NCBI GenBank assembly: GCA_963924565.1
Contig: OZ004607.1
Span: forward strand, 27,094,001-27,158,000
Origin: Ascidiella aspersa
Taxonomy: Eukaryota
DNA: 64,000 bases
Reading direction: 5' to 3'
The notes below the pieces were generated by a model, which worked only from the letters and a program-made list of their open reading frames with translations, did not search any database and was not told where the DNA came from. The first letter of the stretch is position 1, and every line of letters begins with the position of its first letter. This document shows, in pieces, positions 1-64,000 of this stretch. Position numbers and translations under genes: made by a program.

Positions 1-3000
1 CGATAGTTTTAATTAATGGCACCGGTTTCGCGTTTACCAAACATACTCCTCGACTGTTTTCTGTCGAAATAACCTCCTCGAAGCAATAACGCTACATGGA
101 ACACTAACAGCCAATTTAAACTTGATGTTGAATAAAGTACAAGATGTTACTGTTCTAAGTGAGGACTCAAAACGAAATCATACTTGCTTAGGCGTTTCTC
201 GTGGTTAATAAACCCCCAAGGGTCCAATCTTCTTTCCCTTTTTTCTCATTTCTGTCGTCACGTTTTGACGGATGACGTGATTCGGCGATAATGACATTAG
301 CACCATTGAAACTTTACTTTACAAATCAAATGGAAAAATAGAGCTCACAGTTAGACATCGCTGTGCTCAACATGTTTTCGAGTATGAGAAGTTTAACCTG
401 GACAAGCGTTGAGAATTTTACAACATATAAACATTGACTAATAAACCTAAACATTAATATTTTTCTATGGGATACAGATGTTTTCAAAAAAAAAAATATA
501 TATACACGTTTTATTTACCTCTATTTGACTCAAGGATTTTGCAAGTCCGGCTTTGATAACATTATTATTTGTTTATTAAACAGATTAATCCACGAATACG
601 AAGAAATAATTCTGTAGACCTTTCCTATCATAAAAGAGTATAACAAAAGTAGAATGATATCCAAATGTTGCAACACATTATCACATAGTCACATACCAAA
701 TAAAATTACTCAATATCTTAGTTAGTTGCCAACATGTGGTGATAACAGACTGTAAATTAGGTTAATACTGTATGCTGGTATAAATAACGAATAGCTATAC
801 AATAAATAAAAGTTGATATGTTTCGAAAAGAAAATACTAAATATTGGAATCGTGAAAACGTGGAAAGACAGGGTTCCAAATGAATGGGCTGTAAAGAGTC
901 CGATAGGCGCAATCCAAAAATAACCACCTTCGGGTTGCTTCGGTGGGAGATCAGACGCTGATTGGTCGCTAATATCTGCGAGTGACGTAGCGCAAGTGTG
1001 TCATGCGAACAGTTGTCGGCACTCGTCACCCCGACAAGCGTCTACGTCGCTGCCTGTCGAGCCAGATGCGTTAATGCGCCGCATGCCTGCATGTCTGCAT
1101 GTATGGCAAAACGGCATCTGTCACACAGCAGCATCTTAGTTGGTAAGATTCGGAGTTGCTGTGAACATGTAAAGCGCTAAATCTTGAATAGCTAAAGGAT
1201 TTTGTAGCAAATTTGGAATAATTTTTTTTAACCCATATGTAGTTTGAAAACATAAGAATAAAATCCCTCTTTTGAGCTTTCAAATCTCCATTGAGTTTGT
1301 CACTGCGACGTCACACTATTTAATAAACCACCGTTATTTAGTGGGATTCGCATGTTAAATAAATTAACATTTTAAACAGCAGTTGTGGACTCTATAGTGA
1401 TTAAACGTAAATTTTTTTAAACTTTTTTAGATATTCGTTGGCAAAGCACTTCCCTATATAATGTTTAAACTATCGCGCAACAGCAATTAAGTCTGCATAA
1501 ATAGGGTTTCGAAATCTGCAAAATGACGTGACAAACGCATACATTTATGTTGGGTTGTGGGATAGTCTTTCCCTATTAAAATGTTTCAGGTTTGAATTAA
1601 GGTAAGGTAAGGTGGTGTTTAGTTCAGTTTATAAAGCTTTCATTGTGCAATAAATAAGTAAAAAGTGACTAGGCCTACGATGGTACTATTCCACAATGCT
1701 CGGTATTTAATAAACCCGAGATGTACGTTATTCAAAACGCATTACCTTTTGTTTAAATATACTCCATGATTGATTGATATGATAAAAAAATCACAATTAA
1801 TTTCAAGCTTTAGTGAGGTTAAAAACAACTATGCTGTGGCCATATGAGTTACATATAGCACGTTCACAGCAACCAAAAATGCACATTTTTATTGCAAAAT
1901 TCAACTCCTATAGTAGCCTATACTTACAATATTTGGACAAATGGGCTAAAATATTGTGTTAATTTTGGTGTTCAAGCATGCTCATTGCTCAACCTAAAGT
2001 GCAATGGAATAAATTCATACAAACAATGTCTTATAATGAAATTATTTATTAATCTGATATTTAAGCAGAAAAGGTTTCGAAAAAACGTATGCATTTTAAT
2101 TAGTTTTAGAAAGTTTTAAACTCTATAGTGTTATTGCCTCTATCATTTTAGTTTTAGCCTTTACAAAAATGACAAAAAAAAAAACAAAACAAAAAGTTGA
2201 ATGATTTTTCTGACATCAGCCACGTTGAAAATTTTTTTTCAAGTTTTCGTACAACGTAACTTTAAAAAAATGTCGTGTAGGGCCTGGTCAAAAAAGGGAT
2301 CTGAAATACAATATTATATATAATACAAAGTGTGACTTATTTTACAAGATTGCTTTAAATTTCCTTAGTTTGACAATCTGGTAAGAGTAAGAATAGGTAA
2401 TAATTGTATTAAAGTATAATTTAAGAAAAAAAAATTGCCGACCCCTGCCCTAAACTAAAGAATACTCCACTCTTAACTAATTTCTACTTACACCCTTGAG
2501 CATCCAACAGCCATTCATTAAGCAGAAATGTTCAGCAAAAACATAAAAACGCATTATTAAAGTGGTAGTTTATAAACTTAATGGAAGAAAAACAAGGAAC
2601 TGATGCTGACGTTGCCTAAGGAGCTTGGGGCCGTGGTAGTATCAGTTTCCGAACATTTTATTTAATAAAAAAACAACAGCAAGGTTGATATCAGAAAATA
2701 AGGGGAGATCATAGAGTAAAAGAGAAGAAGGGTTAAATAGCAAACTCAAATATCACTGTGTTGTTATGTTTGAAAGATGTTGACGGAACGTATGTAAATT
2801 TATCAAGTTGCACTATTTAATCAATAGCGTATTTTAGAAGCTAGTTAAAAGCTACGCGGAATGCTTTTCAATTTCGAGAAAAAGTTCTCGATATCTTGCA
2901 ACATTGTATTTTATCTGTAAAAGTGATGTTAGGAGACAATGACCTCAACAACCCAACTAAAAAAGTTTAATTTAACGGCAAAAATATAGTAATGAATATA

Positions 3001-3583
3001 GTAACTCCAGTAAAGGTTTGCAATAATTTTAGTTTGAAAAAGGTGCTAAAAATACCATCTTTTAAAGAGCTATCCTAGAGTTAGATGTATACTGCTGAAT
3101 TGTGGTTAATCGTGTTTGATATATTAGTGTTTTATATTAATATGAGAAAATAAATTGCCTTAAAAAGATCACTGATCACTGCTGCTTGCATTCCAGCAGT
3201 ATTGCTGTGACACTACAAAACGCGATTTTAATGAATGATTTCAGCTGATTTCTGTCGCAACTTTTATTCCAAAGTCACTTTTATCAAATGCTTGAGGCTT
3301 GAATATTTCTGGCTATTTATCTAGTATGATGTGTTCCTTTCGGATTGGTCTGTTGATCAATCATACAAAATATAATTAGAACTTGCTATTAGACTGGTTG
3401 CAAAACTTATGTTTCTAAATTGATGAATAAGAGGGCGTCATTTATTTTATGACAGTGTAATCCAAAAAAATATAAAAGTAACTAAGAATCGATCGGTTAA
3501 AGTGGCATCAACTGAACCCTATCGACACATACAGAAACATCAGAATCCATACAACAAAATACAATAGCAAGAACTGAAACAGC

Positions 3584-3595
3584 AATAAATTTATT
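3584..3595 (-). terminator. Probable LRP4 polyadenylation signal (palindromic AATAAATTTATT)
   Basis: Minus-strand AATAAA at 3590-3595, ~700 nt past the stop, followed on that strand by a GU/U-rich tract. Confidence 0.55.
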
Positions 3596-4300
3596 CACGG
3601 AATATTTTAAAATATAAAAATGCATTAAAAAAACAAAACATAACGAATCGCGGCGGTGATAGCACTCAAGTCACTTGGGCACGAAATGCGTGTTGCGAAA
3701 CGTTTCATTAAAGTGAAACAGAAACACAAGAAGGGGTGGTCTAAGAACGAAGGTAGACTAAAAACGCTATAACACGTAACACTGCTGTTGAGGGGAGTGA
3801 AGATCAATGGTAGAGACAAAAGAAAAGTCGGGGTTACAACAACAGCAGAATAAAAGCTGGAAAGGCACGAAGGAGGCGGTGGAGAAATGCAATTAAACCA
3901 CAATGTGTATTTAGTTAGGGTTCTCTGTGATGTAACAGTTTCGTGAAGTTCACGTTGTGGAAAGGCTGAAAACCACGGCTGGCACATCGGGTAAAAACCC
4001 ACAAATTTGCCTACGAAGAAGATGGCCAATTTGTCTAGGAACGAAAAGCAAGACGATAAAACAGTAACTTCGGCGGTGAATTTTTGGGAGTCGGTTCGGG
4101 GAAAAGTAAATGACGTTTACGTGACGTATGCATTGTATTGAAGAAAGCCGCGACCACGACATTGGCGCTGGCGAGAAAAGACTTGTCACGGCCTGAGATA
4201 TACAATACAAGAAAGTAACTTTTTTTTGGTGCGTATGAAAAACAAAACAAACCCAAAAGACATTGCTCTATTCAGGTTGCGGAAAGCGAGTTAATTCCGA

Positions 4301-5006
4301 TTAAATCAGATCGCCCGTTTCAACGTCAACGTTGGCGTCATCAACATCGGCATCGTCATGCTCGAGCAAATCGGGCACGTCACTTTCGATGACGTCATCC
4401 CGCTCGTCCTCGGACAACATTGTGCATTGAGTGGTCGTGCTTACTTTGGGCTGTTTGTCGACTAGGTGACGCAACAAGCGGTTGCTGGCGATTGCCTTGA
4501 TACCGCTGAGCGAGTATTTATTAGAAGAAGCAAAGGCAACGTCATCCTCGTCCGCACTACAGCTGGAACTGCTGTCATTGTCGTCGGACGCCGGCGGCGT
4601 GTCCAGCAAGGGGTATCCACATGGGGGCGACGCCGAGGAGTCCGTGTAAAACTCGGTAGGTGGCACCAAACCCGCGGTGCCCAGTTTGCGGCTCGGTGTC
4701 ATTTTTGGTGGCGCTTCCAGGGTGGACACGGCGCTGTATTGGTGATGCGTGGGCTGCTCGTCGTACACCTCGATATCGCTCACGTCAGACGCGTTCTGCG
4801 AAAGGTCGGTGGCCGCCGTCGAAGCAGCGCCGGTTATAAACGACTTGCTCTCGTCTGAGCAGGCTCCGTGGTGGGCGTCGGGTCCCTTCCAGAAGGTGGA
4901 CTGGGGCGCTTGTTCCATGAGCGGCGGTGTGCCGCCTCTGTTGGCATGGTACGTCGGGTTGCCGAAAATACTTACGGCGTCCTCCGAACGTTTGCGCTTA
5001 AACCTC
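4301..5006 (-). CDS. LRP4: LRP4 terminal exon, cytoplasmic tail with FGNPTY (NPxY) motif
   Basis: In ORF 4301..5074; acceptor CAG just above 5006; NPxY shortly after the membrane as in LRP4. Confidence 0.9.
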
Positions 5007-8000
5007 CTGAATGGTGAAATGTGTTTGGTTAAATTTTGTCTAAATACTTGAGAGTTAATGTGGTGTAGAAACAAAATGCGGCAGTTTGTGTCGTTTTATT
5101 TAGCAACTCAAGTATAAGTTAAAGTCAATATATTTAGGGTTAAATAGTTTTTCACCTAAAAAACATGGAAATGCTTTATAAAAATCAACCTAAATAATTA
5201 CCTCCACATTAAAATTGCGCATCCGGCAATAATAATAAACACGATAAAAGCTGCTCCAAGAAAAGCTCCAACAAGTCGGACGATGTCAGAAGCTCCTGAA
5301 AAAAGCCCAAAATTAAGTAAGTCGTAATAACCGATCTGCAATACCAATTTCGGCCTAACAACCCCAAATCACGAAAAAAACAGTGACATATTGTTTTATA
5401 TAAAAATATAAAATGAAAATCGCTTACCGCCTCCACTCGATCCGCTGCTAGGTCCCAACATCACCGTTGTAGCTGCACCGCTTGAACTGTTGCCCTTCGC
5501 TGTTGATGACGTCGAAGAAACGATGACGTCAGCCTTGCTTGTCGTAGTCGGGGGCATCGGAACCAGACTGCATTCGCGAAGAAGCGTCTCGGGGTGATCC
5601 AGCGGCGGTGCTTTCCCGTCTTTACCCCCAAGGATGGACTTGTCCTCGGCGCCGACGGTTGGGGCGGGGGCTATGGGGTCCGGACAGGCGCAGACGTATT
5701 TGATGGGCCCCCGCATCAGGCACAGGTGGGTGCAACCCCCGTAGCCGGTAGCGACATCGCAAGGGCTCGTCCCCACTTGACGCTTAGGGGAAACCGCCTG
5801 TTAAAATATATATTTTATTTTACAAGAGTAGGATAAAAATTACACTGTTCAGAAATAATTTTGTTAGCTATGATAAACCCGTTAATCTAAAGAGATATTG
5901 TTTTCGAGAGAGCTCTCCTGTCATTGGTGTCTGACAAAACGATCGCAAGACAACTTGTTTTTAATCGGAGTCATTGTTAACTCATTTGTTTGCAAAGGCC
6001 AATACGCTTTTTTAATTAACATTCAGTTTGCTATATGCACAAGGTTGGTCATTACGCAAATGCGCACTACTTTGGGCGTTTTTCATTATATTCGTTTATT
6101 TTACAATATATGTATTTAATTAAGTCTCCCTCATTGCTTGCATTTAAGTCCTAGGAATTTGTGTGGGTATTAGCCAAAGCTCGTTTTATGATACACTTTT
6201 AACACAATCAAATGAAGAAATAACTCTACCCGTACCTTAATATCCATCACATCGTCGAGACCGCTGATCACCGTGCTTCGTTTGCTTGAGGTGAAAGGAG
6301 AAGACGCCTTGTGGACGCTATTGGTTTGCCAGTCGGTCCAGTACAAAGCGTTGTTAAGCTGCATTACATGAAAACTGTACTTAGACAAGAGTAACTATGG
6401 TCCTTGCCAAACTGGTTATTACGTTACACACGACTGGCGGTTCAATAAATAGGACAAAAAAGGTTTGTTGTTGTGGTTTAGAGTTGATATGTTACGTGAA
6501 ACAAGGGCGACTTTACTTAACTCATCTTTCTTTTTAGGAAATTCGCTATCGCGTAAAATTAGTACAACTGTCATTTACCAAACCGCAATAGACAGCTTTA
6601 AAATGCTCTGGCTTACATATGTGATAGAAAATCCGTGAGGGATTGATGGCACGACGACTCGTCTTTTCCTGCCGTTAAAATCGCAAGTCTCAATCCTGTT
6701 CAACTCCTCGTGTGCGTCAATCCAGAAAATCCTAGAGTTCTTGTAATCGACTGTGAGGCCGTTGGGCCACTTAATATTCTTTCGTACCAGAGTCTAGCCA
6801 ACAAAAAGCAAAGTATATATAAGCCATAGAGTATACGTCATTTTTAAAATGCGCAATGTGTCTAAAACGTCTCCAAAAGTAAAACAAAAGCAAAATAATG
6901 AAAAGCATAATTGATATTTTTATATTCCAGCTAGAAAAAAAGCTAATTGTATTAAGCTCCCTTTTACCAGAAGATATTTTTGAATTATTTTCCACTAGGT
7001 ATGATCAGCAATTAGGAAAAACGACAGGATTTTGTTGTAATGTCTTGCGTTGTTTAAAAAACTAACTTTTCTTGCTAAGACAAAAATAAAATTTTAGTGA
7101 CAGTCGCCCCTAACCGCGTCGTTAACCTTTCTTCCTGTGCCGTCCATGAAAGCTTTTTCGATTCTTGCTTTTCCACCCCAATCAGTCCAGAAGATTAGAC
7201 CGCGTGATGGGTGAACAGCAAGGGCACGGGGTTCGTCAAGGCCCTGATTGATGGCCACTTTTCTGTAAAGCAATACACTCGTTAAGAGTATGGCGACAGC
7301 GTCAGCGTCAGCGTGTAGTATTAAAGCGTCAAGTGTTAAATTTATCACAACCTAAATTCGAAAACTAGCTGCATCTAGATAACAAAATTGCACAAATTTT
7401 AGGCGAAACTTGTAAAATAAACCAAGTGGAACAGGGACCTTACTATATTGAGAGAAGAAAATTGAGGTAATTTTTTTTCAATGTTTAATTTCGCGCCTTT
7501 ATATACCTAACAACAATAACACATCACGTGAGAAATACATAACTAAATTCTTAACCGATTACTGTTTCTTCACAGAAAAAAAACAAAATACAACAGTGAA
7601 AGGCTCTTACCTGCTGCTGCCGTCCAAGCGAGCCACGGAAATTTGATTAAGAGCAGCGTCGGTCCAAAAGATGTTGTTGGCCACCCAGTCGACTGCTACC
7701 CCGTCCATGGTCTTCAGGCCGCTCGACACGATCGTCTGTACATTCGAACCATCCAAACTTGATCGCTTGATTGCGTCCAAGTACACATCGGTAAAAAACA
7801 GCAGCTGAAAAAAAACACATAAACTCAGTCAGCATAGTCGGTTAATATGAAACAGAAATTTAAAAACACCGGGAGCTTTACAGAATTGAACGATAAATTA
7901 TGTAAGAACGGCGTAGAGAAATATATTCCGTAGCGAAATGAGAACTCACGACCTCGGCCATATCGGACCGTCACTTTACCCCACATATGTGTATATAAGT

Positions 8001-11000
8001 TTCGTGTTGGTTATAATAACCAAAAGCTCGTGTACAGAAAAAGCGTGGACATTGCAAAAAATACAGAGTTTTTAAAATATATAAAAAAAACATGTGCAAC
8101 TTCTTATCTTTGATTCTTTAGCTAACACCATCGCTGTCTTAAAACGTCGCAATGTTCTATTTCGTATTACATTATGAGCAAAAAACGCGTTTTCACTTAT
8201 CTTGCATTGCCACATACTTGAAAAACAGGACAATGTGCCCAAAGGCAATTCCCTTAACAACCTTATGAATTGATTTAAGCTGTCTGGTCTTTTAGTAGAA
8301 AGCGGTCAGAACATTTGTACAAACTCTTTATACTTTAAGGTCAAAATATAATAAGGCGCACCTGTTTGTCGTAATGGTAATCGAGGGCAATCGTATTCTC
8401 CATTTCGCCGATCGGCAGTTCGACGTACTCGCCGCGGTCACTCTCCAGCGAAACGCGTCGAATGCTGAGGCGTGTGGCGAAGAGCAAGTACTCCTCGGGC
8501 GCAGCGGCGCACGTTCGGCCGTCTTCCTGCAATCGGATTCCGGTCGGACAGGCGCACCTGAACCCGAGGTTGGCGGTGGGACTGCGAAGGCACAAGTGAC
8601 TGCAACCACCGTTGTTCACGCCGCACCTGTAATTAGAGTAGATAATTCTGTTAGGAATGTCTTGCTGAATCATGTGAAGGGAGAAACGTTATTGCTTGAT
8701 ATAGTAAACCGAAAACCGTCGCAGACTCACCGAATCTGTCGATCAATGATGCAAGCAGGGCAGGCTAGAAAAACAACTAGCTTGCAGTGAGGTTCGAACT
8801 CACGACCTCAGTTCATACCGGGACGGTCGCTCTACCAACTAAGCTACATATGTTTAGAGAGGGGCGAGTCGAGAAACAACCATACTCCAATGGTTGCCAC
8901 ATTCTGTTAGTACAAATTGCTTGTGGTGTTATTACAGTTAACACCTCCACATCAGGTGCGGATAGATGGGGAAGTGGGAGCACAACAGGCCATACCCTAA
9001 ACTACAGGCAAATTTTACTACAAAAAAAAAGCGAATTCCCCGCCATTGTTTTACCATGTTGTTTGTCGCGCTATACTTCCCGGCTTGTCACTCATAAACG
9101 TTACAAAGTGTCTATTAAACTAGACTATAAATGCCGCTATTTAAAAAAACTAAGGATATCTCTGTTATGTGACTAATGAGTTACGTATCCTTTTAAATTC
9201 TTTTGCCAATTTAAATCAAATAAACACAACTGTTTGGCGCTTCATGCGATTGGACTGAATTTCAGCCGCATATTTTCGAGATCAACATGTGTGCAATTTG
9301 CCTCCAACAAAACAAAAATCTTAGATCCGCCCTTGCTACCCCCACCAATACACAATTTTTTTTAAATATAACTATTTTATATTAGCAAAAGGACATTCGT
9401 TTATACAAAAAAGAACAATATAACCCCTAAAGCTGTGTTTGGCGATATAAACAATATTTGGAAACGAAAGAAGCAATGTAAAAACAGTACGCTGCAACTA
9501 ATAATTAAAAAAACTAATCTTTGGCAAAATGTACCTGTTGGTTCCATTAACGTCCATGGCCACTGCTTTGATGCCCATCATTCGCGGCATGTTTTCTCGC
9601 ACCACGTCAACTGTTGTGTTGTCGCCGGGCTGTAGCGACATCTTGTAGATGTTGCGCGTCTGCCAGTCGTTCCAGTAGATGGCGCCCTCGAAAAACGCCA
9701 GGCTGTACGGGTGAGGTGTAGCCGTGTGCAGCGAACGTCGATTGTTGCCAAGCAAGTCGGAGCACTCGATTTTCTACAAGTTAAAACAGGATTTTGGTAA
9801 GCTAATTTAAAATAAAAGCTTTGCAAGTAATTTTAAACAACGCTGGCTACAAGCCATGGTAGAGGATATTTTCTTTTCGAAATCAGCAACAATCACTTGA
9901 CAGCTTTCTTTGCCATGTTTGCTCCTTCTACCAGTAAACGAGTTTTCTTCTTCCTCCAGTAGTCCCCCTTATATTGACCTAAAGTACCCTAACCATTGAA
10001 TGATGTGTGTTACTTGCTTTGTAAATTGCTAAACGGACAATATTTCAATTTATTCCAAATTTGAAAGGTCTTCTTTAAAAGCTTCTAATTGCTTTTTCAT
10101 CGATGACAATCACGGCAACAAAGCTCGTAAAATTTTCCGACCTAACTGTTTGAAAACTAGCGAGGAGTTTCTCCGCAGTATTTAAAAATAACGGATTAAC
10201 CCACCTCTGTTTGTGCATCTCCCCATATCACCAGTCCGCCCTCCTCGTCAATTGTGATGGCGTTTGGCCACTTCAGGTCACTTTCGATGATAACAGAGCG
10301 ATTTGATCCGTCCAGACCAGCACGTTCGATCTTCGCGTTCTTACCCCAGTCCGTCCAGTACATGTATCTGTTACAACAAAAAAAAAGGTAAAAATTTAGG
10401 ATTTTGTCAAGTGAATTTAGGATATTTAGGTGAAGTAGTTCGAGGGCTTATGTATGCTCAAATTTGCGTAATTATTTGCCTTATAATCCAACACATTGTA
10501 GTAAACAAGTTCTTAAAAAAGATAAAATCACAGCGAAGTCATCTCTTATTAATATTAAGTAAAGTTGGAGTATACATAACATCTAAAGTGATAATCACTT
10601 CGTTTAAAAACAAGTTAATTTCAGGCCGAAATCATTTGGTGATGCACTTTATTGCACCAATTTCAATTGTTTCACTTCGTTTATTCTGATATGCATTCAC
10701 ATTTCTAAAAGTCGAGAGGAAAATTCAGCGAAAAAAGAACATGGAAGTGGTTACTTACCCGGCGCTGTAGAACAGTGCGATGGCTCGTGGTGAGTCAATG
10801 CGGTCGCTCAGTAGAATACGTTGCTGTTTGCCGTCCAGCGAAGCCACGGATATCTGGTCACGTCCGTCGTCTGCGACAAGCCGAACCATTGTTAGCGAGA
10901 TGTGTTGTTACACAAACAGCGCGCGAGACACAAGTCTAACATTTCGGTTACCAGAAACGAATGGAAGCCGGGACAGTCCAGAACGGCGTTCGGTAAAAGA

Positions 11001-14000
11001 ATGTTTTGCAGGCACGTCGTACTGGCAATTGTTTTTGGTTAATTTGTGTAACGATAACCTCAGGTTTTCCAAGATTGATTTAAACTATACATAAAGTGAT
11101 CCACAAAAATTCCCATGCGTTCAGTTAAGATATTTATTTTACTTTAACCCCTGCCAGAAACTAGTGCGAAAAAGATATAAGAAAAATAAATTGTTGGTTT
11201 CTGGGGCATTTACTGCGGTTTAATAGGTTAGCTGCTCCGGAATTGTTATGTCCTCTATTTCAATTAGTGGTAAATAATTGGGAAGCTTAAAATTGCAACA
11301 GTAACAAACTAGTTTGTCTGCTATGAATATTTGCACAAACCGTCTAACATCTGAAAACTCAAGAGTAACACTACATCGAACTGGAGAATACCACAGTTGA
11401 TTTAACTTCACACAATGTTTTTATTTAAAATTTGATTTATAAAGAAAAACGACAATATTTGATATTGGACGCGTTTCAAACACACACACACACACATGGT
11501 TACTTGTCAAAATAATATTTTTTTGTTACTTAAAAAAAAATATTTTTAAAAACATACCGGCCCAATACAGCAGTCTTCCCACGTGATCAAGCGCGATTCC
11601 GTCAACCGTGTCAAGGCCAAAGCCAATCACAACTTCGCTCGTTGTCGGGTCGACCAATGAGGAACGAGTGATTTCCCGCGAACCCATGTCGGACCAGTAA
11701 ATGTAATCTGGAAAAAGGTAAAACAATCGGTTGAGCATTTTAGGTTACATATTTCCAAATCTTTAATACAAAGTTGGTATTCATCTTACTTTCCACTGGA
11801 TCGACGGCTACATCGACCACGTTCGCCATGTAAGCGTCAATGGGTAGCTTTACGTCAGCAGAGTAGGGTACGTCTAGGGAAATCACCCTGATGTCTGTTC
11901 GCCGCGCGATTGCAAGGAACCTGGATAGTCAGGAATTTATTACTAGGCAAATTGACTTAGATTACAAAGTATTGCCCGTTTAGGTGTTAATGTTACGACT
12001 GTTTAAAAGCTTTGGAAGCAATGATAAATCATTAGGGGCATCTATTTTCAGATCTAGATTCTAAAATCACAAAAGCATTTTCGGTGTTCCTAATTTAGCT
12101 ATGTCTCTTTCAATTTTTCAAGTAAAAATTTTTGGTATTTATATTGTTTACTGGACCAAAATTATGATGTGGGGACAATATTTTTTCACGTATTCCAGAA
12201 AGAACAAACCCACACCTTTACTCAACTGAAAATTGTTAATGATACTTCCGTTTAAAATCTTTAAAAGCAATAATAATGCAGTAAGAGCATTTATTCTCAG
12301 ACCTCCTTCATAAAACTGTCACATTTTTCTGTTTGAAATTTAGCTTCGTCTCTTCAATGTTAATCAAGTTAATATTTCTGGTATTTATATTGTTCACTGG
12401 ACCGATGTGAGACAATATATATGTCACGTATTCTTGACATCACATACTTACGCCTGCACACACAGAGTACCCAGATAAAGAGATTGTCCAAACCCAGCTT
12501 ACTTGTTCATTTTGGTGTTGCACTGCTTGTCGTCGGTGCCCAGGGACAGGCCAGTGGGGCAAGCACAGGAGAACGGTGTCCCATCTATTGTGAATGGTGC
12601 GTCGCCGCGGGTACTGAGAAGGCAAAGGTGGGAGCAGCCCCCATTCCTTACCGAGCAGGGATTAGGGGAGATGGGGTGCGCTTGACCGAAGAAACGGATG
12701 TCCATCGGGTTGTCCAGCTTGTTTCTCAGAACTTTCTTGTCCTTACCTTTAGTTAAAAATACAAATCGGTTCAGGGAGAGTGTTACGAGGCAGTGATTGA
12801 AGTATGGCTATAGGTTTTTGATTTTAAGCCTGTTTAAATTTTGTTTGTATTGGAGAAGAACCATTTAAAAATTATTCATATTTTCTATTATTTCGAAAGT
12901 GCAACTTCAAACTTCATATAAAGGTTTGTGTTTACACAAAAACGCAACGATATGGCTAAGATCAATTTATATTCTGTCGCCACCTCTAGATATAATTTTC
13001 TCCGCTATATAAATTATCAAATAAATAAAATTACCAAAATTACCAACCTGTTTCTTTATCGGCACTATTAATCGACCCCAGATCCCAGTCGGTCCAATAA
13101 ATCCTCGTCTCGTCGATGGTGATGCCGAACGGATGAGGAAGACCACTAAGTATTACCCTCCGGTTCTCACCATCAAGATCGCAAGATTCGATTTGACGGA
13201 TATCTCGTCCGGCGTCGGTCCAGTATAACCTTTATAGAAATTTTGTTTTTAAGGAACATCTAACAAATGACAGACAGTAGCGCAAACAAGAATTTGATAC
13301 TCAGTCGTTCACAGCTTTGCTCATAGCTATACAAAACACATTTGCTTATAAGAAAGAATAATCCCTACGGGAATGAACTCAAAAACGTTCGAAGGTTATA
13401 GAGCAACATTTTCCATGTTTATTCTCACCGGTCAGTTGCGTAATCAATAGCCACGCCATTTGGCCAAGTAATTCCAGTTGATACAATGGTTTTCCGACCA
13501 GCTCCGTCCATCCCTGCTCGCTCGATCTTCGGTTCGGTTCCCCAGTCGGACCAAATCATAGTTCTGTAAAAGTTACCATACTCATTTTATGACGTTCAAA
13601 ATGTTAAGCTTTAATTATTTAATATCAGCTACAGTACACAAAGATGTTGGTATTTGCCTAAACAAAAACATTAGCCTGTTAGTCTAGAGAGTAAAACCAT
13701 ATAAATGCATAGCTAATGTTTATAAAACAAAATTCCAAAATGATCGAATCCATAGTCGTACTTAAATATAATAATAACAGTGGTAGCTCTCAAAAAAATC
13801 AGTATCATTACCCGGACTTTGGGTGCACAATTATTCCTCTTGGTCGGTCCAAACCAGTCCAGACCAGAACGCAACGCATTGACCCGTCCAGCAAGGCTAC
13901 CTCTATACGGTTTATTCCGGAATCGGTCCAGTACATCTTATTTGTCACCCAGTCGATTGCGATTCCAACAGGAGATACTAGACTCGTGCTCACCAGGACC

Positions 14001-17000
14001 TTGAGTTAATCAACATGTTCAATAAACTTAATTTAACATGTTACAGGCAAATGTTACGGCAAAATAAAAAACATCTCTCCCGTTTTATTTGGATGAATAA
14101 AACTGAATGCAATCAAAACACTGTTTTAGGTAAAACCAGTGTTGTAAACAAGTCATTGAAAAACGGCTTAAATCCAAGTCAAGTCTTTCAAATAAATAAC
14201 AATTCCAGTCTCAGTCTTAGTCATCGGTTACCCAAGTCAAGGAAGTCCCAGTCAAGTCATAATTAGAGCAAATCAACTTCAAGTTCATTCCTGGTTTAAA
14301 AAATTAAAATTTAAAATATTGGCGAACTCGTCCGATTATGAGCAATAACTAAGAAAAAAAAACAATATCAACGCTGCATATGAAAGGTAAGTTGTGCAAA
14401 AAATAAAATAAATATCCATAAATACCCAATAAAAATATTGCCTATAATGCAAAAGACATTTCAATCCAAGTCATTTATCCAAAAGACAAGTCAAGTCATT
14501 TTGCTCTAACGACTAAAGTCAAGTGAAGGGATTTGAAAACAGTGACTTAATTGCACGTAAGTCAAGTCATTCACTTAAGTCATAACAACACTGGGCAAAA
14601 CCAACCTTTGCGTTGGTTCCGTCCCATTCCGAGCGACTAATCGTGTCCGCGTCGATATCGGACCAGTAAAGGTGCCCGGCTGGTCCCTGGCTATGCAAGT
14701 CCAATGCGATCGCTCCGGTCAGGTTACGGATCGGCAGGACCGTGTCGGCGCGTTCAGCACCATCAAAGGATATCCGTCTGTAAAAAAGGATCAAAATCAG
14801 TTTTTGCCTGAAGAGGCAAAACCAACACGAGGGCATACATCAGCAACAGTTATGTTTCTCAGCGGCACCAACCTGATGTCAGTCTTGCACGTGAAGACGA
14901 GGAAGCGCTCGATGTGCTCGGCGCAGTGAGTTGTGTTCACTGTACGGAAGCCGGTGGGACATGCACATGTTATGCCGCCTGGTCTTGGCAGACACAAATG
15001 ACTGCAACTGGCATTGCTGCACCAGTTTGGGCCTGCACATACAAAAGTAAGATAATCAAATCGTGAATTTTGTTTCTCAATGTGTTTTATCAAGAAAACC
15101 AAAACACAGCTTGTATGTCGATAACAAAGCCAAACTGATCGAGTACAAAGCACCTTTAGTGAGACGTTTCGATACGTTCGTGTACTATAATCATCGGTGT
15201 CGATTTACTCGATTTATTTGACATTGCTATTCATATTCAAGCTGCATTAGACATATGTGCAAATCCCACCCCAAAACACGGCGTTTTATAATAATTAAGA
15301 CTGACGAAAAGATGTCAGAGTTATGGTGAATGACATTTATAAATGCCTCTAAATAATTTCATGTTATCGGTGGTTTCCGTAGAACAAAGTGATTTTTACT
15401 GAATATGTGTTCACAAAGAAAAAGTTGTATACTGCTCAATACAACACTATTGAATATAAGTTATTCAATTCATAGAAGGAACCTTTGGGTTGGCGCAGCG
15501 GGTGGTAGGTCTGTATGTCCATTGGAAAGTGGAGGCGATTGCGGATGGTCTGTACCCCGTCGCCGGTGAATTTGTTGGCGCTGTTGACGCTCTTCGTGTG
15601 CCAGTCGGTCCAATAGAGGTTGTCCTCGAAAATTGTCACACCGAACGGGTGAGGCAGACCTAAATGTTTACGAAATAGTAGATTCTAAAATTGCGTTTAT
15701 GAGGCATAGCATAACAAGGCTTAAAAGAACACCAAGTACGATTTTTTATTCTGCAATTAAAAACAGAACATCTTTCACTGAATAGTGGTATTATAAAGTA
15801 ATTTAATGAAAAATTTACAAGAAATAAAAATAAAAATTTACGAGAAATTAAAATAAAAATTTACGAGAATAGAACAAAGTACAACATGTTTACTTTAAAT
15901 TTAAGCGTGATGTTTTCAACATTAAAAAAGTAATTCTACAACTATTGTTGGTGTCGGTGGCCATCATAACGATGTTTATCCATAAGTAATATGCCCACGT
16001 TTGAAATAGACAGATAACAACCCAAAGTCCAAAAGCTACGAATTTGAAGTAACACACCACAATTTCCCGAGTATAACTCTACAAACCTCGGCTGACGACC
16101 GTCCTTCGATCGCTCCCGTCCAGGTTGACCTTCTCAATGACACGGTACCTGGCGTCGGCCCAGTACACGTGGTTGCGTGTGTAGTCGATCGTGAGCCCGT
16201 TCGGCCACTGGAGGTTCCGGGAAACCACCGGGCGCCGCATGCTCCCGTCCATTGCAGCGCTCTCCAAACAAGGGGTTTCACCCCAGTCGGTCCAGAAAAT
16301 CAGGCTGCATTACAATGGTTTAATAGTTATTAAGCGATATTTGCGAAGGGTTTAACTATGTTGAGCAGAACCAAGAAACAGTTATAACGCTGTTTTTTGA
16401 TGCGCTTGTGTATTCGAGCGTTAAATTTCTGCTCCACGCACTGCTTTACAACCGATGGTATTTTGTTCAAACTTTCAAGGGACAAAGGGAGTAATAATTG
16501 AATTTCATTTGAAGTTGCATAGGATGATTTAAATGGCGTCTGTTTACCCATGTGGGCTGTTAACTTACCATATTTCTTAATTTACCCACCTCCATGGACC
16601 ATGGAAATGATATCCTTTTTAAGGATGTACCATAGTATTTTATGTCTAACAGCTCAAACACGCATTTTCAACAGAGTAAAAGTCAGCCTTAACGTATTTT
16701 AAATATTAAGGATATTTAAACGCCCAGCACCTCTCCGCAGGATGCAAAGCCAGCGCTCTTGGTTTTTGCAAGCGCTCCCAGATTAGCACTTTGCGGAAGC
16801 TTCCGTCCAGTCGCGAAACTTCGATCCTGGATGTCCCGGAGTCGGTCCAGTAAAGGAGGTTGTGGATCCAGTCCACCGCAACTCCGGCTGAGGAGGAAAT
16901 ATGCGCGAGTATGAAAGGCAGGAGAACATTATGATCGTTGCAGAGCGATAATTAATATCATTTTTAACAGAAACATTTTGATTAAAAACGATCGTGTTTA

Positions 17001-20000
17001 TACCAGTGTTGTAAACAAGTCATTTCAAAATGACTTAAGTCAAAGTTAAGTCATTAAAAAATAAATTACGTCAAAGTCAAGTATTTTGCAAAAATAACAA
17101 GTCAAGTCCTAGTCCAAGTCATTTTTAAGTCATGTCAATGGCATAAAAGTAAATTGTTAAACTATTAAAATTAGTAAATTCGTCCGATTGTAAGCAACAA
17201 TTTAACTAGACAAAATAACACAAAACACATAATTTAATACCAAGTTATTTGACAAAAATACTTAAATCCAAGTCAAGTTATTTGTCCAAAAGACTTAAGT
17301 CAAGTCAAGTCATTTTGGTTAAAGGACTTAAGTCAAGTCAAGTCATTTAAAAACAGTGACTTTTAAGTGCACTTAAGTCATTACAACACTGGTTTATACA
17401 AGCTTGGCCGAAATTCAAACAAACAAATTGAAGATGTTAGACGTGTAAATGTTCTGTAGCGTGTAGCCTGCCACTGCTAATAGGAAGTCGGCAAGTTCTT
17501 GTGCATTAGGCATAGGCATTAGTTTTCCACCATGAAACGTGCCTAATCCACCTCCTTAAAGTACCAAGTCCCTACACTAACGACTTCCAAGTATAGTTAT
17601 ACACGTTCGACAGAGCTACTAAATGCACGGGCGATAATTATCGGTCAAAGGTCTGGCTTGGTACTCTAGGAAGCCAGCGCGCGGCCATGATCAGCAAACA
17701 AAAGAAAACGAAATCGGCAAATAGCGATCACAGCAAAGGCGCCGTTCACTGTCAAGTCCTGCTCGGAAAATGTAGCAATTTCCGGATTACCGCTTGGCCG
17801 CCATCATGAGTGCTGTTGTGGAATTTAGAAACTATGCCGTAGTACAAACAGGGCGTTAACAGGGCTTGCAAAAAATGAACAACAGGCTTATTTAATATAG
17901 TTTCGGATAATTCGAAATAGGCTTTGGGGCTATGGGTTTCGCTAAACGTCACAAGGCCATTACCTTTAACCCTTTATTTCAAGAATTTGTTTCTATAAGT
18001 TAAAAAAAAGTTTTGCCTCTTTACACTGGTTTTGGAACTCGAAAAAAGCAAAAAATTGTTTTTATGTTAAATGTGTTTGTCGCGAGTTCGCGACATTATA
18101 AATTCGAGTCTATAAATAGGGGAAAGTTAGGCAAAATGAGTTTGTTGGCAAAATTATGTCCCTCTTGCTAACGAAGAAAATATTAAAGAGCGGTCGATGT
18201 CTCGAGAAGTCGTTTTAAGTAGACCGGCCGTAATTAGCCCTTTGACATATATGCTAGACAGCTAGACTATTTCGATTGCGGATCAAATTGTAAGCTGAAG
18301 ATATAATAGGCAGCACTTTCGCGGTGTGTGCCTAACCTGTCAGCCACCACTAGATACGATTTCTTTTTTTAAGCACGTGCTTACTTCCTGTGGCACGAAT
18401 AGGTTTCTAAGTCGGAATATGGCAGTTTCAAGGATGTAACAAGACGTACCTACTGCTCAGGAAAATTCGTATTGAAAGTTGAACTTTAACTAGTTATTAA
18501 GTGGCAATCCCTAATAATCTAACGTTTTAAACAATTTTAAAAATATTTCAAAATTATCGTAGACTAGCTGAAAAATGACCTTAAAACTAAGTAGACCACC
18601 TTTTGTAACGACTAAAATCAAACTAATCGCGTCGTTTAAACCAACAGCAGATTACCAATTGTCAAATATTCCTCTTAATGGCAAGTTATTATTACATAAG
18701 GTTTACGTTAGAAATGGGTGCGGGGGAAATAGGGTGGCCAGTGTATCACAAGACTAAATATTTTTTATGTATATCAACTATAAATGTGACACGAAAAACA
18801 TGGATATCGAATTTTGGCAACAAAACTATATATATATTTGGCAGTATATGAAATATTTAACAATACACTCTTAAAAAAATCGTGTGTGCGTCAATAGTAA
18901 AAAAATTTCGTTCGAAGAGTCAGCTCGCATCATTATGCGCGTTAAGCAAATCGACGGCACCTCCATCGTGATAAAAATCTGGGATAAAAATCGCAACAGT
19001 ACTCTGGCTATGTAGTTCAAGTATCGACACAATGGCATTGTTGTCGCGGCGAAATGAGTGTCGAAATTCGGCAGAACACGGCTTCGCAATTATTGATCCC
19101 GACCTGTAGGCGACGAATAAATATAAGCGAGGTCGTAGCTTGCTTCGTTCAACCTTGAACGAATCTTCGCAGCGATAAGAATATTCGAAGGCGATTATTT
19201 ATGAAATCTCCGCCTTGCATCATGTTGGCCTTGGCGTAATGTTACTGGAAGCGCGGCAAGACTTTGGCTTTTGGTTTCCTTTAAAATGCAGCAGGCGTTC
19301 GAAATGTAGACAGTAAAAAGTTTTACCTTTACAGGCAAAAGTGCAACGGAATAAATTAGGACGCAATTTTGGTGACTATTACATAAAAATCGTTCGCAAC
19401 CACCTTGCTTTTGTGATGTTTTTATAAATTTATAAATTTACAAATGGTTCTATCGATAGTTAAAATTGTGAGACTTAAAACTTAACTGCAGGAAAGTGCT
19501 TCAAATTATTAGTGGGTTAAAATAGAGATTCCATCTGTTTCCAGAGGAAGCATTTCACACAATTTCTAACTCTTAACCGGTGAAACCACTTTTCCTTGTC
19601 TCGGTCCAGTGATCGCACGACGTTGACTTAAGTCCCCGGTAATGCACATGTCACAGGTCGGGATACAATGTGCGCTCTCAGGCATCAGAAGGCACATTAA
19701 ACGGTTAGTTAGTCGTGTTTGAGTTTGATGCGGTAAATCAACACAGTTGACGTGCCTAATCCGTGCTTTATTTTTACAGCAACGGCTTCGCTTTTTAATT
19801 TTTATTCCCCAGGAAAAACGAAGGGTCAACATTATCTTGAGCTATCGGTTCAGTGGGTCGTTCATCACGGCCAGCGAGGCGCAAACTGGCCTTTTCTTTC
19901 AAGTATCGTGACCTCCGAACACTTCGACTGCGCCGCTGGGATTAGTTGAAGTGGTCGAAGAGACGACAAAAACGCCGTTGTTGATTTGTGTGCACAGAAT

Positions 20001-23000
20001 TATGCTAACCTTTGGTGTTATATATCGCACTCCTAATGCGGTCAGTGTTTGGGAAATATGCTGGCCGCAGAGGTCAACTTAATCCAGATAAGTGTTTTAA
20101 GCATTGTCGTTTTCAAACTACCGAGACCTTGAATTAGATTTCATATTTAAAAGTAGCAGCCACACAAATATCTTCACCGATTTTAAGAGTCGAGATTTAA
20201 ATATAGGGTTTTCTCAATATTCCCGTGATAGCTGTATTTAAAGTATTTGGTTATTTCTATGATGGGACATCCGTAAATGCTGCAACATTCGTTTATCAAA
20301 ATAGCCATCTACTTTTGTTTATAGCGACACAATGACCACCAATGGAGGCGAACTATTCAATCATCACTAACCAATGACAGCCCGTGACAATTTTCACAAC
20401 AAAATCAATTTTCCGAAAATCCTGCTTTCATTTGGTTCAGTTTCATAACAAAGGCCAAGCGGTAACCAGATCTTCAGTGAAGCATTGCAACTACTTCGCC
20501 GGCAGTTGGGCGAAACTCCCTCACGAAAGGTACCTTATTCTTTTTACTGTCATAACAAAGCGACGTTGCACCAACGTCGCGGAAATGCGGTAGACATGGA
20601 GGGAACGTAATACCAAAGGCGGCTAATGATGCAACGCAACGAGGAAGCGATTGTGGTGAAATTGAATCGTAAAAATCGAAGGGGTCGCTGATTGTGGAAT
20701 TGTGTTTTTATTTATATGACCCAACAGGTCAACGCCTTTGTAAAAATTGGCAAAACATTCGCGGCTGGCACTCGTCATCATACAATTATAGGTCAATCTC
20801 AGAACGGATGAACGAAGCTGGTTAAGCACGTTAAATGACGCACTAATAACTTTGTATTAATGCTTCCTTTGCTCAAAGAACGACACGATCTAGTAGTGTG
20901 TCGACATGTACTGTATATATCTCATGTTGAACTCCAAAAAGTTCTCAAAATCCCGGATGTAACTGGTCAGAGTCCAATTTCAATATGCTTTTATACATTT
21001 TCAGCTGCGACAATAAGTGCAGTCCATAATGTGCCAGTAAACATCTACGATACTAAGAAATCTTTCTACAACTCACCTGGACTCTCGAGACCTGAGGAAA
21101 CGACGATCTGCTGCCCACTACCGTTCATGTATGATCTCATCACGCGATCCAAAGCCACGTCCGTCCAAAACATAAGGCCAAGCTCAATGTGGTAATCTGA
21201 AAACGAAGTCGATATGTTATAGGTAAATACCACATTAGGATAATATGAACTACCCTTCACCAAAAAAAACTATTCTACTTATTGGCTATATACGAGTATG
21301 ACAGCATTTAAAGCTGTCAATGTAATCATCCGAAATACGTTGCAAACCGTATGGATTCGTGAATTTGTTGCACCGATTATAATTTGTGTTGTAGTAACAT
21401 ATAATTATTTTGATATACTTTCATTCCTATTTTGTTATTAAAATCGTTACAGGCAAATATAGAAATGTCGAAAGAATCCACAGCACTTCAAGTTTAACTT
21501 GAGGAAAGTTCATATATCCCGCTCACGTAGACAAACACGTTCTTCGGGTCCTTCATGGCCCGGAAGCACAACACAGCGCCAAACAAGGACTCGCGAAACA
21601 CATTTCCAGTAAACCTAAAGTCGTTGCTTGGAGAAAGTATCGAGTGGCGGCCACAAACTTTCCGAAAACTACAACTTGGCCCACCAACGCAGCACGTCGA
21701 GAGGTTGTTTACGTTCCGGCGTTAGTTCTGGATGCTAGCACCGGCCTTTCGACAAACGGGTCGAAAATTACCTGATAGCGTTGTTGTCCAGGGGGGGCCA
21801 GGTAGCTTTGCAGCGTGCGGGCCATTAGGGACGGGGATTTAAAATGCGATATGCCATTAACGTGACGATGTTGGCACCGGATTGCGTTTCTGAGCAAACA
21901 ACACTCGGCCGAACAGGAATGTAGTGAAAGCTCGATATTCTAGTAAGAGCTAAAGGCCAAATTGGTATTATATAGGTCAGTTGCGGGTATGTGGTTTCGA
22001 ACGTTTCGACTAAGCAAACCAGTCATCTGCTGTTTGGCCTTCGACTTAGCCAGTCGCTATCAACGGACCCTTAAGTAATCGCGACGGTTTGTAGACTTTG
22101 GGATTACCAAAAGACTCGTTCACTAAGTTGGTGTCGATAGTGCGCGGTCCGAGATTATAGACTATAGCGAGCAAAGCTATACACTAAACTGTCACAGATC
22201 GTATGGCAAGCTGCGTAATGAATATGGAAACTTTCCTTAAAGACAACCATTGAGTATCATAACGGCGGATTTTCTATTATCGTCTGTTCAAGTAAGCGTT
22301 ACAAAAAAAATCGCATAGGTCAAATGAAAGTCAAAGACATTTTCAAAGCTAAATTTTTCTCTTTTTTATGTGTAATCTTTGATTACAGTTACACAGGTAA
22401 GAAGAAGTCGATTTATTTTTTCTTTGATCACGCAGGGTCCGGGTTTTGTATCCCTACATTAAAGTCCTTCTAACAACTTCGGGAGCGTGCCCTAATCCCC
22501 TCGTCCGCCGCTAAGCGCACGTTCGACCGTTCATGACGAGGAGTTATAATTCTCCCATCGCGTTGATGGGCACGGGCCGTGAGGCGTGATGGCGTAATGG
22601 GGCGGACGATTTACGAGTTGACAATTATTTATCGTTCATAAGTCTGTCGAAAGTCCTGTAAGTGTAGCAATCCGTTACTTTCGCTGCGATAGCGAAGAAC
22701 AATTAAAAGCTCTGTTGTTGAAACCACAGAATACCACCGCAATACGCTCTGGAAAGGAAGGCAGCGGCTCAAAGAGGAACCAAATTATCCCGATCGCTCT
22801 GCAAACTTGCATTTCCCACATAGATGCGGGGGTACGATCAGATAACCTGGACTGACCTCATTTTCGGGCGCTGATTTTCGGATTGAATCACCCGAGGCGA
22901 GCGCAAGTTTGCAACACACAATTATCGCGGGGGGTCTGAGCTCAATCACTGTTTGGCCAACAGGCGCCGGATAGTGTGCGCTTCTTGGCGCCCTTAAAGT

Positions 23001-26000
23001 GCAAACTTGACCCCTGTTAAAGCAACTGCGCGGATCTCTAGCCCGGCTAATAGGGCTACTCGAATAAGCTCTTTGAGGCGAGAAAGACGAGGCGATGACA
23101 AAGAGTTGAGGCATGTTGCCTAAACTCACAAGATCGACCGCCAATGACGTAATGGCAAGGTTGCAAGAGAATTGCAACAGGCTGCAGAAAACTACTTTTT
23201 GGTGGAAAATATGAAAATCGCGATGTGTTCCTTGGTGGTGACCATCGATCAATTTAACATTAGTATGTCTGACTACAGGCAGCGACGAAACATTTGTTTA
23301 GAAAGAAAATATATTGAAACCTATCGTTCAGGCAAACAAAGAGAAATACAAAACCTAATCATTAAGAATGAAATGAGAAGTGAATTTGTGCACTGACTAT
23401 ACAAATCTCCTCTTAAAAAATTTAAATATTGCAAATGAAAAATAGGATTGAGAACGCCAAGGTTGTCAAGAAATTGGGCCAAGGGTCATGGGTCACGGGG
23501 TAAGTTTTCCTTTGTTGGCGTCACGGTCAACAGTCAGACGACGTCCAGGTCAAAAAGCTAAAAAGAAGATAAGGCTACCGGGCGGTCATTAGGGTTTAAG
23601 GTTACGACGGGTTAGCGAGTTTGCAATGCAAAACAAAACGGGCTTCTCTTTCGGGCGCACTTAACTGCAACATTCCTGCGGGGAAACGGCAACACTGCGC
23701 AGGTGCAATCATAAACAAGGACGAGAAAGGCCCGGCGTCGTCCTTTGTTTCTGGTCTGATTCAATTACGGAAATGCGGCGTATCCCACTGCCTGCGTGCT
23801 CGCCGCCCTTTGCTTTATTTTCAGCAAGATGGCTAACGCAGCACGAGTGGTTTCGTTTGTGATCTTAAGTCGCGTTGCGGTATCTCCACCGAACGTCAGC
23901 AGACAGCCGTAATAAAAGTCAACAGGATTATCATTCGCAATTTCTAACGACCGCGAACCGGGATAAACATCGTTAGACCCAGGAACGCCGGCCACTTTGG
24001 CCTCGGGTTCGCCTTTTAGCGCGGCAATTACCGCATTTGAGGGGAGGAAATTAAACCCCGGCAGACTTCGACGAAGCGCACTTGGCGAAACCCGCTGCTT
24101 AGGTTTGCTTCCCAGCCTGATGTTTATGTGCGAAACAGCAGAGGCCGGGACCCGAGAGCAATTAGCCGACTGCAATGGAACGCGAGATGCAAATGGGTCT
24201 TTGCACGTCCCCAATTCACTGAAACACACTCACACAAACGTTGCTTGTATATAAAATAAACACCCTAGCTGGAACGCAGATGTAAAAAAACGTAAAGCTG
24301 TCAAAAATCAACAGCGCATTTGTGTAGTAATCTTAACTTTTGCGCATAGCATTAGAGTTAGTGGTTTAAAGCAGTGGTTTCCAACCTGTGGGTCGCGACC
24401 CCGAGTGGGGTCGTCTAAATTTTTTGGGGGGTCGCCATAACTCAGCATATTTCTGCTGGTTTAGTATGATTTATGTATTTCGTTTTCTTAACAATAACGT
24501 CACACTAAACAACGTGAGTGGGTGCGTAGGTGAGACAAGGTTTCGTTTCTCCTACATAAAATTTGTGTTTTTAGCTCTTCAGAGCTGCCATATTGATGAG
24601 ATGCAATCAACGTACCCAACTCTGGCTAATTATGTTATTGAAATTATCATTTCGTTTAAAAAAGCAGGAAATGCAGTTATGCTTATGCAAAGACTGCGTT
24701 AGGAAAAACTAGTCTATTCTGTGCAGGCGCAATCATCGCACTAAAAGCAATTTAATGTCCAGCCTAAATTGATTTTAATGTCCAGCATAAATTGAAATAT
24801 TTTTGATTCATATCTGACACAAAATGGGGTCGCAATGTAAATTCTAATTTCATTTAAATTGGGGTCGCTTGAAGACCACTGGTTTCAAAGTTAGCAAGTT
24901 TTTGTAGAGTTGAAGAATCACAATACACAAAATCTAAAGTTTAAATATTTAAACATTTTTGATCGCTGGGATTGGTCGAAAGTAAGCTAAAACTCAACTC
25001 CCCGTAAGAATCTATATTTGACAATTTAGAATTTTTGGTGTCAAGCAGGCCTTTAACTATCATGCAATATAGCGACCAGGTAAATACATCGCGAGAGACC
25101 CTACCTAATCCGATGGCGTTCTCCAGGTCCCGTAGGATGGGAGTGTTCTCGGATCGATCCGGCATCATTTTTCTGATCTCGATGCGGTTGGTGAAGAGGA
25201 GGGCCGGTTCGGGTCCGGACGCTTTGCAAGTCCTCCCGTTGGGCCGAAGCGTGTAGCCGTCCAGGCAGGAGCAGGTGAAGCTGCCAATCGTGTTGTTGCA
25301 GATCTGGCTGCACGAACCTTCGATCCTACATTCGTCCACGTCTGGAGGGACGACACAATTAGGTTTGAAAACGCCAATTTTCGAAATGCGAGTTGTGCTA
25401 CAAAAGGAATTTATGAGAGCAAAACGGTCGTTACGGGCAAATATAATGTCGTTTTATTAGGTGCAACAACGCAGCATACAGCTTTCTGAAACACAAGTGG
25501 TTGCAACTAAACAACTACTAATTTTATATCAAGAACCTCATTTTGCGCATTATGACTTAACGCAAACTATCACTACACTAATTTGTTTTACAGTGTGTAC
25601 AAATTGCCGTTAATTGACTATCGGGCTATAATTCAGAACGAAATATCTTAGTAAGTGACTTTTACCTAAACCTATTGTACGATGTTTGGTGCTAAATTCC
25701 GCATAACGAAAACCGGCCTACAGATACCAGGACCGATATATGTCAGAACCAAAGGTTTTAGAAAACGACTTTTACCTAAACAAGTTTGCAGATCGGGTGC
25801 AATTTGGAATCCTCTTCCACATGTGCAAAGGGCGCCTCTTCTGGACTGCTTGCAGGTTTGCTCGCAACCTCCGTTGTTATCCGCACACGACGTGTAGTTG
25901 GAGCCCAGAATCATCGAACCGTCTGCGAAGACAGAATAAAACGCTAAAGATTCCGATATCTTACCAAGATAACATTCGTCAAACAGTTCAATAAGTATAT

Positions 26001-29000
26001 ACAGCCACAATCCGTTGGCACGTAATCATCTTACTATCCCCATATACATACATTTCCTTTTTATGTTTTGAATGTACCTTGGACAACTTGGGACCTATAC
26101 CAGATTACTAAAACAATGATATAGCACAATATTTTATGTTGACTAAAAATGTATTACACCGTGTAGCAAAATCATTAAAGAAAAATTATTCGCGTTTATC
26201 CCAGTATATTGCACATAAAATCACTGTGTAACAAGACACTTAAGCCGGTGAAAACAGATATAGATTTAACTACAACATTGGTATTGTTATGTAAATTTGA
26301 CTTACTACAACTATGTATTGGTCGCTCGTCCGATCCGTCGGAGCAGTCAGGCTTCTTGTTGCAAACTTTACCGATTGCAATACAATCTCCGCTCAAGCAA
26401 CGATATTGGCCACTCGCACAAGTTCCTGTTGACAACAAACGGGATTGGCCTTAATAATTACAGAGTCTATAGTGTAACCAACAGTAATCGCAAATTTTAT
26501 GTATGTTTTAATGCTCCACTGCATTGTATTTTTTGCCTAAAGTGCCAACCTGATGCTGTACTGTCCCGCGTGTTAATAGACTTTTACAAAAAATAAAAAA
26601 AAGATAAGGATGGCGTTGAGAACTATTCATACAGCAAACGGCGGATTCTTATTACCGGTTTCTTAATATGACTGCACAGTGCACACATTGCATCAAAAAG
26701 AAAATCGTTTTGGATGCAGCGCTATGGTACGAATCTTGACAAAAGTGTTCTTCACGAACAAATACGAAAAAAATAAAAAGAATCACATATATTCATCATT
26801 GGCGTTTATATTTAATAAGGCATTAATTAAAGTCAAGTTTAGCTGAACACCGAGCAAGACTTTAAGCGGCAAGAGGCCCACGTACCGCAGTTTTTTTCGT
26901 CGCTTTTATCTTCGCAATCGTCGACGCCGTCACATTGGTAAACGGCCCGGATACACACGTTGCTTGGCAAGCACTGGAACTGCCCAACGTCGCAAAGCAT
27001 TCCATGGGGTCTACCTATTGCAAAAACAAATTTTTGTATGTATAATTTATACCCTTTTTAGTCTCGAAGAAGTTGTAGGTATCACCCTATAGCCCCCGGT
27101 GTATTTTCTTAACTACTTTTTTAAAATTGCAATTTTAAGGATTAGCAAAAGTAGACAATTTCCTTGTTTTAAAGAAAACAAATTTAGTATTTGTATTATA
27201 AGAGAAAGAATTTTCATTCTTAGATTTTGACAAAAAAAACTTTATAATCTTGTCATTTTAAAAAGGGAATGTTTCAAACTCTTTTAGTCTCGGACCCAAA
27301 ATTTTTTCAAGCTTACAGACCTCCTAACTTTTTTTCCAATTTTAGCCCACAATTTTGGAAAAATTTAGACTTCCATTTTAAATCATTACAAACTTATAAG
27401 AAAATATTATTGTCAAATTACATAAAAAATGATTCAACATGAATTGGTACATTTAAGAGTTTGTTACCGAAAAGAATTTGTTACCTGCAAGAGTTTGTTA
27501 CCTGCAACCCTTTTATCAAATTTTTGGGTCCGTGGAACCCTTGTTGGGAACCACTAGTTTATTGGTTTGGCCTTCCAAACTGACGCATGTTAATAAACAG
27601 AATAAGCGCAAGTTTAAATAATCATTTCAAACAAAAATATCAAGCTTCCATATTAACCGTATGTTTTGCTACTTTATGCTAGTTTACAGGTTTGCATTTA
27701 TGGGAGCCGGCCGTTAAAAACTGGCCTCAGTAAAGGTGAAACACAGTCGACATTGACGCACGCGGTTTGGCGGCATGGAATTTCGCAATTACGCGCCTTG
27801 GCCTCTTCACGATACGCTTCGCTTGTTTTTGCGCTCTTGTCGCGTCCGAGGGCCTCCATTAAAAACCGCGGGAGTCAAATTGTGTAAGACCGTGTTTCAA
27901 GCAGTGATCGACGCGCGGTCGGCCGTTTATCGGCATTCCGCCCAAATCCTGCGCCCGCGGTCGGGCGGAAGTCGATGGGCGTTTGTTGGCCTGTGAAAAT
28001 GTTGTTGTAATCCGACGCCGCGGCACCACACAGCCTCTCATTCTCTTCCCCTCCCGGTCACAAGACGGAACAGCGACTCCGCTAATCAGCCGTGAGTTTC
28101 AGTTAAAGAGAAAGTTGGAAGGAAGGCCTTCGAAGGGTAAATACAAGGACTAAACACTTTTGAAGGTTCGTTTGTTTAAGGCTCCGTTGGTTCCCATACT
28201 ATAGGTAATCTCCTGCACTTCTTCGTACAGTACCCCCTGCGGTTCTCAGTTGCCCCTGCGGTGAGTACAGGAGATATGCACAACATAGCGGAACCGGCGC
28301 TGATCATGACGAATTGTTTAGACAGATAAGCATTAACGTCGAGTGTGTTGTTGATGTTGTTGTTGCCGATTTCATCGTTCAAGGGAAGATTTTGTCGGGG
28401 AGCAAGTCTGTTGCGCAATGCCGCGTGTCGGTTTATTCTCATAACTGCGCCATTGGTATCTTTGGCAGCCAATGACTAAGTATTTTGCCTAATAAAGGAG
28501 TCAAGTCTCTACGACGACCCTTCCTCTGAAGCGTTTACGTTTTAAAAATTCAGCATTTTTTATCTACTTCTACACCCTAGTACGAGTTAATGTACTGTAT
28601 TTACCTGTGCATTCCTCCTCGTCTGAACCGTCGTTGCAGTCGCTATCACCGTCGCACCTCCACAGTCGACTGATGCACATCCCACTTCTACATGTGAACT
28701 CGCCCTCGATGCACATTTCAACGTCGGCTGCAAAACGAAAATCACTTATTTCCCAAAACAAGTCGGCCATTTGTTAACTATAATTAACAATCTAGAGTTA
28801 AGTCAGGCGCTGGTGTTAATTGTTTTAGAAGACCCCAATGTTTCGTCAGTCGATGGAAATGAGGCTACCAGATCAAAATAAAATTTTGTTTAACAACCGG
28901 CGATTTTTACTCTTATTTATATCGATGACCAGTTGTAAAAACGTGGGATCCATTTTTTCAATTACTTTTTGTTTTCTTGCTCTCTATAGAAAATAAAACA

Positions 29001-32000
29001 ACTTGATTAAATGTTACCCGATGGAAGTGCTCAAACCAGGGGTGTCCAACATGAGGCACGCGTGCCAAATGTGACACGCGACCTAATAAAAAATCGCACG
29101 CAAGCCCCCAAAAATACAGTCAATTATCAAAAAAGCTAAATTTGTTATACAGCCAATTGTCATTGTTTATTCACAATACAAAACAATCCCAGCAATTACG
29201 ACAACAAACAATTACTTCTGATATTATAACACTATACTGTTTTTATTTTTTGTATAAAAGCGCTTGTAATATTAAAAAAAATAGTTGTTAAACTTTGGCA
29301 CGGGAAGAAAGTATAAGATAAAAATTGGCGCGTCGGCATGTTTGAGTTGGGCAACCCTGGTTTAAACAATCGATTGGCTAATCCACTAAACTAACCACAT
29401 TGCTCCTCGTCGCTTCCGTCGCCGCAGTCGTCTGTTCCGTCACAGTGGTTGTGCAGGCTGATGCATTGCCCGTTCATGCATCGAAACTCTTCGGATGTGC
29501 AGGGGTGTGCTGGGGAAAGAAAGGCACTGTTTGCGGTCCAGGAAAACAACAATTACCCTATTCGTAGTCGATAGCAGTGGACTACCAGTTAAAAAGTTTA
29601 AAATCTTTGGAATAAAAGGGGGGAGGGTAAGATGAGAAACGCAAATGTAACTATGGCATTCAAAATATGTCTCTTTTAACAAGTTGTGTTTTGCAGCAAC
29701 ATTCTATATGCATTACTGTAACATTTGCGCACTACAGCGGTGTTTAAGCAGATAATTTTTTTTATTAGGTCATATGTGTTCATTGTGGTTAAAATGTAAA
29801 ACAATTTAATCACGCCAATCATACTTTTCTGCTGATTTTCTATTTCTGTTTGTTAAACGTCGTTCAACTAGAGTGTCGCGTTTGTTATTTCGATTCTTAA
29901 TCAGAGTAGGTGACGCACCAAATACACACGTCATGCGCCAAAAACTAGACATAAAATTCCAGCTCCAGTATCTTGTCGAGAAGTTGCCACGAGGTCAAAA
30001 CAAGTACTCGATATTGGTTTGGGGTTCAGAGTGCTACACTTTGTAGCTGCCGTGGGAAATTGGAGTAAAGTCAAGTAATAGACTTTACGAAACTCTGATA
30101 GTCCAATGTTCGAGACGAGAACAGTCAATTATAGGTGTGTGGTCAAGTTGACAAAAAGAAGGAAGCGATAAAAAAATGCTATTACCCATTGAGGTCTGTT
30201 TAGAGTAGATTGAAGAACTACGTCAATTAGTTTATAATAGTTTACGCAAAGATGGGTTTCTGAGGAGAGTGTCGGGGGGGGGGATACCGGTTCTCTGTCT
30301 GAAATTTCGAGAAGAACAATTTACCAGACGCCAACGTTAAGTCGGTATCAACGGCGCATTTTTCACCTTGCCAAATGCTAGAAACCCCGAGTTGATTGTG
30401 TGGCAATTGCGCGCGTCCCATAGCACTAAGTGCACGATGGCTTCACCTTCGCCGCACGCAATCGAAAGCCGAAGCCTGCGCTTACGTCACAGCGTCGGAA
30501 GGCGACTCGGGCAGTGACGTCACGCAGTCAAAGTGCGGACTTCAAGTGCGCACGCAATAGGGTGATTACCTTAACGCGCCCAGGATTAAGTGATTGGGGC
30601 CCTGGGTTTTTTTGGACTCCCGATCTCGCCCTTGGCTATACGAACAATAAGTGTCGACTTTGGCGAAATGATAGTCTGTATCAATTAGCCTGTCTGGCGA
30701 GTAACATAGAAACGTTTTAAAAGAAGGTGCTGTTAATTCCGATGCCTGGCCATTGCTTTAAACTGAAAGTGCTAATATATTTAACAGTCAGGGATGTGTG
30801 GTTTGCAAACATAACTTCAGGCCACAAAAATAATTGATTATAATAATAGCGTAACTAAATAAGTTTTTAACGAACCAATAAACTTTTATGTTATCGAAAA
30901 ATAAAAGTAACTGTGTATAGTAAACAGATATTTAAATAGGCGTTAACATTTAAATGGCCAAAATACTAATTTTAAATTGGCTTCTTAGATAACGCATCAC
31001 AAACCAATAACCCTTTATATTATCGAAAATAAATATAACTGTGTATAGTTAACAGTTATATAAATATACATGTTAACAGTTAATTGGCCTAAATAACATT
31101 TTTTTATTTCTTAGGTAACGTAGCATGTTTACTTTTGCAGTTATTTACAGCTTTAGCGGATTGTTTTCTGGGGATATGTGCATCGCGCAGCAAAAACAAC
31201 TTTTACTTGCAAAAAAACGGTGCAACCTCAAAAGGTCAATCTTATGCTACTAAATACGTTATCGCTCCAAATATAGCCATGACGACTGTTTTGCGCGCCT
31301 ATAGCAGCGGCAGAGGCAGTTGCAAGGAAACACGAGGCAACATTTTCAGCTTGGAATGCAAGCCACACCTTTAGTTCGGCTCGAGTTGAAATGACGTGTC
31401 GGTTAAGAAACATTTGCCAGGTAAACGAAAATGAATTTTGTAACGTTCAGGGACTTTAATGTGCAACCACAGAACGGCTTGATTTCGGATAACTTGAGTC
31501 GATACATAGTCCAAACAAAAGTTTGGAACAAAACTTATCTCTGTAAAGCCATTTTCTACAACAATAAACACTTTTGGAAGCAACAGGTTTATGAAAATTG
31601 CCTTCGTAAAACCGTTCTTGAAATGTCTAACTACGTCAACCAATGACCCATTTACTGGGTAAACTTAACCCCATTGACCCAAAGTCGACCTTCGTTAAAC
31701 TCAACCCCAAGTCCATCCTTTTGCAAACAAAGTGACGTTGTAAGATAGATGAGTGATGGACCTACGGCAGAAACCATCCAACAAAAAGTATTTTTTTCTC
31801 AGAAATTGTGTTCGAATTAAGCTGCATGAATTAGAAAACGATCGCTTATACATGCCAACTTTACTAAAATCATGCATTTTCGACCCCATTGCATACTTTG
31901 GTCAATGTGGTCCAGTTCACTGCTGGGTGTGTTCGATATTGTCGGATGCCAAATGTTTGTATCGGTGCTCGTCCGATACTACGGTGGTTATCTATTTCGA

Positions 32001-35000
32001 TACAGATAAATACAAGCTCTATAGCAGGGGTTCTTGAACGTTTTTTACCGCGGACCCCTAAATTTTTTTTTTGGCTTTGCATGGACCCCGGTAGACAAGA
32101 AATGCTCCAAAATGACGTCATAAATTGACGTCACAATATAAATGGACTTCATGACTCTGTTATTTCGGTCCGAAAAATGTGAAAGTTAAATGGAGTCTAA
32201 CTATACATTCAGTACAAAACCGTTTAATTTTTAATTAAAGTGTTTTCTTTTAAAAATTAATAACTTCAAGTATACACTAGTTCTTTAATTAGGCCTTCAT
32301 GGACCCCCTAAAACTAGTTCACGGACCCCCAAGGGGTCCATGGACCCCAGTTTAAGAACCCTTGCTCTATAGGCATGAATTGCGATCCAAAAGTGCTTTC
32401 TATTTTGATAGTTAAATAGTTTAAAAAGGCGTATGTTAACAGTCAAAATTATCTCAGTTATTTAACGCTTAAGGAAATTCACCTAACAAAAAAACGTTTG
32501 ATTTTACCCATTTAACATAACCACATAGTCATTGCACACGACCGTTTAGCCCAAATCTAGTAACAGAAAAAAGTACTAGGCTTCGTATCTAGCATTCCCT
32601 AATCATTAACAGGGGACGTTGCGTTTTGTGTGCACCTTTTTATATGCACATTGGCAAACTGTGCTAACGCCAGAGCCAAAGCCAGAGCCAGAGAGTAAGA
32701 CTTGATTTGGAGGGAAAGAAGAGTCAAAGCAAAAGTTAGAGAAAGAGTCGAAGGAAGGTCGAGTTGGAGAAAGAGTTGGAGCAAGATTTTGGAGTTTTAT
32801 AAAATGGTGAAAGAAGAATTAAAAAACGAGTTTCAATAAGAGTTGTAGGAAGAATTGAAACAATTGGAAGAGAGGGGTTGAAAAAGAGGCGTCAAATTAT
32901 ACCCACACACATAACCTACTTTAAAATGTGCGCCCATTTTCACGTGCACAATTTTGCGCACATTATGCAAAAAATGCTCGCATTCCTGTCTCCTAATTAT
33001 TGAGCAAATTGAATCCCTGTCTTAAACAAAGATCCCAGAACAAAAAACTCACTGCAGTTGCTCTCGTCAGAGCCGTTCTCGCAATCCGGCTCCCCGTCGC
33101 ACACGTAATGCTGCGGAATGCATGAGTCGAGACCAACGTCGCCGACAAAGCCGGTGTCGGCGTCGGTACACTCAAACTCTTCAGGTTTGCATGGGATCAC
33201 CACGATTGTCTCGTTGGCGGGAATTCGATCTGAAGACGAAATTTCAGTTTACAATTTTTTCACCTGACTAGCAGCATGCTTTTTTTTTGATATTTTTAGG
33301 CAGCGCAGGTTTCTGCTTTTATACCAAAGACGGTCGTTACCTTTTTCGAAAATGAACATATAAACGAAGGGCTGTCTTTCTTAGACGCCTTACGGTATAC
33401 AAAAGCAGGATATACTTTCTTCAGTTTAATTAATTAATATTGTGGGTTTAAATTAAGCAATTATTATCAGCAGTCCACTGAGCGGACCCCGATCCTAAAT
33501 TAGGGTATGAAGAAGTTTAATACTTGCAAACATCTAGCGACTATCAAGAAAAGGTGGATAAGACTTTCTTTACCAGTTGCATCGTCCGGGTAACAATTTT
33601 CCTCGTCTGATCCGTCACTGCAATCAAAATCCTCGTCGCATCTCCACTCCTTCTCGATGCACTTTCCGTCCGGGCATCTGAACTCACTCGCTTTGCATTC
33701 TTCAGGCTTATCTGCAAGACAAAACGGTGAATACTTTAAACTAATAGCATTATACCCAGTGTTTAATAGGCCCGTTATACATGTATGAAAGTAGCGCATT
33801 CAATATAAATGTCACTCGGCAACTCAGCTTATGACGATAAAGGCAGTAAATTCGTACACGATAACAGACAACATACATTCCGGAAAATCATTAACATGAA
33901 TCTACTGCCGTTAAGCGTATAAAACGTCTTAACAGGAATTGTCATTGGACAAAATGGAAGAGGAAATCAGAAAACGTGGATAGCATACATTTGACAGAAA
34001 ATCGATCTTGGCATCGCGATGTGTTCATTGTTAGGAATAAATGTCCGGCAATATCGAATCAAAATCGATACTATGGTTTGTATAAAGGTCGGTCAATTTT
34101 GTTTTGTAACCATGCTGATCCTATATAATATTAAGTCACCATTACATTTTCGACGATGAAAATTACCTTGGTAGATAAGTATACAAAAGAAAACAACAAA
34201 CTTGAATAGATCGTGAAAAGGGGTGAAATCATAAAGATATTTTTGTCCAATTTATAAAGTTTCTTTGCTCCCACTTCAACGTGTACTTACTGTAACACGC
34301 TTAAGATCCGTTAAACAATATATTGCGCTAGAAAACCTGTTCCCTGGATGCCGTATCAAGACTTTTCAGAATGGCTTTACGCAAACCAGTTTCTTCACAA
34401 CATGGTCGCAAACACGGGGATATATACCGGTGGTGCCATCCGGAGTACTCCTCGGCTGTCCGCGACAGACACGGCCCGGTCGAACCGCTAGTAGCTGTCA
34501 GGCGCCATGACTGCGATCAAACGTGGCCACCGCAAACTTTCGCGCATCGATAATCCCCTCGAGAGGGCGACAAACACTTCAGATCGCGACGGTGAGTGTG
34601 ACGTCACTATGTTTCAACAAAGTGACACCTGTCGGCAGCCAACCAGACGTCCCTCCAAGTAGAAGGCAAGGAACATGGCATGGCGACGACATTCTTGGGG
34701 TTTTGAAGCCTCTTGAGTGCAACCCGCTGGTTGCACAGCAGTATAAACAAACCGGCGCAAAGGGTTCACCGTTCTTGTATTGTTTACCGAGCTGGTTCTG
34801 CGATGCAGCTCCAGGTGCCGACAAGGGGAAAACGCAATAAAAACAACTATCCTGTTTATGTAAGAACGTCTACCTACGGGCTTGAAAATATGATGAACAA
34901 TGCTGTTTATGCAAGGAACGTAAACACTAAAAGCGGCAGGTTCCAAAACTACTTTTGATATTAAATATTTAACAACACTCGAGAAATGTGTATGTAAACA

Positions 35001-38000
35001 TGCTATATGACCAACTTATTACGAGTGGATTTGTCAATGATATTAAATTAGATATCTTATTTTATATATAGAAGAGCAAATAAACATGATAAACAACTTC
35101 AGGCGAAAAAACGTATCCTCATAAAATCCTTTTAAAACTGAGAAAATTTAGTTTTGTATTTTTATTTTTAGAAATCAGCAACCAAAATATTGTTGAAACG
35201 GAAAGCCTTTTAAGAACAGCAGTAAACCATGGTAACGGTAAACAACGGTAGAACATGTTAAGTTACAACCGAAATTGGTAGTAACAACAATACTTTATCC
35301 ACACTCAAATCCTATTATTCACATTTCATAAAAAACGGTAGCGCGACACAAAGACCAGAGAAAACACACTGGGGTTCGCAGCAACAAAGGCCTACAGCGC
35401 TGACAGATGGGCGCTTTTTTGTGTGTCACAAACTGTGTGTGTTCCAGATATGCTGAGTAACGCAGAACCGGGCCATGACGAAGCGCATCTGTTTAAATAC
35501 AGCTTGGAACCACAAAAAAGGGAACTTCGGCGGACATTAACTCAACTAGGCTGAACAGGACACCATAGAAATTGACTGAACAGTATAATGGTAAAATGTT
35601 ATGGCATGATGCTGTGAGATGTCGCCCTATAACAATTCACCATTTAATATACTGGATGTATATTATTAGAATTACATCCTATTAGTCGTTTAAGAACAGT
35701 CGGCACTCCACAAACGAGATACCTATCTCTTCATCTACTCGTAAGTAACTCACGGCAATCGCTCTCGTCGCTCTTGTCGCCACAGTCGCTGTCGCCGTCG
35801 CACCACCATCGCTTAAGGATGCAATCGCCGTTCTTGCATTTTCGTTCCGTAGCGTCGCACTCTCGAACATCTAGAAAGCATAAATATGTCAGATTTTTAA
35901 TCAACCGAAATATTAGATAAAAAGTCCTTTACTTTACGCTAAGCGAAGTTTACACTAAGTTACCGAAAGAGCGGAAATCATGAGTATACTTACTAATCAA
36001 GCAGCATAAACGATATAAACGCACTTTAAAAAAACAGCAAATCAATATACTACAACACGCATAATAATATATAAATGCCAGAGGTCTACGTTCATAATTG
36101 ATAAACAATATTTATAATATTGGTGTAATAATAAAATTTAGGAAAAACCTAACGTATGACAAAAAATATTTATAATGTTGGTGTAGTAATAAAATTCAGC
36201 AAAAATTTAGCGTATATATAACTCATATAAAAATTGTCGCTAATGACTGCTTAAACACAAATAGTAGGCTACACAATACAGCACAGTAGACAACAAACAC
36301 GGAATGTCAATGAAAATATAAATGTCTTGTAACTCCTTAGTCCTTATCCACTGTTTGGTTAAGTAACAAACCCAGTACGTCTCAACGGTATTAATCGAGA
36401 ATCATGTTTTAAAACAATGCGATATGACAAGAGCGTAGCCAAATTCGGCAGATGCGCAAACATAAGACAGCTCCTGAGCGCCAGAAATACGCTTATTCTC
36501 GGCGTGTTACTCATTGACAAACAGCGTCCGTCCTTACCCGAAAACCTAACCGATACTGAATTTTCGCCCCTAGCAATCTTTGTTTAACTCTATACACATG
36601 CACTCGGGGTGTCGCAATAGGCTACATGAGTCACGGTATGTGTTGTAAGGCGACCGTATTTGGGCCTAGCACAAGCAGTTAACGAAATCGTCGCTTAACG
36701 GATTTCGTTTGTTTTTCTAAAATCCCATATGCTTAAGATAAGGCCCGCCTTGTTTTACTGTACGCTGTATCGCACTGATTGTGCTCAAGTAGGAAACAAG
36801 TTCATAAGATCCTTCGTTTAATTAAATGAAACCGCTGCACTCACCACAGGACGTTGGTTCGTCGCTCTCATCGCCGCAATCGTTGTCGCCGTCGCATTTC
36901 CAATCCTGCCTAATGCATTTGCCGTTGGAGCATTGAAACAAGTCTGGTGCACAAGTGGGGCGAACTGAAAAAATATGAACAATATTTTCCAAGAAGCCGT
37001 AAACTCAATTATATATTTTGGTCAAAAGTATTTTAAGGAACAAAGTTGTCGCTAACGTCCCGAGTGCTTCCTTCTCTCTCAAAAAAGTCTTAACGAAATA
37101 GATAACCGCTTTAGAATGGCTAAAATGCGGGTCGCGCGCTCATATATCCCAGGACATAGCACGCCAGACGGATGTCGGCGGTTTGCAGGGCAATACATAC
37201 GGGCAGTCCACCGGGTCACATTGGCGCACACACGGCAAGCTTAAACATGCTGCGCAGAAGATACGCTCAATTAAACGACAACAGATTCGAAATGATCAAA
37301 TGCAGGCGCAGGTCTAAGCTGCGTATCCCGTGGGAGCCCGACTTAAAAGGCAGGGCTGCCGACCGGTCCTTGCAATGGCAGCCGGTCGTGACTGCCGGTT
37401 GCGTATGCCGGCGATTGAATAATGCGAGATCGAAACGCAATCAGTGTCACAATCGCAGGGGCCTGATAGGGTAAGAGCGTGTTCGGATCTCGGCTTTAAG
37501 CCCTACCACTGGGCAACGCGACACGCCGCCAAGCTATCTTATGCGGTAGAAAGCACGACAGTCACCCGACACCCCGGTAGCGATGCAACAGGAGATAAGC
37601 CCGCGCGGTCCGGATGCTGGGAAAAACAACATATCTTTGGGGGCGGGTCATATAGTCGGTCTTACTCCGAGCAAAGCGGGTTGTTTTCCTGAAGCGTTGT
37701 TGGACGCCGTTCAAGGCTGTCACGGTTATCGGTTGGAAATTACATTAGCGACATCTTATCTCAAATTAAAGCCAAAGGTCAATTGCCATTGGTGGCCGCG
37801 CAAGTTGAACCCGGGCCGAGTTTATCAGGGCAATCCGCGAACGTCAGCGTTGAGCAAACTTTCGGGCGACATAATCTGGCTTACAGCTGATACCGTTTCT
37901 ATTTTTGGCGCAAACCGAAATGGGACGAGGCAATTTGTGAGCGTTTCGCCTCGCAAGGCTTTTGACTGGCGTGCGCTCGCCCTGGCCGCCGCAACCGGGA

Positions 38001-41000
38001 TGGGATCCCGCCCTTCCATAGATAAGGACAAAAATGCAGGCGAGGGCTAATCTGCCGGCGTTCGGGGCCATATTAGGAAAATTTTATACCCTTTGAGCTC
38101 GGGTTACTGGGAGTTATGCGGGGCTCATTTTCCCGACGTTACACCATGGCACGCGGCACGGGTGCGATGTTAAAGTAGCGACATTTGGGCACGCTCACGC
38201 ACCAGCGAACACAGCAGAAATAAGCGACGGCTCAGCAAACTATCAAGCGGCAATTTTAATTCCAGCCGTGCCATCAGTGCACAAGCAAGGCCCAGGAACC
38301 GCAGCAGCGCGACACAGAATGGCTTACAACCAATCCGTCGCAACACCCCCCTTGCGTGCCAGCAGCGCGACGTCTTACGTCGAGCGTCAAGTCCAAAACA
38401 GGATTTGGGCGCGCATCAAACAGGAGAGCGAAATGACTTTTTGCGACTTGGTCCCGCCTCGCCTCGATTTATGCCTAATGCCCAAGCCAAAACGTGTTTA
38501 GCGATGCGATGTACTTGCCCTCCCTTGCTCACGCTACGCCCCAGATCGTGCGCTATGTAAACTCGCGGCCAGGAATAAGGCCGTGTCCGTGTTTATGACC
38601 CGGCATTACAACCCGTGAAAACAACACGACCCCGACGGGAAGAGCGTGTTGCGTGCGAGGCCCAAGTTGAGTCAAGCGCAAACCGCGCCTCTGAGCCCTT
38701 CCTTCTCTTGAGCTTGTCATTCCAATTTTTCTCCCACGGCTGTCAGCGCATAGTAAGGAATTTGTTGCCGATATATATTTATTTTATATAAATTAGAACT
38801 TCATATTTTTATTGTTAATATAATTCTGTTCTCTGTTAACAATTTATAAAAAAAGCTTCTCAAATAAGGAAACTAACTAAGTCTTGCAGCGCTCACACCC
38901 CCACAAATGTTTCCACGTTTGACATTGCATATGCCCCAAAAAAGTGTATTGTGGGAAAAAATAGGATGACGAATAATTGTTCTGATGTATCTATATACGG
39001 CAACGCAAAATCAGAAAAAATCACAAATACGTCAGGTGATGGTCTATATGGCAGTGCAAGGCGCGGCTCATTTCAGCTCGTAATGTACCTGCCACTTAAG
39101 GGTATTTGCAGCCGGATTTAGGCCGAAACGCAACCACAGTGACCAGTCACACGCAAGCCTCGTCCATCGGCACGCACACTACACACGCCCCTCTTCCTTC
39201 TACACCCATAACCGGCAATTCCAAGTAGGTGCGTGAAAGCAACGACTTGCCCATCTTGTCCACCAGGGTATTGTGGAGCGGGGGCATTTGATTGTCAAAA
39301 AAATAAACGTGAGTTACCGTTATAACCTTTGGTGTTTTGTTAAAAAAATATTTCATGATATTTTTTTAGATTTTTTTAATTGTTTCATATTGGTGGATTG
39401 TGTTTCATGAAATATGAGTTAAACAGTTTTACATCGCTAATTTCCTTTTTTTTTCAGGATAGTTAATAACAAATTGAAATTCTGATTGCTTGTTCACATT
39501 GCAGATGGTACAACGCACTTATTGACTCGCTTGTGTTTTGTATTTGAATCTAAAGAGTCCAACTGAAAGCCTACTTTTAACGGCGACGACCAGTCGAGTG
39601 AACTTCTTTAAGTTATTTTTGCAGTAGTTAAGTTGTTGACGGACCAGACAGTTGTAATTAATTGCCGAACTTACTGGCGATTTAAGAGCTCTGTAGTATT
39701 AAATTACAGCACTGCATAGATTTGCCGCAGAAGTGATGTGATCACAAAATAACACGTCAGGACCGTTGTACTCGCCACGCTGAAATTATTTTACATTGCA
39801 ACAAAACTATTGGCTAATTACGTGGGTTCGGGCGACAGTAGGCTAACAGTCACAAAACAAATCTTGCTAACATACAAAGTGTTTATGTGTCCCGGAGTTT
39901 AAAGAAGTGGCGCCGGAAAGCGTTAGAAAAAATTGTTTGAAAAAAAAGCTACTTACAATATTTCGTTTTGTTAAGAAGAGGAGTGCCTTCATTTAAACCA
40001 GATCACGAATTATATACTAATGGCTATGCCTGTATGACACCTTTATCATATTGTTGCCATATGACCAAGAATGGCAATGAATTCTTAAGACGAAAATATT
40101 CATATTTTTGTTGCTACTTGATGTTTGTTTATATAATTTAGGAAAAACACTCAAAAAAGCGAAAAAGTAATGTTTTAAAACCCGCATCGTGCCAGCTAAT
40201 ATCAATTAATCTAACATCAAGTACAAAGAAAAACGAAAGTGTACGAGGCCATTAAATTGATCAGCAGCACTTACCGCAATCGAGCTCGTCGCTGTGATCG
40301 CCGCAGTCGTTGTCAGTGTCGCAGCGCCAAGCGGCGGGAATACACGAGCAGGTTCCCCGCGTTGCCGAACAGGCGAACGTCTTGTCGTCGCACTTGCACG
40401 GAGCAGACTTTCGCCTACCGCCGCCCCTCGACTGCTGACTGCTCGCCGCTGTGAATTAAAAACAGACTGATTGTTTTTATGTTTCGACGACGGGAGTGGT
40501 GAAAGATTTTCTTTTAATAGTGCCAGTCAGGTAGTTTCTAAATGCGCTGGTTTACGATTTATTAACTGATGTATCAGGATATATCTATTTTGATTGATTT
40601 ATATGCATAGGTAAGTTAAATATTTTGTTTCAGGATGAGATGCTGTTATCTGTACTTCATTAGATTGTTAAACTGGATGTGAATGTACAAAAATGTTCGA
40701 TCAATAGGCATAGCCCAACTTGCTTATTTTTACCGTTCACATTGTTTATATTTTTGCCCGTGCACAACAGCGGTCGCCTAACTGTATACAAAATGGCATG
40801 CGTACGGTAAATACAATTAGATAAAGGGATATCACACAGTAAAATTTCTGGATCTTAAAGTAAACAAAAACAAAATGTTGGTTTAAATTAAATCATAACA
40901 AAGACAAACGTTTACTTCCGGCGACATTAGGTTTAACAATGCGGAAATCGACTACTGCCAGATTTTACCTGGCATTTTCCTTTCAAGAACAACGGTACTA

Positions 41001-44000
41001 CCAGTCAGTTGTAAAGCAAATTAATTTCGTAATCCTCAATTAAGAAAACCGCATGAAAAATTACAAAGAGATCGTGCATTCTTTGATCTAAAATCGAACA
41101 TGATATAAATAGGTAAGGCGAGCGACTTTCATAATGATTCGAAGGCCCCAAAGTGAAACCACAAATCACATGGGACAGCGCAAGGTCCAATTTGGCCAAA
41201 AGCCGGGTGCTTTCGTGTAAGCCCACTTGCGGCCACTAACATCTCTTTTTAAGATGATGTTGAAATTCCAGCAGCCTACTTGAAGCAGTCGGAGCGTCGT
41301 TGTAATAACGTACTTGTAACGTGACTTTGCACTACGACGGACTGCTGAGGGACCAAACATGCGCTGGCCGAACAAAGGAGTGTGATTTACACCTGGGAAA
41401 CACGAACTTTGTTGTTGGCCTATGAACTGTGACGCGCGGCCCGCGCATTCCGTACGATTTCGATTACGAAACGATTTCGTTTTGGGGTGTAGTTCTTTGG
41501 AATGTAGTACTTGACACCAGGCTTTCGAGGGCTTCTGCGGGTAAGAAATATTTTGCCGAACAAAGAAAAAAATGTTGGAGATCTTGCCAGTTGAAAAAGC
41601 AAAATGGGAAAAATTGCCTAAACGCACGAATTCCACACATCTCTCCAAACCGCACATACTAATCAATTCCAAGTAAATAGCAAAGCAAAACGTTTGATAA
41701 TATGCTTACATCAGTTTTTCCATTGGGTACGTAACAGTGATTTAAAGAAATCGTGGCTTTTAAAAAAGTTTTACGTGACGAGGGATATACTATAGGCTTA
41801 CTAAGTGCAGAGTACAAGGTGATGACTTACTGCTACACACCAACAAATCACTGTTATTTAAATGTCATTGACGCAGCAAACTATGAAATATCTTTAGTAT
41901 AACCAATGTTTTTGTTTTGACACCATTTGTTTTGCCCTCGGCGGTCATTATTTTCTGTTTCGTGACTAATGAGTTTTACATTGCCTTGTGCCGTTACTAG
42001 GAAAAAATACACAGTTTTTACTGTTAGCTAAGCCTTTTTTAAAGTAAGATAAGCCTACCATATTTTTCACCGACCAAAAAAGAATTAATGCTATATTTTT
42101 AATGCATTATGTCCATATACAGCAAACGAAACGACAAAAAATACATATAAACTAGGTAAATCTATTTGGCAGAATAGGCCTCATGCTTGCGCCTTAACTT
42201 AGGTCTCATACCAAAAAGTCACATCAAAGAATAATTTTGTTAGAAACATAAGTACGAAGCGCTAAATGCTTTAAAAAGAAGACATTTGGGCATATTTTAG
42301 TGTCCTCGGAGCACCAATAATTTTATTTTAAAAGTGAGGACAAATTCTCATAAACGAAGACTTAAATCATAGCGATGTCATACGACACTGCGAAGTCCAA
42401 TTAGATTGTGCCGCCGTTGCATACCAACCTTATCATGACTAAGAACTGGCAACTGGGGGAAGTATCAAGGTTCAGCATACCTGTTTCGCGTCGCTGCTTG
42501 AAGTATGTTTACTTCGCACTGGGTTTCACGAAGCATTTATTTAAATAAAGGCAGTTGCAAACGAGCGAGTTTGGTCTCCGTGAAATAAGGTTTACCTTCG
42601 AAACATTGCACTTTGCCAAGGGACAGTTAGGGCTTGGGTCTAGGAAAGTGACTCTTAAGAGTATTAACCTTCTGTGGCTTGTGCTATCTGTATCACATAA
42701 CACAAATCAAACTTCATTTGTATCAAAATTAAAACCACAAATTTTAGTTGAACTTGTGAAAAAAAAACATATATGTATACTGAATTCGGGTTTACTAAAA
42801 TGAAAGAGAATGATGTTCAGGATTGCTCTGCTTCAAGAAAACCACCTGGTCTTCATTTAAGGTCGCAAGTTTGCAGTGAGAGTGGCTCCCAAGTAAAAAA
42901 GCCCCCATGGGCAAAACACGGGAGCGCAAGTCGGGTGCAACGTCGACTAACACCTACCCGAACAAGCAGCGAGCTCAAATTGCCCGCCGCACCAGGTCCT
43001 AATGGCCTGAGCGCCGATGAAGACAAAGAAATCGCCGCGCGGCCATCGGCTTTTCGCAACTTCAGCGACTGGTGTATTCGAGCCTAATTGACTTAACTCG
43101 AAATGGGTCGGTAACAATTCAAAAACAGCAAGGCAAAGGCGAGACCAGTGCTAGGCACATCGGCCTTTCGGGGACTTCTTCTGTTGTCCCTAAACAGAGC
43201 GCGCGTGTCGTTAGCGAACTGGTAAGTTGGGTGGGTTTGGGTGTGTTCGCGCTCTCCAGTTTGCATTCTCTGTCTTCGTCGCCAACTAAAACCGCGCTGC
43301 ACGCAATCTTCAAAGCACCGGGAAATGTTGATTGACAGGTAGGGGCGAAAAACTTGTGAGGAAATCGTGTAATGAGGAACAATCGTAGGTGTTGGTGTCA
43401 AGAACAAATCTGGCGGCGCTCTGATGTGGTTTGCAATGCGAGTCGTGCAATTTGGGGGCTTAGAAGTTTCAAGCGATCGTGTCGCTCCTTGGAGCTTCTC
43501 TGTGATGTACGGAACCGTCACGCGAATAAGCCCGATGAGCCTTGACTGGTGTTAGTGTCAAAACTAAGCCACAATAGGTGTGATGTGGGGCACCTTTGTG
43601 GGTAATAATGTACGTCTTGCGATGCCATATATATTTGGCTGTTTCTTTTTAATTGTTCGTTTTAAACGTTTAAGGAAATTTACAAAGATCAATTTGGTTC
43701 AACAAACGACATATCCACCCAAGGTATCGATTTATTAATTCGAACAAAACACGCCGTCGCTACTGGCAATCTCGCCTATCGCCAGCTAACAAAGTAGAGT
43801 CTAGTCGGCGCCGAAAGTCGAGAACTTGACATTGTTTCTAGCCGTTATCTGGCTTTGTCCCGGTCAACTAGGAGCGTATTTGCGCCAGACCCCGATTGAA
43901 ACTCTAATCTCGGTCGTTCGACGGTTGGAGGGTCGATTATGAGCTGTCACTTCCAAACCCACATGCCACCGGACAGAACCGTGAGTTAATTGCAGACGAA

Positions 44001-47000
44001 ATACCGTGTTATATGTAAACTTCAGGGAGCAGCCTTAACAAAAGGCTTGTTTGTTGATCCAATTGGCGACAACGCGGAACATGGCCAACGCGGTATTTGG
44101 CAGCGGATATTTACCTTTCTTAAATTGCCGTAAACAAATGCGCCAAAGCAGATAGGCCCCGTCGTGTCGGCCACTGTGGCGCCACCGTCAGGTTGACTTG
44201 TCCGGTGATGTCATTTATTACGGTAATTGTCACCGGTTTATTAGCTTCCCACTCAAGTCGCCGAAGAATTAAAGAGTTATCTTCACAACGAAGTCATAAA
44301 ACCATTTCGGCAGACGCAAAACCGAAATCACTTATCGAAAATTATCACCAGCAAATCTGTACAACACGCATTATCTGCTGTTATTTTAACCAGAACTCAG
44401 TGCGATGAAACGTGCAACCCTTTACTGATTTTGTACTGCAAGAATGCCTGCAAACCTCACTTGTTAGCGGAATGCGAAAACAAACAGGCGACTTCACACA
44501 GAAGCCACTGGCCCCAAACAGGAGGCTTCGACTGCGTGTAGTCCTTCGACAAACAACCAGCAACAATCAGCAGAATAGAAGAAAATAGGCTTAGTGAAAT
44601 TGGTTGACTCTTTTTCTCGAAGGTCCACAGCGTTGTGTAAACACGCCGGGATAGGCCAAACACAAAAGCCCCACAGAACAAACAGTTTTTGAGCCAAGGT
44701 GTCCAGCTTCGTTGCGCGATAGTGTCGTTATTCTGCTTGGCTTAAAACTGTCGTTAATGAAGTCGAATCCGGTACGATAAGGATTCTGCTGTAGGCCGAT
44801 TCAGCGGAGGATAATATATATCTGATCGCTTGCATTCTGGCGTTATCGCCAAGTGGTTTTCCAGAACAAGCACCGCAGTGGCTATCGCGCTGGAATTGTA
44901 CCAACGGAATGAAAAAAGGTCTTGACAAACTGCCAGGGACATTTGAGCATTGACCCCTGATGGACGATGAATCGGGCTGCGACAGTTGACATAAGGTGGC
45001 CACAACACGCGGTTAAGCTGAGCCCGAGGCCAAAACAAAGCCAGTGGACGGGGATTTAGTTACCACGACCAGATAGCCGTGATTTTCTCCGCCTGCTTCC
45101 AATTTTTCACAAAAAGGCTTTCACACCACGAAATTAAGACCCCGGGTGACACACTTAAAGAAATCCTCAAATTTAAGCACAAAAAATAACAATTAGTAGG
45201 GCGTAGATGTCGCATAGGGTTGTCCTCCAGTTCCTTTCTGTGTAATTGCTGGTCCTGTCAATTTTTTTCTTTCCAAATCGAAGTTTTTAAAATTTCTTAA
45301 TACACTATATCGTAGGTTGTAACAGAAGATTTAATTCGTAATGTTCTACTATCCACTTTACATACAAGATGAGTTAACTAACTTTTTCCTTGTTTTTAGT
45401 TTTTAGAAAAAATATAAATTTTTCGAAGGTTTTGTCACAAAGAAGTTGACTCAATCGCAAGCATACTATTTTGCGGAAGCCAAATTCTTAACGATTTATT
45501 TTGAATCCGGGTAACGGCTTTCTAATGGGCCTCGGAGTGACCAAAACAAAATTAATTTAGTTGTAAAAAAATATACATAATTTTTTAATTGAAACGATAC
45601 GAAAGCCCAGCAAATACTACACTATGTTGATTGTTGGGTAAGCCAATTTCATAACGATTTCTTTTTAATCAGGGTAACGGCTTTCAAATGGGCCTCAGAG
45701 TGACCATAGCGAAATTAGTACACCACATTGGAACAATACGAAAGCCCAGCAAATACCATGAGTTGTCCTCGAGGGTGTTACAAGACTCACGACTGAAACC
45801 CGCCAGGATGAAGTGATGACATGGCCAAAGGCCGATTGTATTTGATTACATAAATCGTCGAGGGAGAAAATTTAGTGCCAGCGGTAAGATTCGCTTTGAT
45901 ATTTGTCTTGGAAGCCCACACGGCAACACAATGGGCGATAAAAGTTCGTAAGATGTTGTTTAATAAAAGTAAATTACAGTCGTTAAGCTAACAGTCTGTG
46001 TAACTTTACAATCTGTTCAACAGAACACAACTCAAACAAGATTGTAAAAATTAAGACGAAAGCGTATTTTTGTGAGGCAAATAAAATATTGAACCGGCAA
46101 ATGTAACAATAGAAGTGACATTTGGATTAGGCTTATATGAGATGATCGTGAAACTACAACTTTCGCTAGACCTAAAAGCTGATAAAAAGCTTCCGTCGCA
46201 AGCCAAAATAGTTTTTACCCCTAGTTGCTGGTATCCTTTAAACTAAAGGTTGAAAATCACTTGCTCGTGCGCTGAAACTCAAAGCGCGGAACGAGTAAAA
46301 CAAAACAGTTTGGCACGTCACCGCAAAACTATGCAATGCTGGCCTTACCACGGTTGCTGTGCCAAGCTGAGCATCGACGGTCTTGTCCAGGTCTGCTGAA
46401 TCAAACAGCAAAGCAGCGGGTCGCCGTACAAATTACTTCCCGCTCATTGAATTACTAAGTGGATAATAGCGAATGAGTGGGAGGTACCAATAACGGCGAG
46501 ACGGCGCTCAGCTGGCCTTCGCATGTTGGGCAAAGCAAATCCGAGATGAAACCTGCGTCCCGGTTTCCGTACAGCCTGCAAATGTGTACCAGGTTGTAGC
46601 GGCTGCTGAAGCGCTGACGACGCACCAGTGCCTTGTATAATTACAGCTCGTTCATGATCAGTACCTTGCAATAGACTCAAAGCATTAGTTTCAGCTCTGA
46701 GAGGGCCTCACTTACAGATTCGCAGCGCTTGATAAGACTAAGTGCTCCAATATATGAGAACCTGGTCAAGGGATAGGGATATTGTAATGTAACGAATGTA
46801 ACGGGACCCAACAAAGGAGGAAGTTTTAAATTGGAAGTTACGAGCACCAGTGTACTTTTATTACGGCGTATCACAACCCACATGACAGTAGGTGCATAAA
46901 AATGTAGTCAACAGTTTTTGCCGCACGACCAAAAAGATAAGCTGTTCCACTCCCACAAACACGTTTGCTGCGTGTGTTGACTTTGCAAAGGAGACTATTG

Positions 47001-49110
47001 ACCATTTCGAATCGACGGCGCATTATTACGCGCGGGGTGTCACGTAGAAAAAATCCCTTTATCAGCAAGTTGGTTTGGATTTAACAGTGATGTGCAATCC
47101 CGACCGCTCGCTCGCGATCCAGAGCAGCCGGGGCCACATCCCGTGTGACGTCACAAAGCACATAGGCCACCGCGCTGGCGACGAGAGACGCGTTTGTTTG
47201 CGTGCGAAAGCCGCTCTCTGGATCTAGCGTCGCGAGAAAAGTTGGCGAGGCGGTGAGGAGTTTGCTTTCGCGTGTGGGAAGGGGACACGTGAACGGACAG
47301 AGCGCCAGTTTCGCGACGTGCGCGCCTCCGGAAAGGCAACACTTTAATAAGGCAAGTTTACCTTTTCGGGCTCGTGTTATCACACGCTTCTTCTGCTTGG
47401 GCATCTCAGTAGTTTGGAATGTATGTTTTTGGTTTTAAATCGCTCAAATGTGAAATTACATCCAACAGATCGTTTTTGACCCAAAACTGGTCGTGATTGA
47501 TCAAAGGCTATGAACATGGCTAAGACAAAATTCGATCTTAAGCGTTTAAATATACTCTACACTTTGCTTGGACCACACATCTGTCACTAAAGCGTAGCAA
47601 TAAAGGTCGGGGAAAAATCAACAGGAAATGCCGGTGACCAATCGCGAAAATTGATCCCCCGTATCTCTCATATTGGGTCCAAGCTGATTCACTCAAGAAA
47701 CCAAGTCACGGTCAACTGACAACTGGATTGCAATCGCAAGTGTAGTTTTTATTGAGTACATGTTTCTGGGCAGCATTAATATAACATTTGGACAAAAAAC
47801 TAACAACATTTTTACGGAAGGCGAAAGATTACTCTTTGTCTACGTTGTATTTAATATTATCTGTCCATCAGAGTGTTGTAAAGACGTACGTCACACGTAT
47901 CCACAACACAAGCGAATTTACTTACATTAACTCTAAGTTTCCCTATTAAAATCCAGAGAAATGCGGCAAAATCGAGATTTACCAAACGGCGACCAGGGTT
48001 ATTTGTTCAAAAGCGTCGCGATTCATTTGGCCTGCGCTGGACCGGAACGTCGGCGGAGGTCATGCGTGAATAGTTCGCGGCGCGTTTTCGCCACTTTAAA
48101 CGACGAAAAATCGCCCGAATCGATGGAACGCCGAGCGAGCCCGAGCGAAAGAAAGAAATTCACCTTCGCCGGGCAAGCCATGCGTTAAAAGAATCTTCTG
48201 TCACGCGTTCCAGCACAAAGGCGACGTTGCTGGCGACTAAAGTCGAAACGCCTTTCGCCGCGACCACATTAGCTCTGTTTACGCCGTCGCTTGAAAAGCG
48301 CGCAATTTGATTCCGCTCAGCTACTTTTCCAACCTTTTTACCGGGTATACGGTGGCTTTAAAAGCACCTTTTAGTTTTTAATGAAACTGACCAATATGAC
48401 AACAGGGCATCATTACATCAGGAGTTAATGTGTTTAAGAAAGAGCATCTAAAATTTTAGTAAACAAGGTGTAATTTCAAATAAAAATATGTATACAAAAA
48501 TCACACAACAATTCTTCTATTTGACAAAGAACTAGTTTTGGTTGACATTTCTGAATAAAAATACGATTCTGCGTCATAAAGTACATTTTCTGAACTAAAG
48601 CAAAGCGCTAATCGTACCGTTTATCACAACTTGCAAGATTCCGGTGTAATTAACCACAAGCACGCTTAAGTAAACATGGGAGTTTTAATTACTGATGCGA
48701 GTGTGAATTTATACATAGTGGCCTATTTCAATCATTTTCACATCCCTGATTGGTATTTAAAGGACAGTCAGTATCTCAGCAAATCGGCCAATGTTAGCCT
48801 GATCTTCTTGTGATTAATTACGTCGAAATCTTTTCCAACATCTCATCGAATTAAACAAGTTGTAACCAATGCACCTAAAACGATTTGAAGGGCACCAATA
48901 TCGTTGTATTCTTCCTAGCGTTTTCGTGTTGGTATGGTTAACCCGTTGTTGTGCTTAATTTGGAATGAGCGGTTATTGACTTTAAGTGAATTATACCACA
49001 TCAACCCTCGGTATAACGCAATTTAGCAAATCAACGCTAACATGCAAGCACATACCTGTCACTATTACGCCAAGAAACAGTACAGTTAGCCAGGTTTGAA
49101 GATGTTCCAT
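4301..49110 (-). CDS. LRP4: LDL receptor-related protein 4 (LRP4/MEGF7) orthologue, complete spliced CDS, 35 coding exons, ~2087 aa
   Basis: Hand-assembled GT-AG exons in transcript order: 49056-49110, 40275-40448, 36845-36964, 35754-35870, 33574-33711, 33053-33229, 29396-29509, 28605-28727, 26886-27014, 26306-26425, 25776-25922, 25105-25341, 21077-21196, 16731-16887, 16087-16304, 15483-15659, 14873-15032, 14606-14777, 13812-13999, 13429-13563, 13048-13229, 12503-12746, 11790-11920, 11558-11707, 10759-10870, 10205-10367, 9535-9773, 8362-8626, 7611-7804, 7127-7262, 6617-6793, 6236-6358, 5428-5797, 5202-5295, 4301-5006. They sum to 6264 nt with consistent phases. Architecture is LDL-A cluster first, then 2 EGF, 4x(YWTD propeller+EGF), stalk, TM, NPxY tail: the LRP4 layout, whereas LRP5/6 have LDL-A after the propellers. 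The first LDL-A has the LRP4-type extra CxC pairs (PCKC...[22 protein letters not shown]) and the last EGF ends CSLVP as in LRP4. Confidence 0.93.
5202..5295 (-). CDS. LRP4: LRP4 transmembrane exon
   Basis: Translates [32 protein letters not shown]; the next exon starts with the basic stop-transfer RFKRKR. Canonical CAG acceptor and GTAATT donor. Confidence 0.9.
5428..25922 (-). CDS. LRP4: LRP4 EGF repeats and four YWTD beta-propellers, ending in an S/T-rich stalk
   Basis: Repeated YWTD/FWTD/YWSD/YWAD blades, NGGCSHLCL-type EGF modules, Ca-binding [18 protein letters not shown]. Confidence 0.93.
7940..7990 (-). mobile_element. Degenerate second copy of the tRNA-derived head
   Basis: Shares GAACTCACGACCTC and terminal ACATATGT with 8781-8853. 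Confidence 0.5.
8781..8853 (-). mobile_element. tRNA-derived Pol III head (SINE or tRNA pseudogene)
   Basis: Minus strand: A box TAGCTTAGTTGGTAGAGC and T-arm GTGAG-TTCGAAC-CTCAC (B box) intact; acceptor stem and anticodon arm do not form. Confidence 0.7.
8953..9335. mobile_element. Possible PIF/Harbinger-like MITE
   Basis: Imperfect terminal inverted repeats CAGGTGCGGATAGA...TAGATCCGCCCTTG; no clear TSD. Confidence 0.4.
11480..11496. repeat. (CA)n microsatellite
   Basis: ACACACACACACACACA. Confidence 0.8.
12091..12433. repeat. Direct repeat of ~100 bp within a LRP4 intron
   Basis: AATTTAGCT..GTCTCTT.CAAT...TGGTATTTATATTGTT.ACTGGACC...GACAATAT...TCACGTATTC at 12091-12196 and 12336-12433. 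Confidence 0.75.
14137..14593. mobile_element. hAT-type MITE, family A (AAGTC-rich)
   Basis: TIRs CAGTGTTGT...ACAACACTG; TSD GGTAAAAC/GGCAAAAC; many internal AAGTCAAGTC subterminal repeats; homologous to 17004-17391. Confidence 0.88.
15810..15869. repeat. AT-rich minisatellite, ~23-bp unit, about 2.5 copies
   Basis: AAAATTTAC(A/G)AGAAAT(A/T)AAAATA repeated. Confidence 0.7.
17004..17391. mobile_element. hAT-type MITE, family A
   Basis: TIRs CAGTGTTGTAA...TTACAACACTG; perfect 8-bp TSD GTTTATAC. Confidence 0.92.
24372..24881. mobile_element. hAT-type MITE (GGGGTCGC subterminal motifs)
   Basis: TIRs CAGTGGTTTCCAA...TTGAAGACCACTG; flanks GTTTAAAG / GTTTCAAAG. Confidence 0.8.
26306..40448 (-). 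CDS. LRP4: LRP4 ligand-binding region: nine phase-1/phase-1 exons, each one LDL-receptor class A repeat
   Basis: Each exon encodes a C-x-F-x-C...C-I...C-D-G-x-x-D-C-x-D-x-S-D-E-type repeat; lengths 174, 120, 117, 138, 177, 114, 123, 129, 120 nt, all multiples of 3. Confidence 0.92.
27263..27556. mobile_element. Degenerate hAT-type MITE related to the GGACCC family
   Basis: Left ...GTTTCAAACTCTTTTAGTCTCGGACCC, right GGGTCCGTGGAACCCTTGTTGGGAACCACTA; ends eroded. Confidence 0.45.
29037..29359. mobile_element. hAT-type MITE (GGCACGCG subterminal motifs)
   Basis: TIRs CAGGGGTGTCCAAC...GTTGGGCAACCCTG; TSD GCTCAAAC/GTTTAAAC (6/8). Confidence 0.8.
30873..31125. repeat. Tandem duplication, two copies of ~127 bp
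   Basis: AACCAATAA..CTTTTAT.TTATCGAAAA...TAACTGTGTATAGT.AACAG starting at 30873 and 31002. Confidence 0.8.
32025..32364. mobile_element. hAT-type MITE, family C (GGACCCC motifs)
   Basis: TIRs CAGGGGTTCTTGAAC...GTTTAAGAACCCTTG; perfect TSD CTCTATAG; colinear with 54412-54726. Confidence 0.92.
45477..45756. repeat. Local tandem duplication, two copies of ~120-140 bp
   Basis: AAGCCAA.TTC.TAACGATTT...GGGTAACGGCTTTC.AATGGGCCTC.GAGTGACCA...ATACGAAAGCCCAGCAAATAC at 45477-45617 and 45640-45756. Confidence 0.85.
49056..49110 (-). CDS. LRP4: LRP4 first coding exon (signal peptide [18 protein letters not shown]|A)
   Basis: ATG in aaaATGG context, hydrophobic core, and a strong donor CAG|GTATGT in phase 1 matching the phase-1 acceptor at 40449. 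Too short for the ORF track. Confidence 0.8.
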
Positions 49111-49519
49111 TTTCGTTGTCCAAGTTATACTTTTCGAAAGGCCGGTAGAAAACTCGCGAAATTCGCGGGGTTTTTAAAACTGCTTTCCCGCCGCAGCTGT
49201 CACGGTTAAGTATCCAAAGAAGGCGTACTGAGTGAAGCGCCTTGAAATATATTCCATGAGTCGCACGAATAAAAACGTTAAAACAGCTGTTTACAAGTTT
49301 GCTACCAGTGGCATTTGCGCTTCTATTTAACTTTTTCAGCCTAAACATAAGTTAAATTATTAGTTAACATTACACTTGGCGATGTTAGCAGTTCAATTAA
49401 GTAAGTCTAAATAAATATGTGGGGTACCACTGCTTTACCTAACTCTGATGTACAACTCAACCAGTTGACTGCGGTATAACCTAGCATTATTTTACCGCAA
49501 CTGCAACACACGTATATAA

Positions 49520-50720
49520 ACCTGTCACTGCAAATAACGGCTTGAAGCCTTAGCGGGCCAGCGCTACTAAAGCCAGCAGGTCACTATCTATCTGCGGTGA
49601 GCAATCCGACAAACCTCGTATTCAAACAAACGACCGAAGATTGTCGCAAATACTCGAAAAAGCACGAACTCTCGGCGTTTGCGCGCGAGCTGGCTGGAGC
49701 GCTTCGGTCCTGGTGCTGACAGCTCGAGCGCTAGATTCCACTGTCCCTGTCGCCAGGGCTGGAAGGGCTGCAGCGCTCATGATAGGAACGGGCAGGGAAA
49801 CTTAATGGCGACTTGCCCGTGGCGTCGACACACTTCTTCGCGTCTCAAGCAACAGCGATAGACGCCTCTCGAGGGTAGCGCTTTTTGCCTGCTCGCCTCG
49901 CTCGACTGTTTGTTTGTTTGTTTTCCCGCTCTCTCGCGTGCCCTCGGTCCCTCACCAGAAGAAAGCGTGCCGTGAAAATCGGCGACGCGCAACGCGATTA
50001 AGTTGTCGCTAGCCGATTTTCACGTGCTCACGTCCGCCACGGACGACAATTATGTCAATATTCGAACAGGATTTCGGTTGTGTTTTGTGGCCAACAATTG
50101 GTTTAATGCGAAGAGCTCGCTTCGCAGGAGGTCGTTCCATTTTTGCGGTTTGTTTCAGTCAATAGCAAACCCAAATTTCCAGGGTTTATCATAAAAATAT
50201 TTATTTTAGATCGCAACATGCAGTTTGATAAAAAAAAAACAGGTCAGGTTAGATAAAAATGAATTTTCCAATTAAGTGAAGATAAACAGCACATAATTAT
50301 TTTTTTTACTTGTTTTTTTTTAATTTAACGGGTAAAGACACATAACAATATACACTCGAAATTACTTGCTTATAGATAAAAAAAAATCATACATTAAAAC
50401 TATGTACGATTTATTTAGAACAAAACCCAGACTAGGACGCCTGCAAACTGTGCTATCAATATTAGTTCCACCCAATTTCTATTCATGCGGGGGCCAACGT
50501 TACCGATATGCGGGGAGCAAATAGAAGCCGATCCCGGATTTAATTTCGGCCTGGAAGTGTATCGCAGCTCCTCGGCGCTTAAGCTTGCTTTCCACGCGTT
50601 TCGTTCATTAGAGGAGGGCGACGACTATATCGAATCGCATTGTTTGCGTGAAGAAAGTGGGGCGGGCGCCCGCTGCTGTTGAGGTCATGCTCCTGTGACG
50701 TCAGATTGCCGGATTCTCGT
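49520..50720 (-). promoter_or_regulatory. Candidate LRP4 promoter / 5' UTR CpG-rich region
   Basis: CpG-rich blocks upstream of the ATG exon; GC box GGGGCGGG near 50659 and CRE TGACGTCA at 50696-50703; plausible UTR intron 49341-49438. TSS not determinable. Confidence 0.45.
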
Positions 50721-52412
50721 AGGTTTTGTTTGTGGCCATGTGTGTTTGTGATTTTGTGTGCAACTGTGTTATACGCCTATGGGTAGTTATAGACAATACT
50801 TTTTACCTTAAATTGGCGATTTGTTTTGGTAATTAAAGCCTACCAGGGATACTTATTAGAATAAGTGCTAATGTTATGTAGATAAGCATAATTATTTTGA
50901 TATTTTATAAAATATGCAAAAAATATTTTTTGTGTAAATTTTCATTTCTGTGTTATAAATCGCTATCAAACATGCTCTTCAAGTAAACCAAATAATTGTT
51001 TTATTCTCCTTATGAACACAATTTAAAACCTTGATCGAACGCCAATAAATGCAATAACTTTTGTCGAAGAAGTTTATTTACTTGGACGTGCAACGTGATA
51101 AGGGCCATAAAAGGCCATTAAATCGGATACAACGTATATGCTATTTCGATGAGCAAACTGGGATGGAAAACGTTATCTTTTAGATCAAACTTTAAACCAG
51201 TTTAAAACGAAAAGTTACCTAAATTGTGGGGCCTCGCACTATAATTAGGTCGAAACAAGAATTATCTTTTCCAAAATGTCCGAGTTTCGTAGTAACATTT
51301 ACAGATTACCTAGCAACCCTGTAAAATGCTCCTTTTTAACGTGATGTTTATTTAATTACTTGCCTCAGTTGTCTCTGTAAATAATCGTGCTAGACTCACC
51401 AGTAAAAAGAGGCTTTAAGACAAAGTTTTTACGTGGTTTGGAACTGGCCCTGCAAATTGGCTTATGAAACTTTATGTAAGATAGCAGCTGTTAAGCAGAG
51501 CTACTTGCAGGTATCTTGATGACAGTTTCCTGACCATCGTGAATGTAACGTTTCGGATTTAATGACTTGCCAATTACATTTATTGCCCGACGCGATCATT
51601 ATGGCTTTACCAAAAGCACTTTGATGTTTGCCAGCATCGACTTGTGGGATGTAATATCCTTTTACAACTAGTCTAAAGGAATGGCAGAAAACAGCAACGA
51701 TTGGCTAGCGTCAAAATTCTTTACTTTTTGTAATTCTTACGGTTTAAAAAAAAACAGTAATTTCTCGAACTTTTGGTATGTTGTACAACCATTCTGGATT
51801 AAAATGAAGTTGACTAGTTCGCAGTACAGCAACAGAGGGCACTACCTGACTCGAAAAAATAGTTTTCCAATATATTTTAAACACGACACTCTTGCACTGT
51901 TATGAGATGTTGTGTTGGTTAGAGGAAGTATCTTCGCTAATTCTCATCCTGCTTCTCTTGTTTTGGTCAGAAAAAAGCATATGCTAGATTAATTGTAGAA
52001 CCCAATCCATTACAATATTTATACAAAAAACTCTACCATGACAAAAAAGACCCTTTTAATTTCTTTCTATAGGTCACATTCTTAGTGGCGAGTGTATTAC
52101 AAAGCTCGAACGTCGCAACGTGAAGAAAAAGTATTGAAACTAAAAGAAACAAGATCAAGAGAGGGGCGAAGGTTGCGCGCGAAAACAGGGGGAACAGCGC
52201 GCTCCAAGGCCAGTGAAAATAGCGATAACCTTACACGAAAACGGCAATAGTTGGTCTATATAAGCAATAAGCTTTGCAAAAAACGAGATAAATACTATAT
52301 AACGTTAAATTGATCAGTTATAATTTTGCTTACGACTTAATTGTCAGAACTGCAAGAGTTAATGCGGCCAATATTATATATGCGAATGTCGTACACCTTC
52401 GGTAAATACATT

Positions 52413-52431
52413 TTTATTAAATTTGTTTATT
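52413..52431 (-). terminator. Candidate SETD1 polyadenylation signals (two AATAAA)
   Basis: Plus-strand TTTATT at 52413-52418 and 52426-52431, ~530 nt downstream of the stop. Confidence 0.4.
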
Positions 52432-52958
52432 CAGTGAATTTCGGTTCTAATTTTAAAAATACGATGGAATTTTAACAGATGGAAATTGGTAACGTCGATG
52501 TAGCACAGTTGTGGGTTGGTTAGAACAGGACGCCAGCGTTAGTGAGATATTAAAATAAACCAGCAGTCTTACCGAAACATTTGTAAAAGTATACTTGCGA
52601 AAGTTCGTATCCCGCAAACTGTAACAAAAGAATATAAAATACCTAAAGTATAGGAGTACATATCTGCCGTGAGATGTTAGAGGTAGAATTTAGTGGAATT
52701 TGTTCACATTTGCTAGATTTTATTCCCACAAAGAATCCCAACTTCTAGACGGCGACCAACCGATGCCGCTACGTCACTATTACGTCATCAGACGAACGTA
52801 CTGTCACCACTACGACAAAGCTATCGCTACGGAACGCAAAATAGCAACAAAAAGAAATAAAACCGCCCAAAGAGCGGCACGCGTTGTAAACCGCCTTAAG
52901 GAGTGTTTTTTTCAACGTCAGCGCAAAAAGACAACGTCATCAAACGAAGATGACGTCA

Positions 52959-54142
52959 TCAGTTGAGCGTGCCGCGACAGTTGACGGCGCCACAGAAGCA
53001 AGGGATCTTGACGTCCTCGAGGGGGAACTTGTAGTCGTAGGTGATCTCGTCCTGGGGTTTGATGACGTCCTTGGAATAGATGACGATCTTCTTCGCTCCA
53101 TCCACAGTGATCACCTTCGCGTAGCAGCTCGGCTGGAAAAGGAAATAAAAGGGCGTGATACCTTAACTTAGCGATTTTGCTGGTTAGAGCTCGAAAATTT
53201 GAAGAAGCACCAGGAAATTCCGGTAAACTAAATACACGAGAAAAAACTGGGTCACCTATACCATGAATATTAAACACTTTTGTTTCTATTTTTTTACATT
53301 GCCAGAAAACAATATGAAGAAATTCACGCGGCACTAATAGGCATTTTTTGTCAGGTGAGGTACCGCTTATCAAAAGAATTTCTTAACATTAGATTATGGA
53401 ATCGATTTTCTTTATAACCTATAAGGTTTGCTAATTCTTCACATTATTTGAACATAAAATGCAAAAAGTTACAGTTTACCAACCAATTTTGTCTAACAAC
53501 TCTTATTTTGCATATCATAATGCAAAAACCCTGAAACCAGCATATGTTAAATCAATACTTTAAAATAAATTAGCCAGTCATAAAAATAAAAATTAATCAG
53601 TCAGTCATGAAAACGGAGAGGACAAATTTGCAATTCAAAAATTTTGAAATTTGTTTGTTTTTAACATTTTCTTAGTAAAATTGCTACAAAAATATCGGCT
53701 TAAATATACTGATAGCGATAAATTAGGAGAGGAATATCTGCCGATACTATTTGGAAACCGACATGTCGGTCTATCTCATAAAAAAAAGATCCCAACCAAA
53801 ACAGCGTCATGGCTTCAGCGGCACCAGGAACGACCAGATAACAAACAAAACTAAACCAAGCAACAGGGGAGGGCGTGGACTCACGTTGCACGAGTGGTTC
53901 ATGAAGCGCGCATAGTTGCCGCACTTGGTGGCGTCGATGATGTGGTCGGAGTCGATGCGGAAGAGGTAGGAGCTGCCGATGCCGCGCTTCGTGTAGACGA
54001 CCTCGCGTCGGTCAGCAACGCTGGAACGCACCAGTTCGCCCACATACTCTATCACCATCTCGTCGGCGGCGACCGTCTCCTGGGCGAAGAGGCCCCAGCC
54101 GTGGATGCTGCTGCGCGCGAACTTCACGCTCTTTTTGCGGAA
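52959..54142 (-). CDS. SETD1: SETD1 catalytic SET and post-SET exons (53885-54142, 52959-53132)
   Basis: GWG, NHSC and EITYDY motifs, CxC-x4-C post-SET, terminal RGTLN* typical of Set1; tandem TGA TGA stop. Confidence 0.96.
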
Positions 54143-57100
54143 CTGCGAGGTTAGAAGGTTGAGGGGGTTAGTCAATTGTGTCGCATAGAGCCGCTAGTCG
54201 CACACTTAGGGTGCTCCTATACCAATTTTGTAATGACTTTAGTCAGTGACTTGACTTAAGTCACTATTTTCAAATAACTTGACTTGAAGTCCCATGGATC
54301 CAATTTTAATTATCACGAGAAAAATATTTGACCACCACCCATCACATATTTTACCACCCAGGTTGGAAGGTTGAGGCTGTTAGTCAATTGTGCCGCAAAG
54401 AGTAACTAGTCCAGTTGTTCTTAAACTTTTATTACCGCGGACCTCTACACATTTTTTTGCTTTGCATGGACCGGGGTAGGCAAGAAATTTTATAGCTTAC
54501 TTCCTAAATCGACGTCACGTTACAAATAGACGTCAGAACTCTGCTGTTTCCAGTCCAAAAAATGTGAAAGTGAAACAGAGGAGAAAAACATTCAGTGCAA
54601 AAACGTTTAATTTTTAAAATAAACTATTTACTTTGAATTGACTACTTTCCAAATATACACTAGTATTTCAACTAAGCCTTCATAAATTACCACCAACTAG
54701 TTTATGAAACCCCAATGGAACCCCTGTACTAGTCGCACACTTAGGGTTCTATACCTTGTATTTTATCCCGATAGCGATGTACCCGAGGCTGTGGGTCAAA
54801 TGTACAGAGGTTTGAGTGCTATAGGTAATCGGTAAATTTTAAAAATTGTACAAGTACAAAGGCTACCTTTTCCAGGCTACGAAAAAAAAGTTTGACATTA
54901 GGGAGCTTAAATGTTAATTTACAATTTTCTAATAGTTCATCTTTCGAGGTGGAACACGCCGCTTTTGATCGCATACCACGTAATAAATATTAAAAATGTT
55001 TTTATGGGACCAGCACCTATAGAATCCTGCTGTCAGTATGACGATTACCGCCTCTACAACTTGGCATTGGCTACAGCTTTGATACGATAATAGCTGCTGT
55101 CGCTAGTTAGATCAAGTTTGCTTCTAATTGGTCAGGATATTCTAACAGAAGAAACGATGATGGCGAAAAGCACTCAGTCGCCGATCAATTCTTTACAAGT
55201 AATATGTTCGTGTTTAACGTTAAAACATGTTTTACGTTACAATTTAACTGTGATAAAATACCGCCAGTTTTAGCATACCATTGGGAAGTGAGGTGGATGG
55301 GTTTGTTTGCACCCAAGGGCCAAGGCGTATATAATTCAGTATTAATTTCGGTACAAAACGTAACAGCAAAAGGCGCATGCAATTGTAGCCAAGACGTATA
55401 TAAATTCATTATTAGTTTCGGCACAAAACATAACAACAAACATAAAAATACTCACCATTAGCTGGTTGTACTTGAGTAGGTCGCTGACGTCAGAACCGAA
55501 CTCTGACGCGATCCTGCGCATCATGTGACGTGCCTCACGTGACTTCTCGGTGGCAGCGAGGCCAGGAGTGGTGGACGACTCGATTCCCCTTCTGCTGCCC
55601 GGCTTTATCGCGTTGTCGGCCTGCCGGTACATCAAGCGCCGCTGGATCAGCTTGGACTTGTCGGTCAGCTTGTAGTAGCCTGGAAATCGAAAGGTTACTT
55701 TAATAGTATGTTTGTTTATTACACTGTTAGCCGGGCTGTGAAGCTAGCCTCTCTGAAAACGTCCTATACAGCTTTTCGCTTAGGGTTGATAAATAACATG
55801 CACAATAAAAGGTACAGTGAGTGAGCGACAAAACTTATTAGAAAGAGGTAATAGGTGGAAATTTGATTACCAGCGGGCGATTTCTAGGTCTTAATTTGCT
55901 AAATTGGCCATTTGTAAAAAAGCCTTTATTGACAACCCTTCTCTGTTTAAGCACAAAAATCAACATTCGATTGAAAGCCAATGTTCAAAGTAAAAGCTTA
56001 GATTCAAACAAAACCCTAATGCTCCGCTTTATGCTGGTTTGTGTAACGAACTATTGTTAATGCAACTGCCATGGTCATTTCGCGGCACAACTATCTATGA
56101 ATATAATGGCTTAAGCTATTTATTTGCCAGAAAAACAGTTGTAGAAATGAATGTGGCAATATAGTTTAAACGTTAATTGTAAGTTGTAATCCAAAACGTG
56201 TTGTGCGATCCCCCTTGTAGGGATTTTCTGGTTAAGGCAGCCGAGGAGGCCATTAAGAATTTCCCATATTTTGTCATAACAGACTCTCGGTCAGTCGCTT
56301 AACGTCCAAAGATGCCGAAAACCTAAGTGTCACAAACAGCCTTCGCACCTTCCGATCTGGAGCAGCCGGTCTTGTGTTGCTTGGAAACAGCAGCATCCGA
56401 CTTCTTCTTCCTCCTGTTCCTCGCCTTCTTCTCCCAGAACCAAGTGGGTTCGTCGGGGTCGGTGTCGGGGACCTGGGTGACGGGGTGGGGAACCCAGTGG
56501 GTCTCGTTCACCCACTGCGGGGCGCTCGTCTGGGTCAGCATGTCCTCGTACTCGGCACGCAGCAGCTTGAAATAGTATATAGGTACGTTACATTTTTAGT
56601 ACTTGTACAAAGTTTTACAGCTATTCCGAAAGACCTACTTTAAGTTTCCACAAGAATTTTACTAAATAAGCAGTTATTTATTGAACAATTCAACGCTGGT
56701 AAAACGTGGTACTTTTTTTTAGTTGCCATTATAAGTCTAAACAGACGTGTTTTGATTCTTCTGATATCACCGAAAAAGGTTATCACGAAATAGAGCGGGT
56801 GGAAACACGAGTTGTTAAAAATCGCGAAGTACGCAGATCGTAACAACACACGATATGACTACAACTATTTAAGCGCGCTTAGAGATAATTGCGTTAATTG
56901 TTAAAATTTCGGCAACTACGACAGTACAACGTAATTTGTCCTCGATAAAAATACCAGTCTACAGGTTCGTTTCACCAGCAAACTCATTTGGCGAAAAACT
57001 GCCAAAAAGTCGGCGCCGCGTTGCTCACAATTCTATTTCACGCCATTTCGTTCATACACACACACTAACATGCGAGCCATATGAGAAAAAAAAATCGTCC

Positions 57101-60100
57101 ACCCACCTTCATGTCCTCGAGGTCGAGTCCGGTGGCCCACATGAGGTAGAGGATCGACATCTCCTGGTGGTCGCTGCGACGACGGAAGCGAACCGCAGAA
57201 GCTTTGCGCTCTTCCGACCGCGCCGTTGGTTCGAGGCGTGCGCGCGACTTGGAGCGAGGTTTCTTGGTGTCCTTCGATTCGCGCCGCAGCTTGACGCGTT
57301 CCGCAGCGGACGCCTTTGTAGGAACGAAGAAAGAGGAAGTTTTATTATGTGATTTGGTAATTGGTTTTTATCAACGAGAAATTGTGCAAAGCAGCTTGTA
57401 ATCTGGATGAGATGACGTGCGTATTTGACGACAGATTTTGTACAATAAGAAAGCAATTTAAAAAAGTTTACCGAAGACTGTGTTAGGCGTACGAGCTAGA
57501 AAACAGGATAAGTCGTAAGTTAGCCTAGAAGTCGTAAAAGCTTATTCAAATATTTTGTTATTATACTTTTAACTAAATTTTGTTTGTGGTAGAAGTGCAT
57601 TCCAAATCAAATATAGGTGACACGTTATTTTAGAGTTTGTAAACTAAATGCCAAAAAAAGAAACACCAAAGTATCGCAACGAAGTTCAAAAACTGCCCAA
57701 AATTTAATTTTATGTGTTATCTATAACTAAAAATTAAACGATAGTTTTGCTATACAGGGTTCTGTTTAAATTTTTCGTTCCCTAAAACTCCTATCACAAA
57801 AAGGTGCAGTGTACTGACAAAATGAAGCCCAAAAAGAGCTTAGGACTGGTCGCCATACAGAAATTCCTGAAACTTAAAGGTAGCTTGGTGGTACATAACA
57901 AGAATAATTTTTAAGCATAAGGTAACTTTTCCAGGTGATTGCGCTAAAAGTAGCTTTGGTGTCAGAAATAATTTAGTTCCCTCAAGTATTTAACCTATTT
58001 TTTTTTATTAAATTCACGTTTCAAGATAAAAATTTCTGCGTTTAATCACAAATCATTGCTGAAATTCCGATAACAATTCGGTATCGAAGCGGCACTGATA
58101 TCGGACGAACACTGACACTTCCACTTAGCATTGGGTATCCGCTCCGCTCCGATATTATGGGGCATCGCTACTACCAACGAAAATGTTCGACTTAAAAACC
58201 ATGTCCTTAAACAAGTTTTCGCCAATCTGGTCCATTGTTATTGCTTTTATACTTACGGAGGAAATGTCGGCATTTGAGAAGTCCGACCAAGGTGTGACGT
58301 CGGTGTCAAACATCGAAGTCAAATGTGGATCTTTAGAAAAAAAAATCTTTTAAAACAGCCACTAAGAACAGTTTAGTTTTTGTTTGTGTTTTAAAGAAAC
58401 GAACATATCAGGCGATATGTTATATAATTAAAAAAAAAAGATTATAAACAAATAATACTAGAATCAATAAAATTGGTAGAAATGAGTCTTACCTGGTGGC
58501 ACCTGCGCTATCAGCGAAGAAGGTGGATAGCTGAAAATAAACAAAAGTTTTAGCTTCAAAGCACGCTTAAAATAAAAAAACGTGCAAGTTAAAAATGTTT
58601 AATAATGAAAGTAACATAAAACAAAACACATTTTTTAAGGTCAGTATTTTTTTAGAAGAAAACAAATAAAAGAAAAAAAATGTTTGTTTGGTGGCAATAT
58701 AACAGAACCTTATGTCACTGTTCATAAAGCGACGTATAGATTTTTTTAACTGAAAGAAAGTAAATGTAAAAGAAGTGTAAAGGTGTAGTGGCGTATTCTT
58801 CCCATTGACCAAAAAGCAGGTTGGGAATGCCTGAAGTATATTGTTCTGTATTGTTCGAGCCCAGTCCTCAGGACAACCATTCTCCCAAAGGGAAACGGTG
58901 TCGCTACTTGGAGGTAGGGCTAGAGTTGAACTGCGCATCGGCAGAAGGTTAACATTTTTATCTTTTTGGACAAGTGTTAGTATTAGTATTTATACTGGCC
59001 AAAAAAACCCGGTTTTACCCGGGAAAAAATGCCAGGACACAAATCCCACAGTGATCCGGTTAAAGACCCCCGTCAGGTAAGTAGTTAAGCGACGTATAGA
59101 CTTGTTCTCACCAATACGAATGCTCATCGGCGATACACTCAGCGTCGGACATTTGGACTTGCTTCCGGTCGTCGCTAGGCAACAGCCGGAAGTAGCAGTG
59201 TTCCTCGGCAATGTCCAACACGCGTTGGCGCTCTTGAGCAGTGAAGCGAGGTCGCAGCGGAATGGCAGGCTGAAATAAGAGAGATAAGCGATAACTGACA
59301 AGCAATCAGTCGGGCCCAAGTATAGGACTATACCTACATATAAGATTAGGTAACTTTTAGGTTATATACATAATGAGCAAATGGTTGATACCGGCCAGCA
59401 CTGTTATTTTACTGCTTTAAACTATAAACCAGTGTCTATGAACCTAGGTTCGCCGGTTAGTTTAGTTGGGTCGCTGACTGCGGTAGTTTACACGGTTTAA
59501 TTTATAGAGATCTGTTCTGAGCAAGATTTCTTTAAAATTTAAGAAGAAATCGCTTGTATATAAAATTCGAAATTATTTACGCTGTTTGGTTTAAATTTTG
59601 TTCGCTTGTTTAGAGTTCAGCGAAAAGAATTGGGCACCAAGGCTTCGTTGTTATGTTAATTTTTAACACATAAAGTAGTATACAGCTAGCTGCGGAAAAA
59701 AGTTTAAGAAACAACGGTTTATAAAAAGTTTTATTTATTCGTTGGCAATAAAATGCAATTTAGCTTAACAAATATTGAAAAAAATCAATGAATACCTCTT
59801 GCAAGTGCACGGACTTCACATCGTTCTTCCTCTGCTTCTTGTCCGTCTTGCGCGGCGAAGGCGACAAGGGCGGGAGCGGAGGTTGGGACTGCTTGATGGA
59901 GAGGAGTGCCTCCACCGCTTCCAGCTCTTCGCTACCGGACTTCCGGGAGTCCTCCGCCGATCCGGGAAGCCTCAAGCTTCCGGGAGTGGCGGGAACCGGC
60001 TGGCCGCTGTTGTTGAGAAGCTGGACGGCTTCCGACGCCGAGCTGGCCCGCCGGGGCACTAGGGGCGTGACGGGGGGAGAAAACACCCGGTCGCCACTGG

Positions 60101-63100
60101 CACCAAGATGGCCGCCGGGGGTCGGGGGGTGCGTCGGCTGCTCGCTGGACTCAGAACTTTCCGATAACCTGAGGCGAGAGGGAAAATGAAAGAAGATCTA
60201 GGCATCGTCAAAATCGCCAAAGAAGGAGATCTAGGCCAGTGTTTCTTAAACAGGTGAATGGTTCACCCCAGGTTGAATAAATTTTTTACAGGGGTGAACC
60301 AACCAAAAGGGGTTGATAAGGGTGAACCGTCAAAAATGAATGATGGATCTGCAGTAAATCGACCACTGAACTGTTGATTTTTTGGTGTTTTGGTTTTGCT
60401 AATTGTAATAGTGAAGTTGGTGTTCGCAGTGTATAACTACGAAAATATGGTGACTGTGTTTTATGCTTTTGCAGCTTTACATTTCTGGACTCCAGAAATT
60501 GTAGATTTGCAATGGTAAAACTTAGCTTAGTCTTAACAAAAATCGAGTCATTTTGTTCTGTTATATATAGACGAGTTTCAAGGGTGAATGAAATCTGGAG
60601 ATAGATGCTAGGGGTGAACGAAACTAAAACAGTTTAAGAAGCACTGATCTAGGCTATCGTCAAAGTGTGGCAGTGAGCTTTTACGCGTGCAGTATCTTTT
60701 GATTTGTTAAGGACAATTTATAAAGAAGTCACGGCTAAGGGTCAGCGCACTAAGTAGCCTGCGTTTGAAGCATTTATTCAAGTAGTTATAACTGCCTATC
60801 TTTGAACCCTCGTACCTTGTTTACCGTGCGCAGCCAACCAGCGTGCTAAAGTTAAGTTTTCCATTAAAAGTATACAGAGTACAAATTTAAATTTTGTCAA
60901 AACCTGAAAATTATGCCATGCCTATACCAACAAGTAAAAAAAAGGTTAATCGACTATTCGATGTGCAAATGCATGGTATTTCTCATTCGGCTATCTAAAT
61001 CAACTACGCGTATTAATTATATCTCGTGCGGGTAGATCTCGCAAAAAACGTGATAAAAATATAAAAAAAACGTTGCTATTTATACAGAATCAAGCTATTG
61101 AATAAAGCTGCGGTGTCAAATCCAACAGCTTACAACAGGGCCAATTAAGCCGTACCTCGTAGCTGACGAATGTCTCCTTTCTGGTGTCGACTTCATGTCG
61201 GTGAGCACCTCCAAGGCTGCTTTTTCCTTGTCGCTCATGGCAGAAATTTCGTCGTCCGACCTCAGACGACCAGAGACCTGCGTAAAACGTATGCTTCCAA
61301 ATTAGCTCCGAGAAACTCATGAAATCCAAAATGGTTGACAAAAATAAGATATAACCCCAAGATAATCATGGTTAGTGTAAACTATTTAGTGTAAACCAAA
61401 ACCTCATGACTTGGCTAACCAAAATTTTAAATAAAATTGCAATCACTATACTAAACGTATAAAAACGTTTGGTCAATCGTGTGGGAAAATATTCTTTTTT
61501 ACGTTAACTATCAATTCTGTTCAGATAACTTGTAAAAGTGCAAAACAAACAACACAAGTAGCAAGTTGTAGTAAGAATATCAAAGCCGATACAAATAGTG
61601 ACTATAAAATAAATAAAGATATACGAAACGTTCAAAATGAACTATAGGGTTCGATATTTTTACTACGTATTTACGACGAACCTTTATACTCAAAAACTTA
61701 GCAAGTTGTCTCATTTTAAAGACAAGGGCTTATCGCAATAAAAAATAGTAAATTAAATATCGAGTTGTCGACCCGCGTGACAACTGTATACCGGCGTTCT
61801 ACTGCAAACATACCTCGGCAATTAAAGACAGGTTCCTCGTTTCCTCCTTTGACAAAGCCCTGTATCTCTTCTTTGGGTGGACGTGCTTTAAATTTTGTGG
61901 GGTTAGGTCGGCCCCAACAGGAGCAGACGGGGGTAGCAGCGGTGAGGTTAACTTGGGGGATAGCATGTCTGCCTTTGTAACACTGTCATAACAAAATAAA
62001 TAGCGAATAAAATCGTTGCATTAGGTGCTAAAACATAATAACATAGTTTTTAAAAGATACATTTTTTTGTTGACAACGTATAATGTAATTAACTCACTTT
62101 TCATCACTCTTTGCTTCGCCCAGCAACAAGTTTTTATCCCCTTCCGATTTAATTCTTTTCTTTAGAGGTTGAACCAACTCGTCACTGTCTTTTTCCGATG
62201 GTCGTTTTACGGCACGCGATTGTTCGTCCGGTTTTTCAGACTTCGCCTGATCCTTCGTTGGTACGGCATCCTCCTGTAAAATTGAATGAAAAATCAAAAG
62301 AGGGGCCCCCAAATATTTTTAACGCACTGAAGACGGAATAAGCACTTGACGAAACGTATGCAAATAAAAAAATGAATCTTTTATCATTTATTTGGGACGC
62401 TCTTTTTCTACTGAAGATTATGAACAGATCCGTGTTTAGTGTTTCCAAAAATAAAAACATAAAAAATATCACTATCAAATAGTAATCTCGCATTGCTTAC
62501 CCTATCTGTTTCTTCCAGATCTGAGTCTCGTTGAGCGTCGCTTTCATCATCTTCATCTTCAGATGCTTCCTCATCTTCATCCTCAGAGCTGGAAGAAGCC
62601 GATGAGCTGAACACGTCATCCACATCGAGCGGAACTGAAAATATTTCCATCATTTATACAAGATAACAAGGTATATAAACCTATTAAAATGGCACTAACT
62701 GAGTTGAATCAAACCCAGTATTAGGTCAGTGGTTTTCAACCGGGCTGCCATTTCTTATGTCCAAGTTTGCTGAGAGATATTTGAGAATATTTAAGAATCT
62801 GATTTGTGCTCACTCTTACAATTTTGGATACGATTAGAGTGGAATAAATCCATTTATAACTTCCTACGTTGTGTAGAGTTGGTGTGTTGCTCAAGTTCCG
62901 TTTTTCGTGACATTTAGTGATTTAGGTACGGAAAAATCTTGTAGGGGTGCCTCAATCTATTTATTATTTCTGAGGGGTGCGGCAAGACATAAAAAAGTTT
63001 GAGAACCACTGCACTAGGGCCTTACTGCTTATTTCCTGGTGGTTAACTGTTCACTAATCACTCACCTCTTGATTTCTTGTCTTCTTCATCTTCCGAAGAA

Positions 63101-64000
63101 TCCACTTCACTTTCCTCATCATCCTCTCCTTCACTATCCAGGACTCTTCTCTTGCGTCCCCGCTGCTCAAACTCACCCTTCTTCTTCTTCAGTTTGCTCT
63201 CTGTAAAACGGATACAAGTCAATGTTAGAAAAAAGTTTACCAAATGTACTAGTTACACTATTCAACAGGATGGTTGGACTGTAAACTAATGCATCTAAGA
63301 AACACTTTCTTTCGGTATTACAGAACAGCATCATAGCAATCACATAAACGTCTCCTTAAACAAACCTAACAAAATAGAATATGTACATTTAAATGTTAGC
63401 TGTTGCAGTTAAATACCTTCAATCTTAGCTTTGTTCTTCTGCTCTATTTTCATCTTTTTATTTGCAAATGGAGGCGGAGACGGCGAACGCTTCTTAACAC
63501 GGAATGACGGCATCTTGGAGATTGCTGAACGAAGGCCCAGGCCAATACGGAACCCGTCCATCTCAAGCGAACCTTTAGCCCAGTTTAGTGGATCAAAGGT
63601 GTTAAGCAGTGCTGGGAGTTTGCTGGAAGGCTTCTGCGACGGAGCTGTGGGCTTGGCTAGGTTCTCCTTATCTGCCTCGTCTTTCACTTCGGTCTTGACA
63701 GTTGGCTTTACAACAGCTGCAGCAGCAATTGTAGCCTTAGCCGTCTTTGCTTGACTTTGCGAGTCCCACCAAGATTCGTACACCTTGAATGCCATTGTTT
63801 CGATCACTTTCCGGTCCAGGTCGCGCTTAATTATATCCTTTAGCTCAGCTGAGATTCGGTTTAGCACACAATTGCTGATGAAGTTGTTCTGGTTATCTTC
63901 ATTGTCAATGGAGGATTCTGAGGGTGGCATGAACCCAGCACCTGGCACTCCAGGATGCATGGACTGGCCTGCTTCAACCCATGGCCTGTTCCAGCCAGGG
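52959..64000 (-). CDS. SETD1: SETD1 (Set1/KMT2F-G) histone H3K4 methyltransferase, 3' part; 5' end lies beyond the window
   Basis: Exons: 63417->64000, 63066-63200, 62501-62634, 62098-62273, 61814-61982, 61156-61277, 59796-60168, 59112-59269, 58493-58530, 58257-58330, 57107-57313, 56349-56565, 55456-55679, 53885-54142, 52959-53132; phases consistent. Conserved SETD1 blocks: [20 protein letters not shown]...[20 protein letters not shown], n-SET (EMSILY..W..GLD.ED; [11 protein letters not shown]; WIN motif; SDLLKYNQL), SET ([20 protein letters not shown]...[15 protein letters not shown]) and post-SET ([29 protein letters not shown]). Confidence 0.95.
54226..54290. mobile_element. Remnant of family A MITE (reverse orientation)
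   Basis: TTGTAATGACTT...GACTTGACTTAAGTCACTATTTT..AAATAACTTGACTTG matches the reverse complement of the family A right end. Confidence 0.6.
54412..54726. mobile_element. hAT-type MITE, family C, more diverged copy
   Basis: CAGTTGTTCTTAAAC...GAACCCCTG; TSD AACTAGTC/TACTAGTC; internal similarity to 32025-32364 (GCTTTGCATGGACC, AAAAATGTGAAAGT, CGTTTAATTTTTAA). Confidence 0.88.
58741..59086 (-). mobile_element. Retroposed insertion with U1 snRNA-like 5' head, A-tail and 14-bp target-site duplication
   Basis: Direct repeat AAGCGACGTATAGA at 58727-58740 and 59087-59100. The minus strand begins AAC-TACTTACCTGACGGGGGTCTTTAACCGGATCAC and ends ...CTTTCTTTCAGTTAAAAAAA. Confidence 0.7.
59430..59717. mobile_element. 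Degenerate hAT-type MITE
   Basis: CAGTGTCTATGAAC...GTTTAAGAAACAACGG with GGTTCG-like subterminal motifs; TSD eroded. Confidence 0.5.
60237..60646. mobile_element. hAT-type MITE (GGGTGAA subterminal motifs)
   Basis: TIRs CAGTGTTTCTTAAAC...GTTTAAGAAGCACTG; perfect TSD ATCTAGGC. Confidence 0.92.
62727..63011. mobile_element. hAT-type MITE (GGGGTGC motifs)
   Basis: TIRs CAGTGGTTTTCAA...TTGAGAACCACTG; degenerate TSD TATTAGGT/CACTAGGG. Confidence 0.8.

What the first reader, a model, noticed from the sequence alone, without database searches (positions are those of the whole stretch)
58727..59111. U1 snRNA-headed retroposon inside a SETD1 intron
Seen: a 346-bp insert (58741-59086) bounded by a perfect 14-bp direct repeat and ending in A7 on the minus strand, the hallmarks of target-primed reverse transcription. 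Its first ~35 nt read TACTTACCTGACGGGGGTCTTTAACCGGATCAC. Known: U1 begins AUACUUACCUG and has the U1-70K-binding loop GAUCAC at about nt 28-33; here GATCAC is at nt 29-34. The U1 similarity then decays. An ATTTGTG (identical to the U1 Sm site) and a CTGGC/CCCGG...CCGGG/GCCAG hairpin follow, then ~250 nt of unrelated body. snRNA-headed SINEs (SINEU) are known from crocodilians and snRNA-LINE chimeras from vertebrates; I do not know of a described family in invertebrates of this kind. Inference: either a new U1-headed SINE family, a one-off U1/LINE template-switch chimera, or read-through from a U1-targeting non-LTR element.
Basis: partly seen in the sequence, partly recalled or inferred. Interest (0 to 1): 0.85.

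Follow-up and report, generated by a model that had tools for sequence, protein, structure and literature searches.

The report
U1-headed SINE family, one intronic copy
The insert is one old copy of a family of about 200-300 short jumping elements whose first 35 letters were copied from this animal's own U1 spliceosomal RNA, a kind of element so far described only in crocodilians, and it is spliced out of its host gene without visible harm.

Summary
Window 58741-59086 (minus strand) is a 346-bp retroposon copy with an A7 tail between perfect 14-bp target-site duplications.

Its head matches this genome's own U1 gene at 34 of 35 positions. The generic Rfam U1 model gives only 9.7 bits.

It is not a one-off. 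A 30-nt head/junction motif occurs 85 times and a body motif 192 times, on all nine large contigs (reversed controls 0). Copies have different flanks, 9-17-bp duplications and A tails up to about 30. Young copies are 96-98% alike.

The 376-nt consensus starts exactly at U1 nucleotide 1. Conserved T7 and T8 runs argue against Pol III. There is no tRNA part, no U1-type promoter upstream of any copy, and no LINE sharing its tail.

It is therefore a SINEU-like family, reported so far only from crocodilians, that arose independently in a marine invertebrate.

GAUCAC is predicted base-paired, and ATTTGTG is private to this copy.

New lead: the second head hairpin has U-rich internal loops inside a covarying GC stem, the layout of ENE poly(A) clamps.

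RNA reads show the host SETD1-like intron spliced normally.

The parts
59087..59100 (-). 5' target-site duplication, TCTATACGTCGCTT
   Evidence: Identical 14-mer at 58727-58740. The TSD finder gives the same pair.
59084..59086 (-). Three bases (AAC) between the duplication and the element, standing where U1 nucleotide 1 (A) would be: untemplated or mutated 5' end
   Evidence: About half of the full-length copies start exactly with ATACTTACCTG.
59051..59083 (-). U1-derived head (U1 nt 2-35 with a 1-nt deletion after nt 28)
   Evidence: 27/27 identity plus GATCAC against the genome's own U1, L031:1501-1665. Consensus 34/35. Generic Rfam U1 only 9.7 bits.
59038..59083 (-). Predicted 5' hairpin: the U1-derived bases pair with one another and with the following non-U1 bases, and GAUCAC lies in the stem
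   Evidence: strand folding. Young copy L064 head -36.1 kcal/mol, z -4.7. Window copy -31.5 kcal/mol, z -2.2.
58995..59035 (-). Second hairpin with U-rich internal loops (CTGGC-A-T6-CCCGGG-TAAAA-CCGGG-T7-GGCCAG): ENE-like candidate poly(A) clamp. Its T runs would terminate Pol III
   Evidence: Internal-loop fold. 64-copy alignment A2: lower stem 94% of cells paired, one pair G-C in 49 copies and C-G in 9, 0 of 500 shuffles reach the observed pairing. U runs have median 7 and 7.
58748..58994 (-). AT-rich linker, body and tail of the element. This copy lacks about 45 nt of the linker that other copies have
   Evidence: Alignments. Body motif found at 192 genome places. Tail 31-mer at 51 places, and all 12 unresolved tail places that were checked either lie on family bodies or give no other hit.
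58741..58747 (-). A7 tail
   Evidence: Younger copies carry pure A tails up to about 30.
58727..58740 (-). 3' target-site duplication
58531..59111 (-). Host intron (GT..AG on the minus strand) of a SETD1-like gene. The element starts 11 nt after the donor and lies wholly inside. The intron was about 221 nt before the insertion
   Evidence: Four RNA reads from four start points join 59112 to 58530. SET (E 1e-14) and weak N-SET (E 1.6e-4, 22.2 bits, below the 28.3-bit Pfam cut-off) lie on the minus strand.

Best explanation
The insert is a dead, fairly old copy of a non-autonomous retroposon family: a 376-nt consensus plus an A tail, about 200-300 copies, in a 308-Mb genome of a marine invertebrate.

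Shown:
- The family's first 35 nt come from this lineage's own U1 snRNA, starting at U1 nucleotide 1.
- All copies share one U1/body junction and one 1-nt deletion, so the head was acquired once and then inherited.
- Copies are dispersed on all nine large contigs. They have 9-17-bp target-site duplications, A tails and frequent 5' truncation, which are the marks of target-primed reverse transcription by a LINE enzyme.
- There are at least two subfamilies, and the youngest copies are 96-98% alike.

Inferred:
- The element RNA is made by RNA polymerase II, not III, because conserved T7 and T8 runs sit at about nt 56-62 and 80-87.
- Its 5' end is set precisely at nucleotide 1, because duplications abut that base and no copy carries extra shared 5' flank. 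The simplest source is one or a few master loci in which a U1 promoter plus the first ~35 nt of U1 were fused to foreign sequence. This genome's snRNA array contains just such a fusion with a LINE.
- The RNA is copied by a poly(A)-priming, non-site-specific LINE that also makes U1 retropseudogenes here.
- The head no longer behaves as U1. It is predicted to fold into a closed 5' hairpin, followed by a hairpin with U-rich internal loops that may hold the element's own poly(A) tail.

The window copy landed 11 nt downstream of a splice donor in a SETD1-like gene, in the sense orientation, and is removed with the intron.
For: - Anatomy and duplications.
- The genome's own U1 genes form a tandem array with a 1193-bp unit that also holds U2 and U6. 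Head identity to them.
- Census: 293 first-look candidates; 85 head/junction motifs, control 0; 192 body motifs; 51 tail motifs.
- Different flanks and a shared junction.
- 22 clean duplications, median 14 bp, 16 of them starting with A; tails are pure A in young copies.
- Divergence runs from 4 to 20% and subfamilies are visible.
- No tRNA part. No Rfam family above threshold.
- No U1-type promoter next to any copy: all 46 genome matches of the promoter core followed by the U1 start lie in the array. None of 45 full-length copies has a similar motif or any shared upstream sequence.
- Tail motifs are not found on any other repeat: of 12 unresolved tail places fetched, 11 lie on family bodies and 1 gave no hit.
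- Precedent fusion of U1 nt 1-28 to a LINE behind a U1 promoter: L074.
- 13 dispersed U1 copies lie outside the array, several with A tails and duplications.
- Folds. Hairpin covariation.
- Host intron spliced, no antisense donor use, both junctions present in contigs of another run.
Against: - No transcript start, polymerase or master locus was observed. RNA reads over the family are few, and many come from a few copies: 4 of 8 reads carry a 1-nt deletion seen in 2 of 271 DNA reads.
- No LINE partner was identified.
- No empty site was seen, so mobility rests on family-level evidence.
- The copy count is modest, and only part of the body-only copies could be inspected.
- The U1 promoter core used in the master search is my own inference from a U1/U6 comparison, and it was searched as an exact 8-mer.
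- Beyond nt 35 the similarity to U1 is not significant, so how the rest of the head arose is unknown.
Confidence: 0.86

Rival explanations
1. A single U1/LINE or U1/mRNA chimera made by template switching of a LINE reverse transcriptase, present only at this locus.
Against: 85 copies share the identical junction and deletion, and 192 share the body. Subfamilies exist. No LINE carries the body or tail.
Confidence: 0.01
2. Read-through or 5' transduction from a retrotransposon that inserts into snRNA genes, carrying a piece of U1 with it.
For: A LINE of about 8.1 kb sits in U2 genes of the U1-U2-U6 array, and one truncated copy is joined to U1 nt 1-28.
Against: That LINE shares nothing with the family beyond the U1 bases, and its 3' end lacks a poly(A) tail. 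No family copy lies in the array. Family insertions are dispersed, with no shared target.
Confidence: 0.03
3. A cis-acting 'U1 decoy' or splicing regulator of this SETD1 intron: an anti-donor sequence placed 11 nt after the donor on purpose or exapted. This is the reading of the other first-stage note on this stretch.
For: The element RNA's 5' end can pair with 5' splice sites, and it lies next to the donor in the sense orientation.
Against: It is an ordinary member of a dispersed family. The family shows no preference for donor-proximal sites: GTRAGT occurs in 1 of 80 upstream flanks, the same as in controls. The intron is spliced at the annotated donor. The U1-like bases are predicted to be paired within the element.
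Confidence: 0.04
4. A family of functional variant small RNA genes (a shortened U1-like snRNA of about 95 nt with Sm-type site and terminal hairpin) whose retro-copies we see.
For: The head has a 5' U1 sequence, hairpins and U-rich stretches, and the head is somewhat less diverged than the body (biased by how copies were chosen).
Against: The Rfam U1 score is 9.7 bits against a 69.5-bit cut-off. The Sm-like heptamer is not in the consensus. No copy has an snRNA promoter. Copies run on for 280 nt to an A tail with duplications. The lower-stem covariation encloses the U runs in an internal loop rather than leaving a free Sm site.
Confidence: 0.04

Closest known systems
SINEU families of crocodilians (Kojima 2015, PMC4494074)
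   Same: Short non-coding retroposons whose 5' end derives from U1 or U2 snRNA. They have poly(A) tails, oligo-T stretches inside that exclude Pol III, no recognisable promoter, and (for SINEU-1) no LINE sharing the 3' end. They are families rather than sums of independent chimeras.
   Different: Here the head matches an invertebrate's own U1, so the origin is independent. Only 35 nt of U1 are kept, with a fixed junction, and there is no sign of repeated 5' additions. The 5' end sits exactly at U1 nt 1. There is no target preference, whereas SINEU prefers a Mariner element and is tied to Tx1-Mar LINEs. It has an added hairpin with U-rich internal loops. Kojima found no SINEU outside crocodilians. 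In the held library I found only an automatic 'SINE_U' label in a Daphnia paper.
snRNA retropseudogenes and snRNA-L1/Alu chimeras made by template switching (Buzdin 2002 and Garcia-Perez 2007, as cited in PMC4494074)
   Same: LINE-mediated copying of snRNA sequence with duplications and A tails. This genome has about 13 dispersed U1 copies outside the array, several with both marks.
   Different: Those are independent events with variable junctions and usually the whole or the 3'-truncated snRNA. Here one junction is inherited by a propagating family.
ENE triple-helix stability elements (KSHV PAN RNA, MALAT1, transposon RNAs of plants, fungi, slime mould and stickleback retroviruses; review PMC7583470; Evade/Copia93, PMC12501189)
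   Same: A stem-loop with U-rich tracts on both sides of an internal loop, next to G-C pairs, on an RNA that ends in poly(A). In Evade such a motif raises RNA stability and mobility.
   Different: This is untested here. The hairpin lies about 290 nt from the tail, at the 5' end of the element. The upper stem is short (3-5 bp). An A/G mismatch lies between the lower stem and the U tracts. No ENE was found described in a SINE or an animal non-LTR retroposon.
Pol II-transcribed non-autonomous retroposons without own promoter (SVA, Sadhu; discussed in PMC4494074)
   Same: They depend on LINE enzymes and on outside or unknown promoters.
   Different: Those are longer and have no small-RNA head.

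Membership tests
SINEU-type (snRNA-headed) SINE | 5' region derived from a U1 or U2 snRNA gene | tested here: met
   34 of 35 identity to the genome's own U1 from nt 1.
SINEU-type (snRNA-headed) SINE | Short non-coding retroposon with poly(A) tail and target-site duplications | tested here: met
   376-nt consensus. 22 clean duplications of 9-17 bp. A tails.
SINEU-type (snRNA-headed) SINE | A propagating family with a shared head/body junction, not independent chimeras | tested here: met
   85 places with the junction motif, control 0. Subfamilies exist. No LINE shares the tail.
SINEU-type (snRNA-headed) SINE | Sequence relationship to the crocodilian SINEU consensus sequences | not testable with these tools
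   No SINEU sequences are at hand. The head follows this species' U1, so an independent origin is inferred.
SINEU-type (snRNA-headed) SINE | Mobilised by a Tx1 LINE with a shared target preference (a property of the crocodilian families, not of the class) | tested here: not met
   Insertion sites share no sequence. The partner LINE was not identified.
Classical Pol III SINE (tRNA, 7SL or 5S head) | Head from tRNA/7SL/5S with internal promoter, and no Pol III terminator inside | tested here: not met
   ARAGORN finds no tRNA. No Rfam match. T7 and T8 runs are conserved at about nt 56-62 and 80-87.
Functional U1 snRNA gene | Match to the U1 covariance model and an upstream snRNA promoter | tested here: not met
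   9.7 bits against a 69.5-bit cut-off. No promoter core upstream.
ENE (poly(A)-clamping triple-helix element) | Stem-loop with a U-rich internal loop on both strands | tested here: met
   U runs of median 7 and 7 are unpaired in the predicted fold. The enclosing stem is 94% paired across 64 copies, with one compensatory pair.
ENE (poly(A)-clamping triple-helix element) | G-C pairs directly next to the U tracts | tested here: inconclusive
   The upper side has a C-G pair adjacent, kept in only about half of the copies. On the lower side C-G follows after an A/G mismatch.
ENE (poly(A)-clamping triple-helix element) | Poly(A) or A-rich 3' end on the same RNA | tested here: met
   Every complete copy ends in an A tail. 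The RNA itself was not seen.
ENE (poly(A)-clamping triple-helix element) | Triple-helix formation and stabilisation of the RNA | not testable with these tools
   Needs melting or reporter assays.

The most novel reading that the evidence does not exclude
The second hairpin of the head is an ENE-type element that clamps the element's own poly(A) tail in a U-A-U triple helix. That would stabilise a Pol II-made, promoter-poor retroposon RNA and favour its reverse transcription. It would be the first such clamp in a SINE-like element and in an invertebrate non-LTR retroposon, and it would explain why snRNA-headed SINEs tolerate, and here conserve, long T runs.
Probability: 0.3. Interest if true: 0.72.

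Novelty: new member of a known kind. Interest (0 to 1): 0.55.

Why it matters
- snRNA-headed SINEs were described once, in crocodilians, and their transcription is an open question. An independent family in a marine invertebrate shows that the design arises repeatedly.
- This family has a sharp 5' end at U1 +1, recent copies and a small copy number, which makes it a cleaner system in which to find the master locus and the polymerase.
- The same genome shows the raw materials: a U1-U2-U6 tandem array invaded by a LINE, a U1(1-28)-LINE fusion behind a U1 promoter, and U1 retropseudogenes.
- Every antisense insertion of a full-length copy brings a perfect consensus splice donor (CAG|GTAAGTAT). 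The family could therefore feed exonisation or U1 binding in introns, which can be tested once gene models are available.
- The ENE-like hairpin, if real, would extend poly(A)-clamping RNA structures to animal retroposons.

Tried and rejected
- Rfam at gathering threshold on the whole window gave nothing. At E up to 10, only chance-level hits and U1 at 9.7 bits appeared.
- U1 similarity beyond nt 35: the best local match, to the U1 3' hairpin, scores no better than 361 of 500 shuffles. A 'deleted mini-U1' origin for the rest of the head is therefore not supported.
- tRNA-derived part: none.
- The U2-targeting LINE as tail donor: no similarity, and it has no poly(A).
- LINE partner by tail: of 12 unresolved tail-motif places fetched, 11 sit on family bodies and L124 gave no hit at E below 1e-3.
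- Alternative bodies behind the head: four loci (L058, L059, L067, L068) lose similarity after nt 99-126 and share nothing with one another. I take them as disrupted copies.
- Master copy behind a U1 promoter: not found. One array unit, at C5:29596444, has the promoter and U1 start but not U1 nt 17-43. The complete head and tail motif lists have no place there, and neither does the listed part of the body list (92 of its 192 places were not listed).
- RNAalifold on 44 heads returned no structure, because the alignment of decayed copies is gappy. I used a named structure and pair counts instead.
- The G-to-T change at nt 18 improves the 5' hairpin, but it is mixed among the youngest copies. I do not claim it as compensatory.
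- Donor-proximal insertion preference: none.
- The sense-only RNA reads over the head (10 to 0 at 59044) look like transcription of the head, but they stem largely from a few copies, so I draw nothing from them.
- Empty site: no read or contig skips 58741-59086 in the DNA run X7, which is a different individual by its fixed SNPs, or in contig sets X1 and X4. X1 contigs cross both junctions.
- Two metagenome scans with head and body motifs were blank.
- A SINE fragment next to a U1 pseudogene (L138) is a neighbour, not a chimera.
Full report
**1. The observation**

On the minus strand the window reads: exon end ...TATTG, intron start GTGAGAACAAG, then TCTATACGTCGCTT (59100-59087). After that come 346 bases that end in A7 (58747-58741), and then the same 14-mer again (58740-58727). 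The insert begins AAC, then TACTTACCTGACGGGGGTCTTTAACCGGATCAC.

**2. Is the head really U1?**

The generic Rfam U1 model sees almost nothing: no hit at gathering threshold and 9.7 bits at E 8.6. The genome's own U1 genes were therefore located. They form a tandem array on contig C5, with 42 matches scored at 144 bits each. The unit is 1193 bp and also carries U2 and U6.

Against that U1 the insert has 27 identical bases, a 1-nt deletion, then GATCAC. The family consensus matches 34 of 35 positions from U1 nucleotide 1. These bases include lineage-specific ones that the generic model does not reward. Beyond nt 35 the similarity is weak, and the best further local match is no better than 361 of 500 shuffles. 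The U1-derived part is therefore nt 1-35.

**3. One-off or family?**

- A search of the whole 308.6-Mb assembly with the insert gave 293 first-look candidates and 45 scored matches on many contigs. Most of them start at query position 4, which is where the U1 sequence starts.
- A 30-nt motif spanning the U1/non-U1 junction occurs 85 times with up to 3 mismatches; the reversed control gives 0.
- A 24-nt body motif occurs 192 times, and a 31-nt tail motif 51 times.
- Alignments of 22, 30 and then 40 further loci show unrelated flanks on both sides and the same junction and deletion in all copies. About half of the full-length copies start exactly at ATACTTACCTG.
- Twenty-two copies have clean duplications of 9-17 bp (median 14), and 16 of these begin with A. 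Tails are pure A, up to about 30, in the least diverged copies and degenerate in older ones.
- Many copies are 5'-truncated.
- Divergence from the consensus runs from 4 to 20%, and the youngest copies are 96-98% alike.
- At least two subfamilies exist. The window copy belongs to the smaller, older one, is 10.5% from the consensus, and has lost about 45 nt of the AT-rich linker.

This is a retroposon family, not a chimera made once.

**4. What kind of family?**

- The consensus has 376 nt plus an A tail.
- It has no tRNA-like part and no Rfam match.
- It contains T runs of median length 7 and 7 at about nt 56-62 and 80-87 in essentially all copies. RNA polymerase III would stop there.
- Its tail is not shared with the one LINE studied here, an element of about 8.1 kb inserted in U2 genes of the array. 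That LINE ends without poly(A).
- Of twelve tail-motif places that I could not otherwise assign, eleven sit on family bodies and one (L124) gave no hit.

These are the properties Kojima gave for SINEU in crocodilians: U1- or U2-derived heads, poly(A) tails, oligo-T inside, no promoter, and (for SINEU-1) no LINE with the same 3' end. He also stated that none was found outside crocodilians. In the held literature I found no described invertebrate family, only an automatic 'SINE_U' label in a Daphnia paper.

Unlike SINEU-2, whose U1 pieces were added repeatedly at varying junctions, this family has one inherited junction.

**5. How is it transcribed and moved?**

*Shown.* The duplications abut nucleotide 1 (or 2), and no two independent copies share upstream sequence. 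The source RNA therefore has a defined 5' end at U1 +1.

*Tested.* From a U1/U6 comparison I took CAAAGAGT at about -55 as the promoter core. All 46 genome places where it precedes the U1 start by 35-55 nt are in the array. None of 45 full-length copies has anything like it.

*Inferred.* One or a few master loci supply the RNA. The simplest origin is a fusion that left a U1 promoter and about 35 nt of U1 in front of foreign sequence. The array holds a precedent: in L074 a truncated LINE is joined to U1 nt 1-28 behind an intact U1 promoter (lead from note s1-788297).

One more array unit has the promoter and U1 start but not U1 nt 17-43. The complete head and tail motif lists have no place there, and neither does the listed part of the body list; 92 of its 192 places were not listed.

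The copying enzyme is unknown. The A tails, the size of the duplications and the weak preference for A at the start of the duplication point to a poly(A)-priming LINE without site specificity. The same activity has made dispersed U1 retropseudogenes here: 13 U1 copies lie outside the array, several with A tails and duplications.

**6. What the head looks like as RNA**

The head of a young copy folds at -36.1 kcal/mol (z -4.7; no shuffle of 200 folds as well). The window copy folds at -31.5 kcal/mol (z -2.2).

In both, U1-derived nt 11-20 pair with nt 27-36, so GAUCAC is in a stem rather than a loop. The 5'-splice-site-recognition bases pair partly with the G-rich stretch that follows. ATTTGTG is specific to the window copy, while the family has GTTTGTG.

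**7. The second hairpin**

Nucleotides about 49-93 (window 59035-58995) form a 5-bp GC-rich lower stem, then a U run on each strand as an internal loop, then a 3-5-bp upper stem with a 6-nt loop.

On an alignment of 64 copies, the pair counts are:
- The lower stem is paired in 94% of cells.
- One pair is G-C in 49 copies and C-G in 9, a change on both sides that keeps the pair.
- None of 500 shuffles reaches the observed pairing, double-change count or covariation score.
- Sliding the partner strand drops pairing from 85.6% to 45.5% or less.

The nine copies are probably related, so this counts as about one evolutionary event.

A stem-loop with a U-rich internal loop next to G-C pairs is the published definition of an ENE, which clamps a poly(A) tail in a triple helix. 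ENEs are known in viral and vertebrate lncRNAs and in transposon RNAs of plants, fungi, slime mould and stickleback retroviruses. One of them raises the stability and mobility of the Arabidopsis Evade element. I found no report for a SINE or an animal non-LTR retroposon.

Weak points: the upper stem is short, the G-C pair next to the U tracts is kept in only about half of the copies, an A/G mismatch lies next to the lower stem, and nothing was tested physically. I rate this lead at about 0.3.

**8. The host locus**

A SET domain (E 1e-14) and a weak N-SET match (E 1.6e-4, 22.2 bits, below the 28.3-bit cut-off) lie on the minus strand. The read evidence comes:
- In a stranded RNA run of the same species, four reads from four start points join 59112 to 58530, with GT..AG on the minus strand. 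The element therefore lies 11 nt into a 581-nt intron, which was about 221 nt before the insertion, and is spliced out.
- No joint uses the antisense CAG|GTAAGTA.
- No read or contig skips the insert in a DNA run of another individual or in two contig sets.
- Contigs of one run cross both junctions.

Across the family there is no tendency to insert next to donors. Another first-stage note read this stretch as a cis-acting U1 decoy (s1-791061). The data give no support to that reading, though a minigene test would be needed to exclude a small effect.

**9. Limits**

- The organism is coded. By the runs that hold parts of the window it is marine.
- RNA coverage of the family is low and dominated by a few copies.
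- Relatives could not be searched, and two metagenome scans were blank.
- The partner LINE, the polymerase and the master locus are inferred, not seen.

**Verdict**

This is a new, independently evolved member of the snRNA-headed SINE class, with a testable lead on a poly(A)-clamping hairpin.

Noticed in passing
L074:2472-2502 (G000:C5, about 29.572 Mb): Inside the snRNA array, a U1 promoter and U1 nt 1-28 are joined directly to the 3' part of the U2-targeting LINE, with the rest of the unit deleted. This is a ready-made U1-promoter-driven chimeric gene.
   Followed up: partly
G000:C5:29596444-29596509: An array unit has the U1 promoter core and U1 start but no match to U1 nt 17-43. It may be another chimera or the array edge.
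   Followed up: no
L127-L139 (for example L127, L129, L132, L133, L137, L139): 13 dispersed U1 copies lie outside the array. Some are full-length and some end at about nt 87-103. Several have A tails and 11-15-bp duplications, so U1 RNA itself is retroposed in this genome.
   Followed up: partly
window 60193-60300: The edge of a very high-copy repeat: about 600-fold read depth per strand in the DNA run, against 2-5 in unique flanks. It is also abundant in RNA reads on both strands.
   Followed up: no
window 59374-59607 and 57970-58203: Stretches with moderately raised depth and variant letters in DNA reads and contigs. They are likely other low-copy repeats in the SETD1-like gene's introns.
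   Followed up: no
L094 and L095 (G000:C5:33.097 and 33.107 Mb): Two family copies have identical flanks 9.6 kb apart. This is a segmental duplication, not two insertions.
   Followed up: no
L050 (G000:C3:36178828-36179300): A full-length copy is followed, right after its A tail, by a second, 5'-truncated copy that starts at nt 12. This is a tandem or nested insertion into the tail.
   Followed up: no
window 59044-59069 (RNA run X8): RNA reads over the head are all sense (10 to 0 at 59044). Four of 8 carry a 1-nt deletion in the G run that is seen in 2 of 271 DNA reads, so one or a few particular copies are expressed, probably inside host transcripts.
   Followed up: partly
L093 (G000:C5:31061078-31061777): This copy consists of nt 1-185 followed directly by A10 and a 13-bp duplication. 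The RNA ended or was primed internally.
   Followed up: no
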